In this document: positions 1 through 56,054 of the stretch, one piece after another
Layout of the letters: each line of letters begins with the position of its first letter
How positions within the stretch are numbered: position 1 is the first letter of the stretch
DNA from: Chiloscyllium plagiosum
Taxonomy: Eukaryota
Direction of reading: 5' to 3'
Assembly: GCF_004010195.1 (NCBI RefSeq)
Contig: NC_057718.1
Coordinates: 54,980,934-55,036,987 of the forward strand
DNA length: 56,054 nt
Position numbers and translations under genes: made by a program
The notes under the pieces: generated by a model
Database searches by the model: none
What the model was told of the DNA's origin: nothing
Seen by the model: the letters and a program-made list of their open reading frames with translations, nothing else

Positions 1-428
1 TGAACAGGCTGGGGCTGTTTTCCCTGGGGCGTCGGAGGCTGAATGGTGATCTTATGGAGGTTTACAAAATTATGAGGATCATGGATAGGATAAACAGACA
101 AAGTCTTTTCCCTGGGTTTGGGGAGTCCAGAACTAGAGGGCATAGGTATACGGTGAGAGGGGAAAGATATGAGAGACCTACGAGGTAACTTTTTCATGCA
201 GGGGGGTGGTACGTGTATGGAATGAGCTGCCAGAGGATGTGGTGGAGGCTGATACAATTGCAACATTTAAGAGGCATTTGGATGGGTATATGAATAGGAA
301 GGGTTTGGAGGGATATGGGCCGGGTGCTGGCAGGTGGGACGAGATTGGGTTGGGATATCCGATCGGCATGGATGGGTTGGACCGAAGAGTCTGTTTCCGT
401 GCTGTACATCTCTATGACTCTACGACTC
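1..428 (+). mobile_element. CR1/HER1-type LINE 3' fragment (runs off the window start)
   Basis: Encodes the CR1 ORF2 C-terminus (RVWNELPEDVVEADTIATFKRHLDGYM) followed by the 3' UTR ending in a CTCTATGA-type tandem tail. Confidence 0.9.
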
Positions 429-1233
429 CAATGCAAAGTATTTGCAGAGACCACAAAAGCAGCTTTTTGGCAGCTTTTTGTAGAGCAGAGGCTTTTCCTT
501 TATAGCCCAGATTTAGGAGTTTTGATATCATCAGTTGATGTTGTATGAAGCAGCATTGACTCCTTCCTGCTATTTCAAAATTGTATGTTTTAAGCACTGG
601 GGGAACTATGTAGCAAAGCCTGATCAGAGAGGGGAAATTATCATTGAGACAAGGTCAAACGAAGCAGATTAAAAAGACTGTCTATGATCCATCACAGAGG
701 TTCGGTGAAGAGTCATTTACCCATCTTCTTACAGGATAGAGATAGCTTGCAATTCTTTTGTACCTGTATTTGGCAACAATCAGTCTCTGTAGCAATTTAT
801 ATTACAATAGTTAGCATTCTTATCCCATCTGACTGACTTCTGAGAAGCTGCTAGAAGGATAAAACTAATTCCAGTCACACGATATCAGGGATCATCTTTG
901 TTGGGTCGCTTAACCTGTTTTATACACAGTGACTCAATACATATATCGACATACATTAGCATTGGCTTTTAGTCTACTTGTGATAGGAATTAAAGATTTT
1001 ACTTAGAACTTGGGAGAAATGATTGAGAAAGTAAATGTAATTTAAACAAGGTTGGAACTAATCACACTTAAAAGGTAGAGTGCATGTTGACTTAAAAATC
1101 TGATCTGGCAATTCAGGGAAAAAGGATTATAAAACTCCATTTATTCATAATTATTTATATGGCTTGTAAAATTAAAAGAAACATTGAAAGTAAAATAATT
1201 CATTCGCTTTTTTGGTTAAATTATCCCAAAGTA

Positions 1234-2057
1234 TGTCATGCTGCTGTAGTGATGTGGTTAGTCTTGGTTAGAAGGCTTGTTTGTTTGATTGGTCTGTTGT
1301 AAGTGTTTGTTGACAGAAGCAAGCAATTTAATTTGGGAACAGTCAGAGGCAGTTGTAGCTTTCCTTTCATGAAGACTGCATTGCACCATATCAAGAGGAC
1401 TGCCAGGAGGACATCCATTTCAAGCAATAAAAGTACAAACTACATCATGCACCATATGGAATATGAATGGAACATATTATATCTCATTTTGAATTTTGTG
1501 AGGAAAGAGTTGCTGAAAGATTAGTAGAAGAAGACCATAGTTGTCTTTGCAGAGCTTTGTGACCGAAAACAATCAGCAGAGTTAACTTTGAAAGCTGTGG
1601 AAGGCAATTGGATACTACTGGCATACTGAAAATGGAACTAAGGCTGCCATAGTCATGAGATCTGTTCAGAAAAGGTGAAGGATCATATAGCGATAAAGGG
1701 CCCACAAGGAATATGACTTTGGAGGAATAACTGGAATTTGAAGAAGAGTTGCATTGAGTTATTTTAAGGATTGTAGCATATCCTTTTGATTTGTCCCAGG
1801 AAAACAGGATGAACTTTTCAAAATACTTATGATAAGAGAACCCTTGGGAAAGGTAGAAGTAGAATACAGTGTAATTCTTTCTAAGCTATAGTGCTAAGTT
1901 AGTCATGCGTAATTTGTTTAAAATCTTTTTGTGTAGAAACAATAAATTTTGTTCTTATTTGAAAATGTGAAACCATGTGTTCTGGGTTCTGTTGGTTAGT
2001 TACTGAATGTTCAGAATTCTGCTTTAAACATTACACCTCCCAAACAGGATGGTAATA
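1234..2057 (+). mobile_element. Possible old solo-LTR-like repeat
   Basis: Starts TGTCATG and has AATAAA near its right end, similar in layout to 7752-8423. Ends are degraded and no clear TSD. Confidence 0.3.
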
Positions 2058-2149
2058 ATATTAAAAAAAATTCCTCTTGTCCATCACATTTCCTGTCTCC
2101 CTCTCACACACACACACACCTCATAGCAATTAATCTGTTAAACTAAATA

Positions 2150-2830
2150 CTGGGAAGACAGCAGCTATTATCTTTCATCCCTGTTCCAAATTCCATTCTC
2201 TAACTACTGACTCCATCCCTGTCCCTGCAACAATTTATACTTCAGGCTTTGCAATCTCAGTGTCATGTTCAATTTAAATATGCTTCCAGCCATGTATTTG
2301 CTTCCAGCCATCACTAAAAAACACTTAATTCCATTTCTATAATATTGCCCAACTTCACCCATGTCTCAATGTATCTGCTGCTGAAACTCCCAGTCATGCA
2401 TTCATTTATTTGGATTTGAGTATTTTAACACACTTGTGGCTAGGATTCCCCATTCTATCCTTAGTAAATGACTGTTCATCTGAAATTCAGCAGTCTGTGA
2501 CTTAATTTACACTCTCTTATCACTAAACCATGTTAGGCCCTAGTCAAGCAATGTCTTAATTTTAAAGTTCTCACCCCATATTCAAGTCCTTTCATATATC
2601 ATCCCTATCACTGTAACCTCTCCCAGCCCCACAACCAACTGAGATGTCATTGCCCTTCTAATTTTAATCTTTTGCCCCTGATTTTAACTGCTCCTCAATT
2701 AGTAGCCACATTTCCACTTGACTAGATTACATCTCAAGCTCTGGAAAATTTTTACTCCATCCCACTGCCTCAACAGCTCATGTTGCTCCTTTAAGACACT
2801 ATTTAAAACTGATTTTTCTGATGAAGTTTT
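2150..2830 (+). mobile_element. Old L2/CR1-clade LINE 3' fragment
   Basis: Degraded sequence resembling the L2 RT C-terminus (e.g. ATATTGCCCAACTTCACCC...GCTGCTGAAACT...CATGCATT), with many stops. Confidence 0.5.
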
Positions 2831-3360
2831 GTCATTCAAACTGTGACATATATTTGAAATTATAACCACAATGAAATCGTAAAGTGGTTTCACACGTTGA
2901 ATTCTTCAAATAATCCAGCTGAATGATGTATATTCATTATTTCACACATTATGGGTTACATGAGGGACATTGTAAACTTGTTTTCATACATTCGACATCT
3001 CAAGACTATTAATTTGTTTGCAAAATAAGATAGCTTACAACAATGAATAAACCTAAATGAACAGAGAGAGAACAATGGTTTCCAGGCATTGTCTGCCTTA
3101 ACGAGATTGTGTCAGATTCACAATGACAAATTGGTGTAACTGGAGAACTGACCCAATCTTGTGAAAGTGCCATCTGAACTTCGGTATTCTTCATTTAGTC
3201 ATTTGTTCATTTGCTAATCACAAAATCCTAACAAGCACCATATGTTAATTAGGGCTGGAAATGAATGTCATCATCTGTGTCATTTCAAGCATGTATTGAT
3301 CAGTTGGCACAGAAAATAGCCTTTTCCATCCTAACTCTCCAAAGCTCATCCACTATCTAC

Positions 3361-4429
3361 AAAGTTTACTCAGGTTGTAAGTTTGCTCACTGAGCTAGTT
3401 GGTTTATTTTCAGACATTTCGTCACCATACTAGGTAACATCAGTAGTGAGCCTCCGGTGAAGCACTGGTATTCTGTTCCGGTTTCTATTTATGTGTCTTG
3501 GTTTCTTAAGGTAGATGATATCATTTCTGATTCTTTTTTTAAGAGGTTGGTAAATAGGGTCCATTCTGGTTTGAATGCCAGGGCTTTAGGAATTCCCATG
3601 CGCTTCTCTGTTTGGCCTGTCCTAGGATAAACATGTTGTCCCAGTTGAAGTGGTATCCTTCTTCGTCTGTATGTAAGGATACCAGTGATAGTGGGTCATG
3701 TCTTTTGGTGGCTAGTTGGTGTTCCGTGTATCCTGGTGGCTAGTTTTCTGCTTGTCTGTCCAATGTAGTGTTTGTGACAGTCCTTGCGTGGTATTTTGTA
3801 AATGGCATTCGATGTTGGTATAGGGTTCTTTAGGTTCATCAGTTCTGTTTCAGTGTGTTGGTAGATTTGTGGGCTACCATGATGCCAAGGGGTCGCAGTA
3901 GTCTGGTAATCATCTCTGAGATGTTTTTGATGTATGGTCGTGTAGCTAGAGTTTCTGGGCATGTTGTGTCTACTTGTTTGAGTTTGTTGTTTAAGAATTG
4001 GCAGACTGTGTTTATCAGACAGCCGTTCTTCATGAATATGCTGTATAGGTGTTCTTCTGCTGCTTGTAGTTCCTGGGTGCTGCAGTGTGTTGCGGCCCAT
4101 TTAAATAATGTCCTGATGCAGCTCCATTTGTGGGTGTTAGAATGATTGCATCTATAGATAAGTATCTGGTCTGTGTGTGTTGCTTTCCTGTAGATGTTGG
4201 TCTGCAGTTCTCCATTAACTGTTCATTCCACTGTGACATTTAGGAAGGGGAGTCTGTTGTTGTTCTCCCCTTTTGTGAAATTTATGCCAGTAAGGATTTT
4301 GTTGATGATGTTGTAGGTGTCGTCTAATTTGTTCCATTTTTGAGATGACAAAGATGTCATCCACATAGCGGACCACTCCTCCAACTCCTCCCCTCCAGCT
4401 CCCCAACGATCCAACCCAAACTATGGGTC
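3361..4429 (-). mobile_element. Penelope-like retroelement (RT C-half + GIY-YIG endonuclease + 3' pLTR), 5'-truncated with a short 5' inversion
   Basis: Minus-strand frames give RYVDDIFVI and RLPFL (RT) and AIYKIP..C.KHYIGQTSRKLATRIH (GIY-YIG). Frameshifted. Degenerate hammerhead motif at about 3412-3448. Confidence 0.9.
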
Positions 4430-5349
4430 TGCTGCAGTCAAAAGCGCAGCAAGTAACAACCAAGATGGAGAATGGACTGTAGACTACACACAAAGAGACC
4501 TTGAAACTACTGAATAGTCGAAATGCACAGTTGAGTTCAATGTGGAGTGATGTAGTCTTGATAGCAGAAAAGCCCAGCAATTTAAAAGCAAAATTTGAGC
4601 CTGGTTCCAGTGTTCATGTATAAAACAATAGCAGGGAATGGTCAGGAGATCCAAGTAACTTTACAACTTTATAGCTATCATGAAAATGTAGACTCTATTA
4701 GAACAGTGTGACTTGAAAAGGTAGAAGAGAGATTTGAGATGAAAGGGCAAAAGATTGCAATGTGTGGCACAGGACACAGTTCTACAGCTAAGGACAAACT
4801 GTATACCTTTATTGGGATACAACCATAATTCCAGCTTGGAATTCCTCATTACAAGCTAGCCATAAGAATGACTACCTTAGAAATAAAGAGGGTCTTACAT
4901 ACATCAGACAGCAATGGTTCAAATAATCAAAACCTGCAAAGTGTACTTCTCAGCTTCAGCAATAGTCTAACTGCTAATATATAGATACATTATATTGAAA
5001 TTGATCTTACTCATTGCTGAAAGCAGAAATACTTAGGGAAGTTGAATTTACATAATGAAGAACAGATTTCTTATAACATAACAACATGTGCTTTAGGTCA
5101 AAGAATACAGTTGAACAAGTAATAGAAGAGAATGGGTTGATTAAAGAAAAAGAAACAAAAGAAAGTAAAATATCAGGACTGTACTTATATATTTTATAAA
5201 GAAGTTTAATCTGATTTTTTAAAAGTGGATACAGAATACTGCAAAGTGGACCCCGGAAGTCACATGACTGTCTTTGTTAATTCACAAAAGCCAAAGATAA
5301 AGCAGTTTAACAAATGAGATACCTCAGTTTCGAATGGAAAGACTGACAT

Positions 5350-5668
5350 TTAGAATTAGATTAGATTACTTTACAGTGTGGAAACAGGCCCTTCGGCCCA
5401 ACAAGTCCACACCGACCAGCTGAAGCGCAAACCACCCATACCCCTACATTTACCCCTTACCTAACACTACGGACAATTTAGCATGGCCAATTCACCTGAC
5501 CTGCACATCTTTGGACTGTGGGAGGAAACCGGAGCACCCGGAGGAAACCCACGCAGACATGGGGAGAATGTGCAAACTCCACACAGTCAGTTGCTTGAGG
5601 CGGGAATTGAACCCGGGTCTCTGGCGCTGTGAGGCAGCAGTGCTAACCACTGTGCCACCGTGCCGCCC
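5350..5668 (-). mobile_element. HE1-type tRNA-derived SINE
   Basis: Reverse complement starts GGGCGGCACGGTGGCACAGTGGTTAGCACTGCTGCC (A box), then CCCGGGTTCAATTCCC (B box), a conserved core, and a TCTAA-repeat tail. Confidence 0.92.
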
Positions 5669-6464
5669 ACAAATTAATCCTTGGAAAATACAATAGGTCC
5701 TTCTAAAAGTGTAAAGGCTCAAAGCTTCTAAGAAAACAGAAGATTGTAAGGACATTTCAGGGAATTGCAACAAAATTTACTTTGTTGTATGGAACAATCA
5801 CTCACCTAAGTCAAGATGATAACTATTTTGCTTTGTTTATGACAAGAATTCTGTGAGACACCAATTTGAAAGAACACCAAGTATTCTGTACTCAATAGGG
5901 AGGTAGAAAAAGACAAACAGCTAAGGATTGCAGTACTGAACTGGGAGACTAAGCACAAAATCTGCATCCCATTCAAGTGAAATAGAGAAACCTTCACTCC
6001 CTCCCACAGCCTGTTCTGCTCAGTCCACCATTGGGAGAAATCAAGTATGTACATTCATAATATAAAGTTGAGTTCTAAAGTGAAGGAATAAATTGATTCA
6101 TTTTTCAGTTTGTAAAAGTCAACCTGTTTCTTTTTAAAGTCAAAAATTCATTTTGAAAATAGTGTTCAAAACAGAATTTACAAGAAATATTATGGATTAT
6201 GGCTAATTGATTAGCATATCATCTAGAAAATAATTGCTAAGGTGTTAATGTGTTTATTGATTACAGAGAAAGAGAGAAAGGGCCAGAAGCAAGTTCATGA
6301 AGAGGGACAAGGCGTATAACAGCAGAAGTGTTGTTGTTAGAAGTCTCCAAGCAGTCAGAACCATGGAAAAGACTTGCATTGTTTAGAAGTCACGGAGAAG
6401 GCAGCTCCAGAAGCAGGGGTCTGGACATGTCAGATAATGCTGTTGAAGATATGAGTTACCTGCA

Positions 6465-6605
6465 TCCACCTATCACCATCCACCTACATTTCCCCCAGTC
6501 CCACCCCCCTCCCTCTATTTATTTCTGAGCTCCCTTCCCCCTCTCCAATCCTGACCTGAAACATTGGCTTTCCTGCTCCTCCGATGCTGTCTGACCTGCT
6601 GCGTT
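6465..6605 (+). mobile_element. Penelope-like pLTR fragment with the hammerhead core largely deleted
   Basis: CCTGA..CCTGAAACATTGGCTTTCCTGCTCCTCCGATGCTG matches the PLE 3' end seen at 17863-18024 and 52391-52486. Confidence 0.6.
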
Positions 6606-7240
6606 GAGACATAGACCATAGACGACAAGATGGAGGATAAGAAGTAGACAATTTTGCCCACCTAATTTGATCCATCATTCAATGATATCATGGCTGATCT
6701 GATAATCCTCAACTCTACTCTTCTGTTGTTTCCCCTAGAACCTTTGATTCCCTTACTGAGTAAAAATATGTCCAGCTCAAACTCCTATATATTTAGCGGT
6801 CCAGCTTCAATCCCCCACTTTGGTAAAGAATTCCATAGATTCACTATCCTCTGAGAAAAGGGAATTTCTTCTCATCTCTGTCTTATATGCGCAACGCCTC
6901 CTTCTGAGATTGTACATTCTGGTCCTAAACACTCCTACAAGACGAAACATTTATCAGCATCTATCTTGTCAAGTCCCCTAATTATCTTATATGTTTCAAT
7001 AAGATCACCTCTCATTATTCTAAACTCCAATGAGTACAGGCGCACCTACTCAATCTCTCCTCGAAAGAAATTTTTTCCATGCTCAGTCAACCTTCTCTAA
7101 ACTGCCTGCAATGCCAGTATATCTTTTTTTAAATAAGGTGACCAAAATTGTTCCCAGTATTCTCGATGTGATCTAATGTGTGCCTTATATAGCTTTAACA
7201 AGTTTTCATTATTTCAAGACTCCAGTACCCTTGAAATAAT
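6606..7240 (-). mobile_element. CR1-type LINE 3' fragment, degraded
   Basis: Reverse complement matches CR1 ORF2 end and 3' UTR (GGAGTTTAGAATAATGAGAGGTGATCTTATTGAAAC; GTGAATCTATGGAATTC). Confidence 0.8.
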
Positions 7241-7281
7241 AGATATTACCCATTGAGCTTGAATGCATTTCATTTGGCTAT

Positions 7282-7580
7282 GGGTGGCATGGTGGCTTAG
7301 TGGTTAGCACTGCTGCCTCACAGCACCAAGGTCCCAGGTTCGATTTCAGCCTCGGGTGACTGTCTGTGTGGAGTTTGCACATTCTCCTCATGTCTGCGTG
7401 GGTTTGCTCCGGTTTCCTCCCAAAGTCCAAAGAAGTGCAGGTCAGGTGAATTGGCCATGCTAACTTGCCCATAGTGCTAGGTGCATTAGTTAGAGGGAAA
7501 TGGGTCTGGGTGGGTTACTCTTCAGAGAGTCGGTGTGGACTGGTTGGGCCGAAGGGCCTGTTTCCACACTGTAGGGAATC
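7282..7580 (+). mobile_element. HE1-type SINE
   Basis: tRNA-like head GGTGGCTTAGTGGTTAGCACTGCTGCCTCACAGC...GGTTCGATT; tail GGGCCGAAGGGCCTGTTTCCACACTGT. Confidence 0.9.
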
Positions 7581-7751
7581 TCATCGAAAGGACCCACAAT
7601 CCCTCTGGGCTGCAGATTTCTTCTGCCTTTCTCAGATAATATTCAGCTCCTCTATTCTTCCTGCCAAACACTCTTTGTGTCATCCTCATTGTGTTCCTTC
7701 ACAACTATGTTTTTGTTGTCTGTAATTTTGCATAGTAGCACATATAGATAT

Positions 7752-8423
7752 TGTTATGGACCAGGCCCAAACCCTCAAAACATTTTAAAATAGGTAGCCC
7801 AGACTGTAACTTTGCTATTTGTTTTAGGTAAGTGTATCATGGGTATTCCCTGAGTGAATTAGCTGATCCGACTACCAAAGTTTAAACAAACAGAATTTAT
7901 TTACAAAATTACGGAATAAAACACAAATAATAGAAAATAGAATACTGGATAACTTATCCAATCCAAAAACCCGACAGACGATCCTGTTTTAATAATGCTG
8001 TTCCGAAAATACTCACAACAGTCCCAATAAACACATCTCTTAACACAAAGAGTGAAAATGAAACAAACCAGGGTTTACAGGCTTGAAGTTAGAGAGAGAG
8101 ATAGAGAGTACCAGGCTGGACCTGGCCCAGCAGCCTTTCTTCACACACACTGCTGCTGAACTGAATCAAAACTCTAATCTAAACGAAGGCCAGCTACACA
8201 GCCTTCGTTTGATTATACCTTTTTTAAAGACATGAATACTGTAGGCTGAAGACATTATCTGTTAGGGGTAAACAAAAAGGGCCCCAATAAGGGATTCTAT
8301 ACTATTCTATGAAGCCTATAAACCTTTCAAACCTAGCCTAGTTGGAACCTGGCCAATTACCCCCTCTCTGGAAAAAAAACTTCAAAAGCAAAGTAACCTT
8401 GTAAAAAGACCAACATTGTGACA
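7752..8423 (-). mobile_element. Probable solo LTR
   Basis: TG...CA termini (TGTTATG / TGTGACA) flanked by a 4-bp direct repeat ATAT (7748-7751, 8424-8427). Minus-strand AATAAA near its 3' end. Confidence 0.55.
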
Positions 8424-8625
8424 ATATAAAAAATATTTATAAAAAATAGTTATAAAGATAAAAACAAGATGTCTTGCAAATATTAACTGAGGAAAGTAGA
8501 ATCTAGTGAGTGTGCAGACATTTGCCAAAAGGAAACTGATAACAGCCATGTTAGCTAAACAAAAAGCTTTGGTGTAGTAATTGGGGTAACTTCACTGAGG
8601 TTTAAGTATGTCGTAACTTTATTGC

Positions 8626-8978
8626 ATCATAGAATAGAATCCCTATAGTGTGGAAAAAGGCCATTTGGCCCAACAAGTCCACACAAATCCTCCGAAGAGG
8701 AACCCACCCAGATCTATTCCCCTATTACTCTACATTTACCCCTCACTAATGCACCTAACCTACACATCCTTAAACACTTTGGGGCAATTTAGCATGGCCA
8801 ATTCACTTAATCTGCACACCTTTGAAAGGTAGGAGGAAACTGGAGCACCCGATATAACCCAAGCAGACACGGGGAGAATGTGCAAACTCCACACAGACAG
8901 TTGCCCGAGGCTGGAATCGAACCTGGGTCCTTGACACTGTGTAGCAGCAGTGATAACCACTGAGCCACCATGCCACTC
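8626..8978 (-). mobile_element. HE1-type SINE
   Basis: Reverse-complement tRNA-like head with A/B boxes, HE1 core and tail, as at 5350-5668. Confidence 0.88.
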
Positions 8979-9230
8979 TATTGCTGAATTAAAAAGGAGA
9001 AATCTTCATTTCTGATGATTGTAATAGTTCTTGAATAGTGTAATAATGGTTTGTACTTTTCTTTTGTGTAATAAACTTTTATATTTTTTATTAGAAGTAC
9101 ATTGACAGCCTCAGTGAATATGTTCAATGACTGGCCCCTTTGGTAAACAAAAGAAGAATAAAACTTGTGGTTTACCAAGCCAGGTTTCACTCTAGGAGCT
9201 AACTTACCAGTGTTACAATCAACTGGTAGC

Positions 9231-9455
9231 CATGATATACAAGTGCCGGTGTTGGACTGGGTTGGACAAGGTCAAAAATCACAAAACATCATGTTGCAGT
9301 CAAATAGGTTGATTTCCAAGCTTTCCGAGCCCCATCCTTTCTTCGGGTGTTAGTGTTTAAAAACACAAACATTTAGAACCCCGCTCTGAAAGCTGAATGG
9401 GTTTTCAAATAAACTTGTTGGATTATACCTGTTGGTGTTGTGTGATTTTTGATCA
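9231..9455. mobile_element. Degenerate palindromic Penelope-derived short element
   Basis: GTGCCGGTGTTGGACTGGG..AAAAATCAC arm and the inverse GGTGTTGTGTGATTTTT arm; same family as 13446-13666. Confidence 0.7.
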
Positions 9456-10670
9456 TCAACTGGGATCATAGCACCTCCAACTATTCAACTAAAAAGGCTA
9501 TCTCAGCTGCTGAATTCTGTGTTCAGGTTTTCAACCCCATCACTTTGGAAAATAAATCTTCAATGAAGTAACAGGCTTGCAATGGCAACAGATTGATCTT
9601 ACTTACATCTTTATAAGTATCTTTTATCTATATTTTAAATATTGCATTTGTATTTTATCTAATAACTCATTTTTTACATAATAATATCAGTAATAATTGC
9701 TTAAATAAACTAACCTTTGATGTTATTTAAGAGTAAAGATTTGCTACTGGTTATTTTTTAAAATTTGGACTCTTGGGAAAAAAAACTAAAACAGGGCCAA
9801 ACAAACATATAAGTTTGTAGTTTTTGGACCATTCTGCAGACATGCGTGGTGTGGTCATGACAAAGGCAACAAATACTCTATGACAGTTAGAGCATATTGT
9901 TAGTTTATCATGAGAAGTTTACATTAAATTTATGCTATACTGTCAACAGAATGAAAAATTTTGAATATTAAATATTTAAACATATTCAATACACCATTAC
10001 ATCTGGAGGAGGGTATTGATTTACTTCTGTGTGAGAGACTAATAGTTGTATAAAGTGGATGACCTTCTTATCTAATTATTTTGTGGAAAATAGGCAGAAT
10101 TTAAGATTTAACCAGAATCATTGAACTAAAGATGCATAATATGAGTTTTTATTATAGTCTTTAAGAGAATATATTAACTTCTATGCAAAATTTTACTTTT
10201 ATTTCTAATAAAACATTTCATTCAGATGTAATGCATTTGTTGTTTGAGCTTGTAATAGCATCATAAAATGTTCCAAAGCATTTTACAAAAGTATTATATA
10301 GACTTTGCTGCAAAGACACATAGGTGATATTAGGACAAAAGACCAAAAGATAAGTGAGCATCTAAAAGGAGTAAGGAGAAATGAAGAGAGAAGAGATCTA
10401 GGATTGGATTTCCATAGCCAGCAATAGTGAAACAATTAAATCAGGAATGCTCAAAAGCAAAGTGAAGAATTTCACACTCTCCCAGAACATGTTCTGCTCA
10501 ATCCACCCATAGGACAAACCTTCAATTCCAGAAATTGTGAGTAGCTGAATTCTAATTTCAAAGTTTCAACCCTTTCATTTAGTAATCTTGGGAGATCTAG
10601 AAGTAAATATGAAGGAATCTCAAAGAGATGAAAGAGGCAGTGAAAGGGAGAAATTATAAAGCAATGAATG

Positions 10671-12438
10671 CAAAAGTTGACCTACTCTTAGGAAATAAGG
10701 CAGGGCAGGTGACTAAGGTGTAAGTGAGGGAGCACTTTGGGGGCCAGCGACCATATTTCTATTAGATTTAAAATAGTGATGGAAAAGGATAGACCAGATC
10801 TAAAAGTTGAAGTTCTAAATTGGAGAAAGGCCAATTTTGGCGGTATAAGACAAGCATTTTCAAAAGCTGATTGGGGCAGATGTTCGCAGGTAAAGGGACA
10901 GCTGGAAAATGGGAAGATTTCAGAAATGAGATAATGAGAATCCAGAGAAAGTATACTCCTGTTAGGGTGAAAGGAAAGGCTGGTAGGTGTAGGGAATGCT
11001 GGATGACTAAAGAAATTGAGGGTTTGGTTAAGAAAAAGAAGGAAACATATGTCAGGTATAGACAGGATGGATTGAGTGAATCTTTAGAAGAGTACAAACG
11101 CAGTGGAAGTATACTTAAGAGGAAAATCAGGAGGGCAAAAGGGGGACATGAGATAGCTTTGGCAAATAGAATTAAGGAGAACCCAAAGGGTTTTTACAAA
11201 TACATTAAGGACAAAAGAGTAACTAGGGAGAGAATATGGCCTCTCAAAGATCAGCAAGGTGGCCTTTGTGTGGAGCTGCAGAAAATAGGGGAGACACTAA
11301 ACAAGTATTTTGCATCAGTATTTACTGTGGAAAAGGATATAGAAGATATAGAATGTAGGGAAATAAATAGTGACACCTAGCAAAATGTCCAGATTACAGA
11401 AGAGGAAGTGCTGGATGTCTTGAAATGGTTAAAGGTGGATGAATCCCCAGGACCTGACCAGGTATAGCCAAGAACTCTGTGGGAAGATAGAGAAGTAATT
11501 GCTGGGCCTCTTGCTGAGATATTTATATCATCGATAGTCACAGGTGAGGTGCCGGAAGACTGGAAGTTGGCTAACGTGGTGCCACTGTTTAAGAAGGGTG
11601 GTAAGGACAAGCCAAGGAACTATAGACCAGTGAGCCTGACGTTGATGGTGGGCAAGTTGTTGGAGGGAATCCTAAGGGACAGGATGTACATGTATTTGGA
11701 AAGTCAAGGACTTATTAGGGATAGTCAACATGGCTTTGTGGGTGGGAAATCATGTCTCACAAACTTGATTGAGTTTTTTGAAGAAGTAGCAAAGGGGACT
11801 GATGAGGGCAGAGTGGTAGATGTGATTATATGGACTTCAGTAAGGCGTTCGACAAGGTTCCCCATGAGAGACTGGTTAGCAAGGTTAGATGTCACACAAC
11901 ACAATGAGAACTAGCCATTTGGATACAGAACTGGCTCAAAGGTAGAAGATAGAGGGTGGTGGTGGAGGGTTGTTCTTCAGGCTGGAGGCCTGTGACCAGT
12001 GGAGTGCCACAAGGATTGGGCTGGGTCCTCTACTTTTTGTCATTTACATAAATGATTTGGATGCGAGCATAAGTGGTACAGTTAGTAAGTTTTCAGATGA
12101 CACCAAAATTGGAGGTGTAGTGGACAGCGAAGAAGGTTACCTCAGATTACAACAGGATCTTGACCAGATGGGCCAATGGGCTGAGATGTGGTAGATGGAG
12201 TTTAATTCAGGTATATGCGAGATGCTGCATTTTAGGAAAGCAAATCTTAGCAGGTAAGATCCTAGGGAGTGTTGCTGAACAAAAAAACCTTGGAATGCAG
12301 ATTCATAGCTCCTTGAAAGTGTAGTTGCAGGTAGATAGGATAATGAAGAAGACATTAGGTATGCTTTCTTTTATTGGTCAGAGTATTGAGTACAGGAATT
12401 GGGAGGTCATGTTGCGGCTGTACAGAACATTGGTTCGG
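10671..12438 (+). mobile_element. CR1/HER1-type LINE ORF2 fragment (endonuclease end + RT), pseudogenised
   Basis: GASDH, NWRKANF, PEDWKLANVVPLFKKG, NYRPVSLT, QHGF..GKSCLTNLIEFFE, LGPLLFVIYINDLD and KFSDDTK motifs across several frames, with stops and frameshifts. Confidence 0.93.
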
Positions 12439-13445
12439 TAAAAAAAATGAAAAAAAATGTTTCAGTTTGATTCCACTGTAAAAATATGTTCTACATAGCG
12501 ATGGAGTGGGGAAGTTTAATGGTTGCAAGATGTTTGCTCTAACCCCCTGGGTTATGAAGATATTAAAGTTTTCAGAGTGTGGATTAACTTTAACAACATG
12601 CAGCCTGTATCTGCATTGCTGACTTCTACTCTCAATGCAGGTTCTTGCTAGTTATGAAGACAGAATAGAATGTTAAAGGGTGGAAATTATTAACACATAT
12701 ATACATCAATTTTAGAAATGGATAATTTCAGGGAGCTGCAGCTTTAGCAGAGGTTTACATTCAAGTTATGTTACAGGTTTGAAAGCTCCCTAATAATGTT
12801 TGTCTTTTGATTATCATTTTGTGGTACAATGAAATATATGTTTATACAGGTTTTTTTTAGCACTGCTGCTCTAAAACACGTTAATATCAATAACAAATTA
12901 ACAAGCTTTGGCATTCAGAATTACTGTGTTCAGCCAAAGGCTTAGCTATGCTAAATTCCAGAGTTTAGTTCTTTTATTTCGTGATTATCACTCATTGTTT
13001 TGAGCATGCTTCACTTGCTGTAGTCATCATTCTATGCTGTATATATCAGCAAAGCAAACACATTTTGTTTATTTAATCAATGTTTTTTAAGCTCACAAAT
13101 AGTTTTTGAGTAACACAAATGAGTTAATTACAGGATCCAAAGATTAATTTATGAACAAATGTCTCATTTCAATATATCAATAGGCTACTACAACTTGATG
13201 CACACTATTTAAAAATAGCATTTTCAACAAATATTTAATGTCCATCAACACTTATGTGAATTGCAGAAACAAATGTGTTTTTCATTACATTTAAAATTTC
13301 TCAGTGAAGAAAACACCTTTGCTTTGCAACTTTTCCTTTCCTATCAGTTTAAAACATACACTCAGTTCAAAGGTCTTTTGTGATGAGTTTGCTTATTTCC
13401 TTTTCCTACTCATCAAATCCAATCATGCGAACACTGTGAACAATG

Positions 13446-13666
13446 ATTTGGAGGTGCCGGTGTTGGACTGGGGTGTACAAAATTGAAAATCACACAACAC
13501 CAGGTTATAGTCCAACAGGTTTATTTGGAAGCACTGGATTTTGGAATGCTGCTCCTTCACCACGTGGTTGTGCTACCCACAACCACCTGATGAAGGAGCA
13601 CCGCTCCAAAAGCTAGTGCTTCCAAATAAACCTGTTGGACTATAACCTGGTGTTGTGTTCTTTTTA
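13446..13666. mobile_element. Palindromic Penelope-derived short element with hammerhead motifs and 13-bp TSD
   Basis: Inverted arms around about 13573. TSD ACTGTGAACAATG at 13433-13445 and 13667-13679. CAC-CTGATGA-AGGAGC..GCTCC-(A)AAAGCTA-GTG at 13584-13618. Confidence 0.85.
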
Positions 13667-15576
13667 ACTGTGAACAATGTTTTCTTTTGCATATGGAAAC
13701 AATATCAAGTACTCACAAATCAAGAATGACATTGACCAGATGCATTCAGGGCTCATCTGATTGCCCAGATTATGCATTTCCATGAATTGCAGGAAAACCC
13801 CGGCTGCTTTCTTGACAACTTTGAGCAAGAACTTCTGGAATATTTCATTATTGTCACAATTTGAACAGTTTGTTGCTGTGCACTAGAGGGATTGGGTTGG
13901 TTGTTTTGCACAACACTTTAACAATAAGACCTTGATCCCATCTGTTTGGGCTGGATTCAAAATGAGTTTCAGGAATTTGACAGATTTGCAGTGCAGAGCA
14001 ATGAGGTAATGTACTCTATCAGCCAATCTGAGCTAAATGGAGAGGTGAAGTTGAATCTTGCAGCATTTTATGAAACGTGATGAAAATATACCCGTAACCA
14101 TTGAACCTAAATTAAACAAATGTAGTACATACTGCTTTGTCTAAAAATTTGTTAGTCAACTGTTGGTGTGAAATTAAATGCAGCAACAAAATCTATAATG
14201 TACATAATAGTCTCATTTTTCAATCTATTCTACAAAGCCAAGTCGTATTAATTGTGCAAAATCACCAGTGTCACTGTAGTGCAACTGCAGCATGGAAAAA
14301 TGAGGCAGGGTTTAAAGTACCAGCAACTCATCATTTTCAGGATTTAAAGTATTAGATACTCTTTGTTTTCCCATTGAATTGGAAGGTACTTTGACAAGTT
14401 AATCTGGGTGCATATCATACAGAATTCTTCTGGCATTAGGGTAAAGTTATTTGAACAGTAGACATCAGCCTTTAAATAGTGGTGAAAATGGGTGTAGAAT
14501 CTACCAAGATAATTATAGTATTTCTGTTCCCTCTTATGTATATCTCTTGCAGTATGAGAACATCCTGGAAGAAGAGATGCAGGAAGTCATCATCAACCCA
14601 TAAGGCTGTCCAGCTTTAAACTCATCCACTGATCCTTGCAGGCGATGCTGCGGGAGATGTCACTCTTGATTCGTGGGGTGGGGGGGGTGGCACAGAGGTG
14701 GTAGGTGACCATGCTGCAGAGTTGTTGTTAACAATTCTTCCTTTTTTATTTGGAGCTGACAGGAAATGCAATTTATGCACGAGTCACATCATTGCTCTGC
14801 CCTACAGCCTCACCCACCATCTTAAAAGCAGTGCTGCCTTTCTCCAGTGATGATGCACTGCTGCACTGGTGCAACTATATCCTCATTTCAGTGCCATTCT
14901 TTGTCACTGAAGGATATGAAGTCTGACAATATTGATCCCCTCACCAGATGACATTGTCACTGCAATAACCTTCTCAAGAATGTTGGCCTTCTATCAGCGA
15001 ATTCCACTGACAGCACTTCATTTAAGCCCCACCTTCTGCTCCCCTCCAAACCTGATGGCATCATTTCTTCACATGGCTTCACACTGTGGCTGTTAGCTAA
15101 TTCACATCATCACTCAGTTGCTGTTCAGAGTTTGTTTTCTTTGAGTTGAAGAGTTTCTGAATCTCTATAGATCACTGGTAAACTTGGGAAAAAAAGAGAA
15201 AAATAGCTGATGATGGCCTGGTTGACTATTTTAATTTCTGAGTGTGGTGCTGGAAAAGCAAAGCAGGTCAGCTTGGAAACTGTTGTGACCCCTTGGTGAG
15301 CAATGTGGCAGTAGGGTAAGACAAGAAAAAGCAAGGTGAGCCATTGATCCATTGGATTCAGTTTTAGCTTATAATTCCACTTGGAATCTGAACCCACATT
15401 TGGAAGCCGTGAGCTGCAGAAACAGGGAGAAGCAATTTAAACAATGTTCACACTTAGGCTTCTGGTGATCTACAATTCCTGCTCTGTACAAGCAACAGAT
15501 GAAAGGATGAATCCCCCAATAAATCTTCCAACCTTGTTACTATACTGAACACCATTGACAAATGCAATATCTACAT

Positions 15577-15806
15577 GCTGTGATTCTGTTCGCCGAGCTG
15601 GAAGTTTTTGTTGCAAACGTTTCGTCCCCTGTCTAGGTGACTATAAATGCCGGAGGAAACACCACAGAAGCGCTTCACAGGAGGCTCCCAAGCACTGAGG
15701 ATGTCACCTTGACAGGGGACGAAACATTTGCAACAAAAACTTCCAGCTCGGCGAACAGAACCACAGCAACAAGCACCCGAGCTACAAATCTTCTCACAAA
15801 CTTTGA
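15577..15806 (+). mobile_element. Penelope-derived short element (pLTR with partial inverted copy), 13-bp TSD, hammerhead motif
   Basis: TSD GCAATATCTACAT at 15564-15576 and 15807-15819. 15577-15641 is an inverted copy of about 15703-15768. CTGAGGA-TGTCACCTTGACAGGGGAC-GAAAC at 15695-15725. Confidence 0.85.
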
Positions 15807-16244
15807 GCAATATCTACATCTTGATGTGACACCTCTCTGTTCAGGTTTCAAGACCATTTATTATACTTTGCATCATTCACAGTTAAAAAAAGTGTGCCTC
15901 ATTAGTCAGTTATATCATATTCTATTTAATAGGAACCACTCCACACAAAATTATATCAACTGTGTAAACTTTACTGTTGATTATCCAGATTGTCTTTAAG
16001 TCTGTTAGAACCACAGTTTTACATCCACACATTTAAAACAGAAATGTACTGAGAGTTAGCATCACTGGGTTTAGTTATGATTTCTGAAAATAATTATGGA
16101 TCCCAAATTGAAATATCAATCCCTGAAGCAATTTCTATTATTACAGAAATTTCAATCATTATAAACACTTTTGAATTTTGGCAGATGGCTTTAATGTAGC
16201 ACATGGACATTATTAACAAGAAGAAAGTTAGGGATTTTGTGACA

Positions 16245-16685
16245 TATTATGAGAAGAGGCTGGATAGGTTGGGACATTTTTCACTGGAGTGTAGGAGATT
16301 GGGGGGTGACTTTATAGAGGTTTATAAAACCATGAGGGGCCTATCTCATTTGAATAGCAAAGGTCTTTTCCCGAAGGAAGGGGAGTTTAAACCTAGAGGA
16401 CATAATTTTAAGGTTAGAGGAGAAAGATTTAAAAGGGACCTGAGGGGTAGATTTTTCATTCAGAGGGTAGTTCACATGTGAACAGAACTGCCAGAGGAAG
16501 TGATATATGCAGGTACCGTTACAACATTTAAAAGACATTTAGATAGGTCCATGAATAGGAAAAATTTAGAGGGTCATGGGTCAAATGCAGGCAAATGGGA
16601 CTAGTTTGCTTTGGGAAACCTGGTCAGCATGGATGAGTTGAACTGAAGGGTCGTTTTCCATGCTAGATAACTTTATGACTCTACT
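16245..16685 (+). mobile_element. CR1-type LINE 3' fragment
   Basis: YEKRLDRLGHFSLECRRLGGDFIEVYK ... RFKRDLRGRFFIQRVV, then 3' UTR with TATGACTCTA tail. Confidence 0.9.
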
Positions 16686-17639
16686 AATATATCTGTGACA
16701 GTAAGCATGCACTGGTAATCAACACCCACTACTCCACGGGCTGTAGCATTAGTATAAATGTTTAAATTCAATCACTAAAGTGGCTCTTTGTTTCCCTTTG
16801 TTTGCTAGCCAGAATAAATACTTTCACCAGGCTTCTTTAATGCATTTAAAATTAGTTTATTATAAAACAAAACTGATTATAATTGGGAATTAGAGCTATG
16901 TCCCTTTTTAATTCCAGAACAGACACACTCACACCACACAAAATACAATAAAGATTCTGCAGTGATTTTATTTTTAAGAAAGCAAACAAAAAAATTCTTA
17001 TTGCCCAAAGAGCTAGGATTAGTTAAAAAGGAAAGCATAGAAATTGATTAATTCTCATAGTTCACTGGGTTTCTTGTTGACAAAATCAAACTGTTGACAA
17101 CCCAAACTGATGAAAAATCTTCCAAATAAGATTTCAGTTCAGAAGGAGTGCAGGCTAGGTTCAAGTCTTTGGATAGTGGTCACAGTTTAGCTTTTCAAAG
17201 TTTACAAGGTTTTCAAAGACTTCGCAGGTTCCCAGTACTTCAACCAAGAGAGTGTGAGAGGGAAACCTATAGCCTTACAATAGCTTTTGATGTTCACTTC
17301 ATTTTGACTTGACAGGTTTAACTAAGTCTGGAAAGGTTCTCTCAGCAACCATCAGCACATGGACTCCTTAGTGTCTTCCAAAGCCAGGTTTTCCAGCAAT
17401 TAAGGACAATAAACCCACCAGTTATCTCCCAAAGAGCTTTGCTTGGCTACTTTTCAAAGTCACTTGATTTTTTGTGGAATCAGCAAGTGAATCACAGTAC
17501 ACATTACACTATTGACTTAATTTCCAGTGTGAGTTCCCTTTAATTGTTTAATACAGAAAGTGTCAAAAGTGTTCAATATACCCCAATTTTTCACATATAA
17601 TTTTGTCATCAATAGTGCTAATAAACAGTACTTGTTCGG

Positions 17640-18505
17640 CAATAACTTGCTGAATGATACCCAGTTTCGGTTCTTCCAGAGTCACTCATCTCCTGACCTC
17701 ATTATATTCTTGGTTCAAGCATGAAAAAGAAGCTGAATTCCAGAGGTGAGGTGAGAGTGACAGCTCTTGACATCAAGACTGCATTCGACCGAGTGTGGCA
17801 TCAAGGAGTCCTGGTTGGACTCATACCTAGCACGTAGGAAGATGGTTGTGTTGTTGGAGGTCAGAGTCTAGATTAGAATGGTGCTGGAAAAACATAGCAG
17901 GTCAGGTACCATCCTAGGAGCAGGAAAATCGATGTTTTGGGAAAAAGCCTTTCATCAGGAATGTTTGATTGCTTCCTGATGAAGGGCTTTTGCCCAAAAC
18001 GTCAATTTTCCTGCTCCTTGGATGTCAGTCAAGAAAGTTGCTCTGTTTTGGATGGTGTCAAACACGTTGAGTATTGTTGGAGCTGCATCCATCCAGGCAT
18101 TCATAAATATCCTTCCCTCCACCACCAATGTTCAGTTACAGCTGTACTGTCTACAAAATGCACTGTAGAAATTCACAAAGGATCCTCGGACAGCCCTTCC
18201 AAACCAATGATAACTTCCATCTCCAAGGACAAGGGCATCAATACATGGGCACATCACCACCTGCAGGTTCCTCTTCAAGCTGTTCACCAATCTGACTTGG
18301 AAATATATTGCCACTCCTTCACTGTCACTGGGTCAAAATTCATGAATTCCTTCCCAAAAGGCATTGTGGGTCAATCTACAGCAAGTGAAGTACAACAAGT
18401 CAAGAAGGCAGCTCATCATCACCTTCTCAAAGGGCAACTGATGACAGGCAATAAATGCTAGCCAGCCAGAGACACCTGCATCCCAAGAATGAATAAAAAA
18501 AGGAA
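17640..18505 (+). mobile_element. CR1-like LINE fragments interrupted by a Penelope-derived hairpin
   Basis: RT segment (ALDIKTAFDRVWHQG) at about 17760-17810 and a 3' end GGCAATAAATGCTAGCC...GAATGAATAAAAAAA. Confidence 0.7.
17863..18024. mobile_element. Palindromic Penelope-derived short element with hammerhead motifs on both strands
   Basis: Minus arm ends ...AAAAGCCTTTCATCAGGAAT; plus arm TTC-CTGATGA-AGGGCTTTTGCCC-(A)AAACGTC at 17973-18003. Confidence 0.8.
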
Positions 18506-18959
18506 TAAAGTTAATAAAATCCTGTGTCAGTAAATGGACTGCTGCTGATAAAATGACAGCAGGGTTTTTTTGACAGTGGGCTGCTCCACCAATTATTGAT
18601 GGAGGACAAGGTATCCAGGCATTATCCTTGCTAGCTGTGACCTGTAAGGAGGTCACAACCACTCATTTAACAGGATCCACAACATGGCACAGTGTCAAGT
18701 GTCCTAGGGTTGACAGTATTTTTATGTAGAGGAAACATTATTGTTGCTGATAATGCTTTGGAGTCATTTGCACAAACAAATGTCAATTTTTGTGTGCTTG
18801 CATGTTTAATGATCTAATTTGATTAATGAAACTGTACCAGGGTGGGAAAAGATGAATGCATTTCACACATACCTCTGACAAGTGCAGGAATATTTTAAGA
18901 ATCAGGCTTTAACATCTCTTTGCTTTTTTTTAGATCGCTCAGGAATGATATGACCTGAT

Positions 18960-19195
18960 GACCAAGATGAAAGGAAAGGAACAGCTGCAGAATTTAATAT
19001 TGTTTTCTTGCATACTTTTCTCTATGCTGGTAGTGCCACACAGAAGATCTAATGCCAGATGACAGTAAGAAGAGACATCTCCGTCTGACCAAAGTAGCTT
19101 GGGTGGATGTTGCAATGGAAGTCAATAACCTTGGCTCATCTTTGATGCAGATCAAGGAAAAACTCAATATCGTTAATGATTCTGCACTGGTGAGA
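18960..19195 (+). pseudogene. Decayed Myb/SANT-like DNA-binding exon, probably from a PIF/Harbinger transposon
   Basis: LMPDDSKKRHLRLTKVAWVDVAMEVNN..LMQIKEKLN resembles the recalled Harbinger Myb/SANT pattern (L.P.D....TK.AW..VA.EV.....Q.RK..NDL). Followed by a GTGAG donor. Confidence 0.5.
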
Positions 19196-19965
19196 GAGGC
19201 TATACTTCGGAGATACACAAAGCTGAAGAGATGTGGAAAGACCCAATATGTGTGTTATGTTGGCACTGATTGAAGTGCAAGATAAGTTGATGCACTAGAG
19301 TGATTATACACTGCCCTTGAATTTTTTTTGTGGAGGAGAGACAAGAAGTGGGGAATGGTTGCTGTCAGTTTTGCACTGCAGGCACCTAAGTCTGTTGAGT
19401 TCTGAGAGGTCAGAACAGTGATTGCAATGATTTGGTAGATATTGCACAGGTTGCATTTTCTTTGCAGGAGAAAAGGGGCATACAACACCCATCAAAAATT
19501 AAAGATGCGAGGCAGTGTACTAAATCTGGCAGTCCTCACATCAATAGAAAAAGAGTCTTGCATACAACAAATTAAGCATTTCCATTGGGGATGTACATTG
19601 AGAGGAAAACACAGGTTTGTTAAGACCTGTACAACACAGAGCAATTTGTCTTCACACATTAAGGACAGGGGCACAGTGTCCTGCGTATTGCATGGAAAGG
19701 GGAATGATAGCTATTCCTGAACACTCTCATCTATTCAGAATGCGTGTTGGGATCTGTGAAATATGAACATTGGCAACATACTCCAGTACGTGAGGTGTTT
19801 AAAATGTGAATGGCGGGGACTCGGCAAGATGGCGGCGATTCTGTAGAACTGCTGTGGACAGCTCTGCCTAACAGCAAAGGCATACTGGTGTTTTTGCCAT
19901 GTCTGGCCAACTTATGTGGTGGAATTATTAGTTTAAAACCTTACAGAGCACATATTTGTTAATAT

Positions 19966-20869
19966 TTGGGAGTGGGAAGGAAGCCAAAGGGAAAAGGAGT
20001 GAGCAAACAGCAGCAGGGAGGACAATCCCCTGCAGCACCGGGCACACCAGAGACTGCAGCAGCAGCAGCCTCGCCTGAATCCCGCAGGGACCTGACAGAC
20101 TCACAGGAATTGGCAGCAGCGATGGAAAGACTTACCTTGAAGTTGGGGCTGCGATTGAGGAGATTCGTGGGGAGATTTGTGCCCAGGTCCAATCTATCGC
20201 ATCCATGCTGCAGAAGCATGAGCAGGAGATCCAGGGCCTCGGGGAGAGGCTGGAGGAAATGGAGGGTCGAACAAAGGCCTTGGAAGCTGCAATGGAATCC
20301 TCTTCCAGTCAGATCCAGGTGCTGGAGCGAGAGGTGTGGGCCTTGCGAGACCATATTGATGACCTCGAAAATCGAGGTCGGAGGATAAATCTCCGAATTG
20401 TTGGGCTCCCTGAAGATGAGGAAGGTGAGGAATGTGAGCAGCCAGTCAGCTTCTTTGAAACCTGACTGCCGAAGTTTTTGGGCCCTCACATCGAGTGCAG
20501 CAGGCTGCAGATTGAAAGGGCTTATCGGGTTACAGTGCACAGGTCATGGCGGATGCAGCACCCACGCTCAGTCCTAGTGCACTTCCATTCATATAAGGAC
20601 AAGCAAAAAGTCATAGAAGCTTCCAGATCCTTGGAAAAAGATCTGCAGGAACTGCTGTGCAAGGGGTCAAAATCTTGCTTTTCCAGGATTTCTCTGCTGC
20701 TTTAATTCGAAAGAGGAATTCCTTCGATGAAGTTAAAAAGAGGCTGAGGAACCTGAGCATCCAATACTCCATGAAATACCCCACAGTACTCCATTTCAGC
20801 CACGAAGACTCAGTTTATACATTTGACTCAGCGGATAAAGCTAAAAACTTTGTAGACATTTTAAAATAG
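19966..20869 (+). pseudogene. L1 ORF1 (coiled coil + RRM + CTD), disrupted
   Basis: DDLENRGRRINLRIVGLPE, IERAYRV and FQDFSAALIRKR motifs spread over several frames. Confidence 0.85.
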
Positions 20870-21016
20870 ACTGATTTTAAAGAAGAATACGGTTAACATT
20901 TGTTCTCTTTTCCTTCTTTCCCCTTCCTTTTTTTTATTCCTTTCTTTCTCTCTAATAATTTCTTTTTTTGGAAAGGGGGGAAAATACCTTGGAATAAGTT
21001 GTTCCTACTTTTTATA

Positions 21017-21155
21017 ATAACTGGATTTTCTGATGGGAAATTTTGTGGATGTTCTTTGTTGTCTCCCCCTTTTTTGTTTGTTCTGTATAACTAGATTTTC
21101 TGATGGGAAATTTTGTGGATGTTCTTTGTTGTCTCCCCTTTTTTGTTTGTTCTGT
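21017..21155 (+). repeat. 70-bp tandem duplication in the L1 inter-ORF spacer
   Basis: ATAACT(G/A)GATTTTCTGATGGGAAATTTTGTGGATGTTCTTTGTTGTCTCCCC... occurs at 21017 and 21087. Confidence 0.9.
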
Positions 21156-21539
21156 TTCTCTTTTAGTCACAAGTAGGGGTGACATGAAGCCAGGGATGGG
21201 ATGGCTCATGCTGACTTTGTCTTTTTTCTGTTGATTTAAGGATCATCTCCTTGTTTTTTTTCTGGCCTAAGGCTCGGGCACAGTCCAGGTTTGAAGGAGC
21301 TGTGAAAGGGGGGATGGGTAGAGTGACTGCCCCCTATGGGCAGGGGGAAGAGTCTTCTATTCAAAGTTTTATAGTTGGTTTTCTTTGTAGTTTTTTGGTA
21401 GTACTCGTTGTTTATAGTTATGATAGAGTAGTTTTTGTATATATAGTTCTTCGACTCCATGAGTCTTTACTTAAGTGTGCTTGGTGCTTTGTAAGCAGGG
21501 TTCTCCCTCCGAGGGGTTCAAGGGTCTCTGAAAGGGGAT

Positions 21540-22713
21540 ATGGCTAAATGTTTTATTAAATGGTGCACCTGGAACATTAAGGGAAGTCATTCGCCTGTTA
21601 AAAGGTAAAAAAAGTGCTTTCTAGTCTTAAGAGGGAAAGGGTTGATATCACTTTGTTGCAGGAAACCCATCTTGATGACGGGGAACACCTGCAATTACAA
21701 CAGGGGGGTTATGACCAGGAATTATTTTCATCCTTTACTACTAAGAGTAGGGGAGTGGCGGTACTTATCCTGAAAAATCTTCTGTTCACTTTATTAGAGC
21801 AGGTGAAAGATGAGCAGGGATGGTTTGTGATACTTAAAGCCCTGATACATAGGGAGGAATATGGCATTTTAAATGTCTACTGTCCTGTGGCACATCCCCT
21901 CAAATGTTTGATTACTGCTTTCTCTAAGTTGAGTGCTTTTGGAACATGGCATATTATTATAGAGGGGGATTTTAATTGTCTTTTCAATCCAACAGTGGAC
22001 AGGTTGTCTTGTGGGCCCCCAACTATTTCTTCGCAGGCCAAGCAGGCGGTTGACTTATGGGAGGAGTTGGGGAGGAGTTAGTGCCCTCTATCGCCTGCTG
22101 GGTGTCAGGGCCTGGCCTTGTGAGGTCTGGAAGCAAGAGCTAGGACTGGAGATCTCTTCTGAAACATGGGAGAACATATGGGAGAATGCTCGAAGATCTC
22201 AATTTGTAATAGGACATGCGCTACGCGGTTGAAAGTCCTGCACAGGGTTCATCTGGCACCAGACCGTCTCGTGAAGTTTAAAAAAGGGTGTGTGCCCCAA
22301 ATGTAAAATAAGTGTAGGTACTCTTACCCATTGCTTCTGGACATGCCGCAGACTCCATGTTTATTGGAGCGCTGTGGCAGGAAAGATAGGGAGGGTATTG
22401 AGGACTGAAGTCAAAGTAGACCCAATATCTCTCCTCTTAGGTCTACCAAATTTACCATCTTTAGCTGGGCATGGGAAGAAACTATTTAATATTCTTGCAT
22501 ACTGTGCACAGAACAATATTCTAATGAACTGGGTTGTCTGAGAACCCACCGGGCTTGCTGGGATGTCAGAAATTAATTATGGAGCACATTCCCTTGGATT
22601 TTTTTACAAACATGGTGCATCACACAACAGACCATTTTTATAAGACGTGGCAGCCCTACTTGAGTTATTTGGATATAGAGTTGTCAGTTATCTTAACTAG
22701 GGCATTTGTTTAA
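21540..22713 (+). pseudogene. L1 ORF2 remnant: APE endonuclease fused directly to the C-terminal zinc-knuckle region
   Basis: WNIKG, LLQETH and GDFN (APE), then after about 22075 WKQELG..WENIW and CPKC..GTLTHCFWTC. No RT motifs in between. Confidence 0.85.
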
Positions 22714-23789
22714 CCAGGATGGTTAGGTTTGTCAAGTCCTGGGCCCTGGAGGGGATGTCTCCTGAGTTAATACGGGTATATATACATTGCTCCCGTTCCT
22801 TTGTTTGGGAGCTTTGCGCCGAGCATAGCTGTTCTATATGAATTAGGTTGCTTTGCGCAGTGTTAGAGTTTGTTTTATATTATAGGGTAGGTTAGTACTT
22901 AGTAGACAGTAGTTGTGTTGTAATTTGTGTTTTTTTCTTTTTATTATACTGATATTTGTTATTGATTGTATTTTTCAATAATTTTATATGTTTGTAAAGT
23001 TAAAAAAATTTGCTAATAAATATATTTACAAAAAAAAATGTGAATGGCAGTAATGTGTCTGGGGGTTTTTTTCCTGTGCAGGTAAACATCAGATGTTGGC
23101 ACCAATACTTTACAGGTTCCCACATTAACATCTGAGGAGGAACAGGAAACCTCATCTGGTGTCCTTGCTCTATCCAAAGCATCTGAGGAGGTACTACCAC
23201 CTCAGGAGGGAATTGCACCTTGGAATGAGGAAGTCTTGGAGTGAGGGAACATTGCAGCATACATGCAGCTGCTAGAGATTGATTTGAAGCAGTATTTTGG
23301 TATTCAGAGTAACACTAGAAGTAATCTAAATGCTGAATCCTAGTCAGAATATGATCTACTGGAGTAAATAAATAATGTGGAATACGCAAACATCAACATA
23401 TATGGCGATGTGGAGGGGATAGCACAGGGATGGATGTTCTGGCACAGAATTTGAGGTGCTATTCAGGCCACCAGCTCTGTGATTGTCCAGTTGTTAGAAT
23501 GCATAGCTTTCTCCAGGGATAGACTGCTGACTGATTCGGAGGCAAAACCTAGGACTTTGCAGAAGCAATCATAGGGAAGTATTCTAATCATTACTCCATC
23601 ATTTTGTTTTATATTCAGAGAACCAGAGCTGGAACTATAAAGGAACTGGAAGAGTGGAGTCACATCTTGGTTCTAGTTCATCATTAAAGCCAGTTTATAC
23701 AATCCCTAGAGTTCAGAAAAAGACAATTCAGCCTATCAAGTCTGCACCAGCCCTCTGAAGATGATCCTACCAAGATCTTGTGAGCAAAT

Positions 23790-24880
23790 GTGATTCTAAG
23801 AGTCACTGTTTAAAAATAAAGAGTCACCCATTTAAGACAGATATTCAAAGTTTTTTTTTTATCTAACAGAGGACTTAAGTCTTTGGAATTCTGTTCCTCA
23901 AGAGGTGATGGAAGGAGTGTCTAAAATGTTTAAGGCAGGGATACATAGATTTATAAACAAGAGGGAACATGTTGTGGGGGTAGGTAAGAATGTGGAGTAA
24001 TCAGATCATCTAAGATCTCTTATTGAATGAAGGAGTAGGCTTGAAGGGCTGAATGGCCTAGTATACTCCTAATTTGTATATCATATGTATGTTTTCATGT
24101 AGGTATGAAACCAAGTTGTAAGTATACATAGAGACTACAAAGGAATATGGATAGGTTAAGTGAACACACAAAACATTTACAGGGGAATAGAAATTGGAAA
24201 ATATAAGTTATCCATTTTTGGTAGGAAGAATAGGAAAAGCAGAATGTTATTTAACTGAAGAGAGATTGCAGAATGCTGCAGTACAGAGGGATCTGGGTGT
24301 GCTTGTGCATGAAAACATTACATTGTATGCAGCAAGTAATTATGAAGGCAAAATTTAAGAGGGAATAAATATATACGTAAGGAAATTGTGCTATAGGACT
24401 TCAGTGAGGCAACATTTAGAGTCCGGCGTACAATTCTGCTCTCCTTACTTATGGAAAGATATATTTGCATTAGAAATAGTTCAGAGAAGATTCACTAGGC
24501 TGATTTCAGAGGATAACGGTGTTGTCTTATGAGGAAAGGAAGCGCAGATTGGGCCTATACTTTATTGAACTTTAAAGGTTATCTGGAGTGAAATACATGA
24601 AATTCTGAAGGCACTTGAAAGGAATACACTGAGAGGATATTTCAGTTCATGGGGAATCTAGAACAAGAGGGCACAGTTCAAATTTAATAAGTTTCTCATT
24701 AAAAATAGAGACGAGTAGGAATTTATTCTCTCAGTGGGTTAGAATTCTTTTCCATGTAAAACAATGGAGACTAAGTCATTTAATGTATTTAAGGTAAAGT
24801 TAGACAGATTTTTTTTATTGATAAGGATTAGAGGAGACAGGCATGTAAGTGGAGTTAAGACCACAATCTTATGATCTTAT
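23790..24880 (+). mobile_element. Two old CR1-type LINE 3' fragments
   Basis: Degraded CR1 ORF2 end and 3' UTR (GTTCAGAGAAGATTCACTAGGCTGAT; GGCTTGAAGGGCTGAATGGCCTA). Confidence 0.7.
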
Positions 24881-27354
24881 ATGAACTGTGTCTGATTGGC
24901 TTGCAACAACTATTCCAGCTCTTCTTAAACAAGAATGAGCACAATTGAATGAGGGCAAAGGGTATATTGTTTGACTACAACTTAATCACTCAATTGTCAT
25001 TTCAGATAGCCATTGTGATGAAGAGGAAAATACTCTCAATTTGCAAAAAGAAGCCTTGCAGCCAAACTTCTCACTTCAGTTGAAAAGTATTTATTGACAA
25101 ATCCTTTAAGATCTTTTTATAACACCATTAAATATTATTTCTAGTAGGATGCAAGATAGATTTAAAATTTTAACAAAGTCACAAAGGTGCTTTCTTTGTC
25201 CCAGTCAACCTGTGGCAGAAAAACCAAATCCATAAGACTTTATTTTAAAGAAAGCTTCTAGATAAATGTACAACTGGCACAGGCGATGTTATGACTAGAC
25301 TATACTGATGTTCCCCAATTTATGACAGTTCCAGAAAGATATCTGAAACTGTTAAGCTCTTGTTTGATGGGGGATGAACTGGCCCCCCTCCTCTATTCAC
25401 CCACCCCCTTATTGGTCGCACCAGGTTCATTTGAAAAGATCCCTTCCTTGTGATGCCTTTTTCCCAGAACATATAAAGTTATATTTTAAGAAAAGACAAT
25501 TAACCAGGCTTTGTTGAGTTAACAAAAGAATGGTTTATTAGTTACCAAAAGCAAAATGAATTAATAATGCAAGACCCCATCACAAGTTAAGAATAAGAAG
25601 TGAGTCAAAACAAAAGATAGAATTTAAAAAATATATGGTTCAGTCTCTCTTGGTTGTTTGTGAGGAGTAGACCATAAAATATTAATATTTGGGATTCTTG
25701 GTTTATGCAGGTCAATTGAAATCTTTATTGTCCCATTTCCTTCTGTCTAGTTTGTTGGCTAGTTGGCTTCTGGCACTCAGACTAAGGAAACAATTTTACT
25801 TGCAATGCAGGGGCAGTACATGGGTAATTCTTTAACAAGCATTTTCACAGTGTGCTAGGGCTCAAATCCAGGCCAGCACATATGAACCACAGTTCACGAG
25901 CACACTTTCTCCCACTAGCACAAACAAACCAAGTCTGCAATTTTTAACTCCATTTTTGTATATTCCGAAGAGCAAAATACAAAAAATGGCTGCAGCACGT
26001 AGTTTTCTTCTGATACTTGACATTATTGGCATTATTGCTTCATGTTGCATCTCTCTCTGAGTTTGAAATTTCTCTGACATTGTATAGGTGTGACATTCCA
26101 TGACACCAACACACGACTTTGCCAGACAGCAATGAAATTACATCTGTAGCTTATTTTGTTTGTAGCAGTCCTCTTTGGAAAAAAAAGATTTTGAAATCAA
26201 ACGTTAAAATAAATGTTGGTAGCACCTCAGCGTTCTGATCAGTCATCATGACAAAGATATCTTTCAACTTTGTATAAAAGATGTCAGTTTCCACTGCTGC
26301 ACCAGTTATTTCTCAATGATCTTTCAGCAATGAAGTTCCCAGGAAACATATCAGTTCTAGGAAGATATGTGGCTTAGCCACATGGCTTCCAAATGTAGTC
26401 ATAGACTGGTTTCACACTATTCCGTTGTCTGTAATGTACTCCTAGTTACATTGTAATTTCATCCTGACCAAATAGACTTGCCTGGATTTTCCCAGTTAGA
26501 AACATATTAGACACAATAGTGTTGCTGAACCAAAAACTAACCTGAGCAAACACTATTTCCCCCCCAACTGTTTAAAGGTATAGACGTGTGCTTATTTTGA
26601 TATTCTCAGACCTTACAGTATTTGTATTAGGTGGAAACACGCCAAATATTTTAACAGCAGGTAAATAGACAAGTTTTCACCAATAATACTGGCAGGGGTG
26701 TGTAATTATAACAAAAGAAGTTTACAAAGATCATTTGCATTTAAAATGTGTTTATAGATTTTTGTAATGGAAAGATTGACACAAAAATATGGCAATATAA
26801 AGTATGATTTGTAGAAAGAAAAGAAAAGTGGTGTGAAATTTTATTTGTACATCTCTTGATCTGGGCAGGATCTTCTAACATTCTGTTCTGAAGCCTCACT
26901 GAAGCATATCTGAGTTAATTTGAGAATGTATTTTTTTCAATTATTTTTGTTCAGTCCTGCACGTCATGAGCTGTGTCCAATCTCCTGTTCTCTCGTGGTT
27001 CTCAAACCTTCAACCTAGAAAGCCTGTTCTGAGTAGCAAAGAGGGAGGTGGGACATTGTAGAGAGATGTTTGTATACTGCTCTTATAAGAACATTACTGT
27101 TATCCGAATTTGGTATGCCGCAGACTATTTGAAACCAAAAGCCCTATGCTCTTTAGAAATGCAATGATTTAGGTGGAGTCAATTCTTATGGCGTGAAAAA
27201 GGATGTATTGTCTATAGCTTTAAATGTCAAGCTTCCTTCTCACGTTCTGTTATGACTCTGCGGAACTAGATGATGAGAAGGAAAGTCGAACAAAACTGGT
27301 TTCACTTATATCTAGTGCAAATTAAAGATGAAGATGCAAAGTTCGCCATAGCTG

Positions 27355-27360
27355 AATATG

Positions 27361-27391
<31 letters not shown>

Positions 27392-27392
27392 A
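27355..27392. repeat. (TA)n/(TATG)n microsatellite
   Basis: Read directly from the sequence. Confidence 0.9.
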
Positions 27393-27439
27393 GTGCCGTC
27401 TATCGGCCTTCATCATCATGTGTTAGGTTTGCAGGTTAA

Positions 27440-27570
27440 ATTCATCTGAAAGAACTCTCTTACAATAGCGGAAAACAAAATGTCTCAAGTTGTTGGAACG
27501 CTCCTTGCAGCGACCTGCCTGTTGCCATGTTAGAGACGCGCGTGTGTAACCTAGCAACTGACAGGCAACA
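27440..27570 (+). promoter_or_regulatory. Probable promoter of a ciliary gene with RFX X-box
   Basis: Local CpG enrichment (about 27.1-28.1 kb) in CpG-poor DNA. GTAACCTAGCAAC (27546-27558) fits GTNRCC-N-RGYAAC; additional half sites GTTGCCATG (27521) and GGCAAC (27564). Confidence 0.65.
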
Positions 27571-27720
27571 TGACGATCTCCAGGTGCACTTTGACAAAAC
27601 AGTCCTTACGAGCAGGCTTCAGGTAAAGCTCAATATCTCTGTTATCACTGCCTCCACCAAAATGCAGCAGGCTCCAAAGGAGCGAGTTTTCATCGAACAA
27701 ATGGTCACCAGCCGGTTTTA
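27570..27720 (+). CDS. Candidate first coding exon of the C2orf73/CIMIP6-like gene (ATG 27570 to donor 27622, or ATG 27662 to donor 27720)
   Basis: Lies directly after the X-box. Both MTISRCTLTKQSLRAGF-AG|GTAAAG and MQQAPKERVFIEQMVTSRF-TA|GTAAGT end in phase 2, matching the exon at 45184. No homology support. Confidence 0.4.
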
Positions 27721-28877
27721 GTAAGTATAATCTTAACAGCATTCCAACCAACTCGAAACTCACCAAGACAAATTAAAATGAAGAACAATGTCCTCTCTGT
27801 GCTGCAGTTCCTTGGCATATTTCTCGACGAAAATCAAAAGGGAATAGTCAGACCACCAACAAACTCCAGGCCTAATGCAAACAAAAATCGCTCCACCTTA
27901 TTTATTTGGGAACGGAACACAATAATTATATTTATGCTGAGGCACGATCAGGCATTCTTTTCACGCAAGAGACGTCCTGGGATGCAATTTAACTAATTAG
28001 GCCGTGCGCTCACAAGTAAGAACTATTGTACGTGCAAATACTCTTAAAAAATAGCAGCCCTCTGAAAGGATTTTTAAAATAAGTTTTACTCTGATTATTA
28101 CGTAAAAATGTTGACACTAGGATTCACCTAAACGGTGATTAAACCCATCACCAATACCAATAATAACTTTGTACCTCAAATACATTATACGGTAGTGTGT
28201 ACTTTTGATTTTAATTGGAAAACTAGGTACTGACAATTTTGAGGAATGATCATACGCTATCTAAACGCTGACCATGGTGTAGAAATATGATTAGTAATAT
28301 ATTTTAAAGTCAGAGGTTTGCCTTGGCTCCAGAAGTTTATTTATTTGAATATTTATTGAAGATACTTCTAATTTGCCAAGTAGCAGGTCAGTTTCTGTAG
28401 AGCAGACTTTCCATTTAGCCATATGCCGTATCGCGGCTCCAATTCTCATAGATTATGATAATCGTTTTTCTAATTCTGTTGCACACAGCAAGTCTGCAAT
28501 TGACAATGATCAAGTTGAATTGTTAAAAAGGCGACTTTGAGAGAAGAGCTGTGTCTTTAAGTGGTCTCACTAAAACTAATGTAAGATCCTCCCCATGTTA
28601 CACTTAAAACATTTCTTGTAGCTTACATAAAGTTAAGTAATTTTCTGGAAAATAATTATATCGGTCTAGCAAAAAAAATTGAAGTGATCATAATGCTGAT
28701 TTAATTGTTTTTCACCAAATGACAAATATTTAAACTTGGAATAAAAGTCAGATAAAAATGTATGTGCTCCACTTAAAGCATAATTAATTATATTTTGCAA
28801 AATATAGCGTGAATATGGACCTATGAGTATTTGCTTACAATCATCAACTAGTCTATCAAATATTCACAGGATCCAAG

Positions 28878-30372
28878 CTATAGACCAGTGAGCCTGACAA
28901 AATGGTGGGCAAGTTGTTGGAGGGAATCCTGAGGGACATGCATTTGGAAAGGCAAGGACTGATTAGGGAGAGTCCTATGGCTTTGTGCATAGGAAGTCAT
29001 GTCTCACAAACTTGATTGAGGTTTTTGAAGAAGTAACAAGGAGGATTGATGAGGTCAGAGCAGTGGGCGTGATCTGTATGGACTTCAGTAAGACATTCGA
29101 CAAGGTTCCTCATGGTCGACCAGTTAGTAAGGTTAGATCTCATGGAACACAGGGAGAACTAGCCATTTGGATACAGAACTGGGTTGAAGTTAGAAGACAG
29201 AGGGTCAGCGTGGAGATTTGCTTTTCAGACTGGAGGCCTTTGACCAGTGGTGTGCCAGAAGGATAGCTGCTGGGTTCACTGCTTTTTGTCATTTATATAA
29301 ATGATTTGAACGTGAACATAGAAGGTATGGTTAGTAAGTTTGCAGATGACACCAAAATAGAAGGTGTAGTGGACAGCAAAGAAGGTATTTCAGATTACAA
29401 TGATATCTTGATCAGATGGGCCAATGGGTTGAGGGATGGTGGATGGAAATTCATTTAGATAAATATGAGGTGCTGCATTTTGGAAAGACAAATCAGAGCA
29501 GGACTTATACACTTAATGGTAAGATCCTAGGAGTGTTGCTGAACAAAGAGATCTTGGAGTGCAAGTTCATAGTTCCTTGAAAGTGGATTCACAGGTAGAA
29601 AGGATAGTGAAGAAGACATTTGGTACACTTTCCTTTATTGATCAGAGCATTGAGGATAGGAGCTGGGAGGTCATGTTGCGGCTATACAGGACACTGGTTA
29701 GGAATATTTTGGAATATTTTGGGCAATTCTGGTCTCCCTCCTATGGAAGGATGTTATGAAACTTGAAAGGGTTCAGAAAAGATTTACAAGGATGTTGCCA
29801 GGGTTGGAGGATTTGAGCTATAGGAAGAGGCTGTATAGACTGGAGCTGTTTTACCTAGAGCATTGGAGGCTGAGGGGTGACATTATAAAGGTTTATAAAA
29901 TCGTGAGGAGCATAGAAAGGGTAAATAGACAAGGTCTATTCCCTGAATGAGAGAGTCCAGAACTAGAGGGCATAGCTTTAAGATGAGAGGGGAAAAGTTT
30001 AAAAGGGACCTAAGGGGCAACTTTTTCATGGAGAGGTGTGTGTATGGAATGTGCTGCCAGAGGAAGTGGTGGAAGGTAGTACAATTACATCATTTAAAAG
30101 GCATTTGGATGGGTATACGAATAGGAAGGGTTCAGAGGGGGCAACTTTTTCATGGAGAGGTGCGTGTATGGAATGTGCTGCCAAAGGAAGTGGTGGAAGG
30201 TAGTACAATTACATCATTTAAAAGGCATTTGGATGGGTATACGAATAGGAAGGGTTCAGAGAGACATGGGCCAAGTGCTAGCAAATGGGACTAGATTAGG
30301 TTAGAATATCAGTTGGCATGGACGAGTTGGACTGAAGGGTGTATTTCTGTGCCATACATCTCTATGACTCTA
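28878..30372 (+). mobile_element. CR1/HER1-type LINE 3' half (RT + 3' UTR), pseudogenised
   Basis: SCLTNLIEVFEE, DFSKTFDKVPH, KFADDTK and LERVQKRFTRMLPG motifs; CTCTATGACTCTA tail. Confidence 0.93.
30014..30261 (+). repeat. 124-bp tandem duplication within the CR1 copy
   Basis: GGGGCAACTTTTTCATGGAGAGG...GGGTTCAGAG repeated at 30014 and 30138, nearly identical. Confidence 0.92.
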
Positions 30373-30742
30373 TATGACCAATCTAATTTATATCCTAAAA
30401 TATCCTAAACTTTACAATGTTATCACCTGTTCCTAAGTGCAAAAAGTATATATTGTTGGTGCAGATCAGATGCATAAGAACATGAGAAACAGGAAAATAA
30501 GTTGGTGATCCAGCCATTGAATAGTTGATGATTGACTCATCTTTTATCTCATCTTTAATGTGTTTACTATGAAGGACTTTCCTTTCCAACCTATTCCCTC
30601 ATCTGAGGCATGATGACCCTCACTTCTAACCACCACCAGTTATCTCTCTCCAGTAGTTTGGTTGGACCATAGCGACTTTACCTTTGACTTGCCTTCAACT
30701 TTGATTTCCAAAAATCATACAGACCCAAGATAAAATGTTTGT

Positions 30743-30842
30743 GGCAAAAACGGAAGTTGCTGGAAAAGCTTAGCAGGTCTGGCAGCATTTGTGAAGAAAA
30801 TTCATAGTTCACATTTCGGGTCCAGTGACCCTTCCTTAGAAC
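30743..30842 (-). mobile_element. Short Penelope-derived 3' fragment with degenerate hammerhead
   Basis: Reverse complement GTT-CTAAGGA-AGGGTCACTGGACCC-GAAATGTG-AAC followed by ...GCTGCCAGACCTGCT...TTCCAGCAAC. Confidence 0.65.
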
Positions 30843-33284
30843 GGACGTGTATGTGCAATTGACTGATTTGAACTCAGCACCGTTTCGGGGAAATACTCTT
30901 CATATAAATTGGCTCGAAAATAAGAGCTAAAACCTATAAATCACTTCAGTTGAAGCCTATGTAAATTTTGTACTGTGTTTTATCAGAAAATGATGTCAAC
31001 GACATTGTCAAGGAATAACGTATCCATTACATTCTCTAATAAGAATCATTTTGAAGTTACAATAAAAATCAATTAGAAAGGCATCTTGATGAAATACATT
31101 TTGCCCCATTTATACATTGCTTTGGTTAAGAGAAGCATAACATTTTGAATTGAACGCCAATTGTACAATCTCCCAGAATGCAAAAATGCTTCTTGTAATT
31201 GACTGTTGTATTTGTGACCTCTCCACTCTATTAGCATTTCATTTGTTGAGAGATTCTGACAAACTGCTTAATCATATTGAAGTGAATTGCCAAACCATTA
31301 ACCATTGGCCCATAAAACCAATTGTGGAAAGAACAGCTTGTGAGGAAGTTGTCCAAATATAACAGACAACTAATTTTTCTGGATGCTGTTTAGTGATAAG
31401 AGCTATAATAGATTGTCAGTCATAATTGAGTACTATTTGTAATCTAGTATTAGTATATTTGGCACACTTTGATAGAGTCAGACTGAACAGATGGCTCTGA
31501 ATTCTGAATTCCAGTGAGATGGTCATGTTAGGTGGATGGCCCTTCTATCATTGTATGAATAGTGGGAGCTGATAAAGTTGTTCTTCTGTGTAGGACTAAC
31601 TGTCTTATTGACTATATCAAAATCATTGCAACCATCAAGGAAAGTTCACATTGTGTTTCTTCAGACTATTAGTCAGCCTTTGAATATAACCAATGATTCA
31701 CATTATAGGTCTGGGAAAAAAATGAAAAGATGTTTTTAAAAAAATGACGAATAAAACGAGCAACTAATTCAGTCAAGTTTAATGGGAGAAATGCCAGTCC
31801 AATTAATTTAAATCATGCTGAACATTTGGAATTTCAAACTGACATTCTTTATCATCATTCATCAGACTTTAACTGCAGCATTAAATGGAAAAGGTTTTGC
31901 TTCAGAAGAAAGAACATGGCACATGCCCCTGTACCAGAGTAATCATACTATTAGAACAACGTAGATGTATTAGAACAATGAACATGTAGATTGAGGGAAT
32001 GGAGAAAATGATCTTACACCAGTGAAAGGGTACCAGCCCTATATGTATACGTATTATAGGAACACCTTGCTTTGAGAGGTGCAGACCTTCCAGGAGGTAC
32101 ATGTGATGCAGTATACCAATGGGATAGGAGTGACTCTTTGGTCTGTAGTCACAGAGGTCATAGCAGTCAAATTGTGATGAATTGTAGAAGTACAATTTTC
32201 AGTCCCAGTTAATTTTAATCAATGTTCAGAGATGTTATTACACACCTGTGAAGCAGGCCTCCTAGCTCAGAGTTATGGACACTGCTACTGTGTCATGAGT
32301 GCCCTATGTCCAGGCAGAAACATGGCTAAAAGTGTAGAGTTACACCTGTATCATGATTAATCAGACGTCAATCTGTTGTTCTCCTTTTACTATTCATTTC
32401 AGTCTTTACTTTCCTGTTTCTTCATTTCTTTTTCTTTATTTCTTTATCTTCCATGTTTCTTAACTGTGCTTTCTCTTTTCATGGCCTATTTGATTGTGAA
32501 ATTTAATTTCTCCCCTGAGGAACAGCAGTCATTACTTGCTTGGTAATGAATTGTTTGTACAGGAAATGTGTTCACTTGTATTGAAAAAAAATAACTGAAG
32601 CACCAATCACAGGAAAATTTTGGAGAAAGGAACAATAATTTTGTACAATTGCTACTCTATCAACTCAATTGATTTGCATATTCACCAGTCTATTCTAACC
32701 ACAATTTGATGATATTGAGAGTGAGATTCCTAGACTTTGAAACTTTAGCAATGGTATACTATAGCATCATTAATTTAAGGAATTGCAAGCATTATTCCAA
32801 CATTCACTGTTTGAAAAGAAGCCTCTTAACCATCTGTGAGTCTACTGTAGACAAGGTTCTGTAAAATTTGCGACTTTGAATAGGACTTCCAAAATGACTT
32901 GAGAGACAAGTTGTTAGTTTCTGTGTGCTCAGTTATCATACATATGGTGATTCTGAGTACTACTGTATTTGTTAGTGCAGGGGCTTCAATCTGTAACAGA
33001 GCTTTCAGGAACAGATGGCAGTGGTGACAGAGGGCTGCTGGGGCAGACAAATGGATCCTGTCTGGAGGAAAGGGTTTCTTTGGGGCCAGAGACCTCACTG
33101 GGAGAAGGATCAGACAGACAAAGAATTTCCTCAACTGGATGTAAAAAAAAAGGCTTAATTCCAAGTGAATACTGTGTCTTCCATGTTTGACTTTAATTTG
33201 TCTCATATTTGTACTGACCCAATATCAGAGGAATAAAGATCCCTGCTTTATGTTCTTTTGGGCTGTCTGTGTGTTCAAATCTCA

Positions 33285-33301
33285 TGGCGTAATCAACAGG
33301 A
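33285..33301 (+). promoter_or_regulatory. Primer-binding site (tRNA-Ser-like)
   Basis: TGGCGTAATCAACAGGA immediately after the LTR-terminal CA; resembles TGGCGTAGTCGGCAGGA. Confidence 0.65.
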
Positions 33302-33585
33302 GTCCATAGCATAACTATCAAGTCATAGGAGATGAGGTTGAAAGGTACCTATTTGAGATGGAACAGATGGTGCGGGATTTGAAAGTGGCAATTTCCACGC
33401 AGGAAGCTGAAGCTGCTCTGGCATAATTCAAAGCTCAGCAGACAAAATTGGACCTTCAGGACCCTTCCATCTCCATTCCTTTGGCACTGCAGAGGAAGGA
33501 AGTAGTATTCCTGTATCCCTGGATATTCTGTCCATTGGAGTGGGAAGCTGGACAGATTATGGGGAAGACCACAAACACGGTCTTA

Positions 33586-33903
33586 GGGCAGCACGGTGGC
33601 ACAGTGGTTAGCACTGCTGCCTCGCAGCGCCAGAGACCCGGGTTCAATTCCCGACTCAGGCGACTGACTGTGTGGAGTTTGCACATTCTCCCCGTGTCTG
33701 CGTGGGTTTCCTCCGGGTGCTCCGGTTTCCTCCCACAGTCCAAAAGATGTGCAGGTTAGGTGAATTGGCCATACTAAATTGCCCGTAGTGTTAGGTAAGG
33801 GGTAAATGTAGGGGTATGGGTGGGTTTCGCTTCGGCGGGTCGGTGTGGACTTGTTGGGCCGAAGGGCCTGTTTCCACACTGTAATCTAATCTAATCTAAT
33901 CTA
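33586..33903 (+). mobile_element. HE1-type SINE (young copy) inserted in the Gypsy element
   Basis: Intact A/B boxes, CpGs retained, (TCTAA)n tail. Confidence 0.93.
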
Positions 33904-36063
33904 AAACCTGATGATTTGGCACTTCTGAAGGATCACCTCGTGAAAGTAGTGACTAAATGGGAACCTCCAAATTAAGTTGAGGAGGCTTAATAGTAATAAA
34001 GCACAGGTCCAATCTTTGCTGTCCTCTCACCATGGTAAGTCAGATGTTCAACTATTTGGTTGGAGGGAACTGGTTGGGGAAACAAGTTCCTCCAGGAAGA
34101 GGTTGACTCGTATGTAGAGTGATAGGAATGTGCTTTACAGTAAGCGTGGAATTTGGCAAATGAACTGCATCTGTCATTGTTCTTAAAGATGCATGCCAGC
34201 TATCTCCAACTAGTTGATATCAGGTTTTTCCTGAGGATTATATGTTACATGTGGTAGAGATCATACTCATCATTGTCAGGGAAAAGGGTAGGATACACAT
34301 GCAGATGCCAATTTCAGTGACATTGATGTTTACCGCCATCCAAGTACACCGTAGGTGAGTTAGACTTGTCACTGTTGTGGATAATGGACTGACTGGAAAA
34401 GGCATTTCTAACCTAATTTCAAAAATGGACATTGGCAAATTGGAGGATATGCAGAGGAAGCAGCTTTTTTCTACTTCTACTAAGTTCAGGACAACTTTCA
34501 ATAAAGATGATGATGATGACATTGCGTATTGTGACTTGGTGAGCCACATGATGGTGATGAAAGGTGACTGTCCAGTAAAGATTCCTTATCGCCAGATCAT
34601 TTGGAGAAGTCTTTGAAGCAAGTTATCATCCAAGAGTCATCAAGCCCAGAACCATCATCCACATTCCTTGGAAAGAAATGAGTCAGAAAGCTGAGGAGCT
34701 GAGTTAACTTCTGGGCATTAATGGAAAGACCCATGCTTATCCTTTAACAGGAATTGAGAAAACATTGCAAGTTCTCAAAGGTCCATAGTATCTGCAGTGT
34801 TGATTTGGCTCACAGTTTATAACCAACTACACATTGTTGAAGAAGATATTGAAGTGATGGAATTCCAAGCAGACACTGGGGGACTTTATGACTACACAAG
34901 AATGCCACATGGGCTCTGTATTATCCCTGCCACTTTCAAGTGTGTAATGGGTAAAGCTTTTTGTGATCTTCATTTTCAGTTATTTGGATGATATATACAT
35001 CTCTACTTCAATATTTGAGGCCCTTGCATGATACGACACCGTAACTACTTTGGGCAGTTCATCATCAAGGAAATCATTGCTCCTGATGGTGAGAACGTTC
35101 AACTGGTAGAGGATTAGCCCCAGCCCAAGATGGGGAAGGATCTGCATTGGTTCCTTGGTCTATTTGGTGACTAAAAGAGATTTGGGCAAGAATACACACA
35201 ATGTCTGCCTCACTCCATGACCTGCTGAGAAAAATCAGAGAAGGGTAAAAGACTGTATGGGAAAAGATGAACGATGTGTGATGCATCACAGGGAGTTGTA
35301 CCCCAGAATGTGAAGACTCCTTCCGCACCCACAAACAGAAGCTTGTCTCATCGCCCATCCATGGCTCTCAGATTTCCATCTCTCTTTCACATTGGAAAGT
35401 GACACCAGTTTCCTCAGCTTAGGAACAGTGCTATCACAGGCTTAAGGCAGAAAAAAGTGGTTATAGCTATGTCAGTTGGAATCTCAAGCCAAACAGAAGG
35501 AATATGGAGAATTACTCCAGTATTACACTTGAACTGCTAGCTTTGAGGTGGGTTAGTTCCTCGAAATTTAGAGACGTTCTGATCGGTGCAGACTTTGAAA
35601 TGTTTACAGGCAACAACCCATTCAGTTACTTTCAAACAGCTACCACAGTTGAAGCAGTAGAGACGCAATAGGCTGCTGGACTCACTCAATTTTGATTCTA
35701 AATCTGGGACAGGTCAGGCAAAAGTAATGCAAATACTGATGCCCTTATTTGGAGTATCACCTGCACTTATGAGTGAAATTTGAACCTGGTCAGACAAGTA
35801 GCCCCAGATATGGTTTCACCTTTATCATATACAGGTATCTTGAAAGAAGAACTCAGGCAGCTTCAGCTGATTAACATGGGCATCAATAGACAGCACTATT
35901 ATTGGAAAGCACACCATCCACCAACATAGTACTAGATGATGAAGGAGTCCAAAAAGGTACAGTAACATTTGAGATGCTGGAAGAAGATCTGGGAGGAGAA
36001 TGGAGTCCTCTGTCAGCAGGTTCATTATAAAGATAGAGAGATGAAGCAACTCATCTTTCTTAA

Positions 36064-36257
36064 CATAGAGTCATAGAGTCATAGAAATGTACAGCATGGA
36101 AACAGACCCTTCGGTTCAACCCATTCATGCCGACCAGATATCCCAACCCAATCTAATCCCACCTGCCAGCACCCGACCCATATCCCTCCAAACCCTTCCT
36201 ATTCATATACCCATCCAAATGTCTCTTAAATGTTGCAATTGTACCAGCCTCCACCAT
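36064..36257 (-). mobile_element. CR1/HER1 3'-terminal fragment inserted in Gypsy pol
   Basis: Near reverse complement of about 240-428, with a (CTATGACT)n tail. Confidence 0.9.
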
Positions 36258-37054
36258 CCTCAAGTCTCAGGTTTTCGGAGCAAGCCATGCTCAAGCAACA
36301 ATCCAAACATCAGAAAAGCAGATTGTGCTGATCGGAGAGTCATGCTACTGGCCCAGGGTGACTGCTGATGTTGATAATTACTGTCAAATTTGGCCAAAAT
36401 GGGACACCTGGTCACCAAGAAATCTCAGGAGATCCTTGCAAACAATTTTATTGAGCATAACCCTAGTAGTAATGGGACTGAACACGTTCTTGTACTCGGA
36501 GATGATTTCATCTAGTTCATGCAGACCTTTTCCACCTTTGACGTAAAGGCCTCAGCTATAGTCAGAGTGATAGTGCAGGATGGATTTGTCCAATTCATTC
36601 TTCCATGTCAATATTACAATGATTTGGGAACAAAATCCGACAAGACCTTTGCAAGTTAATGGCAGTGCCATGAGCCACACCACTGTCTATCATCCAGAGA
36701 GTAATGACATTGTGAACAATTCAATCATTCTTTGCATGATTGTCTGCACACCTTGCCTGCGATGAATAAATGGAAATGGCTTAAGTATATTCTGGATCTC
36801 GATTCATTTTCTAATAGCACTCTGCACTCATCCATGGACTATTCTCCCCACAACCTTTTCTTTAGACATGTCCCAGCCCATCTCTTGGATCATTTCCTGG
36901 CATGAATCACGTCTTCTGATGGAGATGATCAGGTCAGTGTGTGGATAGCCAAGCATCACATGAGGCTCAGTCAGGTGTTTGAAATGGTATCCAAGAGGAT
37001 GGAGAGAGAAGTACTGAGAAAAAAAGGCATTAAACAATTGGAAGACTGATCACC

Positions 37055-37315
37055 AGTATAGAGGGATTGTCCTATGAGCAAAGGTTGAATACATTGGGAT
37101 GCGACTTGTTGGAATTTAGAAGAATGAGAGGTTCTTAAGTGGCTTGGCAGAGTAAATACTGAGAAGATGTTTCCCTTCTAGGACTAGAGGGCATAGTCTC
37201 AGAATAAAGGAGCGCCAATGTAACACTGAGATGAGGAGGAATTACTTCTGTCAGACAATTATGAGTCTTCAGAATTCCTTGCCATAGAGACCTGTGGGAG
37301 CAAAACCCTTGTCTA
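37055..37315 (+). mobile_element. CR1-type LINE fragment
   Basis: GGGATTGTCCTATGAGCAAAGGTTG...GAGATGAGGAGGAATTACTTC matches CR1 ORF2 end. Confidence 0.7.
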
Positions 37316-37320
37316 TGTTA

Positions 37321-38190
37321 ATGATTTGGCGATACCAGTGTTGGACTAGGGTGTACAAAGTTAAACATCACACAACACCAGGTTATAGTCCAGCAGGTTT
37401 ATTTGGAAGCACTAGCTTTTGGAGTGCTGCTCCTTCATCAGGTGGTTGTGGAGTGTAAGATTGTAAAACACAGAATTTATAGCAAAAGTTTACAGTGTGA
37501 TGTAACTGAAATTATATATTGAAAAAGAGCTGGATTGTTTGTTAAGTCTCTCATCTTTTAGAAAGAACATGTTGGTTTCAGTTCTTTCATATGTAAATCA
37601 CAGAGCTTTTTTAAAGTTTCATTCTCAAGTGAACTTTTAACAATCAGTGTCATGTCAGCCCAGACAATGCATTTAAGGTGTAAGCTGCCCTGTGTGAGAC
37701 TGTCTGTGCCACAATGTTTAGACTGATTCTAATCTTAAAAATGGATTTACAGAATCTTACATGGATTCGTGCAGTTTTTGAGCAAAATGAAATGTAATTC
37801 TGCCAGTATAAATTCACCCCACAAATGTGTGTGTGTGTGTGTGTGGTCGGAGCTTATGAGTGACTGTGAGAGAGTGCGTGTGTGCATGTGAGTGTATATG
37901 TGGGCATATGAGAGAGAGCTTGTGTATGACAGAAGGTCTGCATGTGCGTATGAATCTGTAGGAGTGTGTGTGTGCATGTAGGAGCTTGTGTGTGTGTCTG
38001 TGTCTGTGTGTGTCTGTGTCTGTGTGTGTGTGGAAGTGGCCGAGCTGAGGCTGATAGCCAAGTTCGGTCCCCATGGGGATGGCCTCAACCGGGACCTTGG
38101 GTTCATGTCACACTACAGGTGACTCCACTGCACTACACACAGACGCACACTCACAGACACACACACATTCTCACAGACACACACACGCTC
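37321..38190. mobile_element. Penelope-like element: minus-strand pLTR (37321-38030) plus inverted plus-strand ORF end (38031-38190)
   Basis: Same terminus as the 13446 and 44184 family. Minus hammerhead motif at about 37410-37445; CA/TG microsatellites. Plus-strand LIAKFGPHGDGLNRDLGFMSHYR* resembles a PLE GIY-YIG C-terminus. Confidence 0.82.
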
Positions 38191-38859
38191 CTAGGAGGAG
38201 GAGTGAAAGGCAGGAAAGTGAATGTGAGGAATGGTCAGGGAGTGAACCAGACAGAGAGCTGGAACAGTTAAACTAACCCTCTCTGGACAAAAGGGTGTCT
38301 TTAATGGAAGCAAGGCTCATGGGGAGATGGATCAGACACAGAAAGGATTTTCTCAACCAAATGTAAAAAAACATACGCAGGCTTAATCCCATGTATATAC
38401 TGTGCCTTCCGTGTATACATTTCCTACTTTGTTGAAATGATCGGATGTGAGTAAAATAAATAAACCATGCTCTATGATCTTTGGGTTGTGTGTGTTAAGA
38501 TCTAATGTTACACATCTTCATACAGTTGTCCTTGTTGATTGTGAGAGATATATTGCAGTAGTCCACAGGAAGAAAAAGATATGTATTGGAAGCATATTCT
38601 ATTACCTTAAGGAGTATCAACCGTAATGCTAATGCATACTTATTGATCTTGTCAGTATGAAATAATGCATCATCCAGGTATTGTACTGGTGAAAATTTAT
38701 GTAATCGATTCCAACATTGTGGTGGTTCAATATCTGCTTTCATGGAAGTGAATCTTTTAATCTTTACTGTTGTCAGTGCTGGAAGCCCCCACACCAGCTA
38801 CTGTCATCCCCTGCCAGCATTCCAGAGTAACTGCATTTTCGTTTACAACAAGTTATATT

Positions 38860-40420
38860 TATTTAGCACTCTTACTTCGTAAAGCTTCCCAGGATATTTT
38901 ACAGGAACATTGTCAAACAGAATTTGATATCAGTCTGCATAACAGGATATTAGGGAAATTGTCCAAAAGATTGGTTAAAGAAGTAGGTTTTAAAAGTGTA
39001 TTAAAAAAGGAAAGAGAGTTGGAAAGGATTCAGGAGGGAACTCCAAAGCTTTGCTCCTTGGCAAACAGTTGATGTGGCTGCCATGGTGGTGCAAGAATGT
39101 ATTAGATACCAAAATTGGAAACCCTATCTCACAGGGTTATGGAGCTGGCTGAGGTTATCGATATAGCAAGGAGTGAGGCCAAGAAGTAATTTAAATATGA
39201 GGATGACCATTTTAAAAACAAATTGATGCTCAACAGGGGAGACAATGTATCATGCAGGAGCGATAAATTAATAGAATTCAGTGTGAGTTAGATACGGGTA
39301 GTGGAATATTGGTGGCACATAATTTATAGCAAGTGGAAGATGGAAGACTGACCAGGAATTAATTAGAAAAGGCAAACAAAGCTATCTCTGAGAGTATCCG
39401 CATCACATAAACTGATACAGGGTGGAGTTGGCTGATGTTAATGAGGTGGAAAAAGACAGCCTTACGTAAGGACAGCTAAGTGGTAAGAAGCTCATCTGTG
39501 CATCAGTCATGAGAACAGCGTTTGAAGGCATGGTTCAATCTCAGACAGTTGCTAGGAAGAAGAGTGCAATTGGTTGCTAGGGAACAGAACTTATGTCAAG
39601 GAGTAAAGACAAAGACTTTGCTCTTCTTAGTGTTTGTTCGAGGAAATCTTCAACTATCTCTGGATCTCTGATAACCAGTCTGCCAATTTTAAAGTTTGTG
39701 GAGGATTCAAAAGAGGTAGAAATGTAATAGAGTTAAGTATGGTCAGTGTACTTGTGGAACCTGAAGTTATGTTTTCAGAATATATCACCAAGAAATTAGC
39801 ATATAACAAGAAACAGGTAGGCCACCACCTGTTGGTTAGAGGTGAGGATGGGGGTGGAGGGTGGGGTGTTATGCCAGTTTGGAAGTGGGACATAAAGTCC
39901 TGGCAACTGCTTATCTAACTATTTGAGAATATATGATAGATAGGTATGGGACCATACAATGGAATCCCACTTAACTGGAGGACAGAGGAAATGAACTTTA
40001 GGGGTGCTTTGCTAATGTGATCAATTATGTCAAATGCTGCAGACAGGTTAAGATGGATGACAAAAGAGAGCTTACTTTGTCACAATCAAATAGAATGTCA
40101 TTTGTGACTTTGATCAGAATCAGCTTGGTACTGTGATGTCTGATTGGAAGGATTGAAACAGATCTGGAATGATGAGCATATATTTGCTAAGCAGCTGCAT
40201 CTGAAAAGAGAGAAAATCAAATTTCAGGAGATGAAGTGAAAGTCTCCAAGGGCAGTGGGGCCAACGGATTTTTTAGGAGACAGCAGATGATGGCAGATTT
40301 GAAGCGATGGGGTTAGTACCTGTGGAGAGATAATCATTAACAATATCTGCTAATAATGGAGTAAGGAAGGTATGTTGAATAGTCAGTAGTTTAATGGGAA
40401 AAGGCCAAGAAAGCAGGATG
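38860..40420 (-). mobile_element. Old L2-like LINE fragment
   Basis: Minus-strand degraded RT (LTCLQHL/SAAFD-like at about 40030-40050; LADWLSEIQR) and an L2-like 3' end. Confidence 0.55.
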
Positions 40421-40689
40421 TAGTACCCATTCCATTACAATTTTTCTTGCCTTAGAAAGTTCTGTTAGTTGTTGCATTAGTTTTTAATCTGTAGACAAAC
40501 ATAACTTTGTTTGTTTAGGAACATTTTTCTGACTTTTTCGACTGTGCAGCAACTAGATCTCCAAGAGTCAGGGTTTTCAGCTGACAGGACATTTTGTCCA
40601 CCTCTGAAAAAGTCAGTTTTGTAGCAGCTCTGCCAATCACTGCAATTCTGCAGCCTTTTAATGCTCTACTGCACATGGTTTGGCTGAAG

Positions 40690-40930
40690 ATCATAGAATC
40701 CATTGAATCCCTACACTGTACATGGAGGCCATTTAGCCCAAGTATGAGCCAACCCTCCAAACAGCACCCACCCTATCCCTGTGACCTCACATTTACCACA
40801 TTTAACATCTCTGGACACTTACAGGCTAATCCACATAGACACTGGGAGAATGCGCAAATTCTACACAGACAGATGCCCAAGGCTAGGTTCCTGGTGTTGT
40901 GAGGCAGCAGTGCTAACCACTGTGCCACCC
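40690..40930 (-). mobile_element. HE1-type SINE, degraded
   Basis: GTGAGGCAGCAGTGCTAACCACTGTGCCACC end and HE1 core remnants. Confidence 0.8.
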
Positions 40931-43900
40931 TGAGAGACATTATCTTATTAGACGTGGAATCCTGTCTCTGAGAACCAACAGCCATTTGATTGGCCAAGCT
41001 TTGTATTTCCAGTTGTGCCACTTGGAGCAGTGGTGAATGCTGGGACCACCAAGGACCTCCTAAATTCAGAGAGTCATAATTGGAATAGAAGGGGACCCAG
41101 GTCTGGGTCAAAGGTGTAGGGAGAGAACACCCAAGGAGGAGGTGAGTGGGCAGACTTTAGGGTGGTTGCATAATCTGAGAGAGTATAAAAACATGGTAGA
41201 TTGAAGGGCCTGTTCCTGCGCTGTACTGTTCCATGTTCTATGATGGAAGCATCCAACCCCTTTTGCCCTCCCAGGTCCAACCAAGCTAACCAACCAGGCT
41301 GGTTAGTAATTGGCAACTTGATAGCCTCAAATAGGAGAAGGATGAATAGGTCATTGTGAGTTTCAATTATCAACTATAAAATTGCAGACAGGGCAGAGGC
41401 AGGTGGGTAATTGGTTGGAAGGGCAGATGGGAAATTTATGGGTGCTTCTGGCTGCAGTGGAGGCCAATAATACACTATTCAAAGAGCTGTCCCACTGCAG
41501 ATTGCAAATTGTTTAAAAAATCAATCTAACTGTGGAATAAGGTACCATTCTGAATGTGGGGTGGACTAATAGGAACTCTAGTCCTTTGACTTGAAAGTCC
41601 TTAGAGTATAATTCCCATAGTTCCAAAACACCTTTTAAAAAGTCCTGAAGGTACCAGACTGAATTAATGAAGAATTGCTAATAATTTGAGAGTGTGACTG
41701 CTTAGAGTCAAAGAATCATACAGCTCAGAAAAAGGCCTTTCGGCCCATCAAATCTGTACTACCAAAAATACACTAAATCTTCACTAGTCTTACTTTCAGC
41801 ATTCAACCCATAGCCATGAATTTTCTAACACTTCACGTGCTCATCTGAGTACTTTTTAAAGGCTGTGCGGTTACTCAACAACCTTCCCAGGCAGTGCACT
41901 CCAGACCCCTACCACTTATGGACACTGTATAATGTGTTTTATGTATTGTGTATATTATACATAAAATTGTGTATACACTAAATATGTGAATGGACAATCT
42001 GCATCATCAGTGAGGTAAGATCAAATGCTAACAACGCCCACTGAGGCTCAAGCTCTGCCTGACCATCTATATAGTTAGTAGTGTATTCAGTACAAAAGTA
42101 GTTTCCAGCTGTCCCCATTGATCTCAACTAAGGAAAGCCCAAGTTAAGATCCATAGTGATGCTAACAGATGTACTGAACTTGCAAATAGCCTGCTGATCC
42201 TAACACACCAACAGAGGAGAGATGTCTGTACCTCCTTCCCTCACTCAATGTGGGAACACTGAGCCAGGTGCATTTTATAAGGGATCTGAACAATGTGGGC
42301 TATGGCAAGATGTGTGGCAGTTTCGGACAAGTGCAGCAAGGCCTGGTGCTGTTTCTGGCATGCCTTTCTCTACACCTCACCGAATCAGGCTTCAGTACTT
42401 ATGATTATTGAAATTTAATGGCTAGGAGCTGAACTCTCACTAGTTCTGTAAATCCAAGTTACAGTTGAGTACCATGATTCAGCAATTGCCAAGTTTGAAT
42501 TGATTTAGATAATGCATCCTACATTCACTGCCCGTATTTAATAGAGATGCTAAATATTGCACTATGATATGATCATGACTCATGGCAACTGTTTTGCCAT
42601 TGCTTGGTTAATAAGTATATACACGCACAGTAGCTGAAACATAGATATATTTTTCGTTCATGATTTTGAGGTTGACTTTGGAAATATGAGGAATTAATCA
42701 GTTTTACTTTGGTTGCTGGGTACCTGTTAGAAATTGTTTGAAGATTTCTGTTCGCCTGATGAGGAGTGCGTACTGTCTGCCAATGATGATGTAGAGTTCC
42801 ATAAAATATACATCTTGCTTATCAATCTTCAAAGACCTTAAAAGCAGATTGGCTGGAAAACTGTAAGAATTCTCATCAAAAAAATCAGACTTGTATTTAT
42901 TTAGCTGATTGTCATGACAGTCAGAGTCACTATAAATCATTTTGCACAGAATAAATTATTTTGCAGCGCTTGTTGCTATAAGCGAGTTATAACATGCTCA
43001 GCTTGATCACACAAATGAAGATGAGGAATTAGTTTTTTTAAAAACTATATTGATGGAGAGAGGAGTATTAGCCAAGATATTAGAAGAACTTTCTTTTTTT
43101 CAAATAGCACAAGGAGTCTTTAACATCTATCTGAACCATTGGAACAGGCATACAAGGTCTAATGTTGTTAATCCTCCAAAGGACAGTACATCCAAAAATA
43201 CTTAAATTTCTTAGCACTGATTTGCGATATAAGCTGAAACCCCTGGAATATTATTATCTTAGCTATTCTGGTCTGTTACTACTAGGAAAGTGCATATTTT
43301 ATTTGTAATGTATTACATTTTCTCCCAGGATGTCTGTTGTTCTTGAACAAGGCACCTTCTATCCATGATCTCATTATAATTAAAATTTCTTTTTGAGAAT
43401 GTCACCTTATTTCAATTTGCTTATACTTTCTGATCAGTGCAAGCTGTGACAGTAATTTGGTGACCCTTATAGCGAGTCACACATTGGCTTTTGCTATCAT
43501 CTAATGTCTTCTTCTTATTCTTTCGGTCACTAGACCTTAGTTTGTTTTAACTTGCCTTCTGCATTTCTTTTGAACTTCTCATTCTCTTCTATGCCATCAA
43601 GATCCACCTCTGATACCCTTTTTCTCTCGCCCCCATCCCAAATCTGTATAAAAAGATTTCTCATCCTACGCAATTTCAATCCATATCTCAACTACCTGTG
43701 CACTTCTCTTTAAATGCTCCTAATTATATTCGCATCCATTGTCTTGACCTCAACATTTCCCATGGTTTCTTTACTCCCATTGTCTGAATGAATGATAAGT
43801 CATAAATTTCCTCTTATCCTCTTTTAACTCTACTTATTTCTGCATCTTTCCCTGGAAGCCTTTTCCCTGCCTCGTAGCTGACAGACAACTGCATTTGTTA

Positions 43901-43956
43901 CATATCTGTATATATCTTACTTTGCTTCATGACTCTCTTCTTAGTTAAAAATCACT

Positions 43957-44647
43957 AAGGACTTAAGGAGATGACTAGAGGCAGAGAATCAGTTAACTTA
44001 GTTCTCCAGAAAAATGGTGTTGTTTATTTGTAGAGACAGCAGGGTGCAACAGAGACATTCAAGATTTTCCCCCATCTTGAGGCAGGGGAATGGAGGAGTA
44101 CCAGGCTAGAATATGAAAAGGGGAGTATTGGGAAGTGGAATAGAGATTTTAGTCATGACAAACACTAAGCTAAGAAAAGAGTCATGATTTAAAAATGCTG
44201 GTGTAAGACTGGGGTCTACAAAGTTAAAAATCACACAACACCAGGTTATAGTCCAACAGGTTTAATTGGAAGCACTAGTTTTTGGAGCGCTGCTCCTTCA
44301 TCAGGTGATGAAAGAACAGCGCATCGAAAGCTTGTGCTTCCAATTAAACATGAGAGACTATAACCTGGTGTTGTGTGATTTTTAACTTTGTACACCCCAG
44401 TCTTACACCAGCATCTTCAAATCATGACTCTTAGCTTAGTGTTTGTCATGACTAAAATCTCTATTCCACTTCCCAATACTCCCCTTTTCATATTCTAGCC
44501 TGGTACTCCTCCATTCCCCTGCCTCAAGATGGGGGAAAATCTTGAATGTCTCTGTTGCACCCTGCTGTCTCTACAAATAAACCACACCATTTTTCTGGAG
44601 AACTATGTTAACTGATTCTCTCTCGCTAGTCATCTCCTTAAGTCCTT
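43957..44647. repeat. 691-bp imperfect palindrome centred on a Penelope-derived hairpin
   Basis: 43957-44303 is the reverse complement of 44306-44647 with a few mismatches and indels; 2-nt loop GG; PLE part spans about 44184-44427. Confidence 0.95.
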
Positions 44648-45183
44648 GCCATTTCCTCCCATACCTTTAACAACAACCATAAGGCATTTTTTTTTAAAAT
44701 CAACAAATTAGAGGTCACTCATTCAGCTGTCTCTATTTATTCCCTCATCTAAACATACATTGATCTATAACTCTGTCCTCACCTCAAACCCTTGTTTCTC
44801 ACCCAAATTTTCATTCTCCCTTCAAGCTCATATAATGTAGGGTACCCATCTCCAGTTCATTCAATCTGACCACTGAATTTCCTTTCCTGTCCCTCATTTG
44901 AGCTGATATTGTAAAAAAAACTTCCCTAACAAGCACCATATGCTGCTTTCAAATTGGCACCTTCAAGACACTACAGAGAGTGCCTAGCAACGAGCTATTT
45001 TCCTTTCTTCTCTGTCAAAGAATGTAAGTAGTGTATGGAAACAAATCAAGAGAAAAGCAATTACTATCAAAGTGAAAGCAATAAAATATACATAAATAAG
45101 AAAGCTTATTTTGATTAATGTTGGTGTTTTACATGTATTTATAACTATTTAATTAAATAACTGTTTGGTCTCCATGGTTTCAG

Positions 45184-45364
45184 CCCAAATACTTCAGGAA
45201 TATTCTCTAATGTCCATGATGGCATCAAGGCTTTCCCTCAACGTCCAAGATCACCAAATCGTAATAAACCCCAACCCCACTGTGCAAGATACATTAGAAG
45301 TAATACAAGATTTATCAATGAGCCATTTGCATATATGGAATCTGAAGATACATTGTCAAAGCAG
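45184..45364 (+). CDS. CIMIP6: Internal exon of a C2orf73/CIMIP6-like ciliary microtubule inner protein gene
   Basis: TTTCAG acceptor and CAG|GTAAGT donor; open 60-codon frame PNTSGIFSNVHDGIKAFPQRPRSPNRNKPQPHCARYIRSNTRFINEPFAYMESEDTLSKQ. ARYIRSNTRFINEPFAYM resembles recalled human C2orf73 AKFINTNARTYNEPFPYI. Confidence 0.6.
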
Positions 45365-46204
45365 GTAAGTCTTATGCATCTTAGTTCATGCATGCATCAT
45401 ATTAATTTTATTAATTATTGAATACAGCAAAATTCTTACATAAATGATAATACACAATTATATATTTTATTTTATAATTTATATAAATATTTTTTAAAAA
45501 CTCAAAGTATTCTGAGTTGGATTTGAACAACAACGATTTGTCTTATATACAATCTATAAGATAAGCAAATATGATATTTTAAGGAGCTGAAATCAAAAAA
45601 AGTGAATGGTAAGCTAAACTGTGAGATATTTAAAGTATGTTCAATGATATGGGTTTGAGAGAAACTTCAAATGGAGACAGGAAGGTAAGATAATTTAAGT
45701 CAAGAATTCTAGATTCTGGATCTAAGTAGCTGAACCATGGCTACCAAAGATGTCTAGAAAGTGAGAGATGCAAAAGAGGTTAGATTTAAATGAATGGAGA
45801 AGTTTTCCTAGACTTATAGGGCTGGAGGAGATTATAGTAATAGTTAGGACAAAAATATGGATGAATTTCAACACAATGGGAATTTTGAATTTAAGATAGT
45901 ATGGGAATTGGGAGCCAGGGTGGTCAGCCGGGGTGATAGGTGATTGTAACTTAATGCAGACTAAGATATGGAAAACAGAATTTGGAATGGCATTGTGCTA
46001 TGTTTTGACAGAATGGAAAAATTGTAGGTACATAATATAAAATGATGTAGTCAATTAAGTCAAAATGCAGTTCCAAATACATATTCTCATAATATGAATT
46101 AACAAAATGCTTGCTAAGAACTGTCAAAAACTCCAGACTTAAATCAATGCATTTCTGTCAACCCTGTTACTCTTAAGGTTAAAATGTAGGTTTCGTTGGC
46201 AGCT

Positions 46205-46822
46205 ATGAAGACAGATGCAATGTTGGCAATCATTTCAAGGGATGTACTGCTGAGGCTGTGTAAGCCTTTGGTCAGACTGCATTTGGAATATTGTGAGCGG
46301 CTTTGGGCCCCAAATCTAAGGAAAGATGGACTGGCCTTGGAGAGGGTCCTTAGGAGGTTCACAAGAATGATCCTGGGAATGAATGGCTTGTCATATGAGG
46401 AGCGTTTGAGTACTTTGGGTTGGTAGAGTTCAGAAGATGAGAAGGGGAATCTCATTGAAACTTACAGAATACTGAGAGGCTTGAATAAAGTGAACATGGA
46501 GAAGATATTTTAACTAGTGGGAGAGACTAGGACCCAATGTCACAGCCTCAGATTGAAAGGTTGACCCTTTAGTACAGAGATAAGGAATTTCTTCAGCCAG
46601 AGGGTAGTGAATCTGTGAAAACTGTTGGGTGCAGAAGGCTGTGGAAGTCAAGTCATTGAGTGCTTATAAAACAGGGATATATAGGTTCTTGATTAGTAAG
46701 GGGATCAAGGAATACTGGGAGAAAGCAGGAGAATGGAGAAGCACAACCATGATCGAATGGCAGAGCAGACTTGGTGGGCTGAATGGTCTAATCCTGCTCT
46801 GGTATCTTATCATCTTATGGCT
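46205..46822 (+). mobile_element. CR1-type LINE 3' fragment
   Basis: LVRLHLEYC..WAPNLRKD..ALERVLRRFTRMI..LSYEERL and CR1 3' UTR. Confidence 0.88.
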
Positions 46823-48271
46823 GAGACTACTTTGAATGCTCTGGTATATATTCCTAAATTCCTACTGGGAAGATCAGAAAGTTGCTTGTTAACTCCATAG
46901 AAAGTTGTTACTTAAAAAAAAAACAATTTTAACAAGTATTTATTGATGCTGGGCATTTGATTATTTTCATGCAAATTTTGTATTTCCCATTAAATAATTG
47001 TCACAGTTTTCAGCTGATCAATCTAAATAGCTCAAAATGAGTAAAAATGTTTTGAAAAAATATCTGGATCCTGGAGAATGACTTGTTGAATGTTAACAGG
47101 AATTGTTTTTGCCCTGGAGTGCATGAATGGATACAGCTGACACATGCAACTTGAATGTGTTAGGCAACAGACTTGACAGATGATACGTTTGGAATTAAGG
47201 TCTTGTATTTACACAACCACCGAAAGTTTGAAGAACATTCATGTCTACACATGATCTGAACATGATTATTGTGTAGGTGGGTTTGTTGCAAACTATGCCC
47301 CGGAACAAAAATGTTTATACATACACAGATATTAAATAATTTACATATCTTTATAGCACTTTAGTTAATAGGAAAGCATAATTAGTTTTTATTGTAGTAT
47401 ACACATTTGCCTCATCTTAAGGTAGATATATTAGCTATATAAAAGGTGGATATTTCCTGTAATGCTATGTACAATACTATGAATATTAGCCAGTGAGTTA
47501 TTTTCCACCATACTTTTCCTTTCATGTAATATCATGATACTGAATAGTCAAAATTATGTCCATTAGCAGAAAAAGAAAAAAGAATGGACAATATAAGCAC
47601 CATTTGCAAAGTGTAAGTAGGAAATCACAGTAACAAGCAAAAATAAATGTGGAACACCTGAATAAAAAGAATAAAAAATCTAGCGAATCTTTCAACTTTT
47701 ATTCTTTCTGAAACAGTTTAGAAAGTGTTAGCTGCTGAAAATCAGTTTCTTGTGCTTCTTTTGCATTTCTTATTAAACCACTGTCATGGTTCTTAGTTGA
47801 TTGATCTGAACAGCTCAAAATAAGTAATAATTCTGTATTTTAAAAAAATCCTGACTCTCGTTATGCAGCATGATTTGTAGAATGGAACTGGGTTATTAGG
47901 GTGTGACTCTCTCACTGCCTCTTAGCTATTCAAAACACACTCAAGCTTTACTGATGTAAGTTTGTAATGAAATCCAAGACTCGCACAAGTGTTATATTCT
48001 TGGACTGACTCCTAACCATGTTATTGTGAATTATGGACATCTCTGACAGCATTTACACAACATGCTCAAAAATCCTAGAATATAATCATACTAATTCCCT
48101 TTACGCATCCAGTATCCACTCTGTCAAATATTTTCTGCACTTCGAGGAAATACTGTGGACATTCCATGTAAAAGAGCATTGATTGTTGTGTTAGCTATTC
48201 CTGGCATATAGAAGCAATCATAATTCCAAAATTCTACCATCCACATCTTATTTTGCACATGTTCCCTTACT

Positions 48272-48962
48272 TAGAGTCATAGAGTCATAGAGATGTACAG
48301 NNNNNNNNNNNNNNNNNNNNNNNNNNNNNNNNNNNNNNNNNNNNNNNNNNNNNNNNNNNNNNNNNNNNNNNNNNNNNNNNNNNNNNNNNNNNNNNNNNNN
48401 NNNNNNNNNNNNNNNNNNNNNNNNNNNNNNNNNNNNNNNNNNNNNNNNNNNNNNNNNNNNNNNNNNNNNNNNNNNNNNNNNNNNNNNNNNNNNNNNNNNN
48501 NNNNNNNNNNNNNNNNNNNNNNNNNNNNNNNNNNNNNNNNNNNNNNNNNNNNNNNNNNNNNNNNNNNNNNNNNNNNNNNNNNNNNNNNNNNNNNNNNNNN
48601 NNNNNNNNNNNNNNNNNNNNNNNNNNNNNNNNNNNNNNNNNNNNNNNNNNNNNNNNNNNNNNNNNNNNNNNNNNNNNNNNNNNNNNNNNNNNNNNNNNNN
48701 NNNNNNNNNNNNNNNNNNNNNNNNNNNNNNNNNNNNNNNNNNNNNNNNNNNNNNNNNNNNNNNNNNNNNNNNNNNNNNNNNNNNNNNNNNNNNNNNNNNN
48801 CGGTTTCTTCACGACCCTGTCTGACTGAAACTCTGTCTTCAAGGAACTAGGAACCTGCACCCCAAGGTTTCCTTAATCTGGAACACTCCCCAGGACCTTC
48901 CCATTAAGTCCTGCCCTGATTTGCCTTACCAAAATGCAGTACCTCACATTTATTTAAATTAA
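48272..48962 (-). mobile_element. CR1-type LINE sequence on both sides of the 500-N gap
   Basis: Tail (TAGAGTCA)n left of the gap; minus-strand RT (VQVPSSLK..QSDRVVKK) right of the gap. Confidence 0.75.
48301..48800. other. Assembly gap (exactly 500 N)
   Basis: Run of N. Confidence 1.
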
Positions 48963-49291
48963 TTAGATCAGAAAAAAATCACTAGTCGTTTAGCACATCA
49001 TCCCAATCTAATTATTTATTAAATATGCTAAACCTGAATCAAACCTTGCTTAAACCACAATTGGATACTGTGTGCAGGCTGATCCATCAGGGAGATATGG
49101 AAGTTCTGCAGAATTGGATTACAACAATGAAGACTGCACAGGGAGTGGCTGAATCAAATATCATGCGGGTGTTTAAGGGGAAGACAGACAAGATTAGGGG
49201 AGAAAGGAATAGAGGGTCAGGGTAATCGGTGAGCAAAGGTGACAGGAGTCTCAAGTGGAGCAGTAACACTGATGTGAACTGATTGGAACAA

Positions 49292-49625
49292 ATCATAGAA
49301 TCCTTCAGAGTGGAAACAGGCCATTTAGCCCATTGAGTCCATAATGACCCTTTGAACAGCATCCCACTCAGACTCACTCCCCTACGCTATCAGTGTAACT
49401 CTGCATTTCCCATGGCTAATTTAACTAGCCTGCATATCGCTAGGCTCTATGGGCAATTTAGCATGTCCAATCCACCTAACATGCATATTTGTGGACCGCA
49501 GGAGGAAACCCATGCAGACATTGGGAGAATGTGCAAACTCCACACAGTCGCCTGAAAGTAGAATCAAACCCGGGTTCCTGGCACTGTGAGGCAGCAGGGC
49601 TCGCCATTGAGCCATGGTACTGCCC
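49292..49625 (-). mobile_element. HE1-type SINE, degraded
   Basis: GGAGAATGTGCAAACTCCACACAG core and reverse-complement tRNA-like head. Confidence 0.82.
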
Positions 49626-50178
49626 TAATAAGACCTGTTTACATCCTCTGTAGTGTACACAATTGCCTTCATAGGAGAAAAAAGCTTACACAATGATGTC
49701 AAGCTGATAATTCCACCAGGAAAAACAATTCCTGCAATATTTGCATGCACCTCCAGTTTCCTAACACACTCCACTGAAAGGCAAAGCAAGCTTTGCACCA
49801 GTGAAAGTTTTGCACTAGTGAAAGTTTTCACATTGCAATCCCATTCTGAGACTGTTGCACCAGGGCAATGGGTGTAAATAAAGAAGATGAGGGTAAGAAA
49901 AAAGCTCCACTACTTGGAGACCAGTAGCAGTGAGGCCATATTTATGTTTTGCTGCCCCGCTCGCAGGGTCAAACATGACACACCTCAAGTGGGATAATTA
50001 GAAACACTATATGCAGCAAACACACTGCCTTTGAAAAACACAGTTTTATCTCTGTTCAGAGCCACTCTGTCTCTCTCTTTCTCATCCTCTCTAAAGCATC
50101 ACCAGCTGACAAATGAGCTGGTTGGCTTGCCACCCTTTCACAGCAATATGCCTTATAAGGAGCCATAAGAGATATTAC

Positions 50179-50369
50179 TTTTCATCCATATGACTGCACA
50201 TCTTCTTCAGTTTTTGCATGATGCTGCTGGTCTCACTGCCTGAAATCGAAACAGGGGAGGGACTCCACATCTCCATATCTGTTTGCAGGAGACTGGAAGT
50301 GGGGCTCACTTTGGAAACATTCTCCACTTCTAGTTGTTCTGCATTCCGCTGCTCCTGTCGAGTTGGAAC
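50179..50369 (-). CDS. CEP350: CEP350-like exon (possibly part of a partial or pseudogenised copy)
   Basis: TTCTCAG acceptor and AA|GTAAT donor; encodes ...SPSPVSISGSETSSIMQKLKKMCSHMDE(K), matching recalled CEP350 SPSPISISSSETSSIMQKLKKMRSRMDEK. Confidence 0.85.
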
Positions 50370-51223
50370 CTGAGAAGATACCAAGATGGACGCATGGAAA
50401 GTTAAGTTTGTTCCTAAAAGGAAACAACTCCAGAATTAGTTGCAGTGAAACACAGATGAGATTCAAAGACTGGTTTCTGCAACTAAGCAACATTATTTCC
50501 TTTCAGGCAGGCAGAGCATTTCATTAGTTTTGAATTAATTGAGCTTTAATTAATTGAAAATTTCAAAAGTGAGACTGATTTTTTTGTTTGTTGGGAATGT
50601 TTATTCAGGGAAACCGATTAAGGGAGAGAGATGTAGATCAATTATAATAGAAGTAAGTGCAAGCAGATGAGTGGCTCAACAACCTAGTCCCATTCCTATG
50701 CACATGATCAAGTGCAAAAATGTTTTGACACCTTTGTAGGATATGCTGATAACAGGTAGGAGCCAGATTGCAGGGAGTGAAAGAACAGAAGTACAGATAC
50801 ATTGGGCTGAAAGCTCCATTTCTTGTGCTGTCACTTCTACAGAATGCAGAACAAAACACGATATCGATGAATACAAAGGATGGTATTCTTGGCAGCAGCA
50901 GGTATTCCTGCATATACAGCTTTAGGTTGCAGAGATTCGGACTCTTCATAAGGGAACATGTGAACATGTTTTCAACTTAATAAAAGTACCGAGGCTTAAG
51001 TTGATGTTTCTCAGTGGCAGACAAACCATTCTTACATATTTTCTGTAAAATGTTAAAAGTTTTATTTATATTGTAATGATAATATAGACCAGAAACCTGG
51101 CTGATAGCAAGCTTGGATTGAAAGTGATCACCCATCATTCATGCTGCTGAGTAAGTAATTCCTTACTTTAATAGTAACTTTGCATTGAACTGTTCAGGAG
51201 TTTGCAAATGGTGGGATACTAAC

Positions 51224-51370
51224 CAACTTGCTCTCCCCAGCGGATTTGAGTCTCTCCTGAATTTTGGTGGTGGTTTGGAGCATATGTTGAACCTCCTCCT
51301 GCTGTTTCAGAATCAGCTGCCTCTCCCTGTGAGCAGCCTTGTTGGCTTCTTGAAGATGCCTGATTCCAGC
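51224..51370 (-). CDS. CEP350: CEP350-like exon
   Basis: CACAG acceptor and TTG|GTTAGT donor; 49 codons AGIRHLQEANKAAHRERQLILKQQEEVQHMLQTTTKIQERLKSAGESKL, matching recalled CEP350 AEIKRLQEANKAARKERQLILKQQEE...LKSAGESKL. Confidence 0.88.
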
Positions 51371-51622
51371 CTGTGATGAAATTGTATACAATGTATTACC
51401 ATGTTAGAGACCAACCAAACCCGTCTTTACGTCGTCAATAAATTTATTTTGACGACAGAGTACAGACAAAAATGAAGACAGGGCACACAACTCCATAACC
51501 CATTAAGTTCTAAGTTGCACAGTTTCCAAGTGGCACTGTGCAACGTTTACAACTTATAATGCTTGTTCTTGATGAAAACTTTGTGGGTTTTTTCGACAAA
51601 ATGTATTGTCAACACAAACTCA

Positions 51623-52339
51623 NNNNNNNNNNNNNNNNNNNNNNNNNNNNNNNNNNNNNNNNNNNNNNNNNNNNNNNNNNNNNNNNNNNNNNNNNNNNNN
51701 NNNNNNNNNNNNNNNNNNNNNNNNNNNNNNNNNNNNNNNNNNNNNNNNNNNNNNNNNNNNNNNNNNNNNNNNNNNNNNNNNNNNNNNNNNNNNNNNNNNN
51801 NNNNNNNNNNNNNNNNNNNNNNNNNNNNNNNNNNNNNNNNNNNNNNNNNNNNNNNNNNNNNNNNNNNNNNNNNNNNNNNNNNNNNNNNNNNNNNNNNNNN
51901 NNNNNNNNNNNNNNNNNNNNNNNNNNNNNNNNNNNNNNNNNNNNNNNNNNNNNNNNNNNNNNNNNNNNNNNNNNNNNNNNNNNNNNNNNNNNNNNNNNNN
52001 NNNNNNNNNNNNNNNNNNNNNNNNNNNNNNNNNNNNNNNNNNNNNNNNNNNNNNNNNNNNNNNNNNNNNNNNNNNNNNNNNNNNNNNNNNNNNNNNNNNN
52101 NNNNNNNNNNNNNNNNNNNNNNNNNNNNNNNNNNNNNNNNNNNNNNNNNNNNNNNNNNNNNNNNNNNNNNNNNNNNNNNNNNNNNNNNNNNNNNNNNNNN
52201 NNNNNNNNNNNNNNNNNNNNNNNNNNNNNNNNNNNNNNNNNNNNNNNNNNNNNNNNNNNNNNNNNNNNNNNNNNNNNNNNNNNNNNNNNNNNNNNNNNNN
52301 NNNNNNNNNNNNNNNNNNNNNNNNNNNNNNNNNNNNNNN
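51623..52339. other. Assembly gap (717 N)
   Basis: Run of N. Confidence 1.
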
Positions 52340-52390
52340 GCTTTCGAGAATTGCACATTAGCTCTTGCTGCTGGGCAAGTTGGAAAGTGT

Positions 52391-52486
52391 TTCTGGATTA
52401 GTGGTGCTGGAAGAGCACAGCAGTTCAGGCAGCATCCAAGGAGCTTCGAAATCGACGTTTCGGGCAAAAGCCCTTCATCAGGAATA
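52391..52486 (-). mobile_element. 96-bp Penelope-derived insertion with 14-bp TSD
   Basis: TSD AAGTTGGAAAGTGT at 52377-52390 and 52487-52500; PLE 3' terminus plus hammerhead. Confidence 0.88.
52450..52485 (-). ncRNA. Minimal type-I hammerhead ribozyme motif with intact catalytic core
   Basis: AUUC-CUGAUGA-A-GGGC-UUUU-GCCC-GAAA-CG-UC-GAUU: conserved CUGANGA and GAAA boxes, 4-bp stem II, GUC cleavage triplet, short stem I. Confidence 0.75.
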
Positions 52487-52769
52487 AAGTTGGAAAGTGT
52501 GCCTGGGTTGAGTGAATACATAATCTGGCAAATCTGTAGTGGGTCCAACAGCAAATAACGTAACATTCAAAGTCTGCGTGACACTGCCTGACACTGCGTG
52601 ATTGGTAAAACCTCTGCCAACAAAAATCAGCAACTTGTTGAGACCATCACTATATTTTCTCAGTTTTGGTTTGGAACTGTGAGCTGAAGTTAAGAATTGA
52701 ACTTTGAAAAGCAACTTGTTTTAAAACAACTGAATAAGGTTCAGTCATTTATAATACCAGAGTTGATTT

Positions 52770-53360
52770 TACTCCTCTTCTTGAATAAGGGGACGACATT
52801 TGTTATCCTCCAGTCTTCTGGCACTATTCCTGTAGACAATGACAACATAAAGATCAAATCTCAAGGTTCTGCAATCTCCTCCCTGGCTTCCCAGAGAATC
52901 CTCAGATTAATCCCATCCAGCCTAGAGGCCTTATCTATTTTCGCACTGTTCCGAATTGCTAACACCTCCTTATGAACCTCAATCCCGTCTAGTCTAATAG
53001 CCTGCATCGCAGTATTCTCCTCGACAACACTATCTTTTTCCGGTGTGAATACGAACAATATTCATTTCGTGCTTCCCCATCTCCTCGGACTCCATGCACA
53101 ACATCCCACAACTATCCTTGATTGGCCCTGATCTTTCTCGTCATTCTTTTCTTCCTGATATACTTATGGAAAGCTGTATGGTTTTCCTTGATCCCATCTG
53201 CCAGTGATTTTTCATGTTTCCTCCTGGCTCTTCGTAGCTCTCTCTTTAGGTCTTTCCTCACTAACTTGTAACTCTCAAGCTCCCTAACTGAGCTTCACGT
53301 CTCAACATAAGCCTTTTCTTCCTCTTGACAAGAGATTCAACTTCTTTAGTAAACCACAGC
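52770..53360 (-). mobile_element. CR1-type LINE ORF2 internal fragment
   Basis: Minus-strand KIDKASRLDGINLRILWEAREEIAEP and upstream linker motifs as in 10871-11600. Confidence 0.82.
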
Positions 53361-53789
53361 TCCGGACACATGGTATAATGATTCTGGAATTTACAGACAA
53401 ACTTGGATAAATCTGCCCAAGTAGATCACACAGTTTCACCACTGCTGAATTAGCAACTAAACCAGAAAGAGAATGATCAGGGTTTAAGATTTTGTTAAAC
53501 AGCAAATTCTTCTAAATATTTTATAACTTTAATGCCCCTCCATGCTTGTCATACTCAATTTAGAGAAAATTTATTTCAACAAGATAATGCTTATGCTCAC
53601 AAAATTAATAAGGGTATTTTAAAAGAAAATCAGGAAATAAAAGGTTGGTGTCAGTAAAAGTGTCCACAAAGATGTTGAGCAGCCATAAAAACCCAACTAA
53701 TTCATGGAGGGACTTTGAAGAAGGAAATCTTCTGCCCATAACTAGTGTGGCATATGTGACTACAGTGTTACGGCAGCATGGATGGCATG

Positions 53790-54445
53790 CACACCATACC
53801 TACCAAGCATTGACCATCTCTTGAAATCCTTTTGATATGAAGTGGTATTATCATCACTGCTTCCCTCACAATTAACACATTAGAGTTACCCTCGACCTGA
53901 AACTGAACCGGATCAGCTAAACAATACTGTGTCAACAAAACCAGGTCAGAAGCTGAAAATTCTTCACTAAGTAACTCACTTCTTGTCTCCCCAGTACATG
54001 CCCTTGAAACATAACATCAAATAGAATGTAGCAACCTGCTTGATCAGCATCACATTCACCAATCTATACATTCACGTCCTTCACCAATAAACAGTGAGAG
54101 CTATGTGCACTATATAATGCACTGCGGGAACTCACTCAATTCCTTCAACAGCATCTTCAAAGCCTGTGACCTCTACCACCTAAAAGGATACAGACGTAGA
54201 TAACATGGTAACACCATTACTTGTAAATTCCTCTCCAAGCCATACAACATCCTGACTTAGCAATATATCATTCCTTCACAGCTATAGGATCAAAATCCCA
54301 GGTCCTCCTTTCCTGTCAGCATTGTGGTTGTACCTGTAGCAGGTGAACTGCAGATGTTTGAGGAAATGGCTCACTATCACCTTCCCAAGTGCAATGAAGG
54401 ATGGACAACAATACTGGCCTTAACAGCAGCGAAGAAATCCATTGA
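53790..54445 (+). mobile_element. Old CR1-like LINE 3' fragment
   Basis: Similar to 18100-18500 (CAACAGCATCTTCAAAGCCTGTGACCTCTACCACC; GGATCAAAATCC). Confidence 0.6.
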
Positions 54446-54901
54446 AGTAATTTGTTTAAAATCCTTACCCGTGGGTTAGGACAAGAGTGTTGCACAATCT
54501 GTTCCAGAGCCCTGAACTCCAAACCTAACAGCACTTGCGAGTTGGTATGTTTATATTGACCAAGCAGATTGCAGTAGCTCAAGGGAGCTCACCACCATGA
54601 CCATTTCGAGGATGAGGGATAGTAAATAAATACCAGCATTACCGGAAACATCCCAAATTCAAAGAACAAGCTTAAAAATTAAAAAAAAGTCAAAATTACA
54701 TTCATTCTACTCATTCCAAACAGTGATAAGGGGAAAGATGATGTGAATACCTAGATTCTGCACAACAGCCTCACAGCAATGAGAAAAGACAACAGCTTTC
54801 CTCCCTCTCCGGAGTGTATTACTAGAAGTATCTGCACATTCTTACATTGCATTTTTGAAAGGCTATTCAGCTTAACATCACTGCATAGGTCAGCTACTCA
54901 C

Positions 54902-55089
54902 TTTTTCTGGTGCTCCAAACAGGCCAGCTCTGCTTTGGTCTTTTCCTTCAAGACTTGTCCTCTCAGCTTGAGGAGTGACACCTGGTGCTGTGCACGCATC
55001 TCCTCCCCCTCCATGTATTGTCGCACCATCGCCATGGTGAATTTAGAGAAACTGTCTTGACCTCCTGAAAAGGGCATGCTCAAATCATG
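54902..55089 (-). CDS. CEP350: CEP350-like exon
   Basis: TGTTCAG acceptor and AA|GTGAGT donor; HDLSMPFSGGQDSFSKFTMAMVRQYMEGEEMRAQHQVSLLKLRGQVLKEKTKAELACLEHQK, matching recalled CEP350 GGQDSFSKFTMEMVRQYM..EEMRA.HQSSLL.LRE..LKEKTKAELAWLEHQKK. Confidence 0.9.
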
Positions 55090-55474
55090 CTGAACAGTGA
55101 AAGACAGGAGGACAAACAGTACAGAGTGAGGTGATCTGCTTCCCCTGACCCAAGCAAAACTTGCTCCATAATCCATGAAAACTCAGGACTGACTGCAGAC
55201 AACAACAACAATTAAAAGTAGTTGGAGTATCATCAGACATGCCAATCGTGCTGCATCACAAGTGATCCCATCAAACTATCCCAATATTTATCAGGAGAAG
55301 TAAATGCTGACTATCTTATTTCATCATCTGTAAAACACATTAAGACTGGCAAAGTCCCTCATACTGATAATTTTCTGGTCAGGACTCCAGTTACTAATTT
55401 GCTGCCAGGTTCTGATAAATAACCAAAAACAGAATAGGGGTTGCACATACGGAGAATAAGGGTGTCATGGTTAC

Positions 55475-56054
55475 ATCAACATTCGCCAGGAGGAGGCTAT
55501 TTAGCTTCTTGAGCCTATTCCACCATTCACCCAAATCATGGTAATCTTCAACATCATGACAAATCCCTGTCTTTGTCCCATAATCCTTCAGCATTTTGGT
55601 TCAAAATCTACCAATCTCAGATTTAAAATTTGTAACTGATTTCAAATCAATCACTGTTTGTGGAAGGGAGTTTCAAACTTCATCCATTTCCATGTGCAAA
55701 AGTGTTCCACAATATCACACCGCAATGTTCTGACTCTCACATTTTATCTATTCAATCTCTCTTCTTAAATTAAGCCTCTGAGCCCAAATATCACTTCAGT
55801 AAGTCTACATTGCACTTCCACCAAGAGTGATACTCTTCTTAAGCCATGGTGCCCAGCCCTGACGGCTTGGACTGACTAGGTTTTGAACTGCTGAAGCATG
55901 ACTTCTAATCCTTTGTTTCCGAGTCTTCTTTGGACATAAATGTCAACATTCCACTGGCCCCTTGATCACTTTTCTGAGCCTGTTTGTGACATTTTCATGA
56001 ACTGTAGGCAGCTGGATCACACCCTTCAAGTTTCTTTAAACTCCACTGTCTCTC
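55475..56054 (-). mobile_element. Old CR1-type LINE 3' fragment
   Basis: AGGAGGCTATTTAGCTTCTTGAGCCTATTCCACCATTC is the reverse complement of a CR1 3' UTR. Confidence 0.6.

What the first reader, a model, noticed from the sequence alone, without database searches (positions are those of the whole stretch)
52377..52500. 96-bp mobile unit that is little more than an intact hammerhead ribozyme, with a perfect 14-bp TSD
Seen: a 96-bp insert between identical AAGTTGGAAAGTGT repeats. On the minus strand it begins 5 nt before CUGAUGA and has stem II GGGC/UUUU/GCCC, GAAA and a GUC site, followed by about 60 nt of Penelope-type 3' end. Known: PLEs carry minimal type-I hammerheads. Inference: an RNA whose 5' end came from self-cleavage would start after GUC, yet this copy keeps the whole ribozyme. 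Either RT stops at the stem-I boundary or a ~100-nt ribozyme RNA is itself mobilised as a SINE-like unit. It lies sense to the CEP350-like intron.
Basis: partly seen in the sequence, partly recalled or inferred. Interest (0 to 1): 0.7.

Follow-up and report, generated by a model that had tools for sequence, protein, structure and literature searches.

The report
Hammerhead-tipped mini Penelope retroelement copy
This 96-base insert is a young, cleanly inserted end-piece of a very abundant Penelope-like jumping gene; it carries the small hammerhead ribozyme motif already known from such elements, probably inactive on its own, and many of its sister copies start at the same base, which may mark where the element's RNA begins.

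Summary
In detail: 96 bp at 52391-52486, an exact 14-bp target-site duplication and a perfect minimal hammerhead core. Empty sites appear in public runs, so it is a real, young insertion. It is the tail-less end module of a huge Penelope-like (PLE) family: over 40,000 contigs laid per DNA run, and four more copies in the window. The ribozyme is not 'intact' as a monomer: stem III has no loop, stem I has two contiguous pairs, and the predicted fold hides the core. Copies leave the family mostly at 52485, 4 nt before the core, into near-random DNA (agreement 0.32-0.34, random 0.317). Related invertebrate-type families have spread 5' ends. No pile-up was listed at the cleavage site. Best reading: reverse transcriptase starts internally on uncleaved RNA and runs to its 5' end, probably the pseudo-LTR transcription start (Initiator-like; not mapped). 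A self-mobilising SINE-like ribozyme is less likely. The kind is described (Cervera 2014; Frangieh 2024), and this scan has already noted the same thing many times elsewhere in this genome.

The parts
52391..52486 (-). 96-bp insert: tail-less end module (pseudo-LTR end) of a Penelope-like element family
   Evidence: 44,141 and 40,102 contigs and 1,761 RNA reads laid, almost all on this span
52377..52390 (.). target-site duplication, copy at the element's 3' side
   Evidence: empty site skips 110 bp in run X9
52487..52500 (.). target-site duplication, copy at the element's 5' side
52482..52486 (-). 5' leader: 5' strand of weak stem I (52482-52485). A at 52485 is the family's commonest 5' end, in an Initiator-like context. 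The T at 52486 is one base beyond it.
52474..52481 (-). hammerhead core C3-A9 (CUGAUGA) plus the extra nucleotide between 9 and 10.1
   Evidence: matches the minimal-hammerhead features listed in PMC4209133
52462..52473 (-). stem II, 4 bp with G10.1-C11.1 and a UUUU loop
   Evidence: pair probability 0.91-1.0
52454..52461 (-). GAAA, loop-less palindromic stem III (ACGU, dimer-dependent) and GUC triplet; predicted cut between 52454 and 52453
   Evidence: no cleavage shown
52391..52453 (-). 63-nt 3' segment ending at the family's tail-less 3' boundary (presumed first RT start site); first 4 nt are the 3' strand of stem I
   Evidence: reads running past 52391 share a tail consensus (161 reads, agreement 0.64); one search shows two clusters of 3' ends in related families
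17867..17962 (-). older sister copy (81% identical), 5' end 4 nt before the core; one arm of a head-to-head pair
17973..18024 (+). second arm of that pair (88%), 5' end 3 nt before the core
6555..6601 (+). decayed relative with stem II deleted; preceded by about 90 nt of C/T-rich sequence that may be the parent's upstream region (not verified)
30758..30839 (-). more distant relative (67%), also starting next to its core
15244..15271 (-). 28-bp fragment of the family's 3' segment, no core
54902..55064 (-). host exon upstream of the insert (coiled-coil, CEP350-like; lead only)
51224..51370 (-). host exon downstream of the insert
   Evidence: AG/GT borders, open coiled-coil-like frame; assignment to the same gene is recalled, not tested

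Best explanation
The insert is a young retrotransposed copy of the last ~95 nt of an endonuclease-bearing Penelope-like element, and the hammerhead is a passenger. SHOWN: it is an insertion with a 14-bp duplication into a site that is empty in relatives. It belongs to a very large family whose 3' ends come with or without a tail of at least 30 nt; this copy has none. It spans the cut site, so its template was uncleaved. A large share of family copies have their 5' end at one base, A at 52485. INFERRED from the anole PLE: the element's endonuclease nicks the target and its RT starts inside the RNA at the tail-less site. That start needs RNA further downstream, which exists where the upstream pseudo-LTR joins the element body. 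[quoted passage not shown] If transcription starts in the pseudo-LTR at A(-4), each such event gives a ~95-nt (tail-less) or ~130-nt (tailed) copy that begins just before the ribozyme core, like a strong-stop cDNA. Such copies are dead on arrival. The solo ribozyme is predicted not to cut the host pre-mRNA, because it needs a second copy for stem III and its stem I is weak. My odds: PLE end module 0.9; real preferred 5' end 0.75; that end being the transcription start 0.5.
For: Empty site and TSD. Family size and tail/no-tail 3' ends. The same core pattern lies 86-107 nt behind GIY-YIG-like frames in metagenome loci (L045, L036); Pfam GIY-YIG hit 3 of 7 frames scanned, one above the cut-off. 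Stem I covaries in those families: 174 of 224 Watson-Crick pairs against a shuffled maximum of 122. Their 3' ends cluster twice: 38 of 80 at 45-70 nt and 24 of 80 at 95-115 nt after the pattern. 5' peak: 822 of 5,259 partly laid contigs (X2), 751 of 4,452 (X9) and 351 of 1,761 reads (X21) leave at 52485. Their loose ends agree at 0.32, 0.34 and 0.46, against 0.317-0.321 for random flanks and 0.55-0.82 for families with spread ends. Of the 5 listed direct opposite-strand joints, 4 have an end at 52485/52486. In the window, 3 of the 4 closer arms that reach the core position start 3-5 nt before it (2 events). The loose-end consensus begins GAGG in all three runs, which on the sense strand puts the A in a YYANWYY context; that motif occurs at 1.2% of window positions. 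Literature: internal RT start, need for downstream RNA, and unprocessed template (PMC11167929); transcription start and internal promoter inside the pseudo-LTR (PMC2377424; PMC8557442); Initiator-like motif in a rotifer pseudo-LTR (PMC3846280).
Against: No RNA 5' end was mapped. The one raw RNA run that mapped (X21) showed no place where many molecules begin or end, had reads on both strands and none in the flanks, and X22 laid 0 reads; this library type is poor for 5' ends. The laid reference itself ends at 52486, so longer copies are clipped at the same place. Contigs count unique junctions once each but collapse identical parent sequence, so they overstate the peak; the read agreement of 0.46 allows 30-70% of reads to run on into parent sequence (simulation, which assumes my reading of the tool's 'agreement'). 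360 loose-end rows were not shown. The Initiator match is post hoc and in a pyrimidine-rich region; a second family in the window has no such match at its 5' ends. Seven invertebrate-type families show no such peak (7 of 68 ends within 7 nt), so it is not a general PLE rule. No copy of this shark-type family was linked to an RT-endonuclease frame here. The anole element is a Poseidon; this family looks Neptune-like (recalled), so the mechanism is borrowed.
Confidence: 0.55

Rival explanations
1. Ordinary random 5' truncation: the copy is simply the short end of a broad truncation series of a PLE, and the stop next to the core is coincidence plus ascertainment.
For: 5' truncation is the rule for PLEs (PMC8557442), and solo minimal hammerheads were ascribed to truncated PLEs (PMC4209133). 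In the metagenome families 5' ends are spread (7 of 68 within 7 nt, 22 at 8-30, 39 beyond 30), and TSD-flanked units of 87-143 bp starting 3-6 nt before the core occur there too (L005, L037, L039; 5 hits among 128 copies). Longer copies clip at the same place in the lay.
Against: Loose ends at 52485 agree no better than random DNA in both DNA runs (0.32, 0.34), whereas spread families give 0.55-0.82, and 0.41 even when seven unrelated families are pooled. RNA read depth falls only from about 1,280 to about 820 across the unit and then collapses at 52485. Direct inversion joints sit at 52485/52486.
Confidence: 0.15
2. A SINE-like non-autonomous unit: the ~95-130-nt copies carry their own start site and internal promoter, are transcribed, and are re-mobilised by the PLE protein.
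For: Fixed 5' end, great abundance, near-identical copies (6,736 of 44,141 contigs at 99% or more over the laid part). The Penelope promoter is internal. Retrozymes are proposed as non-autonomous PLE derivatives (bioRxiv 10.64898/2026.07.22.740005). Joints that read as head-to-tail repeats of the unit are listed (table 5c).
Against: In the anole PLE the minimal template needs the first 172 nt of the ORF while RT starts at 111-118, so a copy ending at the start site lacks the needed downstream RNA. Part of the family runs on into shared upstream sequence (GAGG-led consensus). No start peak and no strand bias strong enough to suggest a discrete small RNA in X21. Solo copy, 96 nt, shorter than the 150-450-bp tandem retrozyme units (PMC7229834).
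Confidence: 0.15
3. The 5' boundary is set during integration, not by the RNA's start: RT stalls or folds back at the outer edge of stem I, or the element's endonuclease trims the intermediate at the ATT motif.
For: A at 52485 is the outermost base that can pair in stem I (A-U at 2.4-1.4). The family end begins ATT, the motif the anole endonuclease cuts most often. Head-to-head joints cluster here, and self-priming was proposed for such palindromes (PMC3846280).
Against: Stem I is predicted at probability 0.02-0.04, and RT displaces its 3' strand before reaching the 5' strand. Families with stronger stem I (median 4 contiguous pairs) show no such peak.
Confidence: 0.12
4. The copy derives from a ribozyme-processed RNA (cleaved monomer or retrozyme circle).
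For: A full catalytic core is present; PMC4209133 proposed cleavage and circularisation as the route to PLE tandems.
Against: A cleaved template would start at G52453. The copy spans the cut site unpermuted. 52453/52454 is not among the six best loose-end places of any run, and no begin/end peak was found. Ribozyme mutants of the anole PLE insert normally.
Confidence: 0.03

Closest known systems
Minimal type-I hammerheads (min-HHR) in the pseudo-LTRs of metazoan Penelope-like elements (Cervera and De la Pena 2014, PMC4209133)
   Same: Extra nucleotide between 9 and 10.1, G10.1-C11.1, palindromic 15.2-16.2 with no helix III loop, short poorly defined helix I; mostly single dispersed motifs ascribed to truncated PLEs; some opposite-strand pairs.
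   Different: Helix I here has only 2 contiguous pairs (4-5 bp described for Schistosoma) and helix II is 4 bp. The parts read report no fixed 5' boundary and no cartilaginous-fish family.
Insertion architecture of endonuclease-positive PLEs: 5' truncation, optional 30-40-bp tail, inverted 5' copy, TSD (Arkhipova 2013 PMC3846280; Craig 2021 PMC8557442)
   Same: Tail and tail-less 3' ends, head-to-head pairs, TSD.
   Different: Truncation is described as variable; here many copies share one 5' end. The TSD is 14 bp against 8-10 bp in the rotifer examples.
Poseidon of Anolis carolinensis (Frangieh 2024, PMC11167929)
   Same: Hammerhead near the element's end; two 3' ends; uncleaved RNA as template; no reads ending at the cut site.
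   Different: The mechanism was not tested for this family. Here the ATG in the core opens only 17 codons. TSS-delimited short copies are not discussed in the parts read.
Metazoan non-LTR retrozymes (PMC7229834; bioRxiv 10.64898/2026.07.22.740005)
   Same: Type-I hammerhead, no protein, PLE-derived, monomers dispersed, TSD longer than 4 bp.
   Different: Retrozymes are tandem arrays, mostly 150-450 bp per unit, processed to circles. This is a solo 96-bp unit with a minimal motif and no evidence of cleavage or circles.

Membership tests
Metazoan PLE minimal hammerhead (min-HHR) | Core CUGANGA...GAAA...UH with an extra nucleotide after A9 and G10.1-C11.1 | tested here: met
   features as listed in PMC4209133
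Metazoan PLE minimal hammerhead (min-HHR) | Palindromic 15.2-16.2, no stable helix III in the monomer | tested here: met
   A-C-G-U at 52458-52455 with no loop
Metazoan PLE minimal hammerhead (min-HHR) | Short helix I (about 4-5 bp) closing the core | tested here: inconclusive
   C-G, U-A, U.U, A-U: 2 contiguous pairs; 21 of 126 related copies have 2 or fewer; probability 0.02-0.04
Metazoan PLE minimal hammerhead (min-HHR) | Self-cleavage as dimer or with protein help | not testable with these tools
   no begin/end peak in X21, unsuitable library
Endonuclease-positive Penelope-like element (end fragment) | Insertion with target-site duplication | tested here: met
   empty site
Endonuclease-positive Penelope-like element (end fragment) | Two 3' ends (optional 30-40-bp tail) | tested here: met
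   tail consensus beyond 52391 in 161 reads at 0.64 agreement, lower in contigs (0.42, 0.37); this copy has no tail
Endonuclease-positive Penelope-like element (end fragment) | Head-to-head inverted copies in the family | tested here: met
   17867-18024; opposite-strand joints
Endonuclease-positive Penelope-like element (end fragment) | Parent with RT and GIY-YIG ORF upstream of this end | tested here: inconclusive
   not found for this family in the window, no genome held; the same core pattern follows GIY-YIG-like frames in metagenome loci of other animals
Non-LTR retrozyme | Tandem units, each with a hammerhead | tested here: not met
   solo copy; a few tandem-like joints exist elsewhere in the family
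Non-LTR retrozyme | Monomeric linear and circular RNAs made by self-cleavage | not testable with these tools
   cannot show circles
SINE (Pol III) | tRNA/5S/7SL-derived head with A and B boxes | tested here: not met
   Rfam finds no such RNA over the insert; the unit begins at the hammerhead. No dedicated A/B-box scan was run.
SINE-like self-propagating unit | Short copies give rise to further copies | not testable with these tools
   needs the genome-wide copy tree; no genome held

The most novel reading that the evidence does not exclude
Shark-type PLE families shed very large numbers of 'strong-stop' insertions: because RT starts inside the RNA at the upstream pseudo-LTR, it copies only the ~95-130 nt back to the capped 5' end. 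The shared 5' boundary of these mini-copies would then be a fossil map of the element's transcription start, and full-length mobilisation would need read-through tandems. In the bolder form, some mini-copies keep their start site, form head-to-tail dimers that complete the ribozyme, and are the seeds of retrozymes.
Probability: 0.35. Interest if true: 0.55.

Novelty: new member of a known kind. Interest (0 to 1): 0.3.

Why it matters
The single insert matters little: it is one of very many PLE end fragments, in an intron, with a ribozyme unlikely to cut alone. The family-level fixed 5' end is the useful part. If it is the transcription start, it is in vivo evidence for internal RT initiation, explains why genomes fill with solo minimal hammerheads and why PLEs need tandems, and can be tested cheaply with CAGE and one genome-wide count. 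The young copy with a known empty site is also a clean example of PLE target-site geometry.

Tried and rejected
No own genome is held, so the genome-wide 5'-end plot could not be run. Rfam found no hammerhead: 0 hits at gathering score in the window, and two chance snoRNA hits at E 1.9 and 9.4 around the insert. No RNA holder was listed for the locus, which is no evidence on expression. Run X22 laid 0 reads. Folding gave no significant stability (z -0.86 to -1.59). Pfam found nothing on the window's decayed PLE-like frames or on the host exon. tblastn with 9 metagenome PLE frames gave only two hits at E about 0.04, none near this family. An extra 5' G from cap copying, which would support a capped template, is not present in the three window arms that start near the core. 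A TSD search on ten other repeat spans found a convincing duplication only for the pair at 13450-13666. The middle host exon expected from exon phases was not found in readable sequence. Supplementary Fig. 2 of PMC11167929 gave no text; it plots genomic copy ends and might bear on whether a 5' peak is already shown. Supplements of the bioRxiv preprint are closed and could list a cartilaginous-fish family like this one. Look-up of earlier findings by sequence returned nothing.

Full report
OBSERVATION. The window holds a 96-bp insert at 52391-52486 between two identical 14-mers at 52377-52390 and 52487-52500. The repeat is exactly 14 bp; chance per pair of places is about 1e-8. Laying four public runs on 52340-52580 showed the empty site: 2 contigs of DNA run X9 skip 110 bases, and 1 contig of X2 skips 111. 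The X9 right flank differs at 5 of 94 letters, so that organism is a relative and the insertion is younger than the split. On the minus strand the insert starts 5 nt before CUGAUGA and carries one extra A, a 4-bp stem II with a UUUU loop, GAAA and C-G-U-C, then 63 nt. It is the only perfect core among 16 degenerate candidates in the window. Exon-like frames at 54902-55064 and 51224-51370 on the minus strand flank it; the Atlas names CEP350 fragments at 0.83, a lead only. That the host is a shark is recalled from its repeats and echoed by earlier notes; I did not test it.

THE RIBOZYME. The motif has every listed feature of the minimal hammerhead of metazoan PLEs: a nucleotide between 9 and 10.1, G10.1-C11.1, and palindromic 15.2-16.2 (PMC4209133, parts 1-2 of 4 read). 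That paper found no cleavage by a single motif, low cleavage by dimers, most motifs as single dispersed copies 'probably related to truncated PLEs', and some opposite-strand pairs. Here stem III has no loop. Stem II pairs with probability 0.91-1.0 but stem I with 0.02-0.04, the best fold ties up the core, and a hammerhead-like fold costs 4.3-4.7 kcal/mol. In 126 copies of related families from metagenome contigs, stem I covaries (174 of 224 Watson-Crick pairs in 56 distinct contexts; shuffled mean 98, maximum 122), so the pattern marks a real conserved structure. This copy, with 2 contiguous pairs, is among the weakest 21 of 126. 'Intact' is true of the core sequence, not of a monomeric ribozyme. 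Rfam does not see it.

THE FAMILY. BLAST of the insert on the window gave 7 further hits, five of them at E under 0.001: a head-to-head pair (17867-17962, 17973-18024), 6555-6601, 30758-30839 and 15244-15271. In the runs, 44,141 (X2) and 40,102 (X9) contigs and 1,761 RNA reads (X21) were laid, almost all on the insert; X22 laid none. At the 3' side, reads that pass 52391 share a tail consensus (161 reads, agreement 0.64), while contigs agree less (0.42, 0.37), so copies come with and without a tail and this one has none. An optional 30-40-bp tail and an inverted 5' copy are standard for PLEs (PMC8557442, passages and section 10; PMC3846280, passages; PMC8969392, passages). No ORF-bearing parent of this family was found in the window. 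A looser pattern found 123 metagenome stretches (122 loci, 128 copies read). There the same core follows GIY-YIG-like frames (Pfam GIY-YIG on 3 of 7 frames scanned, 1 above cut-off), and 3' ends cluster twice (38 and 24 of 80). PLE membership is therefore well supported by architecture but not by a direct link to an ORF.

THE 5' END. The largest group of loose ends on the element's 5' side is at 52485, 4 nt before the core: 822 of 5,259 partly laid contigs in X2, 751 of 4,452 in X9, 351 of 1,761 reads in X21 (six places shown per run, 360 rows hidden; the other listed 5'-side places, 52442 and 52444, are subfamily differences whose loose letters continue the element). Because the reference ends at 52486, longer copies clip there too, so I calibrated the agreement of the loose letters. 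Random flanks give 0.317-0.321. Seven metagenome families with spread ends give 0.55-0.82, and 0.41 when pooled. The observed 0.32 and 0.34 fit at most about 10-30% of contigs running on into shared parent sequence. The reads' 0.46 fits 30-70%. Contigs overstate unique junctions, so the truth for genomic copies is probably nearer the read figure; earlier unchecked notes on this genome give about three quarters near the core. Of 5 listed direct opposite-strand joints, 4 end at 52485/52486. In the window, the target, 17962 and 17973 arms start 5, 4 and 3 nt before the core (two events), and 6555 does not. In contrast, only 7 of 68 uncensored 5' ends in the metagenome families lie within 7 nt of the core (84 copies in 7 families after merging same-place copies; 16 censored by contig ends were dropped). 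A preferred 5' end is thus likely real and specific to this lineage. The cut site (52454/52453) is not among the listed loose-end places, and no begin/end peak was found in X21.

MECHANISM. For the anole Poseidon (PMC11167929, parts 1-2 of 4), RT starts inside the RNA at two sites that match the tail ends, needs RNA beyond them (first 172 nt of the ORF, start at 111-118), gives products whose length follows the template's 5' end, and uses uncleaved RNA; ribozyme mutants insert normally. It also predicts (my inference) that a transcript starting in the upstream pseudo-LTR offers a competent start site close to its own 5' end and yields short copies bounded by the transcription start. Penelope's start and internal promoter lie in the pseudo-LTR, 46 nt before the intron whose end abuts helix I (PMC2377424, outline and passages). 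The loose-end consensus begins GAGG in all three runs, placing A(-4) in a YYANWYY Initiator context (consensus recalled; 1.2% of window positions). Rivals: random truncation (0.15), SINE-like self-propagation (0.15; a copy ending at the RT start site lacks the downstream RNA), a boundary set by stem I or by endonuclease cutting at ATT (0.12), and a cleaved or circular template (0.03).

COMPARISON AND NOVELTY. It works like, and very probably is, a truncated end of an endonuclease-positive PLE with a minimal hammerhead. It is not a retrozyme by the tandem criterion (PMC7229834, passages; bioRxiv 10.64898/2026.07.22.740005, parts 1-3 of 5, which samples one cartilaginous fish) and not a Pol III SINE. 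TSD-flanked, core-headed units of 87-143 bp also occur in the invertebrate-type families, so the object is not unique. Eight searches found no paper on shark PLE hammerheads or on a fixed 5' boundary; the library lacks most subscription journals and Repbase/Dfam were not searchable, and two sets of supplements could not be read. The scan has noted this repeatedly: 102 of 157 notes on this genome fit 'hammerhead Penelope'. Verdict: real, a new member of a known kind; interest 0.3, resting on the testable fixed 5' end.

Noticed in passing
window 13443-13680, 44184-44425, 37320-37451, 9232-9450: A second hammerhead-bearing PLE-type family, mostly as head-to-head pairs; 5' ends at about -10, -9 and -3, and one long copy. 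The pair at 13450-13666 has a 17-bp duplication with one mismatch.
   Followed up: partly
window 37320-38120: The second family's copy appears to run about 400 nt upstream and is followed by an inverted piece that reads like the C-terminus of a PLE endonuclease (recalled): a longer truncated copy with 5' inversion.
   Followed up: partly
window 43957-44647: A 690-bp near-perfect palindrome (93%) whose centre is the inverted PLE-end pair and whose outer ~230 bp arms are not PLE end sequence; no clear TSD. Looks like fold-back duplication of flanking DNA.
   Followed up: no
window 15576-15768: A third family of inverted hammerhead-like ends (CUGAGGA core).
   Followed up: no
window 3360-4370 (minus): Decayed PLE-like ORF with YVDD and GIY-YIG-like motifs, broken by stops and frameshifts, with a degenerate hammerhead-like end; Pfam found nothing and tblastn gave E 0.044.
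   Followed up: partly
table 5c (joints 52478-52487 to 52391-52393): Five listed joints read as head-to-tail repeats of the whole short unit with 2-37 letters between (strand not given). Such dimers could complete the dimeric ribozyme and seed retrozymes.
   Followed up: no
L005, L037, L039: TSD-flanked, hammerhead-headed units of 143, 87 and 133 bp starting 3-6 nt before the core in metagenome contigs from other animals.
   Followed up: partly
window 51623-52339 and 48301-48800: Two N stretches. Exon phases (54902 ends in phase 2, 51370 starts in phase 0) imply a middle exon that was not found in readable sequence and may lie in the 717-N stretch next to the insert.
   Followed up: partly
window 20079-22081, 10871-12438, 28878-30372, 52750-53430: Ordinary LINE remnants (coiled-coil ORF1-like frame, endonuclease, RT fragments).
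   Followed up: no
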